Origin: Nanobdellota archaeon
GTDB taxonomy: Archaea > Nanobdellota > Nanobdellia > Woesearchaeales > JAHWHD01
Reading direction: 5' to 3'
Assembly (NCBI GenBank): GCA_034722435.1
Contig: JAYENX010000058.1
Coordinates: forward strand, 1-58,356
Length of the DNA: 58,356 bases
Shown: in pieces, positions 1 through 58,356 of the stretch
Layout of the letters: the number at the start of each line of letters is the position of its first letter
Position numbering within the stretch: position 1 is the first letter of the stretch
Notes under the pieces: model-generated
What the model saw: only the letters and a program-made list of their open reading frames with translations
Database searches by the model: none
Told to the model about the DNA's origin: nothing
Translations under genes and position numbers: made by a program

Positions 1-652
1 GGTTAGGTAATTTCCCCGGTAAAACTGAAGGTTCGTTTAATGAAGCATCAAAATTAGGAATGAAATCTATGGTTTCTTTTTTAATATCATCAAGAAGTTC
101 TTCTGCAGTTTTTGCTAACCTGGCCTCAGTATATCTCATTGCAGCAGGTGAATCCCCATCAATTGAACCAAAATTACCCTGACCATCAACTAACATATAT
201 CGTAATGAGAAATTTTGAGCCATACGTACCATTGAATCGTATACAGCAGTATCTCCGTGAGGATGATATTTACCAAGAACCTCACCAACAATTCTGGCAG
301 ATTTTTTGAAAGGTTTATCATGAAACATGCCCATCTCGCTCATAGCGAATAAAATACGCCTATGAACTGGTTTAAGCCCGTCTCGCACATCGGGAAGAGC
401 TCTAGAAACAATAACGGACATAGCATAATCAAGGAATGAAGCTTTCATTTCATCAACAATTACAGTCGAAACTACATTTTCGGACATTTCGGACTTTAAT
501 ATATCGGGTTCAGATGTATCAATGTTAATTTCAGGATTAGGTTCTGAATTAGAATCTTTAATTGAATTTTCAACCGCTTCAACTATTTTTTCTTCAGAAC
601 CAGAATTAACTTCGGTTTCTTGATCTTCGTCGCTATTTTTTTCTTTTTCCAT
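1..652 (-). CDS. gyrA: DNA gyrase subunit A, N-terminal part (runs off the window edge)
   Basis: Manual translation from ATG 652 gives ...[35 protein letters not shown]...[62 protein letters not shown], including the catalytic Tyr motif. Alternative start at Met 487. Absent from the ORF track because there is no stop in the window. Confidence 0.97.
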
Positions 653-768
653 TATTTTTCACAAGAGAACGGAATTTAGTTCCATTTATAAATGTTTTGT
701 TAGAATTCAGGAAGGAGAAGGGCTGTACTTCAAGAATTTGAAAAGTGTACAATTTTAATTAAAAAAAC

Positions 769-909
769 TTACAACTTTTCAAGAATGTTATCTTTAACTG
801 AAAATGATTTATTACAATAAACACATTTTTTGACTTTTTTTGTTAAAAAAGAGTCTCTAGTTGCGTACTTCATCTGGTTCTTACACTTAGGACATTTCAA
901 AAGAAACAT
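769..909 (-). CDS. 46-aa zinc-ribbon-like small protein
   Basis: MFLLKCPKCKNQMKY...KKCVYCNKSFSVKDNILEKL contains two CxxC motifs. Its ATG overlaps the scpB stop (TGATG). Confidence 0.75.
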   Translation of the reverse strand: MFLLKCPKCKNQMKYATRDSFLTKKVKKCVYCNKSFSVKDNILEKL

Positions 910-1796
910 CAAGATTCATCACCCTCTAAATCAGTATCTGAATCAGAATCAGAAGATGAATCAGAAGAGGGATTAAAAGAGTTAGTATCAGGAGCAGATA
1001 TTTTTTTAATATCGCTGAAAGTTACATCGTCAACAGAAGGCGTAACAGAAGGAATAACATCAGAAGTTTGTTCTGAAGATTTATTTTTTTCAAGTATAGT
1101 TAATGAATCAGCAGGCGTTTCTTCAGTAATAATGTCGGAAGAAGTGTTTAAATCAGAATCTGTATCGACAACAGGATCTGCAGAGTCTTTATTTTCAGTA
1201 CGGGATTTTTCTAATTCTTTTTTTCGTGCAGCTTCATCTATCGCTTGCTCAGTCGCATGAATTTCTTGTTCAACACGAAGAATTTTTTCACGAATCTCTT
1301 TAGGTAAAATCTTTCTGAATACTTGTTGAGCTTCATCTTTAGAAGGAAGATCGAAATAATTAAAAAATTTTTCAGTAAGTTTAATTTTTCTAGTTCTACC
1401 CGAAACAGTTCTTGTAATGAAACCCATAGATTCGAGTTCAGTAAGGTGGTCATAAGCTTTATTTGTTCTAATATGGATAACGTCAGATTGTAAAATAGGG
1501 TAACGCCAAGCAATCACTGCAAGAGTTTCCATTAAAGATTTAGAAAGTTCAGTCTCAGATACGAGATTATGTACAAGAGGCAGATGACGTTCGCTCACTG
1601 ATAATTTCCAGAGATTATCATATTGATAAACTTTCATAGGAGATTTTCGTTTTTCATAATCAGCTTTTAATTCTAATAGTGCAGATTTAATATCGTCTAA
1701 ATGTTTAGTATGACAAAGTTTTGCAATTTCAGCTATATCAATCTTTTTACCAACTGCAAAAAGGATTGCTTCAACTTTTTCCTTTAGTTCATTCAT
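909..1796 (-). CDS. scpB: SMC-Scp complex subunit ScpB with acidic disordered C-terminal tail
   Basis: VEAILFA, LSKSLMETLAVIAWRYPI, GRTRKIKLTEKFFNYFDL match ScpB tandem winged-helix motifs. Confidence 0.9.
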   Translation of the reverse strand: MNELKEKVEAILFAVGKKIDIAEIAKLCHTKHLDDIKSALLELKADYEKRKSPMKVYQYDNLWKLSVSERHLPLVHNLVSETELSKSLMETLAVIAWRYPILQSDVIHIRTNKAYDHLTELESMGFITRTVSGRTRKIKLTEKFFNYFDLPSKDEAQQVFRKILPKEIREKILRVEQEIHATEQAIDEAARKKELEKSRTENKDSADPVVDTDSDLNTSSDIITEETPADSLTILEKNKSSEQTSDVIPSVTPSVDDVTFSDIKKISAPDTNSFNPSSDSSSDSDSDTDLEGDES

Positions 1797-2361
1797 TTTT
1801 TAATATATAACCAGAATCTGTTTTTTCAATAATTTCTTCTTTGACTAAAACATCTAAGAATCCTTCAAGATCTTTCTCAGTAATACCTGAAAGTTTTGAC
1901 ATGGAAGATATATCTTTTTTATTGCCTTTAAGCATAAGAATGACAAAATTTTTCATCAAAGCGTGTACATTTTTACGTAAAAAGAAATTAACAGAGTTAA
2001 GTTTTTTTGAAACCATATCTCCCTGATGAAGTTTAGCTTGAAGATCTGTCAAAAAGTCTGACAAGTCTGAAGCAGTAAGCTTAAGATGGTCAGGAGAAAG
2101 TATCTCGATTGAAGATGGCATGAAATCAAAACAAAAACCAATCAAATCAGATATTTTTTTTACTTCAATCTCTATTTCAACAAATGCGCTGAAAAGATGG
2201 TCTTGTTCTTTTATTTCTGATAAAAAAGAATCTGTTATTTTAAATTGTTTTAAAGCTTTAATTTGATTAACTAAACTTTGTAAAGTAGTTTCTACGTGTT
2301 CTTTTGGTTTACCCAATACTTCAAGTATTGCTTTTGAGACTATTTTAGTTTCTTCGTCCAT
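1789..2361 (-). CDS. Conserved archaeal hypothetical protein with possible C-terminal winged helix
   Basis: EVLGKPKEHV and FDFMPSSIEI motifs. The ATG at 2361 lies 23 nt from a TATA box (2385-2392), so it is preferred over the GTG at 2370. Confidence 0.7.
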   Translation of the reverse strand: MDEETKIVSKAILEVLGKPKEHVETTLQSLVNQIKALKQFKITDSFLSEIKEQDHLFSAFVEIEIEVKKISDLIGFCFDFMPSSIEILSPDHLKLTASDLSDFLTDLQAKLHQGDMVSKKLNSVNFFLRKNVHALMKNFVILMLKGNKKDISSMSKLSGITEKDLEGFLDVLVKEEIIEKTDSGYILKNE

Positions 2362-2410
2362 AGAATACACAAAATAAAGGAGTATTTATAAGGTTTTTGT
2401 TATGAAGATA

Positions 2411-2614
2411 TCATGTTTCAGTTATGATTATTACCTTAACAGGACAAACCTCTGCAGCTTCTTTATTACAGCCTAATTCGTCAACAGAGTCATTTTTTAG
2501 TTTTGCCTTATATCCAGCATCTTCTTCCACCATGTCCCAATTATCTGCGCAAACACTTGCGCACGCACCGCAACCAATACATCCGTCCTTGTTAAATTCA
2601 ATCTTAAAAGCCAT
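2411..2614 (-). CDS. Single-cluster ferredoxin
   Basis: CIGCGACASVC...CPV, 67 aa. Confidence 0.93.
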   Translation of the reverse strand: MAFKIEFNKDGCIGCGACASVCADNWDMVEEDAGYKAKLKNDSVDELGCNKEAAEVCPVKVIIITET

Positions 2615-2839
2615 TTACTCACCCTTCTTATCTATTAAATCGTTAATCTTTTTGACCATTTCTTCAACCTGTTCATCAGACAAACCGTGAGCTTTACAAC
2701 CTTGCTCAAGAGTTTCAAATGCAGCTACATGACAACCTATACAATGTAAACCATAGCTTAACAAGATTTCACTACATTCAGGACAAACACGCATTATATC
2801 GCCAAAAGTCATATCTTTGTTTATTTTTTTATCAGACAT
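2615..2839 (-). CDS. DUF1858 domain protein (HCP-associated redox disulfide domain)
   Basis: INKDMTFGDI...GLHCIGCHVAAFETLEQGCKAHG. Confidence 0.88.
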   Translation of the reverse strand: MSDKKINKDMTFGDIMRVCPECSEILLSYGLHCIGCHVAAFETLEQGCKAHGLSDEQVEEMVKKINDLIDKKGE

Positions 2840-2942
2840 TTTAGGTAGAATTTATGAGAGGAGTTTATAAATCTTTCTTTGTATTTATAAATTGATTCAG
2901 CCAATAGAAACCTTTATTAAAAGTTGAAAAATGTTGAACAAC

Positions 2943-5900
2943 ATGGAATCTCTCGGTGTGTGCCTGGGTGCTTCAAGCATCAGCATTGTTAAACTTTCTA
3001 AGAATGAAAATGTAAAAGTTGAGAAAGTTATAGTCGTAGCTCATGAAGGAAATCCTAAAGCCGTATTTGAAAATGAAATTAAAAAATTTAAAAATATTGA
3101 TTCAATTGCAGTCACGGGAAGAAAGTTTAGAAAACTTGTCAATCTAAGTTCTATAACAGAACCTGAAGCAACAGAGATTGCTCTGGAATTTGTCAATAAA
3201 AATAGAGCAAGATATAATGCAATTGTTAGCGTCGGAGGGGAGACGTTCATGGTTTATGTTATTGATGAAGAAGGAAAGATTTCTTCAGTTCATACAGGTA
3301 ATAAATGTGCATCAGGTACAGGAGAATTCTTTTTGCAACAAATAAGAAGAATGGATTTATCGGCTGATGAGGCAATCAGCATGGCAAAAGGTGCAGAACC
3401 GCATAAAGTTGCAGGTAGATGTTCAGTTTTTTGTAAAAGCGATTGTACGCATGCATTAAATAAAGGTGAACCAAAAGGTAATGTCACTGCAGGACTTTGT
3501 GAAATGATGGCTAAAAAAGTGTCTGAGCTATTAGCTAAAGTTAATAATGAAAAAGTACTGTTAGTAGGGGGATCGTCCCAGAATTCTGTGATGGTTGATT
3601 TTCTTAAAAAAGATATTCCTGGATTGGTTGTGCCTGAAGAAGCAACATATTTTGAAGCACTAGGTACTGCATTATGGGCACTTGAAAATGAAACTAAAAA
3701 TATTTCAGAAGATTTATTTGTTGAAGGAAGTTCATCATTTGAGTTCTTGCCAAAACTTTCTGATTTTGAAGATATGGTAGAGTTCAAGAATATTGAGTCT
3801 GCAGATGCGGAAGATAGTGATGAATGCATCATAGGGCTCGATGTTGGTTCAACCACGACAAAAGCAATTCTTCTTAGAATTAAAGATGATGCAGTTCTTG
3901 GTTCAATATATTTACGAACAAAAGGGGATCCTGTAAAAGCTTCGCGTGAATGTTATGAAGCACTCCATGAACACATCAAAGGTGCTAAAGTAAATGTAAT
4001 AGGTTTAGGGGTGACAGGTTCAGGGAGACAAATTGCAGGGTTACATGCTTTAACAAAAGGAGTAATCAACGAAATTATAGCTCACGCAACTGCAGCAGTA
4101 TATTTTGATAAAGAAGTAGACACTATATTTGAAATAGGTGGGCAAGATGCCAAGTATACTTACATTACAAACGGGGTGCCATCAGACTATGCAATGAATG
4201 AAGCATGTTCGGCAGGTACAGGAAGTTTTCTGGAAGAAAGTGCGAAAGAGAGTTTAGGTATTGATGTAGAAAATATTGCAGAAAGTGCTTTGAAAGGTGA
4301 TAAACCCCCAAATTTCAATGATCAGTGTGCAGCATTCATAAGTTCAGATATTAAAAATGCAGGACAAGAAGGAATAAGTAAAGATAATATTATTGCGGGT
4401 TTAGTTTATTCTATAGGGATGAATTATGTTAACAGAGTAAAAGGGGCTAGACCTGTTGGAAAAAAGGTTTTCATGCAAGGAGGGGTTTGTTATAACAAAG
4501 CAGTTCCAATTGCAATGGCAGGATTAGTAGGTAAAAAAATAATAGTTCCACCCGAGCCTGGTTTAATGGGAGCTTTTGGAGTTGCATTAGTAATAAAACA
4601 AAAGTTAAACATCGAACTTATGGAAAAACAAATATTTGATTTAAAAGATTTAGCCGAAAGAGAAGTTGAGTATGGAAAAAGTTTTGTGTGCATGGGTGGA
4701 GAAGAAAAGTGTGACAGAAAATGTGAAGTCAACATGATAAAGGTAAAAGATAAATTGTATCCGTTCGGCGGTGCATGTAACAAGTATTATAATTTAAGGT
4801 TTGATATAAAAGTTGACAGCAATAAATTAGATCTTATAGATGTTAGACAAAGATTAGTTTTTGAAAAATATTGTCAAACTAACGGTCAAGGAAAAACTAT
4901 AGGTTTCAATAGATCGTTTCTTATGAATACTTTATACCCTTTATTTCATAACTTTTTTTCTGAACTTGGTATGAAAGTATTAATCTCAGATAAGTCAGTT
5001 CAAAAAGGAGTGGACAGGAAAGGTGCTGCTTTCTGTTATCCCGCAGAGATCGCTCACGGGTTATTTGAAGATATTTTGAATAAAAAACCTGATTACTTGT
5101 TTTTACCTTTAATAATTGAATTAAATGTTGGAAATGTAAATAATTATAAGAAAACCTGTCCGTTTATACAAGGAGAACCTTACTACTTAAGAAGTGCTTT
5201 TAAGGATAAATTGGGTGACAAAAAAATATTGAGTCCAGTCTTGAATTTTTCTAAAGGTTATAATAGTCAAGAAAAGGTCTTTATAAAAGTGGGTAAGGAA
5301 CTAGGATACAGTCCTGCAGATTGTTTGAAAGCATATAAAAAAGCAACAGAGATACAAAATGAATTCACAAAAGAGTGTAAAGAGATAGGAAAAAATGCTC
5401 TTGTTGAACTTGAGAAAGATCCAAATAAATTTGGAATGGTGATTTTTGGAAGACCGTATAACGCATTTGCATTCGAAGGAAATATGGGTATACCGCAAAA
5501 GTTCGCTTCAAGAGGAATTTTAGTTATACCTTATGATTTTCTCCCATATGAAAACGAAAAATGCGAAGACGGAATGTACTGGGCTATGGGCCAAATGATT
5601 TTGAAAGGTGCGTCATTTGTTAAAAGACATAAACAATTGTTCGGAACATTCATTACAAATTTTAGTTGCGGACCTGATTCTTTTGTTGTAGGATACTTTA
5701 GAGAATTGATGGGTGTCAAACCTTCTTTAACACTTGAACTTGATAGTCATACTGCAGATGCAGGAGTTAACACTAGAATAGAGGCAGTAATTGACATCAT
5801 AGAAAGTTATAGAGAATTATACAAAAGAGGTAAGATAAATGATGAAGATAAAAGTTTTGAAGAGTCTAAAATAGTTTATGATAAAGGGAAAGCTTATGTT

Positions 5901-7187
5901 ATAGATTCTAATGGATTAAGAGTAGCTTTAACAGATTCTAGAGTTAAAATGTATCTACCTTCAATGGATAGTTTAGGTTCTGTAGCACTCGCACACAGTC
6001 TAAAAAGTTTAGGCATTGATGCAGATTCATTACCAAGTTCAGATATGGACATACTGAAAAAAGGAAGAGGTAATACAACATGTAAAGAGTGCCTCCCTCT
6101 GCAACTAACAGTAGGAGGGCTTTTGAAACAAATAGAGGGTAAACCTAACAACCAAATAATTGTTTATTTTATGCCTGCATCTTCAGGCCCTTGCAGATTT
6201 GGACAATATAAGATTTTCATAGAAAATGTTTTGAAAAAAAATAAAATTAAAAATGTTGCACTTCTTTCGTTAACTGATCAAGATAGTTACGGAGGTTTTG
6301 GAAACAAGTTTACAATAATTGCGTGGAAAGCGATGATTGCGGCAGATGTTATGACCGACATTTTACACGCTATAAAAGCGTTGGCAATCGATAAGCATGG
6401 CGCTGAACAATTATTCTATAGAGAATGGGACAGAATTTTGAATTGTATAAGTTCCAAAGGTGATTTATACAAACAATTGAAAAGTGCTGCGAAAGTGTTG
6501 AAAAGAATCAAAATTAAAATAGATATTAAAGATGCAAAATTTGTAGCAATTATAGGAGAAATATATGTAAGAAGAGACGAATTATCGCGACAAGGGTTAA
6601 TTAAAAAATTGGCAGACAGAGGTTTTGTTGCGAAAGTAGCGCACATATCTGAATGGATATATTATACAAATTATATAGCTAAAAAAAGTTTAGGTGCAAG
6701 AGATAATGATTCTTTGAAGAAAAGGGCCGGGATATATTTAAGAGAATTTTTTCAAGACAAATTTGAAAATAAAATTAAAAATATACTTGCACAGAGCGGT
6801 CTTTATAGGTTTGAAAAAGAAGATATAGAAAAGACAATAAAGTATGGTTCTAAATTTGTTAATCCGCATTTTACAGGGGAAGCTTTGTTAACAGTCGGGT
6901 TAGCATTAAGAGAAGTTTTACATACTGCACATGGAGTTATTTCAATAGGTCCATTTGGTTGTATGCCTTCAAGAGTTTCTGAAGCGATTCTTACTGAAGA
7001 AATGAACATTGAAGGAAAACGGAAGGCTGCAGGAAATGTTAAAGATTTCGGAATTAAAGAGCTTCCTTTCTTAGCCATAGAAACAGACGGTAATGCATTC
7101 CCTCAATTAATAGAAGCTAGACTTGAAACGTTCTTTCTACAAGCTGATAGAGTATGGGAAAAAATGCAGAAATATAAAAATATTTAA
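2943..7187 (+). CDS. Fused 2-hydroxyacyl-CoA dehydratase activase (two BcrA/D-type ASKHA ATPase domains + DUF2229 + dehydratase-like C-terminus)
   Basis: GNKCASGTGEF, AGRCSVF, GLDVGSTTTK, EIGGQDAKY, MNEACSAGTGSF, FCYPAEIAHG, TNFSCGPDSF, CKECLPLQLTVG, GPFGCMP. Start 2943 is 22 nt from TTTATTAA; the ORF track start is 2931. Confidence 0.9.
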   Translation: MESLGVCLGASSISIVKLSKNENVKVEKVIVVAHEGNPKAVFENEIKKFKNIDSIAVTGRKFRKLVNLSSITEPEATEIALEFVNKNRARYNAIVSVGGETFMVYVIDEEGKISSVHTGNKCASGTGEFFLQQIRRMDLSADEAISMAKGAEPHKVAGRCSVFCKSDCTHALNKGEPKGNVTAGLCEMMAKKVSELLAKVNNEKVLLVGGSSQNSVMVDFLKKDIPGLVVPEEATYFEALGTALWALENETKNISEDLFVEGSSSFEFLPKLSDFEDMVEFKNIESADAEDSDECIIGLDVGSTTTKAILLRIKDDAVLGSIYLRTKGDPVKASRECYEALHEHIKGAKVNVIGLGVTGSGRQIAGLHALTKGVINEIIAHATAAVYFDKEVDTIFEIGGQDAKYTYITNGVPSDYAMNEACSAGTGSFLEESAKESLGIDVENIAESALKGDKPPNFNDQCAAFISSDIKNAGQEGISKDNIIAGLVYSIGMNYVNRVKGARPVGKKVFMQGGVCYNKAVPIAMAGLVGKKIIVPPEPGLMGAFGVALVIKQKLNIELMEKQIFDLKDLAEREVEYGKSFVCMGGEEKCDRKCEVNMIKVKDKLYPFGGACNKYYNLRFDIKVDSNKLDLIDVRQRLVFEKYCQTNGQGKTIGFNRSFLMNTLYPLFHNFFSELGMKVLISDKSVQKGVDRKGAAFCYPAEIAHGLFEDILNKKPDYLFLPLIIELNVGNVNNYKKTCPFIQGEPYYLRSAFKDKLGDKKILSPVLNFSKGYNSQEKVFIKVGKELGYSPADCLKAYKKATEIQNEFTKECKEIGKNALVELEKDPNKFGMVIFGRPYNAFAFEGNMGIPQKFASRGILVIPYDFLPYENEKCEDGMYWAMGQMILKGASFVKRHKQLFGTFITNFSCGPDSFVVGYFRELMGVKPSLTLELDSHTADAGVNTRIEAVIDIIESYRELYKRGKINDEDKSFEESKIVYDKGKAYVIDSNGLRVALTDSRVKMYLPSMDSLGSVALAHSLKSLGIDADSLPSSDMDILKKGRGNTTCKECLPLQLTVGGLLKQIEGKPNNQIIVYFMPASSGPCRFGQYKIFIENVLKKNKIKNVALLSLTDQDSYGGFGNKFTIIAWKAMIAADVMTDILHAIKALAIDKHGAEQLFYREWDRILNCISSKGDLYKQLKSAAKVLKRIKIKIDIKDAKFVAIIGEIYVRRDELSRQGLIKKLADRGFVAKVAHISEWIYYTNYIAKKSLGARDNDSLKKRAGIYLREFFQDKFENKIKNILAQSGLYRFEKEDIEKTIKYGSKFVNPHFTGEALLTVGLALREVLHTAHGVISIGPFGCMPSRVSEAILTEEMNIEGKRKAAGNVKDFGIKELPFLAIETDGNAFPQLIEARLETFFLQADRVWEKMQKYKNI

Positions 7188-7210
7188 ATTCGAAAATACA
7201 CGTAATCCTT

Positions 7211-8572
7211 ATGTTTAAATCAAAACTTTTACTTCATTATAAAAGGATAGAAATACAACAAGCCATGGTTGAAGCTGCAAAAAGTAGAGAGGTGGCTGTT
7301 AGCTATAATATGAAAGGTTATGGTAAAAGGCCTGATGTTCTAAATCATGCAAATGATGTTATGGAACTTGTTAAAGGAGGGGCAACAAGTTTTCATGTAT
7401 CTGAAGAAATATGGAGCAATCCTTTGCAAATAGATTCTAAGATGAGTAGAAAGGAGCTCGAGAATCTCAGAAAAGGTTGGGATTTGCTTTTAGATATTGA
7501 TTGTAAGTCTCTTGAATATTCTAAGATAACCGCAGATCTTTTAATAAAAGCTTTAAAGTATCATGACATAAAATGTATAAGTTGTAAGTTTTCAGGTAAT
7601 CATGGATTTCATATAGGAATCCCTTTTGAAGCTTTCCCTGATAAAGTACATAATAAAGAAACGCGAACTCTATTTCCTGAAGCGCCAAGATTTATTGCAG
7701 CATATCTTCAGAGTATGATTAAAGAGAAATTGGTTGAAAACCTGTTAAAGTTTGAAGATATAAACACGATTGCGGCAAAAACTGAGAAAACATATACTGA
7801 GATTATCAAAGATAACAAATTCGATCCATTTGAAGTAATAGATATAGATACTATCTTAATAGCGTCCAGGCACCTCTACAGAATGCCTTATTCTTTTAAT
7901 GAAAAATCTGGCTGGGTATCAATACCTATAGATCCAGATAAAGTTTTAGAGTTTGATGTTGAGACTGCTAAAGCTGAAAATGTGAAAATCTCAGAGTTTA
8001 AGTTTTTAGATGTAAACAAAGTAAGACCTAATGAAGCGCGACAATTAATTTTACAAGCGTACGATTTTAATCTTAAAAAAATAGATGAATATAAAGAAGA
8101 AAAACAGTCAAGATATGAAGATCTTCAAGAGGCAATTCCTGAACAGTTCTTCCCTCCATGTATTAAAAAAGTTTTAGAGGGTTTAGATGATGGTAAAAAA
8201 AGGGCAGTATTCATACTTATCAACTTTCTTTCATCAGTAGGCTGGGGATATGACGAGATAGAGAAAAGGCTTAAAGAGTGGAATAGCAGGAATAAAGACC
8301 CTCTTAAAGAGGTATATTTGTTAGGTCAAGCAAGATATGCTAAGCAGCACAAAAAAAAAATATTGCCACCAAACTGTAATAATAATATGTATTATAAGGA
8401 TCTGGCAATCTGTTTGCCTGACAATTTATGCGGGAAGGTTAAGAATCCTGTGAATTATGCGCGAAGAAAGACATTTTTCTTGAATAGAGAGAAGATGAAG
8501 GAGAAGAACAAGGCAAAGAAGAAAGCTGAAAAGAAAGAGAAAAATAAAAAGGAATCACAGAAGAAACAATAA
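7211..8572 (+). CDS. priSL: DPANN-type fused DNA primase (PriS catalytic domain + PriL C-terminal Fe-S domain)
   Basis: WDLLLDID and SGNHGFHI (PriS), followed by FPPCIKK...PPNC...AICLPDNLC (PriL-CTD cysteines) in one ORF. Confidence 0.92.
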   Translation: MFKSKLLLHYKRIEIQQAMVEAAKSREVAVSYNMKGYGKRPDVLNHANDVMELVKGGATSFHVSEEIWSNPLQIDSKMSRKELENLRKGWDLLLDIDCKSLEYSKITADLLIKALKYHDIKCISCKFSGNHGFHIGIPFEAFPDKVHNKETRTLFPEAPRFIAAYLQSMIKEKLVENLLKFEDINTIAAKTEKTYTEIIKDNKFDPFEVIDIDTILIASRHLYRMPYSFNEKSGWVSIPIDPDKVLEFDVETAKAENVKISEFKFLDVNKVRPNEARQLILQAYDFNLKKIDEYKEEKQSRYEDLQEAIPEQFFPPCIKKVLEGLDDGKKRAVFILINFLSSVGWGYDEIEKRLKEWNSRNKDPLKEVYLLGQARYAKQHKKKILPPNCNNNMYYKDLAICLPDNLCGKVKNPVNYARRKTFFLNREKMKEKNKAKKKAEKKEKNKKESQKKQ

Positions 8573-8612
8573 GGACAAGATTTATAAATAAACAGCATAT
8601 CAGCCTGTATAA

Positions 8613-8789
8613 ATGGTTAAGAAGTGTATGATTTGTGGCGAGGAAGGGAAGTTCTGTATTAAAGGGAGTAACGAGTGTTATTGTGAAGAATGTGCAAATG
8701 AAAATTTTAATGATTTAAGTTATTTGCAAAGAGTTGAGGAACAAGCTGCAGCTCTCAAAGAAGCAATAAAAGAAGAATATAACTATTGA
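8613..8789 (+). CDS. 58-aa Cys-rich small protein
   Basis: MVKKCMICGEEGKFCIKGSNECYCEECANE...; TTTATAAA (8581-8588) is 24 nt upstream of the ATG. Below the ORF-track length cutoff. Confidence 0.8.
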   Translation: MVKKCMICGEEGKFCIKGSNECYCEECANENFNDLSYLQRVEEQAAALKEAIKEEYNY

Positions 8790-8812
8790 AGAGTGTATAA
8801 AAAACAGTAAAC

Positions 8813-8820
8813 TTTATAAG
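8813..8820 (+). promoter_or_regulatory. TATA box of the ribosomal superoperon
   Basis: TTTATAAG preceded by a purine-rich BRE-like tract; implies a leader of about 145 nt before uL3. Confidence 0.55.
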
Positions 8821-8885
8821 TAGACTATTTTTCTTGTGAATCTATTAAGAAGTGTTTATAATGAATAAACACTGTTGCACAAACT

Positions 8886-8960
8886 AGCCTGAAAAGGAGC
8901 TTTTCAGTACAAGTTTAATAAATTAAACTTATTCTGATGAAAGGTTTTCAACAAGAGGCT
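8886..8960 (+). promoter_or_regulatory. Structured 5' leader of the uL3 operon (candidate r-leader)
   Basis: Hairpins CTGAAAAG/CTTTTCAG (8889-8907), AAGTTTAA/TTAAACTT (8911-8930) and TGAAA/TTTCA (8938-8950), with a closing stem AGCCT/AGGCT. Confidence 0.5.
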
Positions 8961-8989
8961 TACTTATTCACGATTAAAGGTAACTAAAT

Positions 8990-9964
8990 ATGGGAAAAGC
9001 AAGAAATCCAAGACACGGAAGCATGCAGTTTTGGCCTAGGAAAAGGTCGAAAAGAGCTTATGCTAGAGTTAGATCTTGGCCCGAAGTTAAAGAAGTTAAA
9101 GCGCTTGCTTTCGGCGGGTATAAAGTAGGCATGACTCATGTAATTGTAACAGACAATAGACCTAATGCAATAACAAAAGGGCAAGATATTAGATATCCTG
9201 TGACAATAATTGAATGTCCACCTATCAAAGTTGCTTCTATCAGATTTTATGAAAAAGTTCTTAATCGTTCTCGAGTTTTAACTGAAGTGTTTGCTGAAAA
9301 AATAGATAAAGAACTTGAAAGAAAAATAATTAAACCTAAAAAAATAAATAAAAAGATTGAAGATGTTACTAAATTTGATGATATTAGACTTCTAGTATAT
9401 ACACAACCTAAATTGACAGGTATAAAAAAGAAACCTGAAATTTTCGAAATTGCTCTAGGAGGAACAAAAGAAGAGAAACTTGCATATGCAAAAGAAAAAC
9501 TTGGCAAGGAAATTAATATTGATGAAGTTTTCAAAGAAGGTGAATTAGTGGATGCTCATGCAATTACTAAAGGTAAAGGTGTACAAGGGCCTGTTAAAAG
9601 GTTTGGTGTTGCTATTAGACATCATAAATCTGAGAAAACCAAACGTGGTCCTGGTTCCTTAGGTGGATGGAAAGGTCAAGGACATATTATGTATAGAGTG
9701 GCATTTGCAGGTAAGATGGGATTTCACTTAAGAACACACTATAATAATTGGTTATTAAAAATAAGTAATAAAGTTGAAGAAATTAATCCTAAAGGCGGAT
9801 TTATTAGATATGGTTTTGTTAAAAATCCATACATATTGATCAAAGGGTCTATTCAAGGTCCTGCAAAGAGAATCATTACTTTAACAGCACCTATGAGGTC
9901 TAACAAAAAAGTTCCTAATCAAGCACCAACAATACAATATACATCTTTGGAGTCTAAACAATGA
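8990..9964 (+). CDS. rpl3: 50S ribosomal protein uL3
   Basis: PRHGSMQFWPRKR, GYKVGMTH, KGKGVQGPVKRFG. Confidence 0.98.
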   Translation: MGKARNPRHGSMQFWPRKRSKRAYARVRSWPEVKEVKALAFGGYKVGMTHVIVTDNRPNAITKGQDIRYPVTIIECPPIKVASIRFYEKVLNRSRVLTEVFAEKIDKELERKIIKPKKINKKIEDVTKFDDIRLLVYTQPKLTGIKKKPEIFEIALGGTKEEKLAYAKEKLGKEINIDEVFKEGELVDAHAITKGKGVQGPVKRFGVAIRHHKSEKTKRGPGSLGGWKGQGHIMYRVAFAGKMGFHLRTHYNNWLLKISNKVEEINPKGGFIRYGFVKNPYILIKGSIQGPAKRIITLTAPMRSNKKVPNQAPTIQYTSLESKQ

Positions 9965-10767
9965 AAATAAAAGTATTTGATTTAGAAGGAAATAGTACAG
10001 GAGATTTAGAACTTCCTAAACAGTTTAGTGAAGATATTAATCCAGTGCTAGTAAAAAGAGCTGTCCAAGTAATACAAAGTAATGCTAGACAAAAATATGG
10101 TGCAGCAATTGAAGCAGGTAAAAGACATTCAGTTGAAATTTCAAAAAGAAGAAGAAAGTATAGAGGTTGTTACGGTCATGGGATTTCAAGAATTCCTAGA
10201 AAAATTACATCTAGAAGCGGTACCAGAATGAACTGGGAAGGTGCTTTTGCTCCTAATGCTAAAGGTGGACGAAGAGCTCACCCGCCTAAAGCTGAAAAAA
10301 AGCTTGAGAAAAAGATTAATAAAAAAGAAAATAGAAAAGCAATAAGGTCTGCTTTGACTGCTGTAATGATAAAAGAAATGGTTGAGAAAAGAGGTCATAA
10401 AGTACCGGATAATTATCCTTTTATAATTAAACAAGATTTTGAAGATCTTGAAAAAACAAAAATTGTTGAAGCTACGCTTAAGAAATTTGGCCTTGATAAA
10501 GAACTTGAAAGGACATCAAAGAAAAAAGTAAGAAGCGGGAAAGGAAAAAATAGAGGAAGAAAGTATAGAGTTAAAAAAGGACCTTTAATAGTTGTAGAAA
10601 AGGATTGTAAATTGTTAAAAGCTGCAAGGAATATACTTGGAATCGATGTTGTAAAAGTTAATCAACTTAATGCTGAACTTTTGGCTCCCGGGGCTGACAT
10701 TGGAAGGTTAACAGTGTTTACTAAAGCAGCAATTGAAAAAATGTCAAAAGATAAAATGTTTATGTGA
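9961..10767 (+). CDS. rpl4: 50S ribosomal protein uL4
   Basis: GHGISRIPR, KGGRRAHPPK, LLAPGADIGRLT. Confidence 0.98.
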   Translation: MKIKVFDLEGNSTGDLELPKQFSEDINPVLVKRAVQVIQSNARQKYGAAIEAGKRHSVEISKRRRKYRGCYGHGISRIPRKITSRSGTRMNWEGAFAPNAKGGRRAHPPKAEKKLEKKINKKENRKAIRSALTAVMIKEMVEKRGHKVPDNYPFIIKQDFEDLEKTKIVEATLKKFGLDKELERTSKKKVRSGKGKNRGRKYRVKKGPLIVVEKDCKLLKAARNILGIDVVKVNQLNAELLAPGADIGRLTVFTKAAIEKMSKDKMFM

Positions 10768-10773
10768 TTTAAA

Positions 10774-11034
10774 ATGGATATTTACAAAGTTATCAAATAC
10801 CCGCTCTCTACAGAGAAAACTATAAGGTTAATGGAAGCGGAAAATAAATTAATATTTGTAGTCGATATGAAAGCTAATAAAATTGATGTTAAAAAGGCAG
10901 TAGAAAAAATGTTTAAAGTAAAAGTTACAAAAGTTAATACTTATGTAAGTTATAAAGGTTTAAAGAAAGCGTATGTTAAGTTAGCATTTGATACGCCGGC
11001 TATAGATATTGCAACTCAAATGGGATTAATGTAA
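10774..11034 (+). CDS. rpl23: 50S ribosomal protein uL23
   Basis: IKYPLSTEK...KKAYVKL; operon position. Confidence 0.97.
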
Positions 11035-11044
11035 GTGAATTAAA

Positions 11045-11761
11045 ATGGGTAAACGATTAATACAACAGGCAAGAGGAAAGGGCGGACCTAGATATAGAGC
11101 TCCTAGTTTTAAGTATAAAGGTATGGCTGTAAATAAAAAACTTAAGCCTGGAGTTTTCAAAGGAGAAATATTAGACTTTGTAAAATGTAGAGGACATAGT
11201 ACTCCGCTTGCAGCTATCAGATATGAAGATGGTGAAACATTATACATGTTAGGTGTTGAAGGTTTAAAAGTTGGAGAATTTATAGAAACTGGTGAAGGTA
11301 TTGCAGTTAGATCGGGTAATACTTTAGCATTAAAAGATATCCCTGAAGGTGCATTAATTAATAATATTGAACAAAACCCTGGAGATGGTGGTAAGTTTGT
11401 AAGGGCTTCAGGTACTTTTGCAAAAGTAGTCACTAAAATGGCAGACAAAATAATTGTGATTTTGCCTTCAAAAAAACAAAAAATCTTTAAGCCTAATTGT
11501 AGAGCTACAATAGGTGTCCTTGCGGGGGGTGGAAGACCTGAGAAACCATTCCTTAAAGCAGGAGCTAAATATTATAAAATGAAATCGAAGAATAAGTTAT
11601 GGCCTCACGTTTGTGGTCAGAGTATGAATGCTGTAGATCATCCTCACGGTGGTAGTAGAAGTTCAAAAAAGAATTATCCTTATACAGTATCAAGAAATGC
11701 ACCTCCTGGAGCAAAAGTTGGTTCAATAGCTGCAAAGAGATCAGGAAGAAAGAAAAAATAA
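11045..11761 (+). CDS. rpl2: 50S ribosomal protein uL2
   Basis: MGKRLIQQARGKG, MNAVDHPHGG. Confidence 0.98.
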   Translation: MGKRLIQQARGKGGPRYRAPSFKYKGMAVNKKLKPGVFKGEILDFVKCRGHSTPLAAIRYEDGETLYMLGVEGLKVGEFIETGEGIAVRSGNTLALKDIPEGALINNIEQNPGDGGKFVRASGTFAKVVTKMADKIIVILPSKKQKIFKPNCRATIGVLAGGGRPEKPFLKAGAKYYKMKSKNKLWPHVCGQSMNAVDHPHGGSRSSKKNYPYTVSRNAPPGAKVGSIAAKRSGRKKK

Positions 11762-11775
11762 ATGTGTGATTAATA

Positions 11776-12159
11776 ATGGCTAAAAAAGAATTCAGATTCA
11801 AAGGAAAAACATTAGAAGAATTAAAAGCTCTCAGTATAAAAGAGTTCAGCGAAATAGTGGAAGCTAGAATTCGTAGAAATCTTAAAAGAGGGTTAACTGA
11901 TCAACAAAAAATAGTACTTAAAAAAATTAAAGATAAAAAGAAAAATATCAAAACACATTGTAGAGATATGGTAATAATACCTGAAATGGTGGGTGAAACT
12001 ATTCACATCCATAGTGGAAAAGCCTTTATTCCTGTACTCATACAAGGTGAAATGTTAGGACATTATTTGGGTGAATTCGCTCTTACAAGAAGAAGAGTAG
12101 GACATAATGCTCCAGGTATAGGTGCTACAAAATCAAGTTCAAGTATGTCAGTGAGATAA
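11776..12159 (+). CDS. rps19: 30S ribosomal protein uS19
   Basis: KTHCRDMVIIPEMVG, GHYLGEFALTR. Confidence 0.98.
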   Translation: MAKKEFRFKGKTLEELKALSIKEFSEIVEARIRRNLKRGLTDQQKIVLKKIKDKKKNIKTHCRDMVIIPEMVGETIHIHSGKAFIPVLIQGEMLGHYLGEFALTRRRVGHNAPGIGATKSSSSMSVR

Positions 12160-12166
12160 AAATAAA

Positions 12167-12691
12167 ATGCCAGACTATAAATATTCATTTCAAGGATTCG
12201 ATGCAGAGCACATGGCTAGATGCGTAGGTAAAGATTTACCAATTTCAACAAAGCATTCAATTGAAATCTGCAAATTTTTGAAAGGTAAAAGTTTAGAGAA
12301 AGCAAAATATTTACTTGTAGAAATATCTGAAAAGAAACAAGCTTTGAAATTTACACGGTTCAATAAAGGTGTCGGACACAAACCAGGAATAGGTCCTGGG
12401 AGGTATCCTGTAAAGGCATGTAAAGCAATTCATCATTTACTTGGAAGTGTTGAAGGTAATGCAGTCTATAAAGGAATGGATGGCGACAACTTAATAATTA
12501 AACATATTGCATGTCATCAAGCTTCAAGACCTATGAAACAAAGCAGACGAACTCGAGGGGAATCTAAGAGAACTCATGTAGAAATAGTGGTTGAAGAAAG
12601 CGTAACTAAAAAACCAAAAGAACAAGATAAGAAAAATAAAACTGAAAATAAAAAAGTTAAGAGTGAAACAAAATCAGAGGATAAAAAATGA
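12167..12691 (+). CDS. rpl22: 50S ribosomal protein uL22
   Basis: ISTKHSIEIC, GRYPVKA, HVEIVV; charged C-terminal tail. Confidence 0.97.
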   Translation: MPDYKYSFQGFDAEHMARCVGKDLPISTKHSIEICKFLKGKSLEKAKYLLVEISEKKQALKFTRFNKGVGHKPGIGPGRYPVKACKAIHHLLGSVEGNAVYKGMDGDNLIIKHIACHQASRPMKQSRRTRGESKRTHVEIVVEESVTKKPKEQDKKNKTENKKVKSETKSEDKK

Positions 12692-13485
12692 TTGAGAGAA
12701 AGTTTATTGCACAAAATATCAAAGAATATCAAATTCAAGAATATATCACAAATAGTTTGAAAAATGTGGGTCACAGCCACACTAAAATGAGAAGAACTCC
12801 TCTAGGTGAAAAGATTGTAATTTATGCATCCAGACCCGGACTTATAGTTGGAAGGAAAGGTGCTAATATTAAAAAATTAACTATTGATCTTAAAAAAGTA
12901 TTCGGATTAGAAAATCCCCAGATTGAAATTTCAGAAGTTGAGAATATGAATCTAGATGCACAAATTGTTGCTGAAAGAATCGCTAACTCTCTTGAAAGAT
13001 TTGGTTCAGCAAGGTTTAAAGGTGTTGGACACAAAGTTATGTCAGATGTAATGAAATCCGGAGCTAAAGGCGTAGAAATTTTAATATCAGGAAAAATTCC
13101 TAGTTCCCGTGCTAAAAAATGGAGATTTTATCAAGGTTATCTTAAGAAAAGTGGAGATGTTGCAGTTACCGGTGTTGACGTTGCTTATGCTAATGCTGAA
13201 CTTAAAACAGGCACGGTAGGTATCCAAGTCAGCATCATGCCTCCAGGTCTCATACTACCTGATCATATTGAATTAATTGAAGAACCTCTAGAAGTTATTG
13301 AAGAGGTTAAAGAAGAAGTAGTTAAAAAAGTTCGAAAAAAAAGAACTACTAAGAAGGCTAAAAAAGAATCAGTTAAAGAGACTTCAAAAGAAGAAATAGT
13401 AAAAGAGGAGTCTGTTGATGAAAGTAAAAAAGTTGAAGAGGAAAAAGAAGTTCCTGCAAAAGAAAAAGAGGTAAGTGAAGAATGA
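12688..13485 (+). CDS. rps3: 30S ribosomal protein uS3
   Basis: RPGLIVGRKG, GVEILISGK; K/E-rich C-terminal tail. Confidence 0.98.
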   Translation: MIERKFIAQNIKEYQIQEYITNSLKNVGHSHTKMRRTPLGEKIVIYASRPGLIVGRKGANIKKLTIDLKKVFGLENPQIEISEVENMNLDAQIVAERIANSLERFGSARFKGVGHKVMSDVMKSGAKGVEILISGKIPSSRAKKWRFYQGYLKKSGDVAVTGVDVAYANAELKTGTVGIQVSIMPPGLILPDHIELIEEPLEVIEEVKEEVVKKVRKKRTTKKAKKESVKETSKEEIVKEESVDESKKVEEEKEVPAKEKEVSEE

Positions 13486-13709
13486 GTATGCCTAAAATGA
13501 AGGAACTTGCATCAATGACTAAAGTTGATTTACTAAATAAGATGGAAGACCTTCATAAAGAGTTGATTAAAGAAAATGCACAAGTTGCTACAGGAACGGT
13601 AGCGAAAAATCCTGGTCAAATAAAAGCAATGAAAAAAACTATTGCGAGAATAAAAACAATTTTGAATAATAATAATAATAATAATTTAAAAAAAAATGAG
13701 GAGGCCTAA
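13482..13709 (+). CDS. rpl29: 50S ribosomal protein uL29
   Basis: NPGQIKAMKKTIARIKT; position after uS3; poly-Asn tail. Confidence 0.95.
   Translation: MSMPKMKELASMTKVDLLNKMEDLHKELIKENAQVATGTVAKNPGQIKAMKKTIARIKTILNNNNNNNLKKNEEA
13665..13685 (+). repeat. (AAT)7 in-frame microsatellite in uL29
   Basis: Seven AAT units encode N7. Confidence 0.9.
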
Positions 13710-14029
13710 TGTCCGAAGTTTGTACACAATGTGGATTACCTAAAGAACTTTGTGTTTGTGAAACTATTGCAAAAGAGAGTCAAACAATCAAAGTATATAC
13801 AATCAAGAAAAAATTTGGGAAGAAATATACTGAAATTGAAGGTATAGACCAAAAAGAAATTGATTTGAAAGACTTGGTTAAGAAACTCAAAAGCAAATTT
13901 GCATGTGGTGGAACTGTCAAAGAAGGCAAACTTGAACTTCAAGGTGATCACAAATTGCAAGTTAAAAAGATCCTGGTTCAAATGGGTTTTGCTCCAGAAA
14001 CAATAGAAATTAAACAAAATAGACGATGA
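13709..14029 (+). CDS. sui1: Translation initiation factor aIF1/SUI1
   Basis: CTQCGLPKELCVC, LKSKFACGGTVK...IELQGDH-like motif. Confidence 0.97.
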   Translation: MSEVCTQCGLPKELCVCETIAKESQTIKVYTIKKKFGKKYTEIEGIDQKEIDLKDLVKKLKSKFACGGTVKEGKLELQGDHKLQVKKILVQMGFAPETIEIKQNRR

Positions 14030-14283
14030 TTAAAAATATCCTGAAGCACGAGCTGATTGGTTTGGGTGCAAAGGTTATTGGATCAACAAATAAAGCCGAT
14101 ATCGGCATCAAAGGAATAATTATTGATGAAACAAAAAACACAATCACAATACTCGAAAAAGACGAAAAAAAGAAATTAATTAAAAAAAATATAATACTTG
14201 AAATTGAATACGAAGGGAAAAAAATACATGTTGAAGGGAAATTAATTGCAAAAAGACCCGAAGACAGGATAAAGGCAAAATAA
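14026..14283 (+). CDS. rnp1: Ribonuclease P protein component 1 (Rpp29/Pop4)
   Basis: HELIGL, GIIIDETKNT, RPEDRIK; conserved operon position. Confidence 0.95.
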   Translation: MIKNILKHELIGLGAKVIGSTNKADIGIKGIIIDETKNTITILEKDEKKKLIKKNIILEIEYEGKKIHVEGKLIAKRPEDRIKAK

Positions 14284-14284
14284 A

Positions 14285-14737
14285 ATGAAAAAGAACAAAA
14301 ACATAGGAATTAAGGTTAAGTCTCCGGACAAGACATGTGAAGATCAGTTTTGTCCATTTCATGGAAATTTAAAAGTCCGTGGACAGATGTTCGTAGCTAC
14401 TGTAGTATCAAATAAAATGCAGAACAGTGCAGTTGTTCAATGGGTAAATACTTTGCACCTTCCTAAATATGAAAGAAACATCAAAAGAAAATCTAAAATT
14501 AGCGTTCATAATCCGGGATGTATAGACGTGAAAGAGGGTGATCAGGTAAAAATAATCCAGTGTAGACCCTTGAGTAAAACTAAAAATTTTGTAATAATTG
14601 AAAAGCTCGGAAAGGATAAAGATTTTGTATCTAAAGATGAGTTATATGAAGTTGAAGAAAGGAAAGAGATGGAACGAAAAAAGAATAGAGAAGCTGAAAA
14701 AGAGTCTTCCGAAATTGTAGAAGGTGAACAGGAATGA
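14285..14737 (+). CDS. rps17: 30S ribosomal protein uS17
   Basis: CPFHGNLKVRG, CRPLSKTKNF. Confidence 0.98.
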   Translation: MKKNKNIGIKVKSPDKTCEDQFCPFHGNLKVRGQMFVATVVSNKMQNSAVVQWVNTLHLPKYERNIKRKSKISVHNPGCIDVKEGDQVKIIQCRPLSKTKNFVIIEKLGKDKDFVSKDELYEVEERKEMERKKNREAEKESSEIVEGEQE

Positions 14738-15135
14738 AAGCTATTAGATCCAAAATAGCAAGAGCACTTCCATTTGGAGCGCACATTCCTACTTGTGATA
14801 ATTCAGGAGCTAAATTAATCAAACTATTCGGAGTTAAAAAAATAAAAACAGTAAAGGGGAGATACCCTGCAGCAGGAGTTGGAGATTTAATAGTGGCTGC
14901 AGTTGTAAAAGGTAAACCTGAAATGAAAAAACAAGTAGTGTTCGCAGTTATAGTGAGACAAAAGAAAGAATATAGGAGAGCTGACGGTACAAGAATCTGT
15001 TTCGAAGATAATGCTGCAGTAGTCCTTAAAGACGAGAAAGGAAATCCTAAAGGGACTATCTTCAAAGGTCCAATTGCTAAAGAAGTTACAGAAAGATGGC
15101 CTGCAATTGCAAAAGTTGCAAGTATCATAGTATAG
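14734..15135 (+). CDS. rpl14: 50S ribosomal protein uL14
   Basis: CDNSGAK, FEDNAAV, KGPIAKE. Confidence 0.98.
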   Translation: MKAIRSKIARALPFGAHIPTCDNSGAKLIKLFGVKKIKTVKGRYPAAGVGDLIVAAVVKGKPEMKKQVVFAVIVRQKKEYRRADGTRICFEDNAAVVLKDEKGNPKGTIFKGPIAKEVTERWPAIAKVASIIV

Positions 15136-15144
15136 GTGTAAAAA

Positions 15145-15525
15145 ATGAAGAAAGAATTTTCAAGTGAATGGAAAAGTAGCAAAAAACCTAGTAAGCAAAG
15201 GAAGTATAGAGCTAAAGCGCCACTGCACTTGAAAACTGAATTTTTGAGTAGTCACCTTTCAAAAGACTTAAAAAAGAAATATGGAAGAAGAAATGTTACA
15301 ATTAGAAAAAATGATAAAGTTAAGATTTTACGTGGACAATTCAAAGGAAAAGTTGGTAAGATAGAAAGAGTAGATAGAAAAAATGAAAAAATCTATATTG
15401 CCGGAGTAGAGATGACCAAAAAAGATGGAGGGAAATCTTTTTATCCAATCCATCCTTCAAATTTACTAATCACTGAATTACATTTAGAAGATAGAAAACG
15501 AATTAAAAGTCTAGAGAGGAAATAG
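15145..15525 (+). CDS. rpl24: 50S ribosomal protein uL24
   Basis: PSKQRKY, LRGQFKG, IHPSNLLI. Confidence 0.98.
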   Translation: MKKEFSSEWKSSKKPSKQRKYRAKAPLHLKTEFLSSHLSKDLKKKYGRRNVTIRKNDKVKILRGQFKGKVGKIERVDRKNEKIYIAGVEMTKKDGGKSFYPIHPSNLLITELHLEDRKRIKSLERK

Positions 15526-15529
15526 TAAA

Positions 15530-16219
15530 ATGCCAAAGAAACATCTTAAAAGAATTGCGGCGCCAAGAACTTGGCCAATAAAAAGGAAAGGTATTAAATT
15601 TGTAGCAAGACCTTTACCAGGAAAACATAAGTTAAATCTAGGCATGCCTATAAATGTCGTGTTCAGCGAGATATTAAAAATAACTAAAACTACTAAAGAA
15701 ACTGAAAAAATTCTTTATCATAAAGAAATTCTTGTAGATGGTAGAAAAATAAAAGATAAAAAAGCCTTAGTTGGTCTTATGGATGTAATATCTATTCCAT
15801 TAACCAAAGAATATTATAGATTAATTATTAATGAACATGGTTGGATATCTTCAACACCAATTGATGTTAAAGAATCTAAACTTAAAATATGTAAGATAAT
15901 GGGAAAAAGAAAAGTTAAAGGAAAGATACAATTCAATCTTGATGACGGAAGAAATATCTTATCCGAAGAGAATGCTTACAAAGTAGGCGATTCTTTGTTG
16001 ATAACTTTACCTGAACAAAAAATTGAAGCACATCTTAAATTTGAGAAAGGGGCTGCAGTTTACATGATTGCTGGAAAGCGTATAGGTACACTGGGTACAA
16101 TATCTGAAATAAAAGAAAAATCATTATTGTGTAAAAATTCAGAAGATGAACAATTCGAGACAGTTAAAAATCATGTTTTGATTGTAGGTAAAGATAAGCC
16201 AGTTATTAAAGTAAAATGA
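15530..16219 (+). CDS. rps4e: 30S ribosomal protein eS4
   Basis: HLKRIAAPRTWPIKRK, GLMDVISI. Confidence 0.98.
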   Translation: MPKKHLKRIAAPRTWPIKRKGIKFVARPLPGKHKLNLGMPINVVFSEILKITKTTKETEKILYHKEILVDGRKIKDKKALVGLMDVISIPLTKEYYRLIINEHGWISSTPIDVKESKLKICKIMGKRKVKGKIQFNLDDGRNILSEENAYKVGDSLLITLPEQKIEAHLKFEKGAAVYMIAGKRIGTLGTISEIKEKSLLCKNSEDEQFETVKNHVLIVGKDKPVIKVK

Positions 16220-16737
16220 ATGTAATGAAAGAAATCAGGATAGAGAAAGTTACCCTAAATATAGGTGCGGGTAAAGATGCTAAGAAATTAGAAAAAGGCG
16301 TTAAGTTAATGAAAAATATAACAGGAATAGAACCTATTAAGACTGTTACTAGTAAAAGGATTCCTGGTTGGGGTTTAAGACCTGGACTTCCTATTGGTTG
16401 TAAATTGACCCTTAGAAAAGGTAAAGCCAAAAGTATTTTATCGAGATTACTTGAAGCAAAAAGTTTTGTACTTAGTCAAAAACAATTTGATCAGAATGGT
16501 AATGTTGCGTTTGGAGTACACGAATATATTGATATAAAAGATGCTAAATATGATCCTGATATAGGTATAATGGGATTAGAAGTTTGTGTTACATTAGAAA
16601 GACCTGGTTATAGAATTAAGAAAAGAAGAAATTTAAAATCAAAGATTGGGCAGAGTCATAGAATTACTCAAGAAGAAGCTATCGAATTCATGAAAAAGGA
16701 GTTCGGTGTCAAAATGGAGGAAGAAGATGACGTATAG
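16216..16737 (+). CDS. rpl5: 50S ribosomal protein uL5
   Basis: [26 protein letters not shown]. Confidence 0.98.
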
Positions 16738-16957
16738 TAATTATGATAAAGTTTTCAAGCAATTAAAGGTTAAACCTGTAAAATTGCAAAAATATATCAA
16801 ACATAATGCGCCTAAAGAACGAAATAGTGGTGCAGCTAAGAAAAAATGTAAAAGATGTGGCAGGCCTAGAGCACATATTGAAAAATATGGCATTAATTTA
16901 TGTAGGCAATGTTTCAGAGAAGTTGCTACAAAAATTGGTTTTAAAAAATTTAGTTAA
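16727..16957 (+). CDS. rps14: 30S ribosomal protein uS14 (zinc type, N-terminally extended)
   Basis: CKRCGR...LCRQCFRE; GGAGG ribosome-binding site at 16716-16720 before ATG 16727. Confidence 0.96.
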
Positions 16958-16969
16958 GGTGAAAAAGAA

Positions 16970-17362
16970 ATGTCATTAAACGATCCATTGGCGAACGCGT
17001 TATCAAAAATAATAAACGCTGAAAGAGTAGGTAAAGTCTCTTGTAAGATTAAACCAGTCTCTAAAGTAATTAAGAAAATACTTACAATACTTCAAGATAA
17101 AATGTTTATCGGAGAGTTTAAAGAATTTGAAGACGGTAAAGGTAATTTTATAGAAATAAATCTTTTAGGAAAAATTAATGGTTGTGGTGCAATCAAACCA
17201 AGATATCCAATTAAATTATCAGATTATGAAAAATTTGAAAAGAGATATCTTCCTGCTAAAGATTTCGGAGTTATTTTAATTTCCACACCTAAAGGTATTA
17301 TGACACATAGTGAAGCGAAAGAAAAAGGTATAGGTGGAAGATTATTAGCTTACGTTTATTAA
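16970..17362 (+). CDS. rps8: 30S ribosomal protein uS8
   Basis: [30 protein letters not shown]. Confidence 0.98.
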
Positions 17363-17363
17363 A

Positions 17364-17909
17364 ATGAGAATGATTAATTATGTTGAGGAAGTTGAAGTTC
17401 CTGAGGGAATTGAAATAAAATTAGATGGAAATATAATTACTTTGAAAGCTGAGAAAGGAGAGTTATCTCGAGATTTCAAAAATCCTAAGATTGACTTAGA
17501 AATTAAAGATAATAAAGTGCTGTTCAAAGTAAAAAAGGCAAGCAAGAGAGAGAAAACAATGGTTGGAACTTTCAAAGCGCACATTAAAAATATGTTTAAA
17601 GGTGTAAGAGAAGGACATTTTTATAAATTAAAAATTTGTTCCGGACACTTCCCAATGAATGTTGCAATAAATAATAACAAATTTTCAGTTAAGAATTTTT
17701 TAGGAGAAAAAACTCCTCGTACAGTAATAATACGTGAAGGTGTTGATGTTAAAATCGATGGTGAGTTTATAGAAGTTAAAAGTATAAACAAGGAATTAGC
17801 AGGGCAAACTGCGGCTAATTTCGAACAACTTACACGAATTACTGATAGAGATATTAATAAATTCCAAGATGGAATATATATAATTAATAAGGATGGTAAA
17901 GATATATGA
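17364..17909 (+). CDS. rpl6: 50S ribosomal protein uL6
   Basis: HFPMNV, NFLGEK, FQDGIYI. Confidence 0.98.
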   Translation: MRMINYVEEVEVPEGIEIKLDGNIITLKAEKGELSRDFKNPKIDLEIKDNKVLFKVKKASKREKTMVGTFKAHIKNMFKGVREGHFYKLKICSGHFPMNVAINNNKFSVKNFLGEKTPRTVIIREGVDVKIDGEFIEVKSINKELAGQTAANFEQLTRITDRDINKFQDGIYIINKDGKDI

Positions 17910-18511
17910 GCGAAAAATTAGAATTAAGAAAGAGAATCAAGTCAAAAAAACCTAATTTCATAAGGCAAGACGCTCATAAAAAGGTTAAACTCGGTCAAAA
18001 ATGGAGAAAGGCCAGAGGAAGCGATAATAAAGTTAGAATTGGTTTTAAGAGTTATAGAAAAAAAGTGAATATAGGTTATGGTTCACCAAGAGAAGTTAAA
18101 GACTTGGATGCTTCTGGTTTAATGCCTGTAGTTATATGTAATAAGGGAGATTTATCAAAAGTTCAAGAAAAAAATGGCATTGTATTTAGTAGTAACTTAG
18201 GTATGAAAAAGAGGATTGATCTCGTAAAAAAAGCTCTTGAACTTAAGTTGAATGTTTTAAATATTAAAGATCCTGAAAATTTTATTAAAAGTCATGAAGA
18301 AAAAATTGCTAAGAAAAAAGAAAAAAAGGTCAAGTCATTGAAAAAGAAGGAAGAGAAAAAGAAAGATCTTGAAAAAAAGGCAAAAGAACAATCTGAAGAT
18401 AAAGAGAAAAATGAAGGTAAGTTAAATGACGAAGAACTTGCAGAGAAAATTAAGTTAGAAGAAACAAAAAATCGTAAAGATAAAGAAAAAATCCTGAGGA
18501 CTAAAAAATGA
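17906..18511 (+). CDS. rpl32e: 50S ribosomal protein eL32 with long K/E tail
   Basis: KPNFIRQD, WRKARG, IGYGSP. Confidence 0.96.
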   Translation: MSEKLELRKRIKSKKPNFIRQDAHKKVKLGQKWRKARGSDNKVRIGFKSYRKKVNIGYGSPREVKDLDASGLMPVVICNKGDLSKVQEKNGIVFSSNLGMKKRIDLVKKALELKLNVLNIKDPENFIKSHEEKIAKKKEKKVKSLKKKEEKKKDLEKKAKEQSEDKEKNEGKLNDEELAEKIKLEETKNRKDKEKILRTKK

Positions 18512-18963
18512 AATTAAAAATTCAAAAAAGACTAGGAGGACAGATTTTTAAATGTTCTAAGAAAAAAATAGTCTTTGATCCTGAGAGATTAGAAGATATT
18601 AAAGAAGCAATCACTAAAGCTGATATTAAAACATTAATTATTGATAATGCAATAAGTAGAAAACCTACAAAAGGAATCTCCAGATTTAGGGCTAAAAAAA
18701 AAGCTTTACAAAAGAAAAAAGGTAAAAGACGTGGTCCGGGTTCCAGAAAAGGTAAAAAGACTGCCAGATTACCTAAAAAAGTTGCTTGGATGAATAAAAT
18801 CAGAGCATTAAGAGGTCTATTAAAAGATCTTAAAGGAAGGGATAGGATTGAACCTAAAACTTATAGAGAGCTTTATGGTAAAGCTAAAGGTGGATTTTTT
18901 AGAAACCTAAGGCACATGAAACTTTATATCAAAGAACACGAAATGATGAAGACGAAAAAATGA
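18508..18963 (+). CDS. rpl19e: 50S ribosomal protein eL19
   Basis: GPGSRKGKKTAR, WMNKIRALR, LYGKAKGG. Confidence 0.98.
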   Translation: MKLKIQKRLGGQIFKCSKKKIVFDPERLEDIKEAITKADIKTLIIDNAISRKPTKGISRFRAKKKALQKKKGKRRGPGSRKGKKTARLPKKVAWMNKIRALRGLLKDLKGRDRIEPKTYRELYGKAKGGFFRNLRHMKLYIKEHEMMKTKK

Positions 18964-19529
18964 AAAAAACAAGAACTATACCATTCAGAAGGAAAAGAGA
19001 AGGCAAAACTAATTATAAAAGTAGAATTAGATTACTTTTATCAAAAAAGCCTAGACTTGTAATAAGAAAAACATTAAAAAATATTACTGCACAGATTATT
19101 GAGTTTGATCCTAAAGGGGATAGAATTTTAGCTGCCGCGAGTTCAAAAGAATTAAGAAAAAAAGGTTGGAAAGTTCATGGTGGTAATCTTGTTACAGGGT
19201 ATTTAGTAGGATTATCTCTTGCAAATAAAATTAAAGGCAAAGTTGGGGATTTAGTTCTTGATTTAGGACTTCAAACAGCTGCAAAAGGGTGTAATTTATA
19301 TGGAGTTTTAAAAGGAGTTATTGATGGGGGATTAAAAGTTCCACATTCACCAGATATTCTTCCTGATGAAAATAGAGTAAAAGGTAAACATATTGCTGAA
19401 TATGCTAAAAAGATTAAAGAAGATAAGGCTAAATATGAAAAACAATTTTCTCAAATGATTAAAGAAGGTATTGACCCTGAAAAAATCGAAACTTATTTTG
19501 AAGATATGAAAAAGAACGTAGGTGCTTAA
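18960..19529 (+). CDS. rpl18: 50S ribosomal protein uL18
   Basis: RRKREGKTNY, PRLVIRKT, GLKVPHS. Confidence 0.98.
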   Translation: MKKTRTIPFRRKREGKTNYKSRIRLLLSKKPRLVIRKTLKNITAQIIEFDPKGDRILAAASSKELRKKGWKVHGGNLVTGYLVGLSLANKIKGKVGDLVLDLGLQTAAKGCNLYGVLKGVIDGGLKVPHSPDILPDENRVKGKHIAEYAKKIKEDKAKYEKQFSQMIKEGIDPEKIETYFEDMKKNVGA

Positions 19530-19530
19530 A

Positions 19531-20355
19531 ATGGCTGAAGAAGATTTAAAGAAAACAGAGGATACGAAAGAAGAAATCAGCGAGATTGAGTTAAAAAAAG
19601 CTGAAGAGAATACTAGCGAAGCAAAGACAGCAGGAGAAAAGAAACGAGAAATTGAAAATGAATCTTGGAAACCTATAACTGAACTAGGGAAGAAAGTTAA
19701 AGACGGCACTATAAATGATATAGATGAAATTCTTAATTTAGGTACAAAAATTAATGAACCTGAAATCATAGATTATCTTTTACCTGAAGCGGAAACTGAT
19801 CTTTTGTTGATAGGTCAATCAAAAGGTAAGTTTGGTGGAGGTCAAAGAAGAGTTTTTAGACAAACACAGAAGAAAACTTGTGAAGGTAATAAACCTAAAT
19901 TCTCAACATGTGCAATTGTTGGAAATAGAAATGGATACATAGGAATGGGGTATGGTAAAAGTAAAGAAACTGTACCTGCAAGAGAAAAAGCTTTTAGAAA
20001 CTCTAAAATGAATATTATGAAGATTAGAAGAGGTTGCGGATCATGGGAATGTGGTTGTGGTGCACCTCACACTATACCTTTTGCTATTGAAGGAAAATGC
20101 GGGTCTTCAAAAATTAAATTATTTCCTGCGCCAAAAGGAACAGGTCTAAAAATAGAAAAAGAGTGCGGTAAAATTCTTAAGATGGCTGGAATCGAAGATA
20201 TTTGGTCTAAAACATCAGGAAGTACCACAAAAGTTAATCTAATAAAATCTTGTATTGACGCTATCAAAAATCTAACTCAGACAAAAATAAAATCTGAAGA
20301 TATCAAAAGATTAGGTATTATTGAAGGTCGATATACTGGAGAAGAAAATGAGTGA
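19531..20355 (+). CDS. rps5: 30S ribosomal protein uS5
   Basis: RRGCGSWECGC, PAPKGTGL; acidic N-terminal extension. Confidence 0.98.
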   Translation: MAEEDLKKTEDTKEEISEIELKKAEENTSEAKTAGEKKREIENESWKPITELGKKVKDGTINDIDEILNLGTKINEPEIIDYLLPEAETDLLLIGQSKGKFGGGQRRVFRQTQKKTCEGNKPKFSTCAIVGNRNGYIGMGYGKSKETVPAREKAFRNSKMNIMKIRRGCGSWECGCGAPHTIPFAIEGKCGSSKIKLFPAPKGTGLKIEKECGKILKMAGIEDIWSKTSGSTTKVNLIKSCIDAIKNLTQTKIKSEDIKRLGIIEGRYTGEENE

Positions 20356-20749
20356 AGAAACTAATAAAGGAAATCTTGTACTGATAAGAGTCAGAGGTCT
20401 TACAGGTGTTAAAAAAGTAATTGGAGATGCTATGCTCATGCTAAGATTGTACAGAAAGAACTATTGTGTAATAATTCCTAATAACAAAACTAATAGGGGC
20501 ATGTGTCAAAAAATTAAAGATTTTATAACTTGGGGAGAAATTGATGAAGAAACAACCAAGTTACTCAAGGATAATAGAACAAGAAAAACAAAAGATAAAC
20601 AAGGAAAAGAGATAGAAAAAAAATTCTATGCACTTCATCCACCTAGAAAAGGTTTTGAAAGAAAAGGCATCAAAGTAAGTTTTAATATTGGTGGAGCTCT
20701 AGGTTATCGTGGAGAAAAAATTAATGAACTTATCAAGAGAATGATCTAA
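20348..20749 (+). CDS. rpl30: 50S ribosomal protein uL30
   Basis: IRVRG, ITWGE, LHPPRKGF, INELIKRM. Confidence 0.97.
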   Translation: MSEETNKGNLVLIRVRGLTGVKKVIGDAMLMLRLYRKNYCVIIPNNKTNRGMCQKIKDFITWGEIDEETTKLLKDNRTRKTKDKQGKEIEKKFYALHPPRKGFERKGIKVSFNIGGALGYRGEKINELIKRMI

Positions 20750-20750
20750 A

Positions 20751-21266
20751 ATGGTTACTAATAGAAGAAAGAAAAAGATTAAATTTCGGGCTACCAGAAG
20801 TCATGGCTGCGGATCGCACAAAAAGAATAGGGGTGCTGGCGGAAGAGGTGGAAGAGGACGTGCAGGAACAGGTAAAAGGGGCGACTCTAATAAGCCAAAG
20901 ATTTGGGGCGATAAAAAGTATTTTGGAAAGTATGGTTTCAAATATAAAGGTAGTAACGAAGTAAACTCAGTTAATCTTAAGTTTATTGAAGATAAGTTCA
21001 ATACATTGTTAGATGATAAAAAGATTTCAGAAAACAAAGGAATTTATGAAATTGATGTTACAAAGCTGGGTTTTGATAAAGTTTTAGGATATGGTAAATT
21101 ATCCAGAAAATACAAAATTCAAGCTCGTAGTTTCTCAAAAGATGCTATCGAGAAACTTAAGGCTGCAGGCGGAGAAGCAGTTATTTTAAAAACTGAAACC
21201 GTCCAGGTTGAAGAAGTTAAAGAACCTAAACAGGAATCTAAAACTGAAGCTCAACCAAAAAAATAA
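20751..21266 (+). CDS. rpl15: 50S ribosomal protein uL15
   Basis: GAGGRGGRGRAGTGK, KVLGYG, AAGG. Confidence 0.98.
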   Translation: MVTNRRKKKIKFRATRSHGCGSHKKNRGAGGRGGRGRAGTGKRGDSNKPKIWGDKKYFGKYGFKYKGSNEVNSVNLKFIEDKFNTLLDDKKISENKGIYEIDVTKLGFDKVLGYGKLSRKYKIQARSFSKDAIEKLKAAGGEAVILKTETVQVEEVKEPKQESKTEAQPKK

Positions 21267-21276
21267 GAGGTAGACT

Positions 21277-22674
21277 ATGTCTGTTTTGAAAAACATAATT
21301 ATGAACTTGCCAGAAGTTGCAGGTCCAAAAGAAAAAAGACTTTCTTTTAAACAAAAACTTAAATGGACTCTATTGATATTAGTTATTTTCTTTTCACTCG
21401 GGATGGTAAAGTTATTTGGATTAGACCCTGCAAGTGCTTTCCAGTTTGAACAATTCGCAGTTATTCTAGGTGCACAATTTGGAACCTTGCTTTCATTAGG
21501 TATCGGACCAATCGTAACTGCGTCCATTGTTTTACAACTATTGAATGGATCAGGAATTGTGAAATTTGACATGACTACACCGGAAGGTAAGAGAACATTT
21601 CAAGGAATTCAAAAGCTTATGGCATTCGGATTTATTATATTTGAAGCGATTATATTTGTTTTCATGGGGGGTTTGTTACCACCCGTACAATATGCAGGAA
21701 CAGTGCATTACTTTCAATTGCAACTATTAATTGCATTCCAGCTTATGCTCGGAGGTATTTTAATATTGTATATGGACGAAGTTATCACTAAATGGGGTTT
21801 TGGTTCAGGAGTTTCTTTGTTTATTGCTGCAAATGTTGCACAAAGTCTTTTCATAAGAATGTTAAGTCCGTTAGCAGCAACCGTGGGAGGTCCACCAATT
21901 GGGGCAATACCTGCCATATTACACTTTTTGCCATTAGGTGCCATAACTGAAGTTATACAAGCTTTAGCAGGAATAATTGCTACAATACTTGTCTTTGTAA
22001 TAGCAGTATATGGTCAAGCCATGAAGGTTGAGATTCCTTTATCTTTTGGACGAGTAAGAGGTCATGGAGTGAGATGGCCATTGAGTTTTATTTATACTTC
22101 AAATATTCCCGTAATTCTTATTGCAGCTCTTTTAGCTAATGTTCAACTTTTTGGAAGGATACTTGAAAATTGGGGTCATCCTATTCTTGGAACGTTTGCA
22201 GGTAATAGTCCCAGCACAGGTTTAGTAGCATGGGTAACAGCTCCAAGACTGGTTCCTGAATTAATTAATCAAGGAACATTTTTATTAGGAATAGAACCAT
22301 ATTTACATACTATAATTTACATGCTCATTATGATTGGCGGGTCAGTCGTATTTAGTATTTTCTGGGTACAAACCTCTGGAATGGATGCAAGGAGTCAAGC
22401 TAAACAAATGATGGCTTCAGGTCTACAAATACCAGGTTTTAGAAAAGATCAAAGAGTTCTTGAAAGATTATTAAATAGATATATTTGGCCTTTAACAGTA
22501 ATGGGTGCAATTACAGTAGGGTTTCTGGCGTCATTAGCGGACATCTCAGGAGCTTTAACTAGCGGTACAGGTTTATTACTGGCAGTTATGATTATCTATA
22601 AATTGTATGAAGAGATTGCTAAACAACATATGTATGATATGCATCCAATGATGCGAAAGTTCATGGAACAATAA
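21277..22674 (+). CDS. secY: Preprotein translocase subunit SecY
   Basis: LGIGPIVTASIVLQLL, WGFGSGVSLFI, YTSNIPVIL, SGTGLLLAV. Confidence 0.99.
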   Translation: MSVLKNIIMNLPEVAGPKEKRLSFKQKLKWTLLILVIFFSLGMVKLFGLDPASAFQFEQFAVILGAQFGTLLSLGIGPIVTASIVLQLLNGSGIVKFDMTTPEGKRTFQGIQKLMAFGFIIFEAIIFVFMGGLLPPVQYAGTVHYFQLQLLIAFQLMLGGILILYMDEVITKWGFGSGVSLFIAANVAQSLFIRMLSPLAATVGGPPIGAIPAILHFLPLGAITEVIQALAGIIATILVFVIAVYGQAMKVEIPLSFGRVRGHGVRWPLSFIYTSNIPVILIAALLANVQLFGRILENWGHPILGTFAGNSPSTGLVAWVTAPRLVPELINQGTFLLGIEPYLHTIIYMLIMIGGSVVFSIFWVQTSGMDARSQAKQMMASGLQIPGFRKDQRVLERLLNRYIWPLTVMGAITVGFLASLADISGALTSGTGLLLAVMIIYKLYEEIAKQHMYDMHPMMRKFMEQ

Positions 22675-22675
22675 A

Positions 22676-23428
22676 ATGGTAGTTTACGAAGGATTAAATT
22701 TTATATTGGACCCAGTATTTTCTCCATTACTTAGATTGGGCACAGCTAGTGCTTTGTTAATTATAACTATTATTCTTGCTTTTTTAATGACTGTCATCTA
22801 TAAATACACTACAAATCAAAGTCTGATGAAAGATCTCAAGGACGAACTAAAAACTTTCCAAAAACAAATGAAAGAACTTAGAAGTAATCCAGGGGAAATG
22901 ATGAAAGTACAGAAAAAAGCTATGGAAACTAATATGAAGTATATGATGCATTCATTTAGGTCTACAATCTTTACATTCATACCTATAATTTTAATTTTTT
23001 CTTGGTTACATGGAAATCTTGCATACTTACCTATAATGCCGGGAGAACAATTTACAACAACTATGCACTTTAATGACGGTGTATTTGGAAATGTAGAATT
23101 AGGTATACCAGATGGTCTTCAATTATTAAGTGAAAAAAGTCTTCAAATAGAAGATAATAGCGCCGTATGGATTCTTAAAGGGGATGAAGGAAAATATACC
23201 TTAGATTACACGTTAGGTGAGAAAATATATAGCAAAGAAGTTTTAATTACCACGGAACAGGCATACGAAATTCCTGATAAATTGATTAAAAAAGATCCTA
23301 ATGTTAGTACAATATCCATCAATAATGAAAAACTTAAAGTTTTTTTAGGGATGGGTTGGTTTTGGACCTATATCATATTTTCAATAGTATTTTCAATGAT
23401 ATTCAGGAAACTATTTAAAGTGTATTAA
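22676..23428 (+). CDS. DUF106 / EMC3-TMCO1-Get1 (Oxa1 superfamily) membrane insertase with soluble insert
   Basis: TM1, coiled coil (MKDLKDELKTFQKQMKE), TM2, about 100-aa beta-rich insert, then GWFWTYIIFS; position after secY. Confidence 0.88.
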   Translation: MVVYEGLNFILDPVFSPLLRLGTASALLIITIILAFLMTVIYKYTTNQSLMKDLKDELKTFQKQMKELRSNPGEMMKVQKKAMETNMKYMMHSFRSTIFTFIPIILIFSWLHGNLAYLPIMPGEQFTTTMHFNDGVFGNVELGIPDGLQLLSEKSLQIEDNSAVWILKGDEGKYTLDYTLGEKIYSKEVLITTEQAYEIPDKLIKKDPNVSTISINNEKLKVFLGMGWFWTYIIFSIVFSMIFRKLFKVY

Positions 23429-23441
23429 AAGATTCGTAAGT

Positions 23442-23449
23442 TTTATAAA
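23442..23449 (+). promoter_or_regulatory. Internal TATA box for a leaderless eL34 transcript
   Basis: TTTATAAA 22 nt upstream of ATG 23472. Confidence 0.7.
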
Positions 23450-23471
23450 CAAACTAAAAATTCATAATAAC

Positions 23472-23738
23472 ATGCCAGCAGGAAGACACAAATCAAGGAC
23501 TTTAAGGAGGGTGTTTGTAAAGACACCTGGCGGAAAAACTACGTTGCACTATAAAAAACGTAAACCGAGTAAAGCTCAGTGTGGTAAATGTGGAAAGATT
23601 CTCGCTGGAGTTCCAAGAGAGCGACCTCATAAGATGCAAAACTTGGCAAAAACTAAAAAAAGGCCTGAAAGACCATACGGTGGCGTTTTATGCTCTGCGT
23701 GTTCTAGAGTTCTAATTAAGACAAAGGCAAGAAGTTAA
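23472..23738 (+). CDS. rpl34e: 50S ribosomal protein eL34
   Basis: KTPGG, CGKCG, RPERPYGGVLCSAC. Confidence 0.98.
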   Translation: MPAGRHKSRTLRRVFVKTPGGKTTLHYKKRKPSKAQCGKCGKILAGVPRERPHKMQNLAKTKKRPERPYGGVLCSACSRVLIKTKARS

Positions 23739-23793
23739 ATCTCTTAGATAGGTTGGTGACACTATCTTAAAATGAGAGACAGGAGGGATTAAA

Positions 23794-24225
23794 ATGATTG
23801 AAATCGGAAGATTATGTGTTAAAATAGCTGGAAGAGATTCTAATAAAAAATGTGTTATTATAGATTTGCTTGAAAATAATTTCGTTCTAATAGATGGGGA
23901 AACAAGAAGAAAGAAGTGTAATATAATGCACCTAGAACCATTAAATCAAGTTTTGGATATTGCTAAAGACACTTCTCATGAAGAAGTAATCAAAGCTTTT
24001 GAAAAAATTGGATTGAAAGCAAAAGTTACAAGACCTAAAGATAAGAAAGAAAAACCCATCCAGATCCGTGGAAAAAAGAAACTTGCTAAGCAAGAAACTA
24101 AGACAGCTAAAAAAGATAAGAAAAAAGAAGAAAAAAAGAAAGCTAAAGACGAGAAGAAAAAAGAGAAATCAGAAAATAAAACTGTCAAAAAAGAGTTAAA
24201 AGCGGAAGATAAAGAAACAAAATAA
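23794..24225 (+). CDS. rpl14e: 50S ribosomal protein eL14 with Lys-rich tail
   Basis: IEIGRLCVKIAGRD, RRKKCNIMHLEP. Confidence 0.97.
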   Translation: MIEIGRLCVKIAGRDSNKKCVIIDLLENNFVLIDGETRRKKCNIMHLEPLNQVLDIAKDTSHEEVIKAFEKIGLKAKVTRPKDKKEKPIQIRGKKKLAKQETKTAKKDKKKEEKKKAKDEKKKEKSENKTVKKELKAEDKETK

Positions 24226-24226
24226 T

Positions 24227-25876
24227 TTATTTTTTTATTAATTTAAATAGTTCTGTTAAATTTAGTTCAAATGCAGCTGTAGGCATCTCAATTTCCCAGT
24301 TTGATATTACTCCAGGAGAAAGTTCGCCAATATAAGCTATACTAGTTCCGTCGATATTAACCCGTGCACATCTTCCAGGAATAAAAGAAGGATGATCTTC
24401 TGATTTAAATTTAGGTTTTAAGTCCAAACATTGCATAAGATAATCGAATATTTGTCTTATTTTTGTATAATTAGAATCTATTCCCGATAATGCAACAGCT
24501 ATACGAGTGAATTCTTCAATATTGGTTTCATTTTTTGTATTCTCTTTAAATGCAGTACCAATAGTGAAAATATTCTGAGGATACTCATAATGTTTATTCT
24601 CTTGAAATATTTGCATTAAAGATGGTAATATCCAAGATCTAAGGACGCTGTAATCTATAGTTAATGCATTAGATAGTTTGACCACTGGAGCATCCAAGTT
24701 CATTTTATTATTAAGATTATTTTGATTTGTAATATGATAAGTTTCACATTCTAAAAGATTTAAACCTGCAATAAGTTCTGCAATATATCTTTTAAATATT
24801 TCAAATTTATCCTCTTCGCCTATTGTTGAAACATTAGGTATCTCGGGTTGAAAATTCTCATAACCATATGCAATAGCTATATCTTCGACAAAATCAACCT
24901 GGTGCATTATATCTGCACGATAGGCAGGAACTAAAACTTTATCTTTCTCATAACCAAAGCCCATCTTTTCAAGTAAGTTTTTTATTTCTATTTCTTTTAA
25001 ATCCAGACCGAGCATCTTATTGATAAATTTAAGATCTATGGGCCATTTTTGAGGATGTAAATCGGGAGTAATAATGGGTTTATCGTATTTTACTTTTGTT
25101 TCATAAATTTCCCCGCCCATATCTGAAAGTGCGGTCACTATAATGTTCAAACAAGTCTTTAAAGTCTCTATTTCAAAACCAGAACATTCAATAAATACAT
25201 CTTTCGTAGACTCGCCAACCTTTCCAGTCTTATGAGAGTTAATAATAGGCGGCATGGATAAGATTTCATTATTAGCATCTATAAATAAAGGAAATTTATC
25301 TTTGTCTTCTAATAAATGACCGTATTCTCGGCCTGCAGGATGTTGTGAAAGTATTTTGAGTCCTGTCATTTCTTTAGAAGATTCTAATGGTTGAAACTTA
25401 ATATCTTTAGGATTTTTTGCAAGGTATTGTATAGGAAATTTTATTGATTCCATAGGATAAATGCCTATTGCACCCTTTTTTCTTTTTCTAAGTAAAGTTA
25501 TATGAAGCTTTTCTTGAATCTGAATAATTTCTCTTATTTTCTCATCGTCAAACTTAAGATTTTTTACAACTGCACAAACAGTATATGGTCTTATTTTATT
25601 CACCGATTTTTCAACAATGACTTCATAATCTGATTTTTTAACATCGTATCTCTTCAAACCAACTTTTACACCTATAAAGCTTGAGAACGCTCTTGCAAAA
25701 CCTTGTTCAGAAAGCATATCGGGCCTATTAGGGAAAACTTCTACGACAATCTCGTTACCTTCAATCTTTTCAAGATCTGTACCAAGCATACTAATTCGAT
25801 CTTTCAATTTTTCAAGAGGTAATTTTTTACCTACTAATTTTTCAAAAACTTGTTTATTTAGTGTTACTGTCGGCAT
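24227..25876 (-). CDS. pheT: Phenylalanine-tRNA ligase beta subunit (archaeal type)
   Basis: NRPDMLS, QEKLH, SMPPIINS, PAYRADI...EDIAIAYGY. Confidence 0.98.
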   Translation of the reverse strand: MPTVTLNKQVFEKLVGKKLPLEKLKDRISMLGTDLEKIEGNEIVVEVFPNRPDMLSEQGFARAFSSFIGVKVGLKRYDVKKSDYEVIVEKSVNKIRPYTVCAVVKNLKFDDEKIREIIQIQEKLHITLLRKRKKGAIGIYPMESIKFPIQYLAKNPKDIKFQPLESSKEMTGLKILSQHPAGREYGHLLEDKDKFPLFIDANNEILSMPPIINSHKTGKVGESTKDVFIECSGFEIETLKTCLNIIVTALSDMGGEIYETKVKYDKPIITPDLHPQKWPIDLKFINKMLGLDLKEIEIKNLLEKMGFGYEKDKVLVPAYRADIMHQVDFVEDIAIAYGYENFQPEIPNVSTIGEEDKFEIFKRYIAELIAGLNLLECETYHITNQNNLNNKMNLDAPVVKLSNALTIDYSVLRSWILPSLMQIFQENKHYEYPQNIFTIGTAFKENTKNETNIEEFTRIAVALSGIDSNYTKIRQIFDYLMQCLDLKPKFKSEDHPSFIPGRCARVNIDGTSIAYIGELSPGVISNWEIEMPTAAFELNLTELFKLIKK

Positions 25877-25877
25877 T

Positions 25878-27401
25878 TTATTTCAACCAATATTTTATTT
25901 CTCTTAATTGTTTTAAATCGTTTTTATATAATTCTCTTATATCATTAATTTTGAAATATTCAAGAATAATTCTATCAAAACCGGGTCCCCATGCAAGAAT
26001 CGGAACGAATTTTCCAAGTAAAGGTTCAACCACTTCAGGTCTAAAGATGCCCGCCCCGCCTAACTCCATCCAAGTTTCACGTACAGGGTGCCAGACATCG
26101 ATTTCGACGCTAGGTTCAGTATAAGGGAAGTGTGCAGGTCTGAATCGTGCATCAGGAAATCCCATTTGTTTGAAAAATTGTTTAAGGTATCCGAGAAGAT
26201 GTCTAAAGTTAGCATTAGGATCAATGACTATTCCTTCTGTTTGATTAAATTCGAATAAATGTGACCAATCCATTGTTTCATTCCTAAAACATCGTCCAAG
26301 AGCAAAAAACTTTGCAGGAAGGTCAGATTCTTTTAGCATCGCAATTGTTTGTGCACTAAGTACAGTTGTATGAGTTCTTAATACATTTTTTTTTGCAGGA
26401 TCAGGTTGCCAAGAATAACGCCAACCTATACTTCCCGAACTTCCAGATTCGTGGGATTTTTTAACCTTATTAACCATTTTCTTATTTGGAAGATTACCTT
26501 TAACATCCACAAAGAAAGTGTCTTGCATTTCTCTAACAGGATGATCTTGAGCAGTGAATAAAGAATCAAAATTCCAAAAACTAGTATTAACGAAAGTTCC
26601 GGTCATTTCTTTAAAACCCATATTAAGCCAGATTTTTTTAGCATAGTCTGTTGCAACTTTCACAAAATGTCGTTTCCCTCCTGAAACTTTAGGAACATTA
26701 ATCTCAACATCATAACGTCTGAAAGATTTATTTTTCCATGAACCGGAAGAAAGCATTTTAGGAGTGAGCGAATCTATAACTTTTGTATCGATTTTTTCTT
26801 TTGAAAGTTTATTCCCTAAATTTGTTAAAATAGCTGTTTTTGTTTTAATTAAATCTACTTTAACAATATCTTTTCTTGACTTAAGATTATCGTAAGCGAA
26901 TTTCTCTTCAGGTGATAAAGATGATTCTTCTTTTGGTAAAGACTTTAATAGTTTTTCCTCAAAAGTCTGTTTAGAAAGTAATTTTTTACCCGGAGGAGTA
27001 ATTGAAATTAATAAATTTTTATCTTCTTTTTTAATATCTATTGCAGCTTTCTTTTTTAATATACCAATACAGATGTTAACTTCAGATTTATCTATAGAAG
27101 ATTTCTTAATAATTTCATTAATCTTTTGAGGATTTTCTGAAAGTGATTTCAAGAAACGTAATTCAGGAAGTCCTTGATCTAAATATTTATGACCATTTTT
27201 ATCTAAATCGACTACTTTTTGTATATCTTCTTTAAGGTTTATAGCGTTTTTATTCTGTAACCATTGAAGCGCTCTCATAACCTCGACATCTTTCAATCCT
27301 GAATGTTTAACAAGCTGGTTAAAATCTGAATATTTAGAGAGAAGAGGGACTACTTTTCTTTCTAAAGGATGCAATGTCTGAGCTAGCTTTTTGATATCCA
27401 T
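25878..27401 (-). CDS. pheS: Phenylalanine-tRNA ligase alpha subunit (archaeal type)
   Basis: WNFDSLF.AQDHP.REMQDTF, LRTHTT, FPYTEPS, WMELGGAG. Confidence 0.98.
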   Translation of the reverse strand: MDIKKLAQTLHPLERKVVPLLSKYSDFNQLVKHSGLKDVEVMRALQWLQNKNAINLKEDIQKVVDLDKNGHKYLDQGLPELRFLKSLSENPQKINEIIKKSSIDKSEVNICIGILKKKAAIDIKKEDKNLLISITPPGKKLLSKQTFEEKLLKSLPKEESSLSPEEKFAYDNLKSRKDIVKVDLIKTKTAILTNLGNKLSKEKIDTKVIDSLTPKMLSSGSWKNKSFRRYDVEINVPKVSGGKRHFVKVATDYAKKIWLNMGFKEMTGTFVNTSFWNFDSLFTAQDHPVREMQDTFFVDVKGNLPNKKMVNKVKKSHESGSSGSIGWRYSWQPDPAKKNVLRTHTTVLSAQTIAMLKESDLPAKFFALGRCFRNETMDWSHLFEFNQTEGIVIDPNANFRHLLGYLKQFFKQMGFPDARFRPAHFPYTEPSVEIDVWHPVRETWMELGGAGIFRPEVVEPLLGKFVPILAWGPGFDRIILEYFKINDIRELYKNDLKQLREIKYWLK

Positions 27402-27463
27402 TTTACAGAGTTGAAACTGAAGTTAGTTTAAAAATGTTTTGAAATAAAAGAAAAAGAAAAAGT

Positions 27464-28270
27464 TTATTTTGGAACTTTCATATCTTTCCAAGCAAGATTA
27501 AACATGTTTTCCATTGCTTTTGCGAAATAAGGAGTATTTACCCAAATACTAACATCATAAGTAGGATGTACATCCTTATCGTCTAGTACCATGAAAACAA
27601 GTTCTTTGCCGTCAACAATCGTAAACCTTGCATTAATGTCCTTAACATTTCTTACTTCTGCAAGACCTGCAATTTCTTTAACAGAGTTCTTAGATTCTTT
27701 TGTCATAGGTGCTGCGATTCTGATTTTAACACCTTTTTTCTTAAGCTTTTCAAATACAGGTTTGAGAGCTTCAACCTTTCGCATAAATCCGCGAGCAGTT
27801 GTCATAAGAGTTACAGACTTTTCTGCGTTTTTCACAGTAAACTCAAGATGGTTATACAAATTATGTCTTCCCCTCAAGCTACCTGAAAGATCTGACGGTT
27901 CTACAAGTTCAATACCTTGGCTGTGTAATGTGTTAAGTTCGCCAATCACATCAGTTTTCTTAAGTTCATCTAAACGTTTTATTTTATAATCTGCATCTTC
28001 TCGCATGTTCTTCTTAACTCGTTCAAGAACTTCTTTTGGAGGAACAGCAATATACTTAATAGGTTTACCAAGTTTCATAAGAACGAAACCTTTTTTCTCT
28101 AAACTTTCTAAGACGTCATAACTTCTAGAACGAGGAACATTTGCAATATCTGATAGCTCGCCAGCAGTTGATACACCTCTTGAAAGAAGAGCAGTCCATA
28201 TTTTTACTTCATATAAATTTAAAGAGAAATATCTTCTTAACTTGCTTAAAAATTCTTCTTTAACAATCAT
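27464..28270 (-). CDS. TrmB-family transcriptional regulator / chromatin protein (paralog 1)
   Basis: YEVKIWTALL.RG..TAGELSDIANVPRSRSYDVLESLEKKGF winged HTH, plus a PLD-like C-terminal domain. Confidence 0.92.
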   Translation of the reverse strand: MIVKEEFLSKLRRYFSLNLYEVKIWTALLSRGVSTAGELSDIANVPRSRSYDVLESLEKKGFVLMKLGKPIKYIAVPPKEVLERVKKNMREDADYKIKRLDELKKTDVIGELNTLHSQGIELVEPSDLSGSLRGRHNLYNHLEFTVKNAEKSVTLMTTARGFMRKVEALKPVFEKLKKKGVKIRIAAPMTKESKNSVKEIAGLAEVRNVKDINARFTIVDGKELVFMVLDDKDVHPTYDVSIWVNTPYFAKAMENMFNLAWKDMKVPK

Positions 28271-28448
28271 TTGAATTACCCCCTTTTTGACATACTTAAA
28301 TAAATATTAATCCAGTACCACTGTCAACATGTTACTGTTTTTTACCCCACTACAGTACTTTCAAATTCAAAAATTAATAAAAAATAAATGAGAACTAGTA
28401 TAAAAACCTTTTTGTTTGTTATATGAAAAGATTTTAGAGGAGAAGTTG

Positions 28449-29507
28449 TTAAATCTTATAACGAATCATTGCAGCAATTCCACCTAAACCTTGTAATTTT
28501 TTTCCTGCATCGTGTTCAGTTGAAATTATATGGACATCACCTTTCAAAGATTCTACGGTTTGTAATAATTTTTCAAGTTCATCATATTGATTGTTTTCCC
28601 TAACGTCTTTAATGTATGCATCTGTTACCAAAATAGTTTTGATAGAACCAAGATTGGCTGCTTCCGTACTTTCCTTTTTTCCATAGACTACGAGCCCATC
28701 TACCGAAAGCTCCTTAAGAAGTCCTTCAACAAGATTTACTTCTTTAGCAATCCTGTCCTTCTTAAGAACAGTCTGCGCTTCAGGACGTCGAAGAATCTCG
28801 TTAATAGCAGTTTCGGAAACAGATGAACAACTAGCAAGAACCATTTTCTTTTTTAAATTTGGATCCTTCATAACTTTCATGAGGTCCTCTTTCCAAAATG
28901 CAGGAGAGGCAAGAATTATGTTTGAAACTTTATAACGTATAGAATATTCTGTAAGTAATTTTATAATATCTTCATAAAACGAACCTTTTGGTTTAACCCT
29001 TTCATCTTTCTTTTGAACGTCACCAGAAAAAGAGGAAAGTACTTCGTAACCGTATTTTTTTGATAATGCGAAATATGCGTCTTCCCTATCAAAAACACAA
29101 ATTAAAATAGGGGGAGTTTTAATTTCAAAGGATTCTTTGAGTTTCTCAATCTGAAATTTTAGCCAACGCTCTTTAATGATGGTAAGTATCGAATTAGGTT
29201 CAATATTAAAAGTGTGATAACTGCCAAAAGGAATATTGTCGGGGCCAGCAGTTATTTTTCCTGAAATTCTTAATATATTAGAATAATTATGGAATTCAAT
29301 TTTTTCAACTTTAAGTGCAAGAAACACTTTTTTTTTTGAAATTTTTGAAGATCTTTCTCCTTCCTTGCCAATTTTTACTTTTCTAACGGTTTTGCCTTTA
29401 ACCAGATCCCCAGCATCTATTATGTTAGCAAGATACCATAAATCGTCAAGAGTTTCAATCTGGAGCTTAACTTCGCCTTTTTTCAAGTTAAGAGCTATAC
29501 GTTTCAT
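28449..29507 (-). CDS. pelA: Pelota/Dom34 ribosome rescue factor
   Basis: DDLWYL, LRISGKI, GSYHTFNIE, LQGLGGIAAMIRY. Confidence 0.97.
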   Translation of the reverse strand: MKRIALNLKKGEVKLQIETLDDLWYLANIIDAGDLVKGKTVRKVKIGKEGERSSKISKKKVFLALKVEKIEFHNYSNILRISGKITAGPDNIPFGSYHTFNIEPNSILTIIKERWLKFQIEKLKESFEIKTPPILICVFDREDAYFALSKKYGYEVLSSFSGDVQKKDERVKPKGSFYEDIIKLLTEYSIRYKVSNIILASPAFWKEDLMKVMKDPNLKKKMVLASCSSVSETAINEILRRPEAQTVLKKDRIAKEVNLVEGLLKELSVDGLVVYGKKESTEAANLGSIKTILVTDAYIKDVRENNQYDELEKLLQTVESLKGDVHIISTEHDAGKKLQGLGGIAAMIRYKI

Positions 29508-29526
29508 GCACTAAAAAAGAAAAAGA

Positions 29527-29538
29527 TTTATATATAAA
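29527..29538. promoter_or_regulatory. Palindromic TATA element shared by divergent pelota and pilin-like genes
   Basis: TTTATATATAAA, a 12-bp palindrome. The minus-strand TATA is 23 nt from the pelota ATG; the plus gene has AGGTGAT before ATG 29576. Confidence 0.65.
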
Positions 29539-29575
29539 GGTATTTATTTTACTATTAAAAAATAGGTGATAATCC

Positions 29576-31297
29576 ATGGATTTTAGAATATTCGCTAGAG
29601 GTAAAAAGGGTGAGGTGGCTCCAGAAATAAGTGCTTCTGCAGCTGCTACTTTAATTGCTATTATAGGTATATCAATTGTACTGTATATTGTTCTAATTCC
29701 ACCAGAAGCTAGACAAGAAATTTTAGGTGATAAACCTTATACGGCCTTACCAGGTCAAGAAAGTCTTAGTAATGAAATTGTGGAAAGAGAATTAATTAAT
29801 AAAACTCTCGTGCTGGAAAATATTGGAGAAGTTGATTATATTAAACAATCCGAAATTGAACATTCTATACCTGCAATGAATCTTTATACGCGGACTGCGG
29901 GAAGCGCTATAAGAGAAGTAAATTCATTATATATGAAAAACACTTTATTTTCTGAAGAATTTAAGTCTATAGAATTTCAGTTAAAAGATGTACACAACAC
30001 TGAAAATGTTTTGCTTAATTTTCTAGTAAAAGAAGGATCTGGAAGGTTGATTATAAAATTAAATGGGTTCGAAATATTCAATAATGAAATTGATACAATC
30101 AATATAAGACCTATTGAAATAAGTAAAGATATTTTACGAAATGATAATGTACTTGATTTTGAGGTTGAAAATCCAAGTTTCTTATTTTGGAAAGTTAATG
30201 AATATAGTCTAGAAAAAATAACAGTTACAGGAGATTTAACGGATGTTAGTAAAAGAGAGGCATCAGGATTATTTTATGTTGAGCCTGAAGAAAAAAGTAA
30301 TGCTGAAAAAGTAACACTTAACTTTTATCCTGATTGTGATGTCAGAAAAGTTGGAAGAATTAAAGTATCTCTTAACCAAAGAGAAATATACACAGGAATA
30401 CCTGATTGTAACATGTTGAACAAACAAGAGTTTCCACCAGAATATTTAGTAACAGGAAATAATGTTGTTAGTATGTTCGCAGAAAGCGGAGATTATTATG
30501 TTGACAATATCAAGGTAGATGTAGAACTTGAAGAACCTGATAATTACATTTTCTATTTTAATCTGGATGAAGATTATTTTAATGCATTAACAAGTAAAGA
30601 TCCTATATGCGGTGAAGTCGATAATATATGTCCTGATGATTGTGATGCAGATCTTGATAAAGATTGTTGCTTTGAAGCGAGTAGTAAGAATTTCTGGTGT
30701 GATATTGCAACAAGTGAAACTGATGATAGATGTGTAGGTGTGGTAACCTACGATAGATGTAAACTTTGTTCAAGCGGATATGAAGAAAAAGATGGCGATA
30801 TAGCCAAATCATGTAAAAATCTTTGCGGAGATGACAAAGATGGAATTTGTCCAATAGGTTGCACTAATTACGTTGATAAAGATTGTTGTCATACTAAATC
30901 TACGAATTATTGGTGTGAAGACGTTCCAAGAGAGACAGGAGTTCAAGGAGTTTGCAGAGATACTGTTTCTCAAGATGAATGCGAATATTGCCCCGAAGGT
31001 TACAAAAATAAAAATGGTGAAAGTCCAGGATGTCCTTCGAAATCCGATACAGAAATTGAAGATTATAAATTGAAAAGTAAATATGATGTTGATCTTAATT
31101 TAAAATTTGTCCACGATAATGAAGAAAAAGAAGGTGAGCTCATCATCAACAGTCATAAATTTTTCTTTGATACCAGAGATAATTTGTATAGTAGACAACT
31201 AGATCAATTTTTAGAACCTAATTTTAATTCAATACAATTAATACCTAAATCAAGCTTGAATATTGTTGAATTAGAAGTTAAACTAAAAGAGAGGTGA
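29576..31297 (+). CDS. Class III signal peptide (pilin-like) surface protein with two 10-Cys repeats
   Basis: RGKKG|EVAPE followed by a hydrophobic helix; beta-rich body; Cys-rich repeats at 30608-31036. Confidence 0.75.
   Translation: MDFRIFARGKKGEVAPEISASAAATLIAIIGISIVLYIVLIPPEARQEILGDKPYTALPGQESLSNEIVERELINKTLVLENIGEVDYIKQSEIEHSIPAMNLYTRTAGSAIREVNSLYMKNTLFSEEFKSIEFQLKDVHNTENVLLNFLVKEGSGRLIIKLNGFEIFNNEIDTINIRPIEISKDILRNDNVLDFEVENPSFLFWKVNEYSLEKITVTGDLTDVSKREASGLFYVEPEEKSNAEKVTLNFYPDCDVRKVGRIKVSLNQREIYTGIPDCNMLNKQEFPPEYLVTGNNVVSMFAESGDYYVDNIKVDVELEEPDNYIFYFNLDEDYFNALTSKDPICGEVDNICPDDCDADLDKDCCFEASSKNFWCDIATSETDDRCVGVVTYDRCKLCSSGYEEKDGDIAKSCKNLCGDDKDGICPIGCTNYVDKDCCHTKSTNYWCEDVPRETGVQGVCRDTVSQDECEYCPEGYKNKNGESPGCPSKSDTEIEDYKLKSKYDVDLNLKFVHDNEEKEGELIINSHKFFFDTRDNLYSRQLDQFLEPNFNSIQLIPKSSLNIVELEVKLKER
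30608..31036 (+). repeat. Two tandem ~72-aa protein repeats with 10 Cys each
   Basis: Pattern CG-x-D-x-ICP-xx-C-xxxx-DKDCC-...-WC-...-C-...-CxxC-xx-GY-...-C, starting at codons 30608 and 30824. Confidence 0.9.
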
Positions 31298-31312
31298 TTT
31301 TTTCTTTTTTTT
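31298..31312 (+). terminator. Oligo-T archaeal terminator-like tract
   Basis: T6-C-T8 immediately after the stop codon. Confidence 0.5.
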
Positions 31313-31323
31313 GAATAATTAAA

Positions 31324-33702
31324 ATGGTAATTGAGTATGCTAAAGCAATCGCTGGCGCTTTAAACCAGTTTGCAAATCCTTTAAGTCAAAGCAATAAACA
31401 AGCGGGCACTACAGGACCTATGTTTGCCATATTGTTTACCATTGTACTATATTATTTCTTACCATATGACCAAAGTATAATTATATCCGTAGTTTTAAAC
31501 ATGACAGTATTTCTATTTTTTATAAGAGGGTTTAGAAAATGGATATATGGCATAGCACTATTTCAGTTGTTTGTACATTATATGATTGGACAGATGAATG
31601 CCGTTCCATTCGCGTTTAATTTGAACGTTATAATTGCTCAGTTCATTATTTGGCCAATATGGCCCATCTTTGGAGTAATTGTTTTTATGGGGGCGTGTCA
31701 AAATGCAGAAAATAGAGGTATCTCATTACCGCCTCTTTCTAACATGTTCAGAATTTTTGTTATCATGATTATAATAGCCATGTTTGTATCTCATTTTTAT
31801 ACACAATTTTATGTACCTATCCCATCTGAAAGATTGCAAGAAGCCAGGGAGTTCAGTCTAAAAACGTGGAACTATATCAACACTAATCTTGGTAATGCGT
31901 TAAAGATTGTTAGGTTTACATTTTCTTGCTGGATGGAGCAAATATACCTTGAACAGAAAACGGATATAGATTCGTGCGTGAAAGAGAAGATGAGCCCCAG
32001 TGATAATGAAACTATCCAGGGAGGAACAGATAAAACTATACAAGAAATTGTGAAAGCAGATTTAAGGTCTCCGCCTTATCTTACAAACGAGCTAGGAACT
32101 GAAGAGGCTTTTGAAGTTGGAGCAGTACTTGACGTATTTAACCCAAAAAAAGAAAAGTTAGATATTGAGGTTAAATGTAAAATTAAAAATGATAGACAGA
32201 GTGAAATTCCTTCAAAAATAACAGGAACTCAAGGAAATGTTGATACTTCCGGAAAAATTGTAACTTATAAAAATGTTGATAGACTTTATTCTGATCTTAT
32301 ATGTATGCCAGAATTAACACCTAATTTAGCTAAAGGATTTTATACAGTTACTTTTGAAGCTACAATAAAAAATGTTGCAACCCAGGCAAAATTAGTAAAC
32401 CTTTTCATGGCGAGAGATGCGTTAACTAGTCTTATAACGGATTATGCAAAAGAAAGAAAGATTAGTGTAACATCTAAAACTGAAGCTAGCGTTATGCGAG
32501 CAATATTCCCAGGGTTAGTGGCAACTTATTATAAAGGGGGTAAGGTTGAATCAAAAGCTGAAGAAAGTTTTCTTAAACCTATGCTAGAAACGCGAAATGT
32601 TCCAATAATAGGATATATTGCAGATGATGAAAGAAGTACAATGGGTCTTAAAGTAGGTGTACAGAATATGGCAAAAGGAACACCAGGAAAAGCTACAATC
32701 TCATTTACGCTCCCTGACGATATGAAGATTGTCCCAAGCGAGTGTAAAGAATACAAGCTTAAAGAAGGAACCACCAATGTTTATGAATATAAAGCAAGAA
32801 TTTCTCTTGATAAATTGAAGTATAATGCTCAACCAACTGCATTACCGAGATGTTTTGTTAGTATAAGCAATCTTAAAACAATAAATCCTAATGTGCCTGA
32901 ACCAAGAACATTTGTAGTTGATTTAGTATACGATTATACTTTAAAGAAAGAATTAATTGTAAAAGTTAAAAGTTATGGGTATGAAGGTTTAACTGCAGTT
33001 ACCTTACCAAGTGTTGAATGGAAAAAATGTCAAGGAGTTTTTCCTTTAAATGTGACAGATATTAAGAGAAGTACGATTAATGAATGTGGCAGAGATTCTG
33101 ATGGAGGTACTGTTAAATTTGATACTTTTATGAAATATTATAAACAAAATGGTCTTGACCAGATTGAAGAGTTAGATGAATTATTGTTATTATCTCTTGC
33201 TCATGTAGAGACAGGATGTGAGCCAAGTCCAGGGAATAAAGAGGGAATAATGCAAGTTCCTCAACAAACCTCAACTGATAATCTTGACGGAATTGAAAAT
33301 ATGGATCGAGCTATTGATTTGGGAAGTAAAGAGATAAAAACTAGATTCGATGATGTTAAAAAATTAGGTTATTCTGGAGAGGATGCAATCAAGTTGGCGC
33401 TTTATGGATATAATAGAGGTAAAGGTTCTATGGATCTTGCTGTAGAATTTATGAAAACAGGTAAAGGAGTAAATGAAGCTATGCTTCTTGCTTGTTATGA
33501 TAAATATGATGCTGGTGGTTATTTGAATAAAGTAACTGGGAAGACTTGTTCAGGTTTTGATAGAAATGCTTGTTGTGGTGCGCCAGGAACTGAAAATGGA
33601 AAGTTCCATTCAGGAGAAGGTCTTGGAGCAAGATATCCTGAAAAGGTCATTAATAAGTATAAAGATGCGTGCGGGTCAACGCCTGGTGGAAGTTTAGCAT
33701 GA
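31324..33702 (+). CDS. Multi-pass membrane-anchored surface protein with C-terminal soluble lytic transglycosylase (SLT/GH23 lysozyme-like) domain
   Basis: About 4-5 hydrophobic segments in the first ~160 aa. SLT motifs in order: LLLSLAHVET (E629), GIMQV (641-645), ALYGYNRG (Y696-G699), YPEKV. Confidence 0.82.
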   Translation: MVIEYAKAIAGALNQFANPLSQSNKQAGTTGPMFAILFTIVLYYFLPYDQSIIISVVLNMTVFLFFIRGFRKWIYGIALFQLFVHYMIGQMNAVPFAFNLNVIIAQFIIWPIWPIFGVIVFMGACQNAENRGISLPPLSNMFRIFVIMIIIAMFVSHFYTQFYVPIPSERLQEAREFSLKTWNYINTNLGNALKIVRFTFSCWMEQIYLEQKTDIDSCVKEKMSPSDNETIQGGTDKTIQEIVKADLRSPPYLTNELGTEEAFEVGAVLDVFNPKKEKLDIEVKCKIKNDRQSEIPSKITGTQGNVDTSGKIVTYKNVDRLYSDLICMPELTPNLAKGFYTVTFEATIKNVATQAKLVNLFMARDALTSLITDYAKERKISVTSKTEASVMRAIFPGLVATYYKGGKVESKAEESFLKPMLETRNVPIIGYIADDERSTMGLKVGVQNMAKGTPGKATISFTLPDDMKIVPSECKEYKLKEGTTNVYEYKARISLDKLKYNAQPTALPRCFVSISNLKTINPNVPEPRTFVVDLVYDYTLKKELIVKVKSYGYEGLTAVTLPSVEWKKCQGVFPLNVTDIKRSTINECGRDSDGGTVKFDTFMKYYKQNGLDQIEELDELLLLSLAHVETGCEPSPGNKEGIMQVPQQTSTDNLDGIENMDRAIDLGSKEIKTRFDDVKKLGYSGEDAIKLALYGYNRGKGSMDLAVEFMKTGKGVNEAMLLACYDKYDAGGYLNKVTGKTCSGFDRNACCGAPGTENGKFHSGEGLGARYPEKVINKYKDACGSTPGGSLA

Positions 33703-34655
33703 AAAAAATAAATTTAATTCTTTCTTTAGTACTAATTTTATTGGTTTTAGTTAGTTGTACAGGGACTAAACTTGCAGGTGTTGAAACCGTAATATACAAA
33801 GGAACTGATGGATTAAGAATGGACATTTTAGAAGGTCTTCCACCAAAAGAAATGTATGTCGGAACAAAAGAGAGTCCGGCGTATTTACAAATAGGTATCG
33901 AGCTCGAAAATCAAGGTGCTTATGATATTACAGAAGGAGTTCTAGCAATCAGTTACGATAGAAAATTTAATGATTTAAGTCAGACGTCAGTTGATACATT
34001 TAACTTAAGAGGGCGAAGTCAACTTACACCCATAGGAGATATAACACGAAAGACGTTCACAGTTAAAAATTATGGATTACCTCCAGGAAGTAAAAGTGTA
34101 TTCGTTATTAGCGGATGTTATAAATATGAAACTACAGCTACTGTCGATGTATGTATAAGTCCTTATTATAGTCCTCTTGTTAAAGTTGGTGAAGATGTGT
34201 GTAAGGCAAAAGATTTTACTAACATTAAATTATCAGGGGGACAAGGGGGGCCTGTAGCTATAACAAATGTAAGAGAAAGTATAAGGCCAACTGAACATGA
34301 TCTAGTTGAGATTGTTTTTGCAATAACTCTCGATAATTTCGGTGACGGTAACGTAAGATCTGAAGAAAATTATGATAAAGAATGTAGAGAGGGTGCTGAA
34401 TCTCTGAGTATCAAAGATATTAAAACTGCACGAATTAAAGAAATATCGTTCTCAGATTATAGTCTAGCTAATAACAGAATTGAATGTTATCCTAAAGAGT
34501 TAAGAGTTGGAGAAAAAACAATAATCTGTTCTGCTAAGATTGATAAAAGAGTTGTGAAATCTCCATATCTAACACCATTAAAAATAAAAATAGGATATGG
34601 ATATGTCTCTCGAGAATATCCTGTAATTAACTTTAAAGAAAGGACTGAGATATAG
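33699..34655 (+). CDS. Lipoprotein-like secreted beta-sandwich protein, paralog 1
   Basis: Signal ending LVSC; YKGTDGL, GGQGGPVAIT, GYGY. ATGA overlap with the SLT gene. Confidence 0.75.
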   Translation: MKKINLILSLVLILLVLVSCTGTKLAGVETVIYKGTDGLRMDILEGLPPKEMYVGTKESPAYLQIGIELENQGAYDITEGVLAISYDRKFNDLSQTSVDTFNLRGRSQLTPIGDITRKTFTVKNYGLPPGSKSVFVISGCYKYETTATVDVCISPYYSPLVKVGEDVCKAKDFTNIKLSGGQGGPVAITNVRESIRPTEHDLVEIVFAITLDNFGDGNVRSEENYDKECREGAESLSIKDIKTARIKEISFSDYSLANNRIECYPKELRVGEKTIICSAKIDKRVVKSPYLTPLKIKIGYGYVSREYPVINFKERTEI

Positions 34656-34695
34656 CCGAAAAACTTATATAATCAATAGAGTGTTTATATATAAA

Positions 34696-35613
34696 ATGAT
34701 AGAAAAGAAGAGTCTATTAATAATTGTATCTTTGTTATTTATAATTCTTATTTCTGCTTGTACAGGTAATCAACAAACAAAACCTGGACTTGAAGAAGAT
34801 TTATACACCGGCACGCAAGGACTTGAGATTAGACTTTTACCAAATGCTCCGCCTGCAAAATTGTTTGCCACACCAAGAACGCAACTTAATTTTATAGTAG
34901 AATTAAGAAACAGAGGAGTTTTTGAAACTTCAGGCCTTTTATTCTTGGGAGGATATGATCCCAATATAATTCCCATAAGAGATTATGCTAAAGATTTTGG
35001 ACCTATTGAAGGAAAAACAGAGTATAATCGTGAAGGAGGATTTCAAACAGTAGATTATCAAGCTTTAGGGATTTTTATGCCAGAAGGTCTTGACAGATTA
35101 AATCAGCCTTTTTCTTTAACTGCAATTTATGATTATGAAACTCTCGCCACAGGAGTTGTATGTATAGATCCTAATCCATATGCACCAGTACAACCTACAA
35201 TTCAAACTTGTATTCCTCAAGATATCACCATGGGAGGAGGACAAGGCGCACCTGTAGCTGTAAGTCTTGTAGAAGTTCAATCTACTGGTGAAAAGGTATT
35301 TTTTAAGATACACGTTACAAATGTAGGGGATGGAAGTGTTGTTTTAGTGGGTGAACGTGATCCTTTCGCAGTAAGGGATGATATTGAACGAATAAATAAA
35401 ATATTCTATGAAGTGACCCTTTCAGGATTATATGGAGAATGTAAACCGGCAAATCCATTAAGGATAGTAAATGAAAGAGGAATAATATTTTGTGAATTCC
35501 CTATACCATTTGAACAAAAAGATCCTTACCAAACAACTTTAAAAGTAAGACTTAGCTATGGATATGTTAGCGAATTAATAACAAATGTACAATTAGTTAA
35601 AACACCAAAATAG
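34696..35613 (+). CDS. Lipoprotein-like secreted beta-sandwich protein, paralog 2
   Basis: Signal ending ISAC; YTGTQGL, GGQGAPVAVS, SYGY. Confidence 0.75.
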   Translation: MIEKKSLLIIVSLLFIILISACTGNQQTKPGLEEDLYTGTQGLEIRLLPNAPPAKLFATPRTQLNFIVELRNRGVFETSGLLFLGGYDPNIIPIRDYAKDFGPIEGKTEYNREGGFQTVDYQALGIFMPEGLDRLNQPFSLTAIYDYETLATGVVCIDPNPYAPVQPTIQTCIPQDITMGGGQGAPVAVSLVEVQSTGEKVFFKIHVTNVGDGSVVLVGERDPFAVRDDIERINKIFYEVTLSGLYGECKPANPLRIVNERGIIFCEFPIPFEQKDPYQTTLKVRLSYGYVSELITNVQLVKTPK

Positions 35614-35628
35614 GAGGATTAAGTTAAA

Positions 35629-36543
35629 ATGAATAAAAAATTAATAGTTCTGATTTCAATTATGATTATTCTAATATTAACAGTAGGTTGTAAACCAAAT
35701 GAAGAGGCACCTATTGGAGAAACAGTATACAAAGGAGGGTCTCAAGGTTTAGTTGCAACATTTGAACCTTTCGGGATTCAAGAAGGGGGAGTGTATACAA
35801 TATTCGATACAGAAACATTCCCAATCGAAGTTTTGGTACAAAATAAAGGTGAACAAGATATAGAAATTGGAGATGCGAAAGTTATTTTAAAAGGGATTAG
35901 TGTTAATGATTTTGAAGGTATTGCAAGTTCTGATTTAACTAACACTGACAAAATTGAAAAAGTTTCAGAGTTTAATCCATTAGGAGGAGAAGTAAGGATT
36001 GATTTTACTCCAAGTAGTGATGCGAAGTATAATCTTGACGTAGTAGGTTTTACCAGTGTTGATGTCTTTGCAGCTTACGAATATCTTTACAAAACTAATG
36101 TAATTGCGCCTAAAGTTTGTTTTAAAGAAGATTTAAGAGATACTTCAATTTGTAATGTAGACGAAGCAAAAGAATTTTCTGTAAGTTCTGCACCAATTAC
36201 GGTTACAAGTGTTGAAGAAGCATCTGCCGGAAAAGGTATAATAGCTTTAGTTTTTACAATTTCAAATGTGGGCGGAGGTAAAGTTACACTCCCGGGAGAA
36301 GATTTTGATGTAAGGTATGGAAGAGTTAGATACGAAATTGATGAGCCTGAAAAATGGGAATGTAAAGCTGCAGGTCTAGAAAATGAAGCTAGGCTAGTAG
36401 ATGGTCAAGCACAAATAAGGTGTAGATTAAACACTCCTTTAGAAGAAGATAGTCTTTATACCAGACAAGTTTCGTTGGCTCTAGAATATAAGTATCAAAG
36501 TATAATCCAAGATACTATCAAGATAAAAGAAAGTCAAGAATAA
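35629..36543 (+). CDS. Lipoprotein-like secreted beta-sandwich protein, paralog 3
   Basis: Signal ending TVGC; YKGGSQGL, SSAPITVT, EYKY. Confidence 0.75.
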   Translation: MNKKLIVLISIMIILILTVGCKPNEEAPIGETVYKGGSQGLVATFEPFGIQEGGVYTIFDTETFPIEVLVQNKGEQDIEIGDAKVILKGISVNDFEGIASSDLTNTDKIEKVSEFNPLGGEVRIDFTPSSDAKYNLDVVGFTSVDVFAAYEYLYKTNVIAPKVCFKEDLRDTSICNVDEAKEFSVSSAPITVTSVEEASAGKGIIALVFTISNVGGGKVTLPGEDFDVRYGRVRYEIDEPEKWECKAAGLENEARLVDGQAQIRCRLNTPLEEDSLYTRQVSLALEYKYQSIIQDTIKIKESQE

Positions 36544-36573
36544 TTTATTTATTTTTTCTTAATATTTTTATAT

Positions 36574-37533
36574 TCATTCTGAACCTAAAAGGACAGCATA
36601 AGCAAGAAGAGCTTCCAACTGAATAAATTCGTCACTTCCTTCAACCATTCTAAATTCAATATCTCCGCATTTACTAATAAATTTAACTTTTTTTCTGCCA
36701 TCAATTTCAAGATTCCATATCTCTTTTTGGATTTGTTTAATCACATCTAAACCTGAAAGTCCGTGGTTAAGCATGACATCAAGAAGTTTGTTTCTTGCAA
36801 TCATAAAATTGTTTTTAATAGCTAATTCTAACACTTCTTTAAGCTCTTTAGGTTTAGCGGCGGAAGCCATATTATAAATTACATCTTCGTCTATTTTTTG
36901 CGAAATTACTGCGGAACTTTGAAGAATGTTTTCAATACGTCGACAGTCTCCATTTGAAATTTGAAAAAGTGCTTCTTTTGCTTCAGGATTTATATCGAGA
37001 GATTCCTTTTGAGCAATATGATCTACCAATTCAAGTATTTCTTCTTTAGATAGTAACTTAAACCTAAAAACTGCACATCTGCTTTGAATCGGATCAATAA
37101 TTTTTGATGAAAAATTACAAGAAAGTATAAAACGACAAGTTTGAGTATAATTTTCCATCGTACGTCTTAATGCCTGCTGCGCTTCTTTAGTCAGAGCATC
37201 GCATTCGTCAAGGTATATTATTTTAAAAGGTACATTTCCTATTGCCCGAGTTCTTGCAAAATCTTTGACATTATTCCTAATAATATCTATACCTCTTTGA
37301 TCGGAAGCGTTCAGTTCTAAGAAGTTATTTCTCCAAGAGTCTCCAAACAATTCTCTTGCCACGATAAGAGATAAAGTGGTCTTACCTACTCCTGCAGGTC
37401 CTGCAAACATAAGGTGTGGCATATTTTTTTGTTCAACAAAGGCACGTATTCTTTTAACAATATGTTTTTGGCCTTTCATCTCTTCAAATGTTTTTGGTCT
37501 ATATTTCTCAGTCCAAATAGAAGATTCTGACAT
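36574..37533 (-). CDS. rfcS: Replication factor C small subunit
   Basis: WTEKYRP, GPAGVGKTT, ELNASD, LDECD, SRC motif. Confidence 0.98.
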   Translation of the reverse strand: MSESSIWTEKYRPKTFEEMKGQKHIVKRIRAFVEQKNMPHLMFAGPAGVGKTTLSLIVARELFGDSWRNNFLELNASDQRGIDIIRNNVKDFARTRAIGNVPFKIIYLDECDALTKEAQQALRRTMENYTQTCRFILSCNFSSKIIDPIQSRCAVFRFKLLSKEEILELVDHIAQKESLDINPEAKEALFQISNGDCRRIENILQSSAVISQKIDEDVIYNMASAAKPKELKEVLELAIKNNFMIARNKLLDVMLNHGLSGLDVIKQIQKEIWNLEIDGRKKVKFISKCGDIEFRMVEGSDEFIQLEALLAYAVLLGSE

Positions 37534-37625
37534 AATAGATTTAGATTTGGCGGTTGTTTATAAATTTAATTGTAGTGAAGAAATAATATAAATAGAATTA
37601 AGAAAAATAAATAGAATTAAAAAAA

Positions 37626-37889
37626 TTAAATAATATCTTCTTCAGCAATAACCATAAAATCACCCATAGCAATTACTGCGCTAAAAGGTATCAAAATATT
37701 GCCTTCTTTATCCTTTTCAAGCTCTAGTTTCTCAGTATAAGAAGTTGGAGCCTTTAGCATAAGATGAATCAATTCACCAGAACGCGTTTCAAAAACAACA
37801 TCGCCGACTTCTCCAAAACGTTTTCCTGTTTTGCTGACTACAGTTTTACCAATAATGTCCTTTGAAAATTTTTTATCTTCGTCTGTCAT
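37626..37889 (-). CDS. Stand-alone PRC-barrel protein (CdpB-like, FtsZ/SepF-associated division factor)
   Basis: IIGKTVVSKTGKRFGEVGDV.F...SGEL...IPFSAV.AMGDFMVI. Confidence 0.8.
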   Translation of the reverse strand: MTDEDKKFSKDIIGKTVVSKTGKRFGEVGDVVFETRSGELIHLMLKAPTSYTEKLELEKDKEGNILIPFSAVIAMGDFMVIAEEDII

Positions 37890-37972
37890 ATAGTATCCCC
37901 TCTATAATTATAATGAATAATATGAATACGAATTAATATATAAAGGTTGCTATTTAGATTAAATATAGAAAA

Positions 37973-38782
37973 TTAAAGATTAAAACATTCATTTTTAAGA
38001 CTGCACGCTTTACATTTGTTGAGGTTAGCACATTTTTTAGGAGTATCCCCAGATGTAAGAAGTAATTTCACCTTATTTTTGAGATCTATAACCTCTTCTT
38101 TTAAAAATGGATTAAGTGTAATATCTACTTGCTTATCATAGTCTAAATAATGAATGATTCCGGTATTAATGGATGATTCAAATTTCTCATTAAAAAGCAA
38201 CATATAAGCTGCAATCTGAATCTTGTGACCTGGCCAAACACCTTCTACAGGGGCTTTTCCAGTTTTCAATTCAACAGGAATTACTTTGTCAGGATAAACA
38301 TGAATCTGATCAATAATTCCTCTAAGTTCTAAACTTTTAGAATTTATTCTTACTTCAGATTTAATTTTTGGGAAAAGTGAATCCCAGAGTTTTGTACCAA
38401 ATATTTTATTGTCCAGTATAAAATTAAAAAGGTTTAAAGAACGTCTTTCAGATTCTTTCATAAAATGCGGCCAGATTTCTCGATATGCGTCAATAAGGGG
38501 GAGTGAAACACCCTTTAATCGGTACTTATTAGACATGATTGACGAGCGTAATGCTTTTGAAAAATATTTTACATAAAGATTGAGTATATGTTTAAAATCA
38601 TGAGATTGTTGAATAGATGTAACTATCGATTCTTCAATATCGTTGATTTTCTCAAAAGTTAAATGTCTTATAGTTCCTTTAACCATCACATCTTTAGGAG
38701 GTTCACTTAATTTGAGGACATCAGTTAAATAAAGTTTTCTAGAGCAATATAGATAAGAAGATAATTTTGTAACTGATATCAT
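37973..38782 (-). CDS. Solo Cas4-like PD-(D/E)XK nuclease with Fe-S cysteines
   Basis: YLYCSRK, GIIDQI, PVELKTG, QIAAY, C-terminal CANLNKCKACSLKNEC. ATG 38782 is 22 nt from a TATA box. No CRISPR array or other cas genes nearby. Confidence 0.85.
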   Translation of the reverse strand: MISVTKLSSYLYCSRKLYLTDVLKLSEPPKDVMVKGTIRHLTFEKINDIEESIVTSIQQSHDFKHILNLYVKYFSKALRSSIMSNKYRLKGVSLPLIDAYREIWPHFMKESERRSLNLFNFILDNKIFGTKLWDSLFPKIKSEVRINSKSLELRGIIDQIHVYPDKVIPVELKTGKAPVEGVWPGHKIQIAAYMLLFNEKFESSINTGIIHYLDYDKQVDITLNPFLKEEVIDLKNKVKLLLTSGDTPKKCANLNKCKACSLKNECFNL

Positions 38783-38891
38783 TATCATAGATTGGACGAA
38801 TTTATTTATATAGTTTGTGCGGGGTTGTCCAGTGTCCAGTGGTAAATGAAAAGATTTAAAAATAAAGGTGAAGTATAATTGTTTGATAAAA

Positions 38892-39965
38892 ATGGATATC
38901 GAAGAACGTATGAAACTTATTAAAGAAGTTGGTGAAGAGATTCTAACAGAAGATGAATTAAGAGATTTACTAAAGAAAAAGAAAAATCCTATTGCTTATG
39001 ATGGTTTTGAACCTTCAGGGAAGATACATATCGCTCAAGGTTTGTTAAGAGCAATCAATGTGAACAAACTTACAAAAGCAGGAATAAGATTTAAGTTTTG
39101 GGTTGCTGATTGGTTTGCGCTTATGAATAATAAAATGGGCGGAGATCTGGATAAGATTAAAATTGTTGGAGAATACTTCATTGAAGTATGGAAAGCTTGT
39201 GGTATGGATATGGAGAATGTAGAATTCTTGTGGGCTAGCGACGTCATGAATGATTCAGATTATTGGTTAAAAGTAATTAATATAGGAAGAATTAATACAG
39301 TAACACGTATTAAAAGATGTGCACAGATCATGGGGCGAAATGAAAAAGATTCACTTTCAGGAGCTCAGATTTTTTATCCTTGTATGCAAGCTGCGGACAT
39401 TTTCCACTTAAAGGCAGATATTGCCCAATTAGGTCTTGATCAAAGAAAAGTAAATGTTCTTGCAAGAGAGGTTGCGCCTAAACTAGGTTATACTAAACCA
39501 GTTGTTATAAGTCATCATATGTTAATGGGATTAACAGAACCCCCTAAAGGGTTAACAGGTGTAGATGCTGCAGTTGCAAAGAAAATGTCAAAATCAAATC
39601 CTAATTCTGCAATTTTTATGGATGATTCTCCAGATGAAGTAAAACGTAAGATAAAAAAAGCTTATTGTCCTGAAGGGGAAGTAGAAGATAATCCAGTTCT
39701 CGAATATTGTAAATATATTATATTTGAAAAGTTTGATAAAATGTTAATAGAAAGGCCAGAGAAATGGGGAGGGAATTTAGAATATTCTAGTTTTGAAAAT
39801 CTTTCTAAAGATTTTGGGAATAAAAAGCTTCATCCCATGGATTTGAAACAAACAGTAAGTAAAATGATTATTGAACTTTTGAAACCTGTACAAGAACATT
39901 TTATCAAAGATAAAAAAGCGAAAGAATTATTGGAAAAAGTAAGAAGTTTTAAAGTGACTAAATAA
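38892..39965 (+). CDS. tyrS: Tyrosine-tRNA ligase
   Basis: YDGFEPSG.IHIAQ, YPCMQAAD, QLGLDQRK, KMSKS. Confidence 0.98.
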   Translation: MDIEERMKLIKEVGEEILTEDELRDLLKKKKNPIAYDGFEPSGKIHIAQGLLRAINVNKLTKAGIRFKFWVADWFALMNNKMGGDLDKIKIVGEYFIEVWKACGMDMENVEFLWASDVMNDSDYWLKVINIGRINTVTRIKRCAQIMGRNEKDSLSGAQIFYPCMQAADIFHLKADIAQLGLDQRKVNVLAREVAPKLGYTKPVVISHHMLMGLTEPPKGLTGVDAAVAKKMSKSNPNSAIFMDDSPDEVKRKIKKAYCPEGEVEDNPVLEYCKYIIFEKFDKMLIERPEKWGGNLEYSSFENLSKDFGNKKLHPMDLKQTVSKMIIELLKPVQEHFIKDKKAKELLEKVRSFKVTK

Positions 39966-39976
39966 AGAGGTTTAAA

Positions 39977-41389
39977 ATGAAAGATTATGCAGAATTTGCA
40001 CTGGAATATTTACAGAAACTTGGAGTTGACTATGCAGAAGTTAGGCTTGAAGAAAGTAATTCTCAAAGTTTTATGTTAAAAAATGGTTTGCCAGAGATTT
40101 CAGGATTTGAAGAAGTTAAAGGATTAGGTGCAAGATTTCTAATTAAAAACGGGCTAGGATTTTTTTCAACAAATGATTTTGATAAAACTAAGATTAAAAA
40201 TTTAATCAAACAAGCCATAAATAAAACTCAAGCAGCGAATAAGATAAAAGAGATTGTTCATCTTTCTGAAGAACCCATGCATAAAAAGACTTATGAAGTG
40301 AAACAAAAAATTAAATTACAAGATATATCTCCAGAAGAAAAATTAAAATTACTAAGTGAAGCGGATAATGCAGTGCTTAATTCTGGAGTGAATGTGCCTT
40401 CACGATATATGTCTTATTCCGATACAATGACTAAAGAGTATTTATTGACAAGTGAAGGTAGTAGAATATTTGCAAAAGTTCCAAGAGAAAATTATTTTTT
40501 CTTTGTTACTATTAAAGAAAATGGGAAAATTTCTCAACGTTATAGTTCTATGGGTGCCACAGGCGGTTATGAACAAGTAAATGCATGGAACATCTCCAAG
40601 TTAATGGTTGAAGAGGTAAAAGCTTTAGCAAATAATCTTCAGAATGGTGTTAAATGTCCTAAAGGGAAATATGATGTTATATGCGGACCCGAAGTTGTAG
40701 GAATAATGGTTCATGAAAGTGTAGGCCACCCTTATGAAGCTGACAGAATATTTGGAAGAGAGGCTGCGCAAGCAGGCGAATCGTTCGTTTCGAAAAATAT
40801 GATTAATAATCAAATAGGTAATGAAATTGTTAATGTAGTGGATGATCCAACATTGGATAACAGTTACGGATTTTATCTTTTTGATAATGAAGGTGTTAAA
40901 GCACGAAAGAAGTTTTTAATGAAGGATGGAAAGATTACAGAATTTTTACATAATAGAGAGACTGCAGCGTTTATGGGTATAAGAAGTAACGGGTCTTCGA
41001 GAGCAACAGACTATGATAGAGAAAGTATTGTAAGGATGTCCAATACTATACTTCTCCCAGGAGACCATAAAGAAGATGAACTTTTTGAGGGCGTAAAAAA
41101 AGGCATATATATGAAAAATTTCATGGAATGGAATATAGACGATAAAAGATATACGCAAAAGTATACAGGTTCTGATGCATATTTAATTGAAAATGGAAAA
41201 ATCACAAAACCAGTAATGAATCCAGTTATTGAAATTACAACTCCAAATTTATGGAAAGCAGTTGATGCAATTGCTAAGAAATCTAAATTTTTTGCGGGTA
41301 ATTGTGGTAAAGGAGAACCTATGCAAGCAATTCCTGTATGGTTCGGCGGTCCTGCAATGAGATTAAAAAATATTAAGGTGTATTCATGA
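39977..41389 (+). CDS. tldD: TldD-family metalloprotease
   Basis: HESVGHPYEAD (HExxGH), RMSNT, GNCGKGEPMQ. Confidence 0.95.
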   Translation: MKDYAEFALEYLQKLGVDYAEVRLEESNSQSFMLKNGLPEISGFEEVKGLGARFLIKNGLGFFSTNDFDKTKIKNLIKQAINKTQAANKIKEIVHLSEEPMHKKTYEVKQKIKLQDISPEEKLKLLSEADNAVLNSGVNVPSRYMSYSDTMTKEYLLTSEGSRIFAKVPRENYFFFVTIKENGKISQRYSSMGATGGYEQVNAWNISKLMVEEVKALANNLQNGVKCPKGKYDVICGPEVVGIMVHESVGHPYEADRIFGREAAQAGESFVSKNMINNQIGNEIVNVVDDPTLDNSYGFYLFDNEGVKARKKFLMKDGKITEFLHNRETAAFMGIRSNGSSRATDYDRESIVRMSNTILLPGDHKEDELFEGVKKGIYMKNFMEWNIDDKRYTQKYTGSDAYLIENGKITKPVMNPVIEITTPNLWKAVDAIAKKSKFFAGNCGKGEPMQAIPVWFGGPAMRLKNIKVYS

Positions 41390-42717
41390 GACATATAGAG
41401 GCCGTAGAGAATGCTTTGAAAGCTCTTAAGAATAAAGGAGCGGATGACGTAGTAGTTTCAGGAATTTTATCTCAAAGTTCTCAAATTAAATACTCAGATA
41501 ATAAAATAAATGCTACCAAGGATTGGGATAATATAAGTCTTAATATCTTTGCTTCGTTTGGAGGGCGAATAGTTGGTACTTCGATAAAAGATGTATCAAC
41601 AAAGGGAGTGGAGCTAGGAATTTCTCAAATAGCTAGTTTCGTAAGAAATCTACCAATAAATAAAGATTTCAAAGGGATTGCAAAAGGACCTTTCAAATAT
41701 CCTAAGATAGAAGGTCTTTATGATAAAAAGATTGCAAATCTTCATGAAAAATCTGTTGATTTAGTAGAAGCAGGAATTAATGCTGCGCTAAATGAAGGTT
41801 CAAAAAGATCCTCGGGAGTTCTAGAACATGGAAATCATCATACATATTTAATGACTTCAAATGGTGTACAGATTGAAGAAAAAGGAACTTCAGCTTATTT
41901 TTCTATACGAAGTTTTTTTGATAAAGATTCATCAGGACATCGAGTTTGTAACTCTACCACTTTAAATAAATTTGATGTTGAAGGTGCAGGAAGTAAAGCA
42001 GCAAAAATTGCTGTTCAAGCGAAAGGGTCTGTTAATGGAAAACCAGGGAAGTATGATATATTGTTTTCACCTCTGGCTTTTGCTAACATTCTAGAAAGAG
42101 TAGGTGATGCAGCCTCTGCATTTTCAGTTGAATCAGGTCTTTCGTTTCTTTCTAAAGATCTTAATAAAATGGTTGCAAGTAAAAATGTAACACTTTATGA
42201 TGACAGTACCTTAAAAGGAGGAATTGGCTCTCGAAGTTGTGATGATGAAGGTACACCTAGTCAAAAAACTGAGTTAATTAAAAATGGTAAGTTATTAACT
42301 TATCTACATAACTATTCAAGTGCTCAAAGATTTAAAGCTAAACCTACAGGAAATGCAGGATTAATATCTCCTGAAATGAGTAACTTACTACTTAAACCTG
42401 GAGATGTTGGTCAAGAGGAGATGATTAAAAGTATAAAGAGTGGATTGTATATCACTAATGTGTGGTATACTAGATTTCAGAATTATCAAACAGGTCAATT
42501 TTCTACAATTCCTAGAGATGGAATCTTTAAAATTAAAAATGGTGAAATAGTGGGTTCAATTAGAAATATAAGATTGAGTGAAAATATTTTGAATATAATG
42601 AAAAATATATCAACAATAGGAAACTCTTCTGAACAAATAGTTGGATGGGAAGTGGAAAGTCCAGTTATTACACCAATGGTTTTTGTTAAAGGACTTAATA
42701 TTACTGTTTCTGAATAA
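41386..42717 (+). CDS. pmbA: PmbA/TldE-family protein
   Basis: DDEGTP, LHNYSSA, TGNAG, WYTRFQN; lacks HExxH; ATGA-coupled to tldD. Confidence 0.93.
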   Translation: MRHIEAVENALKALKNKGADDVVVSGILSQSSQIKYSDNKINATKDWDNISLNIFASFGGRIVGTSIKDVSTKGVELGISQIASFVRNLPINKDFKGIAKGPFKYPKIEGLYDKKIANLHEKSVDLVEAGINAALNEGSKRSSGVLEHGNHHTYLMTSNGVQIEEKGTSAYFSIRSFFDKDSSGHRVCNSTTLNKFDVEGAGSKAAKIAVQAKGSVNGKPGKYDILFSPLAFANILERVGDAASAFSVESGLSFLSKDLNKMVASKNVTLYDDSTLKGGIGSRSCDDEGTPSQKTELIKNGKLLTYLHNYSSAQRFKAKPTGNAGLISPEMSNLLLKPGDVGQEEMIKSIKSGLYITNVWYTRFQNYQTGQFSTIPRDGIFKIKNGEIVGSIRNIRLSENILNIMKNISTIGNSSEQIVGWEVESPVITPMVFVKGLNITVSE

Positions 42718-42762
42718 ATTTAAAAAAATATGGGTCGCAGTATTCTAACACATAATTAAACA

Positions 42763-42881
42763 TACATATAAAGTATTTAATCGATAAATTTATATATTTA
42801 GACTACATTTAAAGTATTAAATCGTTAAAAATATAGTTTAATAAGACATAAGGAGTAATTTTAAAATAAGTATAAGACATA
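42763..42881 (+). repeat. Direct repeats upstream of the tandem-HTH gene
   Basis: A 26-nt repeat (42763-42788 and 42804-42829; 23/26 identical; 41-nt period) and a perfect ATAAGACATA twice (42841, 42872). Confidence 0.75.
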
Positions 42882-43447
42882 TGGGGAGAAACAGACTACT
42901 TAAGAAGGGATATGTAGATAATTCATCTAGATCGATATCTTTTGAAAAACTACTTGATAGCATTTCTAATAATAATCCAGAAGAACTCTTAGAAATAATT
43001 GTTAATCATTTAATGTTTAAGCATAAAATGAGTAAAGAAGAAATCATTGCGATAATTTCTAAAAAAGGAAATTTTGATACCGTATTAATCCCTATTGATA
43101 TTTTTGCTGCCAAGCTTAGTCCAGCCGAAGCGCTGGTGAAATACCTCAAAGAAGAATTTGAATTGGGATATAATGAAATAGCCTCTCTGATTAATAGGGA
43201 TGACAGAGGAATCTGGGGTACGTATAAACGGGCCCAGTCTAAAATGAATAAAAGATTCAATGTTAGAGAGGCTAAATTCTTTATCCCAGTCCAAGTTTTC
43301 AAAGAAAGGAAGTATAGTATTCTTGAAAATTTAACAAAATATCTTGTTGAAAAATATAATTTAACAACTTATAAAATTTCAAAATTATTGAATAAAAAAC
43401 CGGGAACTCTATGGGCAGTATATAGAAGAGTTAAAAATAAAAAATGA
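42881..43447 (+). CDS. Tandem helix-turn-helix (sigma region 4-like) DNA-binding protein
   Basis: Internal repeat LSPAEALVKYLKE...YNEIASLINRDDRGIWGTYKRA / YSILENLTKYLVE...YKISKLLNKKPGTLWAVYRRV. Confidence 0.8.
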   Translation: MGRNRLLKKGYVDNSSRSISFEKLLDSISNNNPEELLEIIVNHLMFKHKMSKEEIIAIISKKGNFDTVLIPIDIFAAKLSPAEALVKYLKEEFELGYNEIASLINRDDRGIWGTYKRAQSKMNKRFNVREAKFFIPVQVFKERKYSILENLTKYLVEKYNLTTYKISKLLNKKPGTLWAVYRRVKNKK

Positions 43448-44664
43448 ATTATGAATGTGATAATGGACGTAGACAGATTGTATTAGTAATATTATTTATC
43501 TGTTTTTTAGCAATTATATTTATTCAAAAAACGCAAATAACTGGATTAGTAATTGATACTGAAAATTTAGGAGCATTCAATCAAGTTATTGGGATAAATG
43601 AAATTTTTGTTGTTATGATTGCGTTAGGGATTATTAGTGGTTGTTTTGTCTACGCACATAAAACTTCTTTTTTAAAAAAGATGATGGGAAGAAATGCTTT
43701 ACCTATTTTTTCCTTAGAAGAAATTAAAAGTAATAAAGAGGCACACAAGTTAAAAGATAAAAAAGGGAGTATTGTAAAAAAAGTTCCTTTGTATAAAGAG
43801 AGTTATTATTCTGCGTCTCACAACCTTCATCAGCAAAAGAAGAAATTTGTAAAGTGGTTTAAGAAGAATCAGAAACATTTTACAAAAGATTTACATCAGT
43901 ATTCTCATGATTTAAAAATAATAGTAACGGAGATTGTAGGATATTTAAATTTTGATAAAATATTAAAAATTAAAAAAAGGATGATAATGAGGAATAATAA
44001 AAGTAGCAGTAATAATAATAATAATAATAATGAAGGGAGAGAGGAGAATAAACCGTTTTTAGTTGTGAAAAACGTTAGAAGCAAAGATATTAAATTAGCT
44101 GTTCAAGAACTTAAAGAGATTAAAAAAAGCAAAATTCAGATTTTACAAAACTACGAGGATGAAATTGAAAGAAAATTAGTGAAAATGTCATTGAAAACTA
44201 TTCAAGATATTAAAAGATTTAAAGGAAATTTAATAGACATAGATAAACAAATAACGTTATTAATAAAAAAAAAGTATAATAAGAAAAAAATAGTTAATGA
44301 AATGCGTTTAGTAGGTTTTTCTAAAAAGATAGTTTTGAGACATTACAATATAATAAAAGAAGAAATGTGTAAGAAAACGAATAAACCAAATAAACGTGTT
44401 GGAATTAAATACTCTAAGAATTCTACTAAATTTGATCAAATGATTACAGGGTACATAATGGACGGAATGAGTAAAGAACAAATAAAAAGAATATTATTAA
44501 ACTCTGGATGGCCAAAAAGTTTTGTTAAAGAACATTATGAAGAACTTCATAAGGAATTTGAAAAGGAAGTAATGAAAATAAGTGAAGAAAATCTGAAAGG
44601 AGATCAACTCAACCTTTTAGAGAGTCATTTACAGAAAGAACTTGAGAAGATAAATAAAGTTTAG
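43444..44664 (+). CDS. Hypothetical membrane protein (2 TM, basic cytoplasmic region, GF/GW helical repeats)
   Basis: Two hydrophobic helices, an N7 run, MRLVGFSKKIV / LLNSGWPKSFV; ATGA overlap with the HTH gene. Confidence 0.6.
   Translation: MNYECDNGRRQIVLVILFICFLAIIFIQKTQITGLVIDTENLGAFNQVIGINEIFVVMIALGIISGCFVYAHKTSFLKKMMGRNALPIFSLEEIKSNKEAHKLKDKKGSIVKKVPLYKESYYSASHNLHQQKKKFVKWFKKNQKHFTKDLHQYSHDLKIIVTEIVGYLNFDKILKIKKRMIMRNNKSSSNNNNNNNEGREENKPFLVVKNVRSKDIKLAVQELKEIKKSKIQILQNYEDEIERKLVKMSLKTIQDIKRFKGNLIDIDKQITLLIKKKYNKKKIVNEMRLVGFSKKIVLRHYNIIKEEMCKKTNKPNKRVGIKYSKNSTKFDQMITGYIMDGMSKEQIKRILLNSGWPKSFVKEHYEELHKEFEKEVMKISEENLKGDQLNLLESHLQKELEKINKV
44011..44031 (+). repeat. (AAT)7 in-frame microsatellite
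   Basis: Seven AAT units encode N7. Confidence 0.9.
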
Positions 44665-44667
44665 AAT

Positions 44668-45099
44668 TTATATTTTTTTAAGTTCTTGAGAGAATATTAT
44701 TAAATGTTTTTTTTGGATTAATTCTTTATTGTATATTACTATCAATGTTGCATCCTTTGAAGAGGTTAAGTCTTTGAGATTTAAAATAAAATGTAAGACT
44801 TTTTCAAAGGGATTTGCTTCTAAAAGAAGATTTATATCTTTGATTATGATTAAAGTGTTAGTATTTGTTTTCATAAAACTATCTGATTCGTATAAAATTT
44901 GTTCAAGGTCAGTAGGATCTATATCTCCATCTGTTGATAATTTAAAAAAATTTTTAGATTTGATAGGGAGTGATTCAAGATCTTTTGAGAAGGATATAAT
45001 TTGAAACTTTTGATATTTAGATAAACACTTTGTCGAATCAGCTAAATAACTGCCTTTTTTAACAGTTTTCTTAAATAGTGAAGAAAATACGAATTTCAT
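44668..45099 (-). CDS. DUF835-like protein
   Basis: IIIKDINLLLEANPFEKVLHFILNLKD...ATLIV. ATG 45099 is 24 nt from the shared TATA box; the track start is TTG 45111. Confidence 0.65.
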   Translation of the reverse strand: MKFVFSSLFKKTVKKGSYLADSTKCLSKYQKFQIISFSKDLESLPIKSKNFFKLSTDGDIDPTDLEQILYESDSFMKTNTNTLIIIKDINLLLEANPFEKVLHFILNLKDLTSSKDATLIVIYNKELIQKKHLIIFSQELKKI

Positions 45100-45123
45100 T
45101 AATACAGTCAAAATACAGAAAGA

Positions 45124-45131
45124 TTTATAAA
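45124..45131. promoter_or_regulatory. Palindromic TATA shared by divergent DUF835 and pan genes
   Basis: TTTATAAA lies 22 nt from the pan ATG and 24 nt from the DUF835 ATG. Confidence 0.7.
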
Positions 45132-45153
45132 ATTATCTTCAGTATAAAGGCAT

Positions 45154-46293
45154 ATGAAAAGTAAAGATGAGTTAGAAGGCGTAATGTTTAGTTATACTGC
45201 AGATTCCAATCAGGTCGAAGAAGAAAATAGAATGTTGAAAGAAGCTGTTGAAAGATTGAATAATGAATTAGGAAAATATAAAATTCCGCCTTTAATGGTG
45301 TGTGAAGTCTGTGAAGTTGTTGATGATAAAGTAATGATTAGAATTCCAAATGGGAATCAATTTTTAGTTAATATTTCTGAAAAATGTAAGAAAGTTGAAG
45401 CAGGGGATTCTGTTTTAGTTGAACAAAAAAATTTAACAATCATAAATAAACATAATTCTACTAAAAAGTTTGATGTTGAAAAGTTTGTAATAATGGATAA
45501 GCCAGATCTTAAATGGAATCAAATAGGTGGATTGAAAGCTCAAATTCAAGAGATTATTGAAGTTGTGGAACTACCATTGAAAAAGCCTGAATTATTTAGG
45601 AAAATAGGAATACAACCTCATAAAGGAGTATTATTATACGGACCTCCGGGAACAGGAAAAACACTGCTCGCAAAAGCTGTTGCTCATAGTACTAATTCGA
45701 CATTTATAGAAATTGTGGGTTCTGAACTTGTACAAAAGTTTATTGGCGAAGGTGCTAAATTAGTTAAAGAAGTTTTTCAACTTGCTAGAGAAAAAGCGCC
45801 TTCAATCATATTTATTGATGAGATTGATGCACTTGCTGCTAAAAGGATTGAAATTGGTACTTCTGGTGAAAGAGAAGTACAAAGAACATTTATGCAGATG
45901 TTGGCTGAACTTGATGGGTTTAAGCCTTTAGGAGATGTTAAAGTCATAGGTGCAACAAACAGGAAAGATATATTGGATCCCGCAGTATTAAGACCTGGAA
46001 GGCTTGATAGACTTATTGAAGTTCCAGTACCTAATAAAGAAGGTATTAAACAAATTTTTGACATTCATACTAAAAAGATGAGTCTTGATAAAAGCATTAA
46101 TCCAAAGGAATTAATTGAACTCATGATTAATTTTTCAGGTGCAGAAATTAAAGCAACGTGTACTGAAGCAGGATATTTTGCAATACGAAATAAAAGAAAT
46201 AAAGTTTTAAGGAAAGATTTCTTAAGTGCCATTGATAAAGTTAAAGATTTTGAAGACACTGATAATGATGAATATCTGCGCATGATGGGATAG
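45154..46293 (+). CDS. pan: Proteasome-activating nucleotidase
   Basis: Coiled coil + OB domain, GPPGTGKT, IFIDEID, ATNR...LDPAVLRPGRLDR. Confidence 0.97.
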   Translation: MKSKDELEGVMFSYTADSNQVEEENRMLKEAVERLNNELGKYKIPPLMVCEVCEVVDDKVMIRIPNGNQFLVNISEKCKKVEAGDSVLVEQKNLTIINKHNSTKKFDVEKFVIMDKPDLKWNQIGGLKAQIQEIIEVVELPLKKPELFRKIGIQPHKGVLLYGPPGTGKTLLAKAVAHSTNSTFIEIVGSELVQKFIGEGAKLVKEVFQLAREKAPSIIFIDEIDALAAKRIEIGTSGEREVQRTFMQMLAELDGFKPLGDVKVIGATNRKDILDPAVLRPGRLDRLIEVPVPNKEGIKQIFDIHTKKMSLDKSINPKELIELMINFSGAEIKATCTEAGYFAIRNKRNKVLRKDFLSAIDKVKDFEDTDNDEYLRMMG

Positions 46294-46299
46294 AAATCT

Positions 46300-46375
46300 G
46301 TGCAGTGCTATCCAGTTACTTCCGTTCATCATCCTTTCGTCAGATGGTGTTCACTAGATCATTGCACTGTTGCAC
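46300..46375 (-). ncRNA. Box C/D-like small RNA with two K-turn motifs
   Basis: Minus strand reads GTGC-AAC-AGTGC-A-ATGATCT-AGTGAACACCAT-CTGA-CGAAAGG-ATGATGA-ACGGAAGTAACTG-GATA-GCACT-GCAC. It has canonical D' and C' boxes around a C(GAAA)G loop, 12-13 nt spacers and a terminal stem, and is GC-rich relative to its flanks. Confidence 0.75.
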
Positions 46376-46378
46376 TTT

Positions 46379-47404
46379 CTATAAAATCTTAAAATCAAAA
46401 CAGATTCTATAAACATGCGGCGCATGTTGACCACATTTAACAAGATTAAGAGATTTATATTTAATGTTTGCCCTTTTACATGCATTTTTCACCTTTTGTT
46501 TTGCTTTATTAAACTCTTTATCATTTAAAAAGTCATAAAAATGGATGATAGTTCCTTTTTTTGAAGCCAATAGTGCAATAGGCAAAAAGTCTTCTGCTGA
46601 TTTAGGTAATGGCATAAGTATTCTATCAAATTTTGTTTTAAGCTTTGGAATTATATCTTTAACATCTCCGTTAAATAATTTGACATTTTTTATCTTATTT
46701 AATTTTAAATTGCCTAAAGCATATTTATGAGCATCAGGATTAATTTCTACACCTATAATTTCCTCTGCTTCAGTATTTTTAGATAATATTACTGGATAAG
46801 GTGCACAACCCGAGAACATAACTAAAATAAACTCCCCAGGTTTTACTAAATTATAAATTCGTTTTCGTTCAGTACTAAGTCTTGCAGAAAAATAAACTTT
46901 TTCAGGATTAAACTTAAGAAGGGCATTATTTTCTTTATATGTTATAATCTTATTTTTTCTCCCTGCAATTATTTTAAGCTTTTGAAGTCTAAATACTCCG
47001 CTATGAATGCCTACTTTTTTTGCTACAGTTTTAATAGATGAGTTTATTTTAAGTAATGTATCACCTATAAGTTTCTGTTTTTTAACCAGAATTTCGTCAA
47101 TTTCAATGATTGCCATATCTCCTAAAATGTCATAAGCAGTCTTGAGATGTTGTAATTCTAATTTAGTAAGGACATTTTTTAATGTTTCTTTAAGATTTGT
47201 CTTTTTTAGTATTGTTTTTAAATTCTTTTCTATGAAGATAGGCGATTTAATTATTTGTTTGACTTGTTTTTCATCAGTTATAGGGAAGAAAACATGGTGC
47301 GTATCCGAAGTGGTTGCAAAACGTCTGTTATATAAATTATTAGTAATGAGAATTTTCTTTATTTTCTCTGCAGAAGATTTTTTAATTTTTAATGTTAAAA
47401 CCAT
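46379..47404 (-). CDS. trm5: tRNA (guanine37-N1)-methyltransferase, Trm5/Met-10+ family
   Basis: AYDILGDMAII, KVYFSARL..ERKR, MFSGCAPY, FDRILMPLP, IIHFY. Confidence 0.9.
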   Translation of the reverse strand: MVLTLKIKKSSAEKIKKILITNNLYNRRFATTSDTHHVFFPITDEKQVKQIIKSPIFIEKNLKTILKKTNLKETLKNVLTKLELQHLKTAYDILGDMAIIEIDEILVKKQKLIGDTLLKINSSIKTVAKKVGIHSGVFRLQKLKIIAGRKNKIITYKENNALLKFNPEKVYFSARLSTERKRIYNLVKPGEFILVMFSGCAPYPVILSKNTEAEEIIGVEINPDAHKYALGNLKLNKIKNVKLFNGDVKDIIPKLKTKFDRILMPLPKSAEDFLPIALLASKKGTIIHFYDFLNDKEFNKAKQKVKNACKRANIKYKSLNLVKCGQHAPHVYRICFDFKIL

Positions 47405-48426
47405 TGTGAAAGTCCTTTTTGATGTTTTGATTTAGGTTTAAATATTTTATCTAAAGTTTTTTCTATACGTTCTCTTGAAAATTCATGTTTTTCACAAAGT
47501 ATCTCTATAACTTTATCAGGATCTATTTCTGACCATTTTAAATTATAATCATCAGTAACTGGCATTTTTTTAATTATATAAAACAATTCCGTCCAAGTAA
47601 AATCAAAAGAATCGTCCCATTTGACTTCTTTGAAAAGGGCATCTAAATTATTGCCATGTTTTTTTACAAGTTTTAATGCATTCTTAGAACCAATCCCCCG
47701 TATACCACCATTATTGTAATCAGTTCCAACTAACATAGAGAGTGCTACTAATTGGTCTTGATCAATACCTAAAATATTCAAAGTATCTGCCAAATTAATT
47801 AGTTCAGGTTTTGTTTTTTGATATGAAAGAGTACCTGCTTTTTTCCTCCTACCCGATACTGCCAAATTTTTAATAACTCGGGGAGCTCCAAATATAAGAG
47901 CATCTGCATCTTGGGTTGCTACTGCAAAAGCATGACCTTTTTTAACAATATGTGCTGCTTGAGCTTCACCTTCAGAAGGTGAATCTATAATTGGAATTCC
48001 TAATGCCTTAATAAGATCTTTTGCTTCGTTAATCATATCTTTAGTTAAACGAGAAGTTCTTGAAGCATATTTTTTCATAGATTCTAAATCTTTAGTAGCA
48101 ACAGCTGCTTCATATTTTTTTTGTGCTTTTGCTTTTGCTTGACGGCGTTTCTCCCATTCGCCCTTTTTAAGTTCTGGAGGTTTGCCATCAAAAACAAACA
48201 TGAGTTTAATATTTTTTTGTAATAAACTAGCAGTTCTAGTAAATAGACCAGTCATATGCGAAGTTACATTTCCTCTTGAATCGGTCAGTAATGAGCCGTC
48301 TCTTTGACGTATTGTGGAAAGAAATTGGTATAATTGTAAATGTGCATCTAGAGCTAAAACTTTTGAATTAAGAAATTTTAAATCGATTTCTTTTTTCGGA
48401 ATGATATCGTAAATTTTTGTACCCAT
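47395..48426 (-). CDS. fen: Flap endonuclease 1
   Basis: LYQFLSTIRQRDG, VFDGKPP, SEGEAQAA, QDADALIFG, GTDYN.GGI.GIG, C-terminal PIP box QKGLSQWF. Confidence 0.98.
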   Translation of the reverse strand: MGTKIYDIIPKKEIDLKFLNSKVLALDAHLQLYQFLSTIRQRDGSLLTDSRGNVTSHMTGLFTRTASLLQKNIKLMFVFDGKPPELKKGEWEKRRQAKAKAQKKYEAAVATKDLESMKKYASRTSRLTKDMINEAKDLIKALGIPIIDSPSEGEAQAAHIVKKGHAFAVATQDADALIFGAPRVIKNLAVSGRRKKAGTLSYQKTKPELINLADTLNILGIDQDQLVALSMLVGTDYNNGGIRGIGSKNALKLVKKHGNNLDALFKEVKWDDSFDFTWTELFYIIKKMPVTDDYNLKWSEIDPDKVIEILCEKHEFSRERIEKTLDKIFKPKSKHQKGLSQWF

Positions 48427-48450
48427 TTTAAATTAAAAAATAAAAAATAA

Positions 48451-49110
48451 TTAAGATACCTTGATAAATATAGATACTTGACCATATTCATCTAAACCGA
48501 AATCACGTTTTAAATTGTCTTCATCAAAATTGGTGAAAACTTTCAAGTTAAATTCGTAAGTTCCAGGTTTAACAGCAACACCTTCCTTTATGTCTTTTAC
48601 CTTAAAATGTAATGGTAAAACTTCGCTCTTGTAAGAATCTATAGGGAAGTATGTGAACTTATTTAAAAGCCAATCCATCATAACTTTTTCGTCAGTATCT
48701 ATCACATTATTTGAAGAGTCAACCGCTCTAACAAAGTAAAAGTTTTTAACAACGTAATAAGCATCTTTTACATTTGAATTGTAGATTCCTAAACCTAATC
48801 CTACAATTTCTTCAGGGTTAGCGTTAATTGATCCAGGTCTAACGATAACTTTTAAATGGCCTTTTAGTTCGTTTTTGATTCCTTCAATAAGTTCTGTAGA
48901 AAGATCAGGAATTCCTGTTGACGCGGGTTCAACTTTAACCGGTTCAGGCGTTTCAACTTTAATATCTGTTGTTGATTCAACTGTAGATTCAGGTTCTAAA
49001 TCTGTATTTACAACTGGTTCAATTTGTTTAGGTTCTGGCGCAGTATCTTTACTACAACCTGCAAAAAGGAGTAAAGATATTATACAAAGCGCAAATATTA
49101 TTTTTTTCAT
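48451..49110 (-). CDS. Lipoprotein-like secreted protein with P/E/T-rich linker
   Basis: Signal ending LFAGC, a low-complexity linker, then a beta-rich domain. Confidence 0.7.
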   Translation of the reverse strand: MKKIIFALCIISLLLFAGCSKDTAPEPKQIEPVVNTDLEPESTVESTTDIKVETPEPVKVEPASTGIPDLSTELIEGIKNELKGHLKVIVRPGSINANPEEIVGLGLGIYNSNVKDAYYVVKNFYFVRAVDSSNNVIDTDEKVMMDWLLNKFTYFPIDSYKSEVLPLHFKVKDIKEGVAVKPGTYEFNLKVFTNFDEDNLKRDFGLDEYGQVSIFIKVS

Positions 49111-50241
49111 TTAAGCACCTCCAATAGTGTTTATGATTATGTTCTTGAAATCTGTTTTAAGAGTCTCCTTGGCCTTTTTTGTCAAAGATCCTGTAGTTAA
49201 AAATAAAATAGGAAGTTTCTTTAACGCACCTTTAACAAAAGCAGTTGAAAGATCTGCCTCATTACAACGCTTTTTGTTCCTAGCTTTACAAAAAAAGTCT
49301 AAAGGACCTATAGGAGTAGGAATGTTAATAATAAGATCTATATCTGATTTCTTTTTAATAATTTCATGAGCTTTAATACATATATTTCTTGATGTTAAAT
49401 AATTATTTACCTCAATTAAAAAAGAATCGTTTTCATCAGATGAATTATCTATTTTTGATATTTTTTCTGAATTTTTAGGAGATTTAAGTTTTTCTTGAGT
49501 TATGATTTTAGTTTTTGTAATTGTAGGTTCAGATTTTTTCACTTTTTCAATAGTTTTAGTTTTTTCTATATGTTTAGTGGTTGGAGTAGAAGTGGTTATA
49601 ACTTTAAGAGGTTTATCAGATTTTAAAATATTTTGAGGTTCTTCTATTTCAGATTTAAGTTTAGGATTTTTTATGTCTGAATTATCGATATTTATTTTTT
49701 CTATATTTGATGTTTCTATTGGTTTTTTTGATTCTAAAGATTCTTTTGTTTCAATAGGGGTTGTAGCAAGAGACTCTTTAATAGGTTTAAAATCTTTTTT
49801 AGAATCTATGAATTTAGATTTTATAATTGTCTCAACTTCTTCGTTAGATATTAAGTGCCATTTCCAATAAAGTTCTTTACCTGTTTTAAGATTGACTGTT
49901 AATGCAATTGCAAAGTCTTTAATATTCCTAAGAGCTATTTGAATTAAAGGACTTTGTTCTTTGTCACGAAGAATTTTTTCTTTTTTTATTATGTCAACTG
50001 CAGAGCGATCTTTTTCATTCAAATATTTATATAATTCGTTTTCTAATTTATCTCTTTGAGAATCTAAAAAATAAATAGGTGAACCGCCTATTTTTGCGTT
50101 TGAAAAAAACAGTTTTTTATTAGAAATTAATTCAGACAGATATGCGCCTGCAAAAGTAAGACTTAATTTAAACTCTTTAGAAATGTTCCTTGGCAAAACA
50201 GGACCTTTAGAATTTATATAAGCCAAAATTTTATCTTTCAT
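49111..50241 (-). CDS. Hypothetical protein: N-terminal winged helix, K/T-rich linker, C-terminal restriction-endonuclease-like fold
   Basis: ILAYINSKGPVLPRNISKEF...AYLSEL; C-terminal SDIDLII...FFCKARNKK...DL..A. Start could be 50292. Confidence 0.6.
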   Translation of the reverse strand: MKDKILAYINSKGPVLPRNISKEFKLSLTFAGAYLSELISNKKLFFSNAKIGGSPIYFLDSQRDKLENELYKYLNEKDRSAVDIIKKEKILRDKEQSPLIQIALRNIKDFAIALTVNLKTGKELYWKWHLISNEEVETIIKSKFIDSKKDFKPIKESLATTPIETKESLESKKPIETSNIEKINIDNSDIKNPKLKSEIEEPQNILKSDKPLKVITTSTPTTKHIEKTKTIEKVKKSEPTITKTKIITQEKLKSPKNSEKISKIDNSSDENDSFLIEVNNYLTSRNICIKAHEIIKKKSDIDLIINIPTPIGPLDFFCKARNKKRCNEADLSTAFVKGALKKLPILFLTTGSLTKKAKETLKTDFKNIIINTIGGA

Positions 50242-50276
50242 GAGGAGAGAATAAAGTCTTTTCTTTATATAATTAT

Positions 50277-50807
50277 CTATGGTCTTACCCATCGAACTTC
50301 GTAATAAGTAACGTCCGATTCATCATCAACTACGCCAATAAGAAGTCTTTTTCTTGTACTATGGGCAACCCTGTTTTTTGCTGAAAATTCATGCCATGTC
50401 AAAGTTGAACCTTCATGTACAGGGAAAACCACCCACTTAGCATGATCTTCTCCAGGTTTAACGCCCCTATCATAAACTCGAAAATCTGCTCCAAACTTTA
50501 AAGCAGTCTTTATGATATATCCTCTATTTCTAAAATCTCTAAAAACGCAGTATCTCACCCAAAAATTAGGTTCTAATTTATTTGCTTTTTTAATGAAAGC
50601 GGATTCGAGAATAATTTTATTCCTTTTATCAAAAATTTCAATTTTATCTTTTTCCATTAGATAAAAAGATTCAAGAAGTGATAAATTTATTTTTTTGTCT
50701 TCTAATTTACCAAAACGGCTCTGATTATAAAGTTCCCTTGCTTCATCTGAATCATCTGTAATTACGATTTCTCCTACTAAAGTGCAAGGAATTTTGTTTT
50801 TTGTCAT
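50277..50807 (-). CDS. endA: tRNA-splicing endonuclease, single catalytic subunit (alpha4-like)
   Basis: KTALKFGADFRVY, EDHAKW, KNRVAHSTRKRLL carry the Tyr/His/Lys triad; 176 aa from ATG 50807. Confidence 0.95.
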   Translation of the reverse strand: MTKNKIPCTLVGEIVITDDSDEARELYNQSRFGKLEDKKINLSLLESFYLMEKDKIEIFDKRNKIILESAFIKKANKLEPNFWVRYCVFRDFRNRGYIIKTALKFGADFRVYDRGVKPGEDHAKWVVFPVHEGSTLTWHEFSAKNRVAHSTRKRLLIGVVDDESDVTYYEVRWVRP

Positions 50808-50829
50808 AGAATCGAAAAAACACACAATC

Positions 50830-50837
50830 TTTATAAA
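50830..50837. promoter_or_regulatory. Bidirectional palindromic TATA box centred between endA and rnz
   Basis: TTTATAAA with exactly 22 nt to each ATG (50807 and 50860). Confidence 0.8.
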
Positions 50838-50859
50838 TGTTATTGGTTTTAAATCGCTT

Positions 50860-51750
50860 ATGGAAATCGTGTTTTTAGGTACTTCTTGTACACAACCAAC
50901 CAAAGAGAGAAGCCATCCTGCTGTTTTATTAATTTACAAAGGAGAGCATATTTTGATTGATTGCGGCGAAGGAACGCAAAGACAACTTAAAATTGCAGGG
51001 ATAAAACCTTCTAAAATAACGAAAATGTTAATAAGTCATTGGCATGGTGACCATGTATTGGGAATTCCCGGACTAATACAAACAATGGGGGTTTCAGATT
51101 ATTCTAAACAACTATTGATATTTGGACCTAAAGGGTCAAAAGATCACATGAAATATATGCTTAAAGCTTTTGAATCTAGAGGTAGCGTGGATTTTATCGT
51201 AAAAGATGTTTCAAATGGACAATTTTATGAGTGCGAAGAATACTTGTTAGAAAGTTACGTATTAAATCATAACCCTAAATCTTTAGGATTTAGATTTGTG
51301 GAAAAGGATAGAAGGAGAATTGATGTTAGAAAAATAAAGATTTTAGGAATTCCCGAAGGACCCTTATTAGGTAAATTACAACAAGGGAAAAATATAACTT
51401 GGCAAGGGAAAAAAGTGATGTCTGATGATGTAACATATATAGTTAAAGGTAAAATTATTTCTTATATAGGAGACACAGGTATGTGTAATAATTGTGTAAA
51501 AGTGGCCAAAAATGCAGATCTTTTAATATCTGAATCTACTTTTTTAGACCAAGATAAAGATAAAGCGGAAGAAAGATTGCATTTAACTGCTAAAGATGCT
51601 GGATTAATTGCTAGTCAAGCAGAAGCAAAAAACCTTGTACTTACACATTTTAGTTTAAGATATAAAGATTCTAAAGATATGGTAGATGAAGCACAAACTT
51701 ATTTTAATAATGTGAAAGCTGCATATGATTTTGCAAAATTCAAGGTATAA
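50860..51750 (+). CDS. rnz: Ribonuclease Z
   Basis: MEIVFLGTS, DCGEGTQRQ, SHWHGDH, exosite GIPEGP, GDT, HFSLRY. Confidence 0.97.
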   Translation: MEIVFLGTSCTQPTKERSHPAVLLIYKGEHILIDCGEGTQRQLKIAGIKPSKITKMLISHWHGDHVLGIPGLIQTMGVSDYSKQLLIFGPKGSKDHMKYMLKAFESRGSVDFIVKDVSNGQFYECEEYLLESYVLNHNPKSLGFRFVEKDRRRIDVRKIKILGIPEGPLLGKLQQGKNITWQGKKVMSDDVTYIVKGKIISYIGDTGMCNNCVKVAKNADLLISESTFLDQDKDKAEERLHLTAKDAGLIASQAEAKNLVLTHFSLRYKDSKDMVDEAQTYFNNVKAAYDFAKFKV

Positions 51751-51751
51751 A

Positions 51752-52141
51752 ATGAGTAGAAAGTCTAAAGGAATTAATGCCGAGAGAGAATTAATTCATT
51801 TGTTTTGGGAAACAAAAAAATGGGGAGCTATTAGAGTTGCAGGTTCAGGTTCTTCACGATATCCAAGCCCAGATATTGTCGCAGGAAATCAAATACGAAA
51901 ATTAGCTATAGAGTGTAAAGCTGTTAAAGGGAATTCAAAATATATTCCTAAAATAGATGTAGAACAATTAAAAAAATATTCTGAAATTTTTGGTGCAGAA
52001 CCTTGGATTGGAATAAGATTCAATAATGAAAAATGGTTCTTTCTAAGTATTGAAGATTTATTAATTTCTGAAAAACATTATGTAATTAATAGAGATTTAA
52101 TAAAAATTAAAGGTTTAATTTTTGAAGAATTGATTAATTGA
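51752..52141 (+). CDS. hjc: Holliday junction resolvase
   Basis: KGINAEREL, RVAGSG, PDIVAG, IECK. Confidence 0.95.
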   Translation: MSRKSKGINAERELIHLFWETKKWGAIRVAGSGSSRYPSPDIVAGNQIRKLAIECKAVKGNSKYIPKIDVEQLKKYSEIFGAEPWIGIRFNNEKWFFLSIEDLLISEKHYVINRDLIKIKGLIFEELIN

Positions 52142-52178
52142 TTATTTAAAAAATGATAAAAATAACTGATTCACCAAA

Positions 52179-52306
52179 TGTTAAATAAGTTAACAAGAAG
52201 CGACTAATAAAGTAAATAAGTTAAATAGGCTAACAAATTAGATAAATCATAGTGTTTTTTAAAACATTATACAATAAAACAAAAGGAGTGTTAAATAAGT
52301 TAACAA
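52179..52306. promoter_or_regulatory. Repeated palindromic operator-like sites TGTTAA-N5-TTAACA upstream of tfe
   Basis: Identical 18-mers TGTTAAATAAGTTAACAA at 52179 and 52289; a degenerate copy GTTAAATAGGCTAACAA at 52220. Confidence 0.65.
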
Positions 52307-52390
52307 AGCATAACTATTAGGCGGTAATAAAAACGAAAGGTTTTTAAAGGGATTTATTCATATATAGTATATGTTTTGGTGGAATTGAAT

Positions 52391-53149
52391 ATGAAAATAA
52401 CTAATAAGATTCTGGACAAAGTCATTGAAGAACTGGCAGGGGAAGATGTTGTTCCTTTAGTTCGTAAATTGAAAAATAAGAAAAATGTCTCTGAATTTAA
52501 ATTAGCTGAATCTATAAACAGGGAAATTAACGTTACCCGAAATATGCTCTATAGATTGTATCACGTTAGTTTAGTTTCTTTTACACGTAAAAAAGACAAA
52601 AAGAAAGGATGGTATATTTATTATTGGACATTTGATATGAAAAGAATAAAATATTTGTTATTTAAATTAAAACGTAAAAGATTAGAACATCTTAAAGAGA
52701 GATTAAAAAGAGAACAAAATGAACAATTCTTTTTGTGTCCTAATAAATGTATAAGGCTTGATTTTGAGCAGTCAATGAATTTTGAGTTTAAATGTCCCGA
52801 ATGTGGAACTTTAATCGAATTAGAGGATAATAGTAAAAAAGTTCTTGAAATCGAAAAAGAAATACACACATTAGAAGTTGAGTTTAAAGAGAAATTAAAA
52901 AGAGAGAAAAGCATTCAGAAAGCTATAAAAGAAAAATCCGAAAAAGTTGCTGTTGTAAAAAAGAAAAAGGCTACAAAAAAGAAAGTTGTAAAGAAAAAGA
53001 AAAAAATAACTAAAAAAAAGAAAGTAAAGAGTAAAAAAATAAAAAAGAAAGTAATTAAGAAAAAACCTATTAAGAAAAAGGTTGTAAAGAAAAAGATTAA
53101 AAAAATAGTGAAAAAGAAAAAAGTGACTAAAAAAACTAAAAAGAAATGA
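52391..53149 (+). CDS. tfe: Transcription factor E (TFIIE-alpha) with histone-H1-like Lys-rich tail
   Basis: RNMLYRL, KGWYIYYW winged helix, CPNKC...CPECG zinc ribbon, then a tail of about 65 aa dominated by K/V/I. Confidence 0.93.
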   Translation: MKITNKILDKVIEELAGEDVVPLVRKLKNKKNVSEFKLAESINREINVTRNMLYRLYHVSLVSFTRKKDKKKGWYIYYWTFDMKRIKYLLFKLKRKRLEHLKERLKREQNEQFFLCPNKCIRLDFEQSMNFEFKCPECGTLIELEDNSKKVLEIEKEIHTLEVEFKEKLKREKSIQKAIKEKSEKVAVVKKKKATKKKVVKKKKKITKKKKVKSKKIKKKVIKKKPIKKKVVKKKIKKIVKKKKVTKKTKKK

Positions 53150-54049
53150 TTAATTAAGGAATTCGTATTTTCTTTTTACTTCTTGAACAAAAGTTTCAGG
53201 ACTATAAATTCCCAGTTCAGAAATGATGCCCGTTATTAAACGAGGGTTTATTTTTTCAAATGCTGGATTCATGATTTTTACAGATTTTGGGGCATTTTTC
53301 CAAACTTCATCTCGCGATCTATTTTCCATAGGTTCTGAAATTCCAAAATGAGTTTTCGGGTCATATTTCCAAGAATCTGTGCAAATATAAACAGGTACTT
53401 GGTATCTTTCTGCTGATTCAACAATTAATTCAGATCCAATTTTGTTGACTACTTTTCCTGTAGAAGTTATTGCATCTGCACCTAATAGCATTAAATCGGT
53501 TTCCTTTAATGCGATTCGAGCTGCAGAGTCCACATAATGGAAAACAGGTATTTTTAGTTTAGTTAAATCTGTAGCAGTTTTTCTTCCTTGAAATAAAGGA
53601 CGAGTTTCAGTATTGTGAACCTCAAATTTTTTTGATTTTGATGCTTTCCTCAGTATATTTATCACAGTTGATGAATGACAATGAGTATAAACTGCAGATT
53701 TATTAGTAATTAATCTCGCACCATATTGAGAAATGAGAGATTCAGATTTCTTAAAATGTTCTTGTACTTTATGAACTCTAAATCTAAATTGTTTTTTTAT
53801 ATCTTCAATATCATCACCCCCCAATCTGTAAAGAATATAATTAATTGCATTTCTCATTGCAGGTTCAGTTGGTCTCGAATTGAAAAGAATTATTTTGGCT
53901 TTATTTAAATCAGAAATAAATATTTTATTTGATTTAGTTTTTGATTTTATTGCAATCTCTTGTAATGCTTTGACACCTGCTTTTGCAACAGCTTGAGCTC
54001 CTTGAATCTTTAATTTTTTGATATCTATAACTATTTGTTTAAATGTCAT
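53150..54049 (-). CDS. Ribose-1,5-bisphosphate isomerase (eIF2B-like family)
   Basis: IQGA, RPTEPAMRN, THCHSSTV, ETRPLFQG, GADAI, NKIGS. Confidence 0.88.
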   Translation of the reverse strand: MTFKQIVIDIKKLKIQGAQAVAKAGVKALQEIAIKSKTKSNKIFISDLNKAKIILFNSRPTEPAMRNAINYILYRLGGDDIEDIKKQFRFRVHKVQEHFKKSESLISQYGARLITNKSAVYTHCHSSTVINILRKASKSKKFEVHNTETRPLFQGRKTATDLTKLKIPVFHYVDSAARIALKETDLMLLGADAITSTGKVVNKIGSELIVESAERYQVPVYICTDSWKYDPKTHFGISEPMENRSRDEVWKNAPKSVKIMNPAFEKINPRLITGIISELGIYSPETFVQEVKRKYEFLN

Positions 54050-54663
54050 ATAACTGCCTCTATAGGATTAAAAACATAAGCAATCTTTTCATCAAAGTAC
54101 CCGCATCTAAATGAATCTAAAGGGATATTGGTTCTTTTACTTAACATATATGCGTAAAAAAACACTTGAGTAGATGCATATTTTTCTTTTTCTGCTTTAG
54201 GTTTAAAGTCCCAAATCCAGATTTTACCATCTTCAACTCTCAAAGCATCTATGTGTCCAGTTAAAGGTTCATCACTATTAAAAATTTGTGTATAAGATTC
54301 GAGTTCTTCAGGATGTAACCATAAAGGAACTTCAACTGCAAGGGTTTTATTATCCTGTTCGAGCATAAACAGTTGAACTTTTGAATGTGCACTAAGTTTT
54401 CTAGAAATATCTAAACCTAGTTTAGCAAGAGAACTAACTTCATGACCTGAAATTTTTACCAAATTAACATCATTAAGATTAAATTTTAAAGAAGAGGATC
54501 TTGGACCTGAATTAAAATGTTCATCAGGACAAGATTCAAAAACATAATTTAAATAATTTCTAAGAGATTCTAAATTATTTTTACATAATGATTGGGTTTT
54601 AATTGTATGCAGCCTATAATGATAAAACCAACCATGCTTAAAAGAAACGTGTTTTATGACCAT
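54046..54663 (-). CDS. PD-(D/E)XK (RecB/Cas4-like) nuclease family protein
   Basis: GHIDAL...IWDFKP...TQVFFYA. Confidence 0.75.
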   Translation of the reverse strand: MVIKHVSFKHGWFYHYRLHTIKTQSLCKNNLESLRNYLNYVFESCPDEHFNSGPRSSSLKFNLNDVNLVKISGHEVSSLAKLGLDISRKLSAHSKVQLFMLEQDNKTLAVEVPLWLHPEELESYTQIFNSDEPLTGHIDALRVEDGKIWIWDFKPKAEKEKYASTQVFFYAYMLSKRTNIPLDSFRCGYFDEKIAYVFNPIEAVI

Positions 54664-54681
54664 TTTAAGAAAAATAAAAAA

Positions 54682-54915
54682 TTATTTTTTCCTTCTTTTT
54701 GTTTTTTTAGGGGATCTTTTTTTAAGCATTTGTTCAATTTTTGCTTCTTCTTTAAGTATAGAATTTGCTATTTTTTCTATATGATTCTCAACTCTTGCTA
54801 TTTTTCGATCCATAAGAACTAAAACTCTAAGACTGTAAACTATAGCCGCTAAAACACCAATAATAATACTTAAAGTAACTTCAGGGATTCCTAAAACTGT
54901 TACCATATCATTCAC
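54682..54915 (-). CDS. Small single-TM coiled-coil protein
   Basis: IIIGVLAAIVYSLRVLVLM then a coiled coil and basic tail; GAGGTGA ribosome-binding site and a TATA box upstream. Confidence 0.7.
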   Translation of the reverse strand: MNDMVTVLGIPEVTLSIIIGVLAAIVYSLRVLVLMDRKIARVENHIEKIANSILKEEAKIEQMLKKRSPKKTKRRKK

Positions 54916-54969
54916 CTCTTTAAAAATAATGAATGAAATAAAGAATCTAGTATATATAAATGTTTCCCC

Positions 54970-55311
54970 CTAACAGCAATATAAATCTTCAGGAATTTTA
55001 CCTTTTTCTTTTTTACCAAACGGGTTACCGTATTTTCTAATATTTTCAATCATTTTTTTATCTTGAGTGGTAATTTTATTTTTTTGAATAAGTTTATTTC
55101 TGAGTTTTTTAAATTCAAAATCTAGTTTTAATGGGCAATGTACTAAACAACTTTCACAGTTTGTACATCTTAAAATGAATTCTGAAAAGAAATCATTTTT
55201 TATCAATAAAGATTTTCCTCTAGGGGAATCTTTTTCGTTTAGTGTTACTCTAAATATTGGACAATTTTTTCTACAAAGTCCACAATTAGTACATTTATTT
55301 GCATCACTCAT
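54970..55311 (-). CDS. 2x[4Fe-4S] protein (GlcF/HdrC-like N-terminal module)
   Basis: CTNCGLCRKNCP...SPRGK...CTNCESCLVHCP, YGNPFG. Confidence 0.88.
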   Translation of the reverse strand: MSDANKCTNCGLCRKNCPIFRVTLNEKDSPRGKSLLIKNDFFSEFILRCTNCESCLVHCPLKLDFEFKKLRNKLIQKNKITTQDKKMIENIRKYGNPFGKKEKGKIPEDLYCC

Positions 55312-56477
55312 ATTATTTTACCCCTATTCAAAATATCTTTAGGATCGTATTTTCGTTTGAGTTCAATTATTCTTTGTTTAAATTCTTTTGACACAAAAAC
55401 TTTTTTAGCTAAACCTATCCCGTGTTCACCAGATATATTGCCACCTAATTTAAGAACTAAATTAAACATTTCTTTAATCAATTTTTCTGAATGATGTTTG
55501 AATCTTGGATGGATTATTCCGATACCTATATGTCCGAATGAAGGAATGTTGTTTTTTCTTAACCAATCTATAAATATGGGTAATTTATCTTCGGGGATTT
55601 GAGGGTCTTCAGTTAAAACATAACCTTTTGAAGCTAATATTTGACCAAAACTTTCTCGATAATTCCAGATTTTTTCTATTTCTTCTTTTTCTTCAATAGA
55701 ACCAGAGAAATCAGAATATTCTGCAAAAAGACGATAAAATTCTTCCACATCTGACAAACGTGAAGCGGTTTTATCTATAAATTCTAAAGATAAAAGTGAA
55801 GGATTTGATTTAAGTTCTTTTATTTTTGCCATAAGATCGGAAATATCTTTAAATTTAAAAACATCCATTGTAGTTTTTTCTATAATCGGTATAAGTTTAA
55901 GTTCTGCTTGAACTATAACTGCCACAGTTCCTTCCGTACCCGCAAACCTAACTACATCTTTTACAGGAATGTGTTTACCAGTTCCGTCAACTATTATAAT
56001 TGATTTTATCCAGTTTGCGCAACGTCCAAATTTTAATGCTCGATTTCCTGCCGCATTTGTAGCTATCATACCCCCTATTGTACAAACTTTATGCGAAGAG
56101 GGGATAACTGGAAAGAAAAGATTAAATTTTTTAATTGCATTATTTAAATCGTTTAAAATTACGCCAGGTTCTACAATTATTATTTTTCGTTCTGGATCAA
56201 ATTTTAAAATTTTATTCATTTTAGAAAGATCAACTACAACGGATTTTTGAGGTATTGTTCCTCCAACCAAACCTGTACCTGCACCCCTTAATACAATATC
56301 AAAGTGCGATCTATTTGCAAGAGAAATTAATTTTCTTATTTGTAAAACTGATTTAGGCCAAACTATTAAATCTGCTTCACCCTGATGTATATTGGAAGCA
56401 TCATAAGAATAAACTAATTTATCTTCTTCAGAATCAGATACATCATTTTGAAATATATCTCGAATCTTTTTTATCAT
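55308..56477 (-). CDS. FAD-linked oxidoreductase, GlcD/D-lactate dehydrogenase family
   Basis: RGAGTGLVGG, VEPGV, TIGGMIATNAAG, GTEGT, ISGEHGIG, DPKDILNRGK. Confidence 0.92.
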   Translation of the reverse strand: MIKKIRDIFQNDVSDSEEDKLVYSYDASNIHQGEADLIVWPKSVLQIRKLISLANRSHFDIVLRGAGTGLVGGTIPQKSVVVDLSKMNKILKFDPERKIIIVEPGVILNDLNNAIKKFNLFFPVIPSSHKVCTIGGMIATNAAGNRALKFGRCANWIKSIIIVDGTGKHIPVKDVVRFAGTEGTVAVIVQAELKLIPIIEKTTMDVFKFKDISDLMAKIKELKSNPSLLSLEFIDKTASRLSDVEEFYRLFAEYSDFSGSIEEKEEIEKIWNYRESFGQILASKGYVLTEDPQIPEDKLPIFIDWLRKNNIPSFGHIGIGIIHPRFKHHSEKLIKEMFNLVLKLGGNISGEHGIGLAKKVFVSKEFKQRIIELKRKYDPKDILNRGKII

Positions 56478-57166
56478 ATTAACAACTCGCTAAATTCTAA
56501 TATTTCCATATTTTTTGCGTTATTTTTAAAATGTTTATAACACATTGGACAAGGAGTAACTAACTTTTTTGTTTTCGATTGGGATAAACGAAGATTTGCA
56601 ATTTTATTAGATAATTCAGGAAAATTATTGATTAAACCGCCCCCTCCTCCGCAACATAAAGAATTAACTTTGTTTTCTGTTAGTTCTATTATTTCAAAAC
56701 CTAATTTATTAATTATTTCTCGAGGTTGAATATAAATATTACTTTTTCTTCCTAAATGACAAGGATCGTGATATGTTATTTGATCTTTAAACTTTTGAGG
56801 TATTTTCTTTAGCTTTTTATGGATTGTTTGAGTTATATGTTCTACCTCTAATTTAGGATAATGTTTTTTAAACATATAAAAACATGAAGGACAATTTGTT
56901 ATAATTTTTGAGATTCCATAATTTTTAAAGAAATCGTGATTTTTTTTCTTTAAATCGTAAAAGTCATCTGCAAAACCTGCATTTAAAACTGGACTACCGC
57001 AACAAAATTCGTTATCGGATAAAGTTATAAATTCTATACCTAAATTTTTTAAAATTTCACAATAGTTTTCAAAAATATTAGGGAGTGCAAATTTAGTCAA
57101 ACAACCAGGATAATATAAAGTATTTCCTCCTGTGAATATATTTTTAATTTTATTTATAATTCCCAT
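56474..57166 (-). CDS. CCG-domain Fe-S protein (GlcF/HdrB-like C-terminal module)
   Basis: YYPGC, FCCGSP, TNCPSC, YHDPCHLGR, CCGGGGG, TPCPMC; start at Met 57166. Confidence 0.9.
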   Translation of the reverse strand: MGIINKIKNIFTGGNTLYYPGCLTKFALPNIFENYCEILKNLGIEFITLSDNEFCCGSPVLNAGFADDFYDLKKKNHDFFKNYGISKIITNCPSCFYMFKKHYPKLEVEHITQTIHKKLKKIPQKFKDQITYHDPCHLGRKSNIYIQPREIINKLGFEIIELTENKVNSLCCGGGGGLINNFPELSNKIANLRLSQSKTKKLVTPCPMCYKHFKNNAKNMEILEFSELLI

Positions 57167-57209
57167 CTTGAATTGTGTTTCGGGTAAAAAAGAAATATAT
57201 AAAACTTGT

Positions 57210-58019
57210 TTATTTAAGTTCTGCAGATTTGGAAAGTTTCCAAATTGAATTAAACATATTTTCCATTGCAGAAACAAAGAAACCAGAATTAATCCATATA
57301 CCTGTATCGTATGTAGGATGTACTTCAGAATCATTTAAAAGCATGAAAAGAAGTTCATTACTATCTACAAGTGTAAATCTTGCATTCAAATCCTTAATGT
57401 TTTTAATTTCTGCATAAGGTTTTAAATTTTTAACTGCATCTTTACATTCCTTAGTAATTGGTGCGAGAATTTTAACTTTAACACCTTTTTTCTTTGCTTT
57501 TGATAATGAATTTTTGAAAGTATCTTGTTTTCTTAGAAGGCCTCTCGTAGTAGTTACAATAACTATTGATTTTTCTGCTTTTTTAATCATTGAGTCTAAA
57601 TGACTATAAAGATTATTTCTGCCTTTTAACGAACCGGAAAGTTCAGAAGGATCAACAAGTTCAATTCCTTGAGAATGAAGTAAATTTAATTCTCCCAATA
57701 CTTCGCTTTCTTTAAGTTCATTCAATAAATAAATTTGTTTTTCTGAGTCTTGTTTTAATCTTTTCTTAATTCTATCTAAAACCTCTTCAGGAGGTACAGC
57801 AATATATTTGATAGGTTTACCGAGTTTCATTATAATGAAACCTTTTTTCTCTAGGCTTTCTAAGACGTCATAGCTTCGAGATCTTGGAACATTAGCAATA
57901 TCCGATAACTCACCAGCTGTTGATACTCCTCTTGAAAGTAAAGCAGTCCATAGTTTTGATTCGTATGTATTAAGACCAAAGTCCTTAAGTTTATTTAAAA
58001 ATTCTTTTTGAACAATCAT
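57210..58019 (-). CDS. TrmB-family transcriptional regulator / chromatin protein (paralog 2)
   Basis: HTH nearly identical to the gene at 27464-28270; GGAGG ribosome-binding site before ATG 58019. Confidence 0.92.
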   Translation of the reverse strand: MIVQKEFLNKLKDFGLNTYESKLWTALLSRGVSTAGELSDIANVPRSRSYDVLESLEKKGFIIMKLGKPIKYIAVPPEEVLDRIKKRLKQDSEKQIYLLNELKESEVLGELNLLHSQGIELVDPSELSGSLKGRNNLYSHLDSMIKKAEKSIVIVTTTRGLLRKQDTFKNSLSKAKKKGVKVKILAPITKECKDAVKNLKPYAEIKNIKDLNARFTLVDSNELLFMLLNDSEVHPTYDTGIWINSGFFVSAMENMFNSIWKLSKSAELK

Positions 58020-58235
58020 TTTATTAAGCCTCCACAACTTAAAGCCCTATTTTGGGCTTTATTTATTAAATATGACACATATATGAATATTTCAACAAAT
58101 TTAATGTCAAATAACCCCTCTTTTGAAGTATTAACGAATATTAATCGCTATATACGTACATTTTTATTTAGAAAACGAGTTTTATATTTAAACCTTTCTC
58201 ATTTCGCTATTGTACAGTAACAAAAAAATAAAATA

Positions 58236-58302
58236 TTCCAAATGAAATGAAGGACTATTATATTAATTAAAAAGGGGTGTGACACCTTGATTTCATATGG
58301 AA
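58236..58302. other. Candidate replication origin: inverted ORB-like pair around an AT-rich spacer
   Basis: TTCCAAATGAAATGAAGG (+, 58236-58253) and TTCCATATGAAATCAAGG (-, 58285-58302) are 16/18 identical and convergent. The spacer contains TATTATATTAATTAAAAAGGGG. Confidence 0.6.
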
Positions 58303-58356
58303 GTTGTTTTGAAAGGTGTTTAGTGTTGTTTGAATAATTTTAATAGTTAATTTGTA

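Follow-up and report, generated by a model that had tools for sequence, protein, structure and literature searches.

The window analysed here is the whole 58,356-nt stretch of contig JAYENX010000058.1 from a Nanobdellota archaeon (GCA_034722435.1), and the feature under study, at 29576-36543, consists of five open reading frames on the forward strand, ordered g1-g2-g3-g4-g5 and all provided with export signals (Table 1). The cluster is flanked by pelota (eRF1_1/2/3) on one side and by the gene of the RFC small subunit (rfcS) on the other; the wider neighbourhood comprises pelota, TrmB, PheRS, RFC, a PRC-barrel protein, a Cas4-like nuclease and TyrRS, and the GC content of the cluster equals that of its surroundings. 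Genes for a secretion ATPase, a channel or a pilus were found neither within the cluster nor adjoining it. An earlier note on this DNA had described five exported genes of one orientation lying between pelota and rfcS, all of which were recovered, and the signals it had named were located as well: the ATGA coupling the SLT gene to the first lipoprotein gene (33699-33702, the g2 stop overlapping the g3 start), the T-tract after the first gene and, for the internal TATA placed near 34660, a TATA-like element upstream of g4. The start of g4 was set at the ATG at 34696 to fit the orthologues; the ORF finder had begun at the GTG at 34681.

Table 1. Genes, protein regions and candidate regulatory signals of the cluster (positions in the window)
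Feature	Position	Strand	Description
TATA-like box TTTATATATAAA	29527..29538	+	Within the 68-nt divergent intergenic region pelota/g1; read from the sequence; putative promoter element
Shine-Dalgarno-like AGGTGA	29564-29569		Upstream of g1
g1	29576..31297	+	573 aa; single-pass membrane protein, anchor residues 24-42
Cys repeat insertion of g1	30608..31033	+	Residues 345-486
T-tract TTTTTTCTTTTTTTT	31298..31312	+	Directly 3' of the g1 stop, 12 nt 5' of the g2 ATG; possible partial archaeal terminator
g2	31324..33702	+	792 aa; polytopic membrane scaffold (AF2 model, hydropathy, alignments)
g2 ectodomain	32011..32982	+	Residues 230-553; pLDDT >90
g2 linker	32986..33111	+	Residues 555-596; pLDDT <50
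SLT/GH23 domain of g2	33115..33513	+	Residues 598-730; Glu629 codon 33208-33210
g3	33699..34655	+	Lipobox LVSC, paralogue A; predicted partner of the g2 ectodomain
TATA-like CTTATATAAT	34664..34673	+	~28 nt 5' of the g4 ATG; possible internal promoter, candidate leaderless g4-g5 transcript
g4	34696..35613	+	Lipobox ISAC, paralogue B; two beta-sandwich domains
g5	35629..36543	+	Lipobox TVGC, paralogue C; preceded by GGAGG at 35613-35617
T-rich stretch	36544-36574		3' of g5, convergent with rfcS

The g1 protein has one N-terminal hydrophobic anchor and a conserved core of ~390 aa, extracellular by prediction, and it occurs in single copy in 144 of the 151 genomes sampled from the phylum (E down to 1e-150). 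Its insertion is built from two tandem repeats of ~70 aa (residues 345-413 and 417-486) with 10 Cys each, whose mutual alignment scores 141 compared to 37 ± 7 for shuffles; the Cys repeats noticed before are confirmed. Most orthologues (~390-410 aa) have no such insertion, and long forms of 547-607 aa are found in several other families. No relative of g1 was detected in Pfam, NCBIfam or the PDB, and no similarity to the lipoproteins or to solved structures; the fold leads in the atlas are jelly rolls of the CBM/BcsB/GH2 type, weak and below useful scores. The designation of g1 as pilin-like is not supported. The class III cleavage motif ([KR]-[GA] followed directly by a hydrophobic helix) is absent, as the residues EVAPEISAS intervene between KKG and the hydrophobic stretch, and KG is not kept in orthologues, the one from locus L015 having none anywhere. 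The conserved neighbourhood of the cluster holds no T4P ATPase, platform protein or prepilin peptidase, and the suggested co-occurrence with PibD and TFP ATPases amounts to unlinked genes, the Peptidase_A24 and T2SSE ATPases of the genome being situated on other contigs (C36, C59, C8). A canonical archaeal type IV pilin is thus rejected.

The products of g3, g4 and g5 each end their N-terminal hydrophobic segment in a motif taken as lipobox under the pattern [LVI][ASTVI][GAS]C, and lipobox-type motifs are present in 122 of 150 representatives of the family. AliA lipidation machinery has been reported in DPANN in general (PMC12462473). The paralogy claimed for the three lipoproteins is borne out by BLASTP (E of 4e-27 for g3-g4, 5e-10 for g4-g5 and 0.02 for g3-g5). 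The family comprises 2724 cluster representatives and is found in 266 of 301 sampled genomes, mostly with three copies per genome within this taxonomic order. The AF2 model of g4 (pLDDT 93.5, pTM 0.84) shows two beta-sandwich domains, for which the PDB offers generic Ig/MG-like fold matches only (Z <8). An SH3 insertion in the first lipoprotein of locus L013, or wall-binding domains in the longer lipoproteins, were considered but found no support, a Pfam search of ten sequences returning no match.

In g2, a short cytoplasmic N-terminus leads into about five TM helices (residues 30-162), after which come a stalk helix, the ectodomain, the linker and the C-terminal SLT domain. Given the N-in orientation, the five TM helices and the positive charges in loop 67-71, as judged from hydropathy and model, the ectodomain and the muralytic domain should both face outward, in agreement with the outward presentation proposed in the earlier note. 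Two beta-sandwich domains make up the ectodomain, together with a helical insert (364-402); four of its Cys are invariant, and its NPNVPEPRT loop (519-527) is conserved. The alignment of orthologues diverges after residue ~553; the linker of ~40 residues, modelled with low confidence, is probably flexible, and beyond it the orthologues change domain type. Regarding the suggestion that the middle of the SLT protein echoes the lipoproteins, so that four proteins have one module, neither BLASTP (g2 against g3) nor a four-sequence profile gave anything, and the relationship emerged with a 32-sequence profile (hhalign E 2e-4, 46% probability, 101 columns). Fold comparison agrees with it: the ectodomain matches ~300-aa archaeal clusters of the atlas in shape (TM 0.67 and 0.63), and the g2 and g4 models retrieve the same generic PDB match set. 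The g2 ectodomain is predicted from these models to adopt the two-beta-sandwich fold of the lipoproteins, and the suggested module common to four of the proteins is supported.

Complex prediction, which covered g2, g3 and g4, suggests that g2 docks onto g3 (ipSAE 0.70, best of three controls 0.01), with at least 89% of the contacts agreeing between runs, a partner pLDDT of at least 84, and an interface that includes the conserved g2 loop 519-529. Of 80 solved complexes, 58 attain the mark applied, as do 2 of 110 mismatched pairs, a calibration that holds roughly because the alignments were our own. For g4, no confident contacts were listed, which is uninformative either way. The predicted g2-g3 pair speaks for the multi-subunit structure postulated previously.

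Three lines of evidence bear on the C-terminus of g2. It retains the motifs E629-T630, GIMQV (641-645) and YGYNRG (694-699), and the catalytic Glu is invariant in nine of nine aligned C-terminal domains, as are G, Q and Y. Profile matches were obtained to MltC (3.5e-13), Slt70 (2.7e-8) and MltE (8e-8). The four best VIA fold matches of the model are all murein hydrolases, namely the lytic transglycosylases MltC (Z 9.6, with an rmsd of 3.1 across 119 residues), MltF (Z 9.2) and Slt (Z 9.1), together with a Tn916-like putative cell wall hydrolase (Z 9.2), the Z values being moderate and the model pLDDT ranging from 65 to 91. Foldseek with the full g2 model retrieved only Ig-like matches, and the SLT fold emerged with VIA-align. 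The domain, with its Cys-rich insert and disordered tail, does not reach the Pfam gathering threshold (15.6 compared to 21.3 bits, E 0.012) and was not picked up in the genome-wide Pfam SLT scan, and a single-sequence search of PDB sequences with this region retrieved no transglycosylase. Because motifs, profile and fold agree, we regard the g2 C-terminus as a real SLT/GH23 lytic transglycosylase-like domain of putative catalytic activity, and the membrane-anchored lytic transglycosylase of the earlier note is upheld to that extent.

The order g1-g2-lipoproteins adjoining pelota and rfcS is kept in relatives at 67%, 57% and 41% identity, and the same arrangement recurs in other families (loci L013, L014 and L015), so the genes are linked beyond this genome as the first reading had required. 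In many families the coordinates of g1, g2 and the lipoproteins are adjacent; in some (e.g., f45) g1-g2 and the lipoprotein triad are ~30 kb apart or on separate contigs. With the genome counts of g1 and the lipoproteins given above, the cluster is a core operon, near-universal in this order and class, and not a lineage-specific weapon, which overturns the view of it as a special insert among housekeeping genes. The position occupied by SLT in the window holds SLT, GH73, Peptidase_M23, Amidase_2 or nothing in relatives, GH73 being found already in the 57%-identical g2 orthologue. Among 20 g2 homologues from other families, 11 have a peptidoglycan hydrolase domain, nine of them above the Pfam cut-off (SLT in four, M23 in three, Amidase_2 in one, GH73 in one), and SLT scores on homologous scaffolds in other families are 47.1, 54.1 and 34.9 bits; no new homologues came from a word-index search with the g2 alignment, which was swamped. 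On the conserved g2 scaffold, the muralytic domain is a C-terminal add-on that can be exchanged or missing. Since about half of the g2 homologues examined are without a recognisable hydrolase, the core complex must have a function independent of murein cleavage. A literature search found no prior description of the conserved scaffold, the operon or the enzyme swapping.

Based on this evidence, we consider it fairly probable that the five genes specify a conserved envelope complex of Woesearchaeota-type DPANN whose tethered hydrolase most likely cuts bacterial peptidoglycan. In the complex as we propose it, g2 would form a five-helix membrane scaffold, its ectodomain sharing a fold with the putatively lipid-anchored g3-g5 and docking onto g3, and g1 would be a single-pass partner with a large, highly conserved extracellular part. 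The scaffold would here lead through the flexible linker to a lytic transglycosylase and in other lineages carry, at the same end, a glucosaminidase, an M23 endopeptidase, a MurNAc-L-Ala amidase or nothing. Displayed on the surface, the enzyme could cut the peptidoglycan of bacteria touching the archaeon, and the outcome would be local opening of the wall for attachment or access, or release of muropeptides near the cell. To our knowledge, Woesearchaeota have no known host. The genome, 94.5% complete, yielded no Mur ligase, PBP or FtsW/RodA in searches that were positive in bacterial controls; with no murein synthesis genes, the tethered enzyme most likely cuts foreign (bacterial) peptidoglycan. 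Four enzyme classes whose sole common substrate is bacterial peptidoglycan have repeatedly been exchanged at one site; this points more strongly to selection for cutting walls than one domain match would, and it strengthens the plausible view that such archaea target bacterial walls. That part of the earlier note is plausible, and had already been published for Woesearchaeota and Pacearchaeota (PMC8204110, PMC9723730); its "contact apparatus" goes no further than what we infer. Outside the cluster, a 2055-aa and a 187-aa ORF carry M23 domains and are further hydrolase candidates.

A doubtful, though not negligible, alternative is that an S-layer-like or sub-S-layer coat is built from g1, the lipoproteins and the g2 ectodomain, with the fused hydrolases scavenging amino sugars and amino acids from free wall debris without any cell contact. 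An Ig-like fold would suit a coat, Ig-like beta-sandwich domains being typical of archaeal S-layer proteins (10.1101/2023.10.27.564410), and near-universal presence with three fixed paralogues would suit a structural lattice; a membrane tether would, moreover, hold digestion products near the cell. However, candidate DPANN S-layer proteins are ~1000 aa long and fast-evolving (10.1101/2023.10.27.564410), whereas the conservation of g1 and the lipoproteins from family to family is strong, and unusually high for S-layer proteins, which as a rule diverge quickly between genera; AnmK, the enzyme of anhydromuropeptide recycling, was not found above cut-off in the genome.

Rather unlikely in our judgement is a core complex unrelated to bacteria, serving envelope biogenesis, transport or lipid uptake, for which the g2 C-terminus would be a handy outward anchor of horizontally acquired antibacterial or defensive hydrolases. 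The many genomes that carry the complex with a hydrolase-free g2 are consistent with it, g1 seems too conserved for a host-recognition protein, and hydrolase candidates also exist outside the cluster; yet the presence of four hydrolase classes at one scaffold site is hard to explain without a functional link to a wall-facing surface, and no transporter-like fold was recognised in g2, whose TM part is modelled with low confidence. Bacterial membrane-bound lytic transglycosylases remodel their own wall, and an autolysin-style enzyme acting on a murein-like wall of the archaeon itself would follow this precedent, but the missing Mur ligase, PBP transpeptidase and SEDS genes largely refute it and make it very improbable. 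A lysis or entry cassette of a prophage or mobile element, suggested by the modular exchange of hydrolase domains typical of phage lysins, is refuted by synteny and has practically no chance, given the fixed chromosomal site between housekeeping genes across many families, the unchanged GC content and the vertical, near-universal distribution.

There exist clear parallels to known systems, and clear differences. The bacterial family-1 lytic transglycosylases (MltC, MltE/EmtA, Slt70; Pfam SLT, CAZy GH23) have in common with g2 the Glu followed by Ser/Thr, the GLMQ and AYNxG motifs and the goose-lysozyme-like helical fold, the Mlt enzymes also the membrane tethering; unlike them, g2 is encoded by an archaeon without murein, places its SLT domain C-terminally on a five-TM scaffold with Ig-like ectodomain, and scores below the Pfam cut-off with an extra Cys-rich insert and tail. 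VirB1 of the T4SS and EtgA of the T3SS are specialised lytic transglycosylases of envelope-spanning machines. They resemble g2 as wall-cutting enzymes genetically tied to a multi-subunit envelope structure, but the g2 cluster has no secretion or pilus genes in it or next to it, and its enzyme would cut the wall of another cell instead of that of the cell producing it. Phage endolysins and tail lysins likewise shuffle glycosidase, amidase and endopeptidase domains, whereas g2 is chromosomal, vertically inherited and membrane-anchored, with no phage genes nearby. The murein-transglycosylase proteins of Woesearchaeota and Pacearchaeota (fam00969, PMC8204110; GH23 genes, PMC9723730) also present an outward-facing GH23, taken as a sign of bacterial interaction; these are giant (up to 3000 aa) and stand-alone, in contrast to the small terminal module of g2, which sits on a conserved scaffold in a near-universal operon and is interchangeable with three other hydrolase classes. 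The halobacterial Woldo and Danwoldo (PMC12352652) are soluble and Tat-secreted, with known PG_binding_1 domains, whereas the constant module of g2 is a membrane complex subunit without assigned family. As that survey (PMC12352652) required a known wall-binding domain, proteins of the g2 type would go uncounted.

Lastly, the present study has importance in that stand-alone murein hydrolase genes were known before in these genomes, and the enzyme here occupies one fixed site on a membrane complex that is conserved and uncharacterised. The three large families involved (g1, the g2 core and the lipoproteins), none of which has a Pfam model, occur in most genomes of the group, and scaffold, predicted partner and interface loop supply material for testing. 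A bolder extension, to which we assign a small chance, is that g1-g5 could serve Woesearchaeota-type DPANN generally as the interface for host contact or feeding, the terminal module of g2 being fitted in each lineage to the envelope of its partner. If so, the four kinds of murein hydrolase would correspond to bacterial partners and other or no modules to other partners, and the domain type would predict the host type across an uncultured phylum.

Five genes, g1 to g5 (table), on contig C58 of a 1.3-Mb archaeal source genome (94.5% complete; the nearest named relative carries the annotation Candidatus Woesearchaeota) are understood here as encoding a conserved surface complex, and we consider it reasonably likely that in many lineages this complex displays a tethered, exchangeable murein hydrolase to bacterial walls. 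The genes are flanked by pelota and by the RFC small subunit, both on the minus strand, and their GC content equals that of the surroundings. The sequence details reported in the earlier note hold: ATGA is the overlap of g2 and g3, a T-tract of 15 nt lies 3' of g1, and a TATA-like box is found ∼28 nt upstream of the g4 ATG. There is, in addition, a GGAGG upstream of g5 and a T-rich stretch 3' of it. For g4, the mechanical ORF start is GTG 34681; ATG 34696, at leaderless distance from the TATA-like box, is the better fit to the orthologues (window 34681-34698). The divergent intergenic region of 68 nt between pelota and g1 (29508-29575) contains a single A/T-rich TATA-like element, possibly shared by the two.

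Genes of the proposed surface complex in the window
Gene	Position	Strand	Type
g1	29576-31297	+	ORF
g2	31324-33702	+	ORF
g3	33699-34655	+	ORF
g4	34696-35613	+	ORF
g5	35629-36543	+	ORF

Central to the proposal is g2, whose model has an N-terminal membrane part of about five TM helices (the predicted N-in topology fits the distribution of positive charges expected from the positive-inside rule), followed by a long stalk helix, an ectodomain of two β-sandwiches (residues 230-553; pLDDT >90), a disordered linker (555-596) and a helical C-terminal domain. The assignment of the latter as SLT, already made in the earlier note, is upheld despite a Pfam score under the cut-off (E 0.012), for motifs, profile and fold concur. 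The domain has ET, GIMQ and YNRG motifs, and an alignment of nine SLT-type C-terminal domains shows no variation at the Glu, Gly, Gln and Tyr. The profile of these nine matches MltC (3.5e-13), Slt70 (2.7e-8), MltE (8e-8) and also g-type lysozymes. In fold comparison, MltC ranks among the best four structures with Z 9.6, together with a Tn916-like wall hydrolase, MltF and Slt.

Alignments show the g2 scaffold conserved and the sequence past residue ∼553 variable. In the orthologue of 57% identity a glucosaminidase (GH73) takes that position, and among 20 g2 homologues from other families the domain is SLT in 6, Peptidase_M23 in 3, Amidase_2 in 1 and GH73 in 1, with the Pfam cut-off passed by 9 of these 11 hydrolase-bearing proteins. 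The four enzyme classes cut different bonds, and to our knowledge the sole substrate common to them is bacterial murein. Searches of the source genome detected neither a Mur ligase nor a PBP transpeptidase nor FtsW/RodA, so the substrate would not be the cell's own wall. The Pfam scan recognised no C-terminal domain in the other 9 homologues, and short g2 forms ending without any such domain occur; a live alternative is that the core complex has an unrelated envelope function and the hydrolase fusions are opportunistic. Two more Peptidase_M23 domains of the source genome lie outside the operon (G000:C22:20208-20459 and 25975-26280; loci L047 and L048), one of them within a 2055-aa open frame, and are additional candidate wall hydrolases.

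The three lipoproteins g3, g4 and g5, mutually paralogous and each with a lipobox, derive from an old triplication, given that related genomes hold a separate orthologue for each. Domain scans gave no Pfam or NCBIfam model for the family, which is a very large one: a profile search matched 2724 cluster representatives (clustering at 50% identity), of which 827 had E <1e-30; a lipobox is present in 122 of 150 representatives among the matches listed. The g4 AF2 model (pLDDT 93.5) has two β-sandwich domains with generic Ig/MG-like PDB matches only (Z <8). In a relative from another family (L013 6568-7863, minus strand) the first lipoprotein reaches 431 aa owing to a ∼110-aa insertion without a match in Pfam. 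The suggestion that g2 and the lipoproteins share a module, not visible to BLAST, is supported, since the modelled g2 ectodomain has the lipoprotein fold. By shape it finds ∼300-aa archaeal clusters in the ESM Atlas (TM 0.67 and 0.63), its PDB matches are the generic ones also obtained with g4, and in a 32-sequence g2 profile residues 438-553 align with domain two of the lipoproteins (hhalign E 2e-4, probability 46%).

Complex prediction, in which the g2 ectodomain was paired with g3 and g4, points to contact with g3, the product of the gene translationally coupled to g2. The score (ipSAE) of 0.70 compares with 0.01 for the top of three controls and is lost when g3 is replaced; among solved complexes 58 of 80 attain the score mark, and among mismatched pairs 2 of 110 do so, counts that are rough only, with own alignments used. 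Runs share at least 89% of contacts, partner pLDDT is at least 84, and the confident contacts join a conserved loop (519-529) and helical insert of g2 with g3. The contact is a model, not a measurement, and we know of no solved complex resembling it.

The first gene encodes a protein with a single N-terminal anchor and a conserved extracellular core of ∼390 aa, here also with an inserted pair of 10-Cys repeats. Its description as pilin-like is unsupported, because a canonical class III signal is lacking, the KG motif is not kept in orthologues, and pilus genes are located elsewhere in the source genome; fold searches gave only weak carbohydrate-binding-like leads. Nor is the cluster a special insert. 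Single-copy g1 is found in 144 of 151 sampled genomes (E down to 1e-150), and the pelota/rfcS-adjoining gene order is kept in relatives at 67%, 57% and 41% identity and recurs in further families, which together make the cluster a core feature of the group. Coordinates of g1, g2 and lipoproteins are adjacent in many genomes. Of the 301 genomes sampled from the phylum, 266 have the lipoprotein family, mostly with three copies within the same order and one or two in the remainder of the class. (Three unpublished genomes, G001, G264 and G265, are counted in the lipoprotein and adjacency tallies; no single claim depends on them.) A few families have g1-g2 apart from the lipoprotein triad; in f45 (e.g., G137:C3, G147:C3, G153:C1) the operon is split, with ∼30 kb between g1 and the triad. 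A further live explanation is that the core complex is a coat and the hydrolases are scavenging enzymes.

As regards the display of a hydrolase to bacteria, published work has described murein transglycosylase domains that face outward in Woesearchaeota and Pacearchaeota, and has raised the possibility that bacteria serve these archaea as hosts or prey (PMC8204110, PMC9723730, PMC11537232). Diverse peptidoglycan hydrolases were reported for Nanoarchaeota in a survey that required a known wall-binding domain (PMC12352652) and would thus miss g2-type proteins. In the literature searched, we found no description of the g2 scaffold, the operon or the domain exchange.

Elsewhere in the window, a 453-aa protein (7211-8572, plus strand) has matches to the families of both DNA primase subunits, small and large, and is thus a fused PriS-PriL primase. 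The protein encoded at 2931-7187 (plus strand) combines BcrAD_BadFG ATPase and DUF2229 domains (CoA-enzyme activase type) and, at 1418 aa, is large relative to so small a genome.

What the first reader, a model, noticed from the sequence alone, without database searches (positions are those of the whole stretch)
33100..33702. Intact soluble lytic transglycosylase (GH23/SLT) domain in an archaeal membrane protein
Seen: all canonical SLT motifs in the right order at the C-terminus of the 792-aa protein: LLLSLAHVET (catalytic Glu equivalent, E629), GIMQV (GLMQ motif), ALYGYNRG (AYNxG motif) and YPEKV. A Cys-containing insert (CYDKY...TCSGFDRNACC) lies before the last helix. About 4-5 N-terminal TM segments and about 450 aa of beta-rich spacer would hold the domain away from the membrane. 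Known: these motifs define enzymes that cleave MurNAc-beta-1,4-GlcNAc, and methanogen pseudomurein (beta-1,3) resists lysozyme-fold enzymes. Inference: the substrate is bacterial peptidoglycan or another beta-1,4-GlcNAc glycan.
Basis: partly seen in the sequence, partly recalled or inferred. Interest (0 to 1): 0.88.

Follow-up and report, generated by a model that had tools for sequence, protein, structure and literature searches.

The report
Archaeal surface protein with murein-cutting head
A tiny uncultured Woesearchaeota (DPANN) archaeon anchors in its membrane a protein that ends in a lysozyme-like enzyme for cutting bacterial cell walls. Such enzymes are already known from these archaea, but here it is one of many interchangeable wall-cutting heads on a surface complex that nearly every member of the order carries.

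Summary

- **Family assignment.** Pfam SLT is below threshold for this sequence (15.6 against 21.3 bits). A 63-member family profile, an AlphaFold model (pLDDT 85.5) and structure searches (MltF Z 11.3, MltC 10.2, goose lysozyme E 8e-7) all place it in GH23. E629 is invariant.
- **Host.** The host is a Woesearchaeota archaeon, not a methanogen. No Mur ligase or McrA was found in the 94.5%-complete genome.
- **Target.** Bacterial murein is strongly supported. Homologues of the same membrane/Ig-like scaffold carry SLT, GH73, PF11860 muramidase, M23, Amidase_2, NlpC/P60 or VanY at the same C-terminal position, and the same-genus orthologue carries GH73. About a dozen scaffold homologues have no head.
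- **Context.** The gene is second in a five-gene cluster. The cluster's lipoprotein triplet occurs in 295 of 301 genomes of the order. A complex model supports scaffold-lipoprotein binding (0.75 against controls 0.00).

Murein transglycosylases in DPANN archaea are published, so the enzyme is a new member of a known kind, and the swappable-head platform is a new variant. This scan has noted the same cluster before on other genomes. Whether the chemistry is lytic transglycosylase or hydrolase, the membrane topology, expression and the target organism remain untested.

The parts
29576..31297 (+). Cluster gene 1: a 573-aa protein with an N-terminal membrane anchor and a Cys-rich repeat insert.
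   Evidence: ORF. No Pfam or NCBIfam family. Homologues occupy the same position upstream of the scaffold gene in G028, G382, G432, G142, G314 and G419.
31324..33702 (+). Cluster gene 2: the 792-aa scaffold-plus-head protein, which is the subject of the finding.
   Evidence: ORF. Full-length AlphaFold model has pLDDT 82.7 and pTM 0.49. 105 relatives among 1.84 billion representative proteins fall into two separable modules.
31411..31812 (+). Polytopic membrane anchor, aa 30-163, with 5-6 hydrophobic helices.
   Evidence: Hydropathy segments and model helices 30-45, 52-66, 71-90, 95-109, 112-130 and 137-163. The topology N-in / C-out with five passes is my inference from the positive-inside rule (loops RGFRK and NAENRG). 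It was not computed with a dedicated predictor.
32020..32970 (+). Ectodomain stalk: two Ig-like beta-sandwiches (aa 233-363 and 410-549) with a helical insert (aa 364-402).
   Evidence: AlphaFold model. Foldseek matches to tandem Ig-like adhesin and stalk domains such as antigen I/II C123, integrin legs, RbmA and ClfA, E about 1e-5 but low TM-scores. C327, C474 and C510 are nearly invariant. This is the module shared with homologues that carry other heads or none.
33019..33699 (+). C-terminal head, aa 566-792: a Cys-rich GH23 / lysozyme-like domain, with its core at aa 598-785.
   Evidence: Pfam SLT E 0.012, below the cut-off. Family profile against PDB: goose lysozyme 8e-7, MltC 1.6e-4. Domain model pLDDT 85.5, pTM 0.84. 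VIA-align: MltF Z 11.3, 4hpe 10.7, MltC 10.2, Slt70 8.2. Atlas SLT clusters at TM 0.54-0.65. It is the only copy in the genome.
33208..33210 (+). Codon of E629, the predicted catalytic general acid.
   Evidence: Invariant in 60/60 family domains. Aligned to the Glu-Ser of goose lysozyme in the profile alignment. It sits at the C-terminal end of helix 619-630.
33699..34655 (+). Cluster gene 3: lipoprotein-like paralogue lp1. Its ATG overlaps the stop codon of gene 2 (ATGA).
   Evidence: Sequence read. Paralogy to lp2. Complex model with the scaffold ectodomain: ipSAE 0.75 against a best control of 0.00.
34681..35613 (+). Cluster gene 4: lipoprotein-like paralogue lp2.
   Evidence: Family profile A4 is found in 295 of 301 genomes of the order, mostly three copies each.
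35629..36543 (+). Cluster gene 5: lipoprotein-like paralogue lp3.

Best explanation
The 792-aa protein is a membrane-anchored, surface-displayed muramidase of a Woesearchaeota (DPANN) archaeon.

**Shown:**
- It has three modules: an N-terminal bundle of 5-6 hydrophobic helices, a stalk of two Ig-like beta-sandwiches, and a C-terminal Cys-rich GH23 (lysozyme-like) domain with an invariant Glu (E629) and the G-[LI]-M-Q, Y-N-R-G and Y-P motifs.
- It is the second gene of a five-gene cluster (anchored Cys-rich protein, scaffold, three paralogous lipoprotein-like proteins).
- The cluster's lipoprotein triplet is nearly universal in the order.
- The C-terminal position of the scaffold gene is occupied in relatives by at least seven other murein-hydrolase families, or by nothing.

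**Inferred:**
- The anchor leaves the stalk and head outside the cell, and the stalk binds the co-translated lipoprotein lp1.
- When the archaeon touches a bacterium, the head cleaves the MurNAc-beta-1,4-GlcNAc bonds of its peptidoglycan, with E629 as general acid.
- The reaction is more likely a lytic transglycosylase (1,6-anhydroMurNAc product) than a hydrolase, because the protein lacks the second carboxylate found after MQV in goose lysozymes.
- The purpose is local opening or gripping of a bacterial sacculus at the contact site, for attachment, feeding or killing. It is not remodelling of the archaeon's own wall.
- The head is a lineage-variable cassette added to a core envelope complex whose basic function does not need it.
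For: **Fold and family.**
- Family profile against solved structures: goose-type lysozymes 8e-7 to 5e-6 and MltC 1.6e-4, with the Glu aligned.
- Domain model: pLDDT 85.5, pTM 0.84.
- VIA-align: MltF Z 11.3 (rmsd 3.9, 153 aligned), 4hpe 10.7, MltC 10.2, and Slt70, MltE and MltD at 7.8-8.6.
- Atlas SLT clusters at TM 0.54-0.65.
- Close relatives pass the Pfam SLT cut-off: P0002 23.1, P0007 23.3 and P0011 27.2 bits.
- Catalytic and motif residues are invariant over 63 domains.

**Murein as target.**
- Scaffold homologues carry SLT (P0005, P0079, P0057, L020), GH73 (P0004, P0006), muramidase PF11860 (P0042), M23 (P0091, P0067, P0093), Amidase_2 (P0084), NlpC/P60+CHAP (P0074) or VanY (P0090) at the same C-terminal place.
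- The GH23-like domain itself is fused elsewhere to M23, Amidase_2/3 and NlpC/P60.
- The same genome also encodes a 2036-aa secreted M23 protein.

**Not the archaeon's own wall.** No Mur ligase and no McrA were found in the 94.5%-complete genome. SecY neighbours are all Woesearchaeota or Nanoarchaeia.

**Extracellular location.**
- Six family-conserved Cys lie in the head and three in the stalk.
- A relative carries a signal peptide in front of the same domain (L009).
- A five-pass N-in / C-out topology fits the positive-inside rule.

**Complex.**
- Gene 2 and lp1 overlap by ATGA.
- The cluster order is conserved in eight other genomes of the order and on two metagenome contigs.
- Scaffold aa 225-560 with lp1 aa 21-318: ipSAE 0.75 in three runs against a best of three controls of 0.00. 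That mark was reached by 58 of 80 solved complexes and 2 of 110 mismatched pairs. The runs agree in at least 89% of contacts and the partner pLDDT is at least 83. My own alignments were used, so these counts hold only roughly.

**Published context.** Murein transglycosylases are reported in Woese-/Pacearchaeota (PMC8204110, PMC9723730), and archaeal peptidoglycan hydrolases kill bacteria in experiments (PMC12352652).
Against: - Pfam SLT is below its cut-off for this sequence. Single-sequence searches against solved structures found nothing, and Foldseek E-values were only 0.017 or weaker.
- No recognised wall-binding domain (LysM, PG_binding, SH3b) is present.
- The model shows six helices in the anchor. 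If all six cross the membrane and the N-terminus is inside, the head would be cytoplasmic. The topology was not computed with a dedicated tool.
- This lineage has Thr instead of Ser after the Glu. It has also lost a Cys pair that 45-47 of 60 relatives keep (positions 650 and 658). The loops at 634-638 and 648-657 are low-confidence, so the small lobe of the active-site cleft may be altered.
- GH23 also contains chitinases (3w6b, Z 8.5) and hydrolytic lysozymes. The best sequence-profile matches are hydrolases.
- About a dozen scaffold homologues have no head, so the cluster's core role is not wall cleavage.
- There are no expression data, no known partner organism, and no explanation of how the head would pass a Gram-negative outer membrane.
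Confidence: 0.6

Rival explanations
1. Nutrient scavenging. The surface-tethered enzyme degrades free peptidoglycan debris (necromass) so that the archaeon can take up amino sugars and peptides, with no contact with or attack on living bacteria.
For: The fold and target evidence is the same as for the best explanation. Tethering to the membrane would keep products near the cell. The genome is small and probably auxotrophic (1.3 Mb). Degradation of microbial cell components by DPANN is proposed in PMC9723730.
Against: The head sits on a conserved envelope complex next to adhesin-like Ig domains, not on a free secreted enzyme. The rapid swapping of head types between close relatives, with GH73 in the same genus, looks more like adaptation to particular targets than like general catabolism. 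I did not search the genome for amino-sugar catabolic genes, so this rival is weakly tested.
Confidence: 0.15
2. The substrate is another beta-1,4-GlcNAc glycan and not murein. Candidates are chitin or chito-oligosaccharides, a glycan of an archaeal host envelope, or the archaeon's own surface glycans.
For: GH23 includes a chitinase (Ralstonia 3w6b, Z 8.5) and the wider fold includes GH19 chitinases. No wall-binding domain is present. DPANN hosts known from culture are archaea (PMC8204110 abstract).
Against: The alternative heads on the same scaffold include enzymes specific to the murein peptide: Amidase_2, M23, VanY and NlpC/P60. These have no substrate in chitin. The closest structural and sequence matches are murein enzymes.
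Confidence: 0.1
3. The head is catalytically weak or dead and serves as a glycan-binding (lectin-like) adhesion module that holds the archaeon on a bacterial wall.
For: Ser is replaced by Thr after the Glu, one conserved disulfide is lost, and the beta-hairpin lobe is low-confidence. The stalk is adhesin-like.
Against: E629 and every other conserved motif residue are intact. The protein is 70% identical to P0002 with the motifs kept. Ser-to-Thr is conservative.
Confidence: 0.08
4. The gene is not archaeal. It would be a bacterial contaminant in the bin, or a very recent transfer that has no function in the archaeon.
For: The SLT fold is typical of bacteria and phages.
Against: The gene lies in the middle of a 58-kb contig between archaeal ribosomal, PheRS, pelota-like and RFC genes. 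The same pelota ... RFC synteny is seen on the contigs of P0002 and P0007 and in G001 and G013. GC and GC3 of the head match those of its neighbours. Contexts of other family members are archaeal (diphthamide synthase and GatD).
Confidence: 0.01

Closest known systems
Murein-like lytic transglycosylase (GH23) proteins of Woesearchaeota and Pacearchaeota (fam00969 in PMC8204110; GH23 genes of Lake A MAGs in PMC9723730)
   Same: Same phylum-level group, same enzyme fold, predicted extracellular, and the same proposed role of binding or degrading bacterial walls. Giant relatives of this head domain exist (P0087 2723 aa, P0098 2631 aa).
   Different: The published proteins are described as large (up to 3,000 aa) extracellular proteins. 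The papers I read do not describe a polytopic membrane scaffold, the five-gene cluster, the lipoprotein partners or the exchange of head types. I could not test membership of fam00969 because its sequences are not on hand.
Bacterial family-1 lytic transglycosylases of GH23 (MltF, MltC, MltE/EmtA, MltD, Slt70; Pfam PF01464)
   Same: Lysozyme-like fold (Z 7.8-11.3). A single catalytic Glu at a helix end followed by Ser/Thr, the G-L/I-M-Q and Y-N-x-G motifs, and a C-terminal Tyr.
   Different: About 15-19% identity. The Pfam score is below the cut-off for this sequence. The domain has six conserved Cys (probable disulfides) and a Cys-rich C-terminal extension (aa 724-783) that these enzymes lack. 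It is borne by an archaeon that makes no murein, so it cannot be a housekeeping wall-remodelling enzyme.
Goose-type lysozymes (GH23 hydrolases; 153l, 3wyh, 1gbs)
   Same: These are the best sequence-profile matches among solved structures (E 8e-7 to 5e-6), with the catalytic Glu-Ser and GLMQV aligned.
   Different: The Asp that follows MQV in goose lysozyme is Pro646 here, although 25 of 60 family members have Asp there. Hydrolase chemistry is therefore less likely for this member, but it is not excluded.
Membrane-anchored bifunctional wall hydrolases of Gram-positive conjugative elements (structures 4hpe, 4fdy). My identification of these as CwlT / Tn916-Orf14-like proteins is from memory.
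   Same: Second-best structural match (Z 10.7). They combine a lysozyme-like domain with NlpC/P60, as in relatives P0003 and P0020. The idea of a tethered enzyme that opens a wall locally for a surface machine is shared. P0020 lies in a T4SS-like cluster.
   Different: There are no secretion-system genes around the window's gene. The scaffold and stalk are unrelated. The wall being cut belongs to another organism.
Modular archaeal peptidoglycan hydrolases shown to kill bacteria (PMC12352652)
   Same: Archaeal enzymes aimed at bacterial murein, with a patchy distribution, domain shuffling and prominence in Nanoarchaeota.
   Different: That survey required a recognised wall-binding domain plus a catalytic domain. 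This protein has no such binding domain and a sub-threshold catalytic hit, so it would not have been counted. It is also chromosomal, in a core-gene neighbourhood, and not on a plasmid or small contig.
Polymorphic toxin / effector systems with exchangeable C-terminal domains (Rhs, CDI and T6SS effectors). This is an analogy from background knowledge.
   Same: A conserved delivery or display part with a variable C-terminal enzymatic cassette that differs even between close relatives.
   Different: No immunity gene is expected or seen, because the producer has no murein. The heads are all wall hydrolases and not nucleases or pore formers. No homology to these systems.

Membership tests
GH23 / lysozyme-like superfamily (Pfam SLT PF01464, clan of lysozyme-like folds) | Match to the family HMM at the curated cut-off | tested here: inconclusive
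   This sequence scores 15.6 bits against a cut-off of 21.3. The whole-genome Pfam search misses it. The 70%-identical P0002 scores 23.1 bits, P0007 23.3 and P0011 27.2. The family profile hits GH23 structures at 8e-7.
GH23 / lysozyme-like superfamily | Two-lobed, mostly helical lysozyme-like fold | tested here: met
   Model pLDDT 85.5. MltF Z 11.3, MltC 10.2, Slt70 8.2, goose-type lysozyme 8.4. Atlas SLT clusters at TM 0.54-0.65.
GH23 / lysozyme-like superfamily | Catalytic Glu at the end of a helix, followed by Ser/Thr | tested here: met
   E629-T630. The Glu is 60/60 in the family, and the next residue is Ser in 58 and Thr in 2. It is aligned to the Glu-Ser of goose lysozyme. Helix 619-630 ends there.
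GH23 family-1 lytic transglycosylases | Motifs G-L/I-M-Q, A/F/Y-Y-N-x-G and a C-terminal Tyr, in order | tested here: met
   GIMQV at 641-645, YGYNRG at 694-699 and Y771, all nearly invariant in the family.
GH23 family-1 lytic transglycosylases | Non-hydrolytic cleavage giving 1,6-anhydroMurNAc | not testable with these tools
   Needs an enzyme assay with LC-MS of the products.
Goose-type lysozymes (GH23 hydrolases) | Second acidic residue directly after the MQV motif | tested here: not met
   The position is Pro646 here. It is Asp in 25 of 60 family members and in the goose lysozyme rows.
DPANN murein-like lytic transglycosylase proteins (fam00969 of PMC8204110) | Encoded by a Woesearchaeota or Pacearchaeota genome | tested here: met
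   The best SecY relatives are all Woesearchaeota or Nanoarchaeia MAGs, with a top hit of 91% identity. Flanking genes are archaeal.
DPANN murein-like lytic transglycosylase proteins (fam00969 of PMC8204110) | Sequence membership of that protein family | not testable with these tools
   The family's sequences or HMM are not on hand. Giant relatives of the head exist.
Modular peptidoglycan hydrolases in the sense of PMC12352652 | A catalytic domain plus a recognised cell-wall-binding domain | tested here: not met
   No LysM, PG_binding, SH3b or similar domain by Pfam at E up to 1.
Secretion- or conjugation-associated wall hydrolases (VirB1 / CwlT-like) | Encoded within a secretion-system gene cluster | tested here: not met
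   The neighbours are the Cys-rich anchored protein, three lipoprotein-like proteins, a pelota-like protein and RFC. A distant family member, P0020, does sit in a T4SS-like cluster.
Conserved Woesearchaeota five-gene envelope cluster (undescribed in the papers searched) | Gene order: anchored protein, polytopic scaffold, then three or four lipoprotein paralogues | tested here: met
   The same order is seen in G001, G013, G028, G142, G314, G382, G432 and G419 and on the contigs of P0002 and P0007. The lipoprotein family is in 295 of 301 genomes of the order.

The most novel reading that the evidence does not exclude
The near-universal five-gene envelope cluster of Woesearchaeota is the organelle with which these episymbionts contact other cells. 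Its scaffold subunit works as a display platform on which murein-hydrolase cassettes (GH23, GH73, muramidase, M23, amidase, NlpC/P60, VanY) are gained, swapped and lost, as in polymorphic effector systems. On this reading the head type records, and perhaps determines, which kind of bacterial wall a lineage can breach. That would mean many Woesearchaeota live on bacteria and not on archaea.
Probability: 0.3. Interest if true: 0.8.

Novelty: new variant of a known kind. Interest (0 to 1): 0.55.

Why it matters
No Woesearchaeota has been grown with an identified partner, as far as the papers read here say, and whether they live on bacteria or archaea is an open question. A murein-specific enzyme fixed to a core surface complex, with the enzyme type changing between close relatives, gives a concrete handle on that question.

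- The head can be expressed and assayed.
- The scaffold-lipoprotein complex can be tested for binding.
- The head type can be correlated with co-occurring bacteria.

The finding also shows that surveys based on Pfam cut-offs and known wall-binding domains undercount archaeal wall hydrolases. The mere presence of an SLT-like domain in a DPANN archaeon is already published and is not surprising on its own.

Tried and rejected
**Searches that gave nothing**
- Single-sequence phmmer of the head against solved structures: only chance-level rows.
- Word-indexed search for stand-alone relatives of 111-356 aa: none. This is limited by the word index, because HMMER on representative proteins did find short relatives such as P0018 and P0021.
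- The search for related loci in genome contigs: nothing with the whole protein. Alignments A2 and A4 had no stretch conserved enough to search with.
- Foldseek against PDB: no row at E <= 0.001, although the top rows were all GH23 enzymes. The VIA-align search settled the fold.
- NCBIfam: no family for any of the five cluster proteins.
- Literature searches for a description of the cluster or of the lipoprotein triplet found none in the held library. That is not proof that none exists.

**Ideas tested and not upheld**
The profile-profile comparison gave only a 46-column match at the last beta-hairpin (probability 28%). A structural Atlas row (TM 0.69 by the 319-aa cluster) hints at a shared fold. 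Not established.
- Methanogen / pseudomurein framing. Rejected: no McrA and no Mur-ligase domain in the genome, and the SecY neighbours are Woesearchaeota.
- Recent horizontal transfer judged by composition. Head GC is 0.357 and GC3 0.185, like the neighbouring genes, so there is no such signal.

**Steps I could not carry out**
- Phylogeny to name a bacterial donor: not done, because the representative proteins carry no taxon labels. The contexts I looked up were archaeal or uninformative.
Full report
**The observation**

The window holds an uninterrupted ORF at 31324-33702 on the + strand, 792 codons.
- LLLSLAHVET at aa 621-630, with E629 encoded by GAG at 33208-33210.
- GIMQV at aa 641-645.
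- ALYGYNRG at aa 692-699.
- YPEKV at aa 771-775.
- The cysteine-bearing stretch at aa 724-751.

For this sequence alone the Pfam SLT model is below its curated cut-off (E 0.012, 15.6 against 21.3 bits, aa 614-703). A single-sequence search of solved structures gave only chance rows. The motifs therefore needed family-level support.

**Family-level support**

A HMMER search of 1.84 billion representative proteins returned 105 relatives. They fall into two separable sets. One set matches aa ~10-565. The other matches aa ~598-789 inside many different architectures.

A 23-sequence alignment of the C-terminal set (A2) was used as a profile against the sequences of solved structures. It hits goose-type lysozymes at E 8e-7 to 5e-6, MltC at 1.6e-4 and EmtA at about 8e-3. 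The Glu-Ser and GLMQV of goose lysozyme align to E629 and GIMQV.

An AlphaFold model of aa 590-792 has mean pLDDT 85.5 and pTM 0.84.
- Foldseek E-values were weak (best 0.017), but its top rows were all GH23 enzymes.
- The Foldseek-independent VIA-align search gave MltF Z 11.3 (rmsd 3.9 A, 153 aligned), the C. difficile wall hydrolase 4hpe 10.7, MltC 10.2, a further lytic transglycosylase (5o2n) 9.5, and MltE, a GH23 chitinase, a goose-type lysozyme and Slt70 at 8.2-8.6.
- ESM-Atlas neighbours by shape and by language-model features are SLT / Lysozyme_like clusters.

Over 63 family domains:
- E629 is invariant (60/60).
- The next residue is Ser in 58 and Thr in 2, including this protein.
- G641, Q644, Y696-N-R-G699, C724, Y771 and G768 are invariant or nearly so.

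This lineage has lost one further Cys pair, at positions 650 and 658, which 47 and 45 of 60 relatives keep. The loops around it are the low-confidence parts of the model.

I conclude that the domain is a genuine, apparently intact member of the GH23 lysozyme-like group. It belongs to a distinct disulfide-rich subfamily.

**Chemistry**

The best sequence matches are hydrolytic goose lysozymes. The best structural matches are lytic transglycosylases. In goose lysozyme an Asp follows MQV. That position is Asp in 25 of 60 family members but Pro646 here. No other acidic residue is conserved between the Glu and GIMQ. This favours the single-carboxylate lytic-transglycosylase mechanism for this member. 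That is an inference from known GH23 enzymology, and only product analysis can decide it.

**Who carries it**

The 58-kb contig encodes archaeal ribosomal proteins, SecY, both PheRS subunits, a pelota-like eRF1-family protein, the RFC small subunit and a primase. The genome is 1.30 Mb in 60 contigs and 94.5% complete. The 80 best SecY relatives among species-representative genomes are almost all labelled Candidatus Woesearchaeota, Nanoarchaeia or Nanoarchaeota. The top hit is 91% identical. Some rows carry an automatic 'uncultured Methanosarcinales' label. No McrA and no Mur-ligase domain were found in the genome.

**What the substrate is**

The strongest evidence comes from relatives. Proteins that share the membrane-plus-stalk part (aa ~10-565) end in different murein hydrolases:

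| C-terminal head | Proteins |
|---|---|
| Canonical SLT | P0005, P0079 (97 bits), P0057, L020 |
| GH73 glucosaminidase | P0004, P0006 |
| PF11860 muramidase | P0042 (133 bits) |
| M23 | P0091, P0067, P0093 (also seen as L017, L018) |
| Amidase_2 | P0084 |
| NlpC/P60+CHAP | P0074 |
| VanY | P0090 |

- About twelve homologues stop within 30 residues of the stalk and have no head.
- About fourteen have 110-210-aa extensions with no Pfam match.
- P0004 is 100% identical to the protein of G001, the same-genus genome. Its homology to the window's protein (51% identity) ends at aa ~563, exactly at the stalk/head boundary. Two congeners therefore carry different glycosidase heads on orthologous scaffolds.

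Conversely, this GH23-like domain is fused in other proteins to:
- M23 (P0012, L011);
- Amidase_3 (P0016, P0024, P0058);
- Amidase_2 (G028 protein; L009, which also has a signal peptide and a GDSL lipase domain);
- NlpC/P60 (P0003, P0020).

Several of these partners act on the murein peptide and have no substrate in chitin or in archaeal envelopes. The same genome also encodes a 2036-aa secreted protein with Ig-like repeats and a C-terminal M23 domain, plus a small M23 protein. The GH23-like domain itself is single-copy.

**Architecture and context**

The full-length model (pLDDT 82.7; pTM 0.49, so domain packing is uncertain) shows these parts:
- hydrophobic helices at 30-163;
- a helical hairpin at 168-223;
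- two beta-sandwiches at 233-363 and 410-549, with a helical insert;
- a linker;
- the head.

The sandwiches resemble tandem Ig-like stalks of adhesins, but at low TM-scores, so I read this only as a generic stalk fold.

Hydropathy and the positive-inside rule fit five passes with the N-terminus in and the C-terminus out. The model draws six helices, however, and I had no dedicated topology predictor. The conserved cysteines and the signal-peptide-bearing relatives are the other arguments for an outside location.

The gene is preceded, 26 nt upstream, by a 573-aa anchored Cys-rich protein. It overlaps the start of the first of three paralogous lipoprotein-like genes by ATGA. The same gene order is found:
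- on the contigs of P0002 and P0007, both between pelota and RFC;
- in G001, G013, G028, G142, G314, G382, G432 and G419 of the same order, whatever head the scaffold carries.

A profile of the lipoprotein family is found in 295 of 301 genomes sampled from the order. It is in 221 of 222 high-quality genomes, mostly as exactly three copies. The cluster is therefore a core envelope feature of the order, and the head is a lineage-variable addition.

With a single-sequence query, the head subfamily was seen in only 5 of 401 genomes of the phylum sample, and the scaffold middle in 15 of 301 genomes of the order. Both figures are lower bounds, because these parts diverge fast.

A complex prediction of the scaffold ectodomain (aa 225-560) with lp1 (aa 21-318) gave these results:
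- ipSAE was 0.75 in three runs, against 0.00 for the best of three controls.
- That mark was reached by 58 of 80 solved complexes and 2 of 110 mismatched pairs.
- The runs agree in at least 89% of contacts, and the partner pLDDT is at least 83.
- My own alignments were used, so the counts hold only roughly.
- The contact uses the conserved loop 519-529 and the helical insert.

This supports binding. It does not show it.

**Claims that rest on unpublished genomes**

- The statement that the GH73-headed orthologue belongs to the same genus, and its synteny (locus L005), rest on G001. The protein sequence itself (P0004) came from the protein library.
- The 295/301 tally includes eight unpublished genomes (G001, G341, G449, G517, G453, G485, G265, G352), all of which had matches. 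Without them it is 287 of 293.

**Comparison with what is known**

- Murein-like lytic transglycosylase proteins in Woesearchaeota and Pacearchaeota were noted by Castelle et al. (PMC8204110, which cites earlier sightings).
- GH23 genes in Woesearchaeota MAGs were read as signs of predation on bacteria by Vigneron et al. (PMC9723730).
- Strock et al. showed that archaeal peptidoglycan hydrolases kill bacteria, and found them in about 5% of archaeal genomes, prominently in Nanoarchaeota (PMC12352652).

An SLT-type domain in a DPANN archaeon is therefore a known kind of thing. I did not find described in the held library the polytopic scaffold, the near-universal five-gene cluster or the exchange of at least eight hydrolase types at one position. 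Strock et al. required a recognised wall-binding domain, which this protein lacks, so their survey would not have counted it.

This scan has noted the same cluster on other genomes before, with SLT, GH73 and NlpC/P60 heads, and reached similar readings (also a Micrarchaeia amidase+transglycosylase protein). I saw those notes after my own analysis, and they agree with it.

**Verdict**

The enzyme is a new member of a known kind. The display platform with swappable heads is a new variant of it, and it is moderately interesting because it makes the question of which organisms Woesearchaeota live on experimentally approachable. Still untested are enzyme activity and product, membrane topology, expression, and the identity of the target organism.

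Noticed in passing
Own genome G000, contig C22:14466-20576 (+) and C22:25816-26379 (+); locus L027:2467-8577 and 13817-14380: A 2036-aa protein with a signal peptide, fn3/Ig-like repeats and a C-terminal Peptidase_M23 domain (52.6 bits), and a separate 187-aa M23 protein. These are further candidate murein endopeptidases in the same genome.
   Followed up: partly
window 33699-36543 and genomes of the order: The three paralogous lipoprotein-like proteins belong to a family present in 295 of 301 genomes of the order, mostly as exactly three copies. It matches no Pfam or NCBIfam family. This is a core envelope component of unknown function.
   Followed up: partly
L022:1-18037 and L023 (contigs that carry P0020): A relative of the head domain, fused to TSP3 repeats, a T4SS_pilin-like segment and NlpC/P60, lies in a type-IV-secretion-like cluster (TraC-like, VirB4-like ATPase, three T4SS_pilin genes, a 3D-domain protein). 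The cluster is beside a TGT+PUA gene of the archaeosine type, so an archaeon may carry a T4SS-like system with its own wall hydrolase.
   Followed up: no
L112:6831-9350 (G273) and L009: A secreted 840-aa protein of a same-order genome combines a GDSL lipase, the Cys-rich GH23-like domain and Amidase_2 in one chain, outside the five-gene cluster. It is a possible envelope-attacking triple enzyme.
   Followed up: no
window 29576-31297: The upstream 573-aa cluster protein carries a Cys- and Asp-rich repeat insert that its 394-396-aa homologues in G028 and on the P0007 contig lack. This is a second lineage-specific addition to the cluster.
   Followed up: no
window 2931-7187: A 1418-aa BadF/BcrAD-type ATPase + DUF2229 fusion (CoA-enzyme activase-like) lies next to the primase and the ribosomal protein operon.
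   Followed up: no
L030, L032, L043 and other rows: Many public MAG records whose SecY is 60-69% identical to this Woesearchaeota SecY are titled 'uncultured Methanosarcinales archaeon', and one is titled 'Alphaproteobacteria bacterium'. These are probably automatic mislabels.
   Followed up: no

Follow-up and report, generated by a model that had tools for sequence, protein, structure and literature searches.

Does the short element lying between two convergent genes of a small-genome DPANN archaeon encode a guide RNA, and if so, which nucleotides would it guide? The window analysed here is a 58,356-nt stretch of DNA from an assembly of 1.3 Mb (60 contigs, ~28% G+C, 94.5% complete). On its minus strand, a gene at 46379-47404 (ORF 46382-47404) belongs to the tRNA m1G37 methyltransferase Trm5/TYW2 family according to Pfam (PF02475, 1e-39; PF25133; PF18093), in agreement with the original prediction, and is referred to as trm5. 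FEN1/XPG lies upstream of it, and the closest relatives of its product come from 'Candidatus Woesearchaeota archaeon' MAGs. A PAN-like AAA+ ATPase gene (PF00004, 1.8e-43; PF16450) is encoded on the plus strand at 45154-46293, convergent with trm5. The 85-nt gap between these genes is entirely taken up by the element, which we call the sRNA; it comprises 76 nt of the minus strand (46300-46375), delimited by outer GUG...CAC pairs, and lies directly downstream of trm5, starting 3 nt past its stop codon (TAG at 46381-46379, then AAA), while the PAN stop abuts its 3' end. Its G+C content is ~42-45% as against ~28% for the genome, and it folds modestly better than shuffled sequences (z = -2.6). An additional UAGAAA/UUUCUA pairing (46291-46299 with 46376-46384) is possible and stretches the helix to 46291-46384, over the stop codons of both neighbours. 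The extension might signal processing or termination; in a congener, all 9 nt that separate the sRNA from the PAN stop (46291-46299) are identical (100%).

The sRNA has the anatomy of a dual-guide box C/D sRNA. Read along the minus strand, the 5' half of the terminal stem (46364-46375) consists of GUG (46375-46373), a 3-nt CAA bulge and CAGUGC (46369-46364), and its partner (46300-46308) consists of GCACUG (46308-46303) and CAC (46302-46300); the inner stem has six pairs, each with double-sided changes in the family described below. The 5' half is followed by a box C-like AUGAUCU (46356-46362), in which the UGA core is intact and positions 5-7 (U, C, U) pair with A, G and G on the 3' strand, and by the 12-nt D' guide AGUGAACACCAU (46344-46355), whose N+5 nucleotide is A46348. 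Box D' is a canonical CUGA (46340-46343), the first nucleotide of which covaries with position 6 of box C'. A C-GAAA-G mini-hairpin plus G (46333-46339) closes the internal kink-turn in a K-loop-like manner, and a canonical box C', AUGAUGA (46326-46332), leads to the 13-nt D guide ACGGAAGUAACUG (46313-46325). A box D-like GAUA (46309-46312) then precedes the stem; A is retained at position 1n, and U stands in place of G at 2n. The motifs, the 12- and 13-nt spacers and the 3-nt distance from the trm5 stop had all been predicted and hold base for base, as does the distinction between canonical internal boxes (CUGA/AUGAUGA) and a divergent terminal pair (AUGAUCU/GAUA). Closing helices had been drawn as AGTGC/GCACT and GTGC/GCAC; helices do exist there, but they are better drawn as CAGUGC/GCACUG and GUG/CAC across the 3-nt bulge. 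Rfam gave no matches in the window at the gathering threshold, and with permissive E-values the best C/D matches within 46200-46480 scored 11-17 bits against gathering scores of 42-60. Matches to bablM and SNORD79 were dismissed as chance.

A BLAST comparison with 40 relatives yielded homologues in numerous families of the order, with coverage from box C to the end of the second guide. We aligned 16 of them (alignment A1) and built a covariance model, R1, on this alignment. R1 matches 130 of the 151 genomes sampled from the order (100 of 115 high-quality genomes), with one high-scoring copy, and also six genomes from other orders of the class; in the genome studied here, the match covers 46294-46378 with 87.5 bits. 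These tallies take in two unpublished genomes (G001 and G133), on which no individual claim depends, the congener sequence being that of the public record JAHWHD010000060.1 (L025). In that congener, 74 of 76 nt of the sRNA are identical (97.4%), AUGAUCU and GAUA included, whereas identity is 69% for trm5 DNA, 74% for PAN DNA (69-76% for flanking coding DNA) and 65% for the Trm5 protein. The two differences, A to G at bulge position L1 and GAAA to GCAA, are both structurally neutral. The element is more than a chance arrangement because of these homologues, in the order as in the congener, and, as judged by sequence comparison, it is under purifying selection.

Conservation extends to the predicted structure. 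In A1, 88.9% of pair cells hold standard pairs, compared with 70.7% in shuffles, and 10 of 13 pairs show double-sided changes; sliding the register by 1-3 columns lowers pairing to 24-42%. A model-fitted alignment of 34 sequences agrees with A1, and all six terminal-stem pairs covary in it. Across both alignments, 88-89% of paired cells are standard as against 71-73% in shuffles, none of 500 shuffles attains the score, and slid registers give 24-44%. The 4b-4n pair of the terminal kink-turn in the 34-sequence alignment is UA in 19 sequences, GC in 7 and CG in 6, and the corresponding C'/D' pair, paired in 100% of 33 sequences, is CG in 27, AU in 5 and GC in 1. The family C box is AUGA followed by three variable nucleotides that covary with the 5' nucleotides of the D box, and the internal loop of many relatives is a true hairpin with a 1-5-bp stem and a GNRA or UUCG-type cap. 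Thus, covariation supports the predicted terminal stem and both predicted kink-turn stems, and the checks of conservation and covariation that had been proposed for this element both came out in its favor. We consider it very likely that Woesearchaeota-type DPANN archaea share an order-wide dual-guide box C/D sRNA, of which the element is the version in this genome.

The position of the homologues bears on whether the element might do something other than guiding. In most homologues with 3 kb of context, the sRNA lies between trm5 and the PAN gene. One of the relatives, L018 (G030:C1, ~428183-428262), has at this place an sRNA with canonical boxes, the same D guide and a different D' guide, UCUUUACCCAU, which suggests a guide replacement at the syntenic locus. 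At three other trm5 loci (L014, L036 and L049), the Trm5 match is in two pieces (residues ~85-253 and 252-340) separated by ~700-820 nt, which suggests that something, perhaps an element or a domain, has been inserted in trm5. In the genome studied here, the sRNA fills the whole convergent gap and its outermost pairing covers both stop codons, and L7Ae is known to bind kink-turns in mRNAs (PMC5539422), so that the element could be read as a bidirectional terminator, a 3'-UTR stability hairpin for trm5/PAN or an L7Ae-binding regulatory element. This reading is very unlikely. In many relatives, ~190-200 nt separate the aligned trm5 end from the homologue, and in some a TATA-like box precedes the terminal stem by 25-30 nt and a T-run follows it; the best-conserved parts of the sRNA are the two single-stranded guides and not the stems; and a terminator needs neither 12-13-nt box spacing nor rRNA complementarity at N+5.

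U2552 (E. coli numbering) in the A-loop of 23S rRNA is a site that is ribose-methylated in all domains, and the functional counterpart in eukaryotes is snR52, for Um2921. The D' guide had been predicted from the +5 rule to target this nucleotide. The rRNA operon of the genome is on contig C56, and the D' guide forms 9 contiguous Watson-Crick pairs with its 23S rRNA at LSU 2625-2633 (GGUGUUCAC, helix 92; the target stretch reads …GGGGUGUUCACC…). A46348, the N+5 nucleotide, is placed opposite U2627, which aligns to E. coli U2552, so that the prediction holds for the organism's own rRNA. The guide core GUGAACACC is nearly invariant across the family. Many relatives have guide ends CACCC and GGUG, with which the duplex would reach 10-11 bp, assuming an A-loop identical to that of this genome. 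Because about 5% of shuffled guides attain a 9-bp match somewhere in 16S and 23S, the assignment of U2552 is based not on how long the duplex is but on where exactly N+5 falls and on conservation. Of seven archaea surveyed, five have an sRNA predicted to target U2552 (Dennis et al. 2015, PMC4644070), and according to PMC7994747, which cites Hansen 2002, the A-loop is always modified at U2552 and/or G2553. In our judgement, the sRNA is very probably a functional guide for Um2552 through its canonical C'/D' half.

The genome encodes the proteins that such a guide requires, as had been proposed for checking. Genes for fibrillarin (PF01269, 281.7 bits) and Nop5 (PF01798, 194.6 bits) are adjacent on contig C8 (8197-9482), and L7Ae (PF01248, 99.9 bits) is encoded on contig C36 (6822-7097). 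A second and weaker L7Ae-family match (44 bits; G000:C11:9177-9437) is interrupted by two in-frame stop codons, a TGA and a TAA; it may be a pseudogene, reflect a frame problem or represent another gene of the L7Ae/L30e fold. A true RrmJ/FtsJ was not found in the 94.5%-complete assembly, where the only PF01728 matches scored 25-30 bits, and Pfam assigned these three to two RsmB/F m5C methyltransferases and one generic class I methyltransferase. Since no stand-alone RrmJ/FtsJ-type enzyme was found, Um2552 is probably RNA-guided in this genome, and the sRNA is probably the only route to it.

From these observations, the following mechanism can be proposed. L7Ae would bind the internal C'/D' kink-turn, which is intact, and provide the platform on which Nop5 and fibrillarin assemble. 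The 12-nt D' guide would pair with helix 92, and fibrillarin would 2'-O-methylate the rRNA nucleotide that faces the fifth guide residue counted upstream from D', namely the equivalent of U2552. The D guide would bind the strand 5' of CCGGGGAUAAC (E. coli 2435-2444), where it would either direct Um2438 or serve as a second anchor in domain V. The sRNA would probably be freed from a trm5 read-through transcript or be made from a promoter inside the 3' end of trm5. It is possible that trm5 and the sRNA are co-transcribed; within trm5, 29 nt ahead of the outer stem, there is a TTTATA, which is uninformative at 28% G+C.

The second target is less sharply defined. The best rRNA match of the D guide is AGUUACU at LSU 2474-2480 (E. 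coli 2435-2441), a 7-bp duplex directly 5' of CCGGGGAUAAC, and after a 1-nt bulge in the guide three further pairs form with CCG, giving a two-part site at E. coli 2435-2444 within …AAGUUACUCCGG…. N+5 would then be LSU U2477, that is, E. coli U2438. The original prediction had located the target just before CCGGGGAUAAC, which is where it was found, but the predicted sequence AGUUACUUCCG contains an extra U compared with the actual AGUUACUCCGG, and the duplex of 7 bp, bulge and 3 bp is no better than those of shuffles. Seven base pairs is the median of shuffled guides, so the match is by itself at chance level, and the rRNA target of the D guide is plausible by location only. Apart from the antisense strands of the two sRNA genes, no full-length complement of the D guide was found in the genome. 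The guide-tRNA comparison used aragorn calls, which numbered only 4-15 and included some with spurious giant introns. Within the family, GUAACU and the upstream GG of the D guide are nearly invariant and the two nucleotides between them vary, a pattern that fits a two-part duplex. Near-invariance, an identical guide in a paralogue and retention in relatives without a D box together argue for a functional D guide. Compared with E. coli, the 23S rRNA has ~35 additional A/U-rich nucleotides (G000:C56, ~44915-44949; LSU ~2518-2552), inserted in domain V between the equivalents of ~2480 and 2490 and near the targets of both guides; this insertion may be an expansion segment or a mini-intron. The 16S match (G000:C56:47758-49363) is 1606 nt long against a model of 1478 positions and contains insertions as well.

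The paralogue is a canonical C/D sRNA on contig C26 (G000:C26:10820-10890, minus strand) with the order AUGAUGA - AGUUAUUCCCGG - CUGA - UACA - AUGAUGA - ACGGAAGUAACUG - CUGA. It shares with the studied sRNA an identical C' box and D guide, the overall length and the box spacing, and differs in having perfect AUGAUGA/CUGA terminal boxes and a D' guide that aims at CCGGGGAUAAC and not at the A-loop. This D' guide, AGUUAUUCCCGG, forms 11 bp (one G-U) with its target, and its N+5 is the equivalent of E. coli G2446. After the shared D guide, the studied sRNA lacks the CUGA that would precede GAUA, unlike the paralogue. One could conclude that the sRNA is a functionless, decaying pseudogene of this paralogue, produced by a D-box deletion (…AACUG[CUGA]GAUA…) and a C-box mutation, since its whole 3' half, C' box and 13-nt D guide, is identical to that of the C26 sRNA and the CUGA is absent. 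We regard this as extremely unlikely: the locus is orthologous to the order-wide syntenic trm5-PAN sRNA and is not a recent copy, identity in the congener is 97% compared with 69-76% in neighboring DNA, the D' guide is unlike that of the paralogue and has a first-rate target, and compensatory changes uphold the variant helix in one of the relatives (L057). It was also considered that the variant D box is tolerated thanks to redundancy with the paralogue. This holds in the genome studied here but fails generally, as four searched relatives whose sRNA lacks GA each have only one module of C' box and D guide.

What, then, is the divergent terminal motif of this probable guide? Archaeal C/D motifs lose L7Ae binding when their tandem G-A pairs are disrupted. 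In the terminal motif of the sRNA, the 5' strand comprises an AAU bulge that overlaps the C-like box, G1b, A2b, U3b, C4b and U5b, and the 3' strand A1n, U2n, A3n, G4n and G5n. The first sheared pair, G-A (G46360/A46309), is intact, and the second is A-U instead of A-G (A46359/U46310); beyond it come a Watson-Crick U-A (U46358-A46311), a C-G and a wobble U-G. The motif had been described as a kink-turn with compensatory UC/GA pairing. Such pairing is real, as Watson-Crick pairs at 3b-3n and 4b-4n, but the main departure lies elsewhere, in the U that replaces G at 2n. Other registers that might supply a canonical D box (CUGG, or a kink-turn bulged on the 3' strand) were inspected by eye, and none gives G-A/A-G beside the stem. 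RNAfold predicts a continuous plain 7-bp helix. Canonical terminal boxes (RUGAUGA/CUGA with tandem G-A/A-G) are thus absent here and are present in 81 of 90 homologues, from which it follows that the family is canonical and the copy studied here is a variant.

The variants among homologues show how this state is distributed. Among 90 distinct homologues, 2n-1n is GA in 81, UA in 6 and CA in 1, and two (L007 and L118) lack G-A and form a full Watson-Crick helix; U therefore occupies 2n in six of the nine non-GA homologues. All seven UA variants, the present one included, retain a 3-nt RAU bulge, G1b, A2b and A1n. In L057, G-A and A-U are kept while the next three pairs are swapped on both sides (U-A to G-C, C-G to U-A and U-G to G-U), and L070 and L090 have U-G at 3b-3n. 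Grouped by eye, most non-GA variants belong to homologues whose outer stem is extended and bulged, for example GUGCAAC-AGUGC … GCACUG-CAC. This group contains GA (L094), UA (the sRNA studied here, L025, L070, L090 and L057), CA (L079) and no motif (L007 and L118), and UA is also found in a second group without an extended outer stem (L010 and L092). L007 keeps both guides and canonical C'/D' boxes. In each of four searched genomes whose sRNA lacks GA, that of L007 among them, no other RNA has the module of C' box and D guide, and the D guide is thus kept even without a D box. Because it is identical in the congener, where the flanks are only 69-76% identical, the UA state is neither an assembly error nor recent decay.

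A natural kink-turn with A-U at 2b-2n is known: Kt-23 of Thermus thermophilus, in which U2nC abolishes folding (Schroeder and Lilley 2009, PMC2790904). The terminal motif shares with it a 3-nt bulge (here AAU), G-A at 1b-1n and A2b opposite U at 2n. It differs at 3b-3n, where Kt-23 depends on a non-Watson-Crick U-G for its ion-induced folding, whereas the sRNA has U46358-A46311, which is capable of Watson-Crick pairing and is followed by further Watson-Crick or wobble pairs. In Kt-23, the change G3nA, which likewise gives a Watson-Crick-capable U-A, nearly abolishes folding, and in Kt-7, A-U at 2b-2n stops ion-induced folding (PMC2790904). The Kt-23 of Thelohania, with A at 2n, is bound by L7Ae (PMC3985660); for a motif with U at 2n, no report of L7Ae binding was found in the literature examined. 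By analogy, U at 2n in the present context may stop the kink-turn from folding spontaneously. Whether the motif would still work as an L7Ae-induced kink-turn of the Kt-23 type is, in our estimate, evenly balanced.

Within the main reading, a narrower one has to be weighed, in which the terminal motif is a bulged closing helix, only C'/D' recruits L7Ae, Nop5 and fibrillarin, only U2552 is methylated, and the D guide is a non-methylating anchor or chaperone. The motif appears by eye to erode stepwise among extended-stem homologues, from GA through UA and CA to none; the D guide is kept without a D box in GA-less relatives; the RNAfold prediction is a continuous helix; U-A at 3b-3n disfavors folding (PMC2790904); and orphan guides held for rRNA folding have been proposed before (PMC6009581). 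On the other hand, a mere closing helix would need none of the RAU bulge, G1b, A2b and A1n that all seven UA variants keep, and U is strongly over-represented among the replacements at 2n, of which it alone is known to fit a natural kink-turn, as C does not (PMC2790904). The narrower reading must also contend with a further consideration. Efficient methylation by archaeal sRNPs in vitro needs both the C/D and the C'/D' RNPs. We therefore hold it as a real possibility, though not the favored one. That the terminal kink-turn of extended-stem homologues is being replaced by a plain helix, with guides and internal kink-turn left intact, is a somewhat more tentative proposal. If it is true, a natural C/D guide RNP would work with only its internal L7Ae site, opposite to what is seen in eukaryotes, and the D guide would persist purely as an anchor or chaperone.

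The class of RNA, the mechanism and the A-loop target are already known, and in this respect the result is incremental. Archaeal dual-guide U2552 C/D sRNAs (PMC4644070) have the same order of C, guide, D', C', guide and D, the same 12-13-nt spacers, N+5 on the first A-loop nucleotide and both guides directed toward domain V, and they need L7Ae, Nop5 and fibrillarin, all of which are encoded here. The present sRNA differs from them in a terminal box D without the invariant G (GAUA) and a box C ending in CU. It also differs from described families in showing no sequence or Rfam match and in its host, a mesophilic small-genome DPANN archaeon. In Pyrobaculum and Pyrococcus, according to Lui et al. 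2018 (PMC6009581), 3-11% of sRNA genes have non-canonical K-motifs; like the present one, these are true C/D sRNAs that standard models miss through their unusual boxes. In the sRNA studied here, divergence affects the terminal motif and spares the internal one, which is perfect, and a course from canonical through variant to plain helix can be traced within one family. The literature search returned no paper joining Woesearchaeota with sRNA or fibrillarin. In the literature searched, there appears to be no description of the family, of its linkage with trm5 and PAN throughout the order, of the probability that Um2552 depends on this RNA alone, or of the graded loss of the terminal kink-turn beside a perfect internal one.

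For annotation, the covariance model R1 can be used to mark the sRNA in the genomes it matches (130 of 151 sampled in the order). In its terminal motif, the family presents a naturally occurring set of box C/D kink-turn mutants, which bears on how much terminal kink-turn an archaeal sRNP needs and on whether L7Ae accepts U at 2n. In summary, the locus points to a guide RNA of DPANN archaea that has escaped annotation, occurs across the order and would serve the universally conserved methylation of the A-loop.
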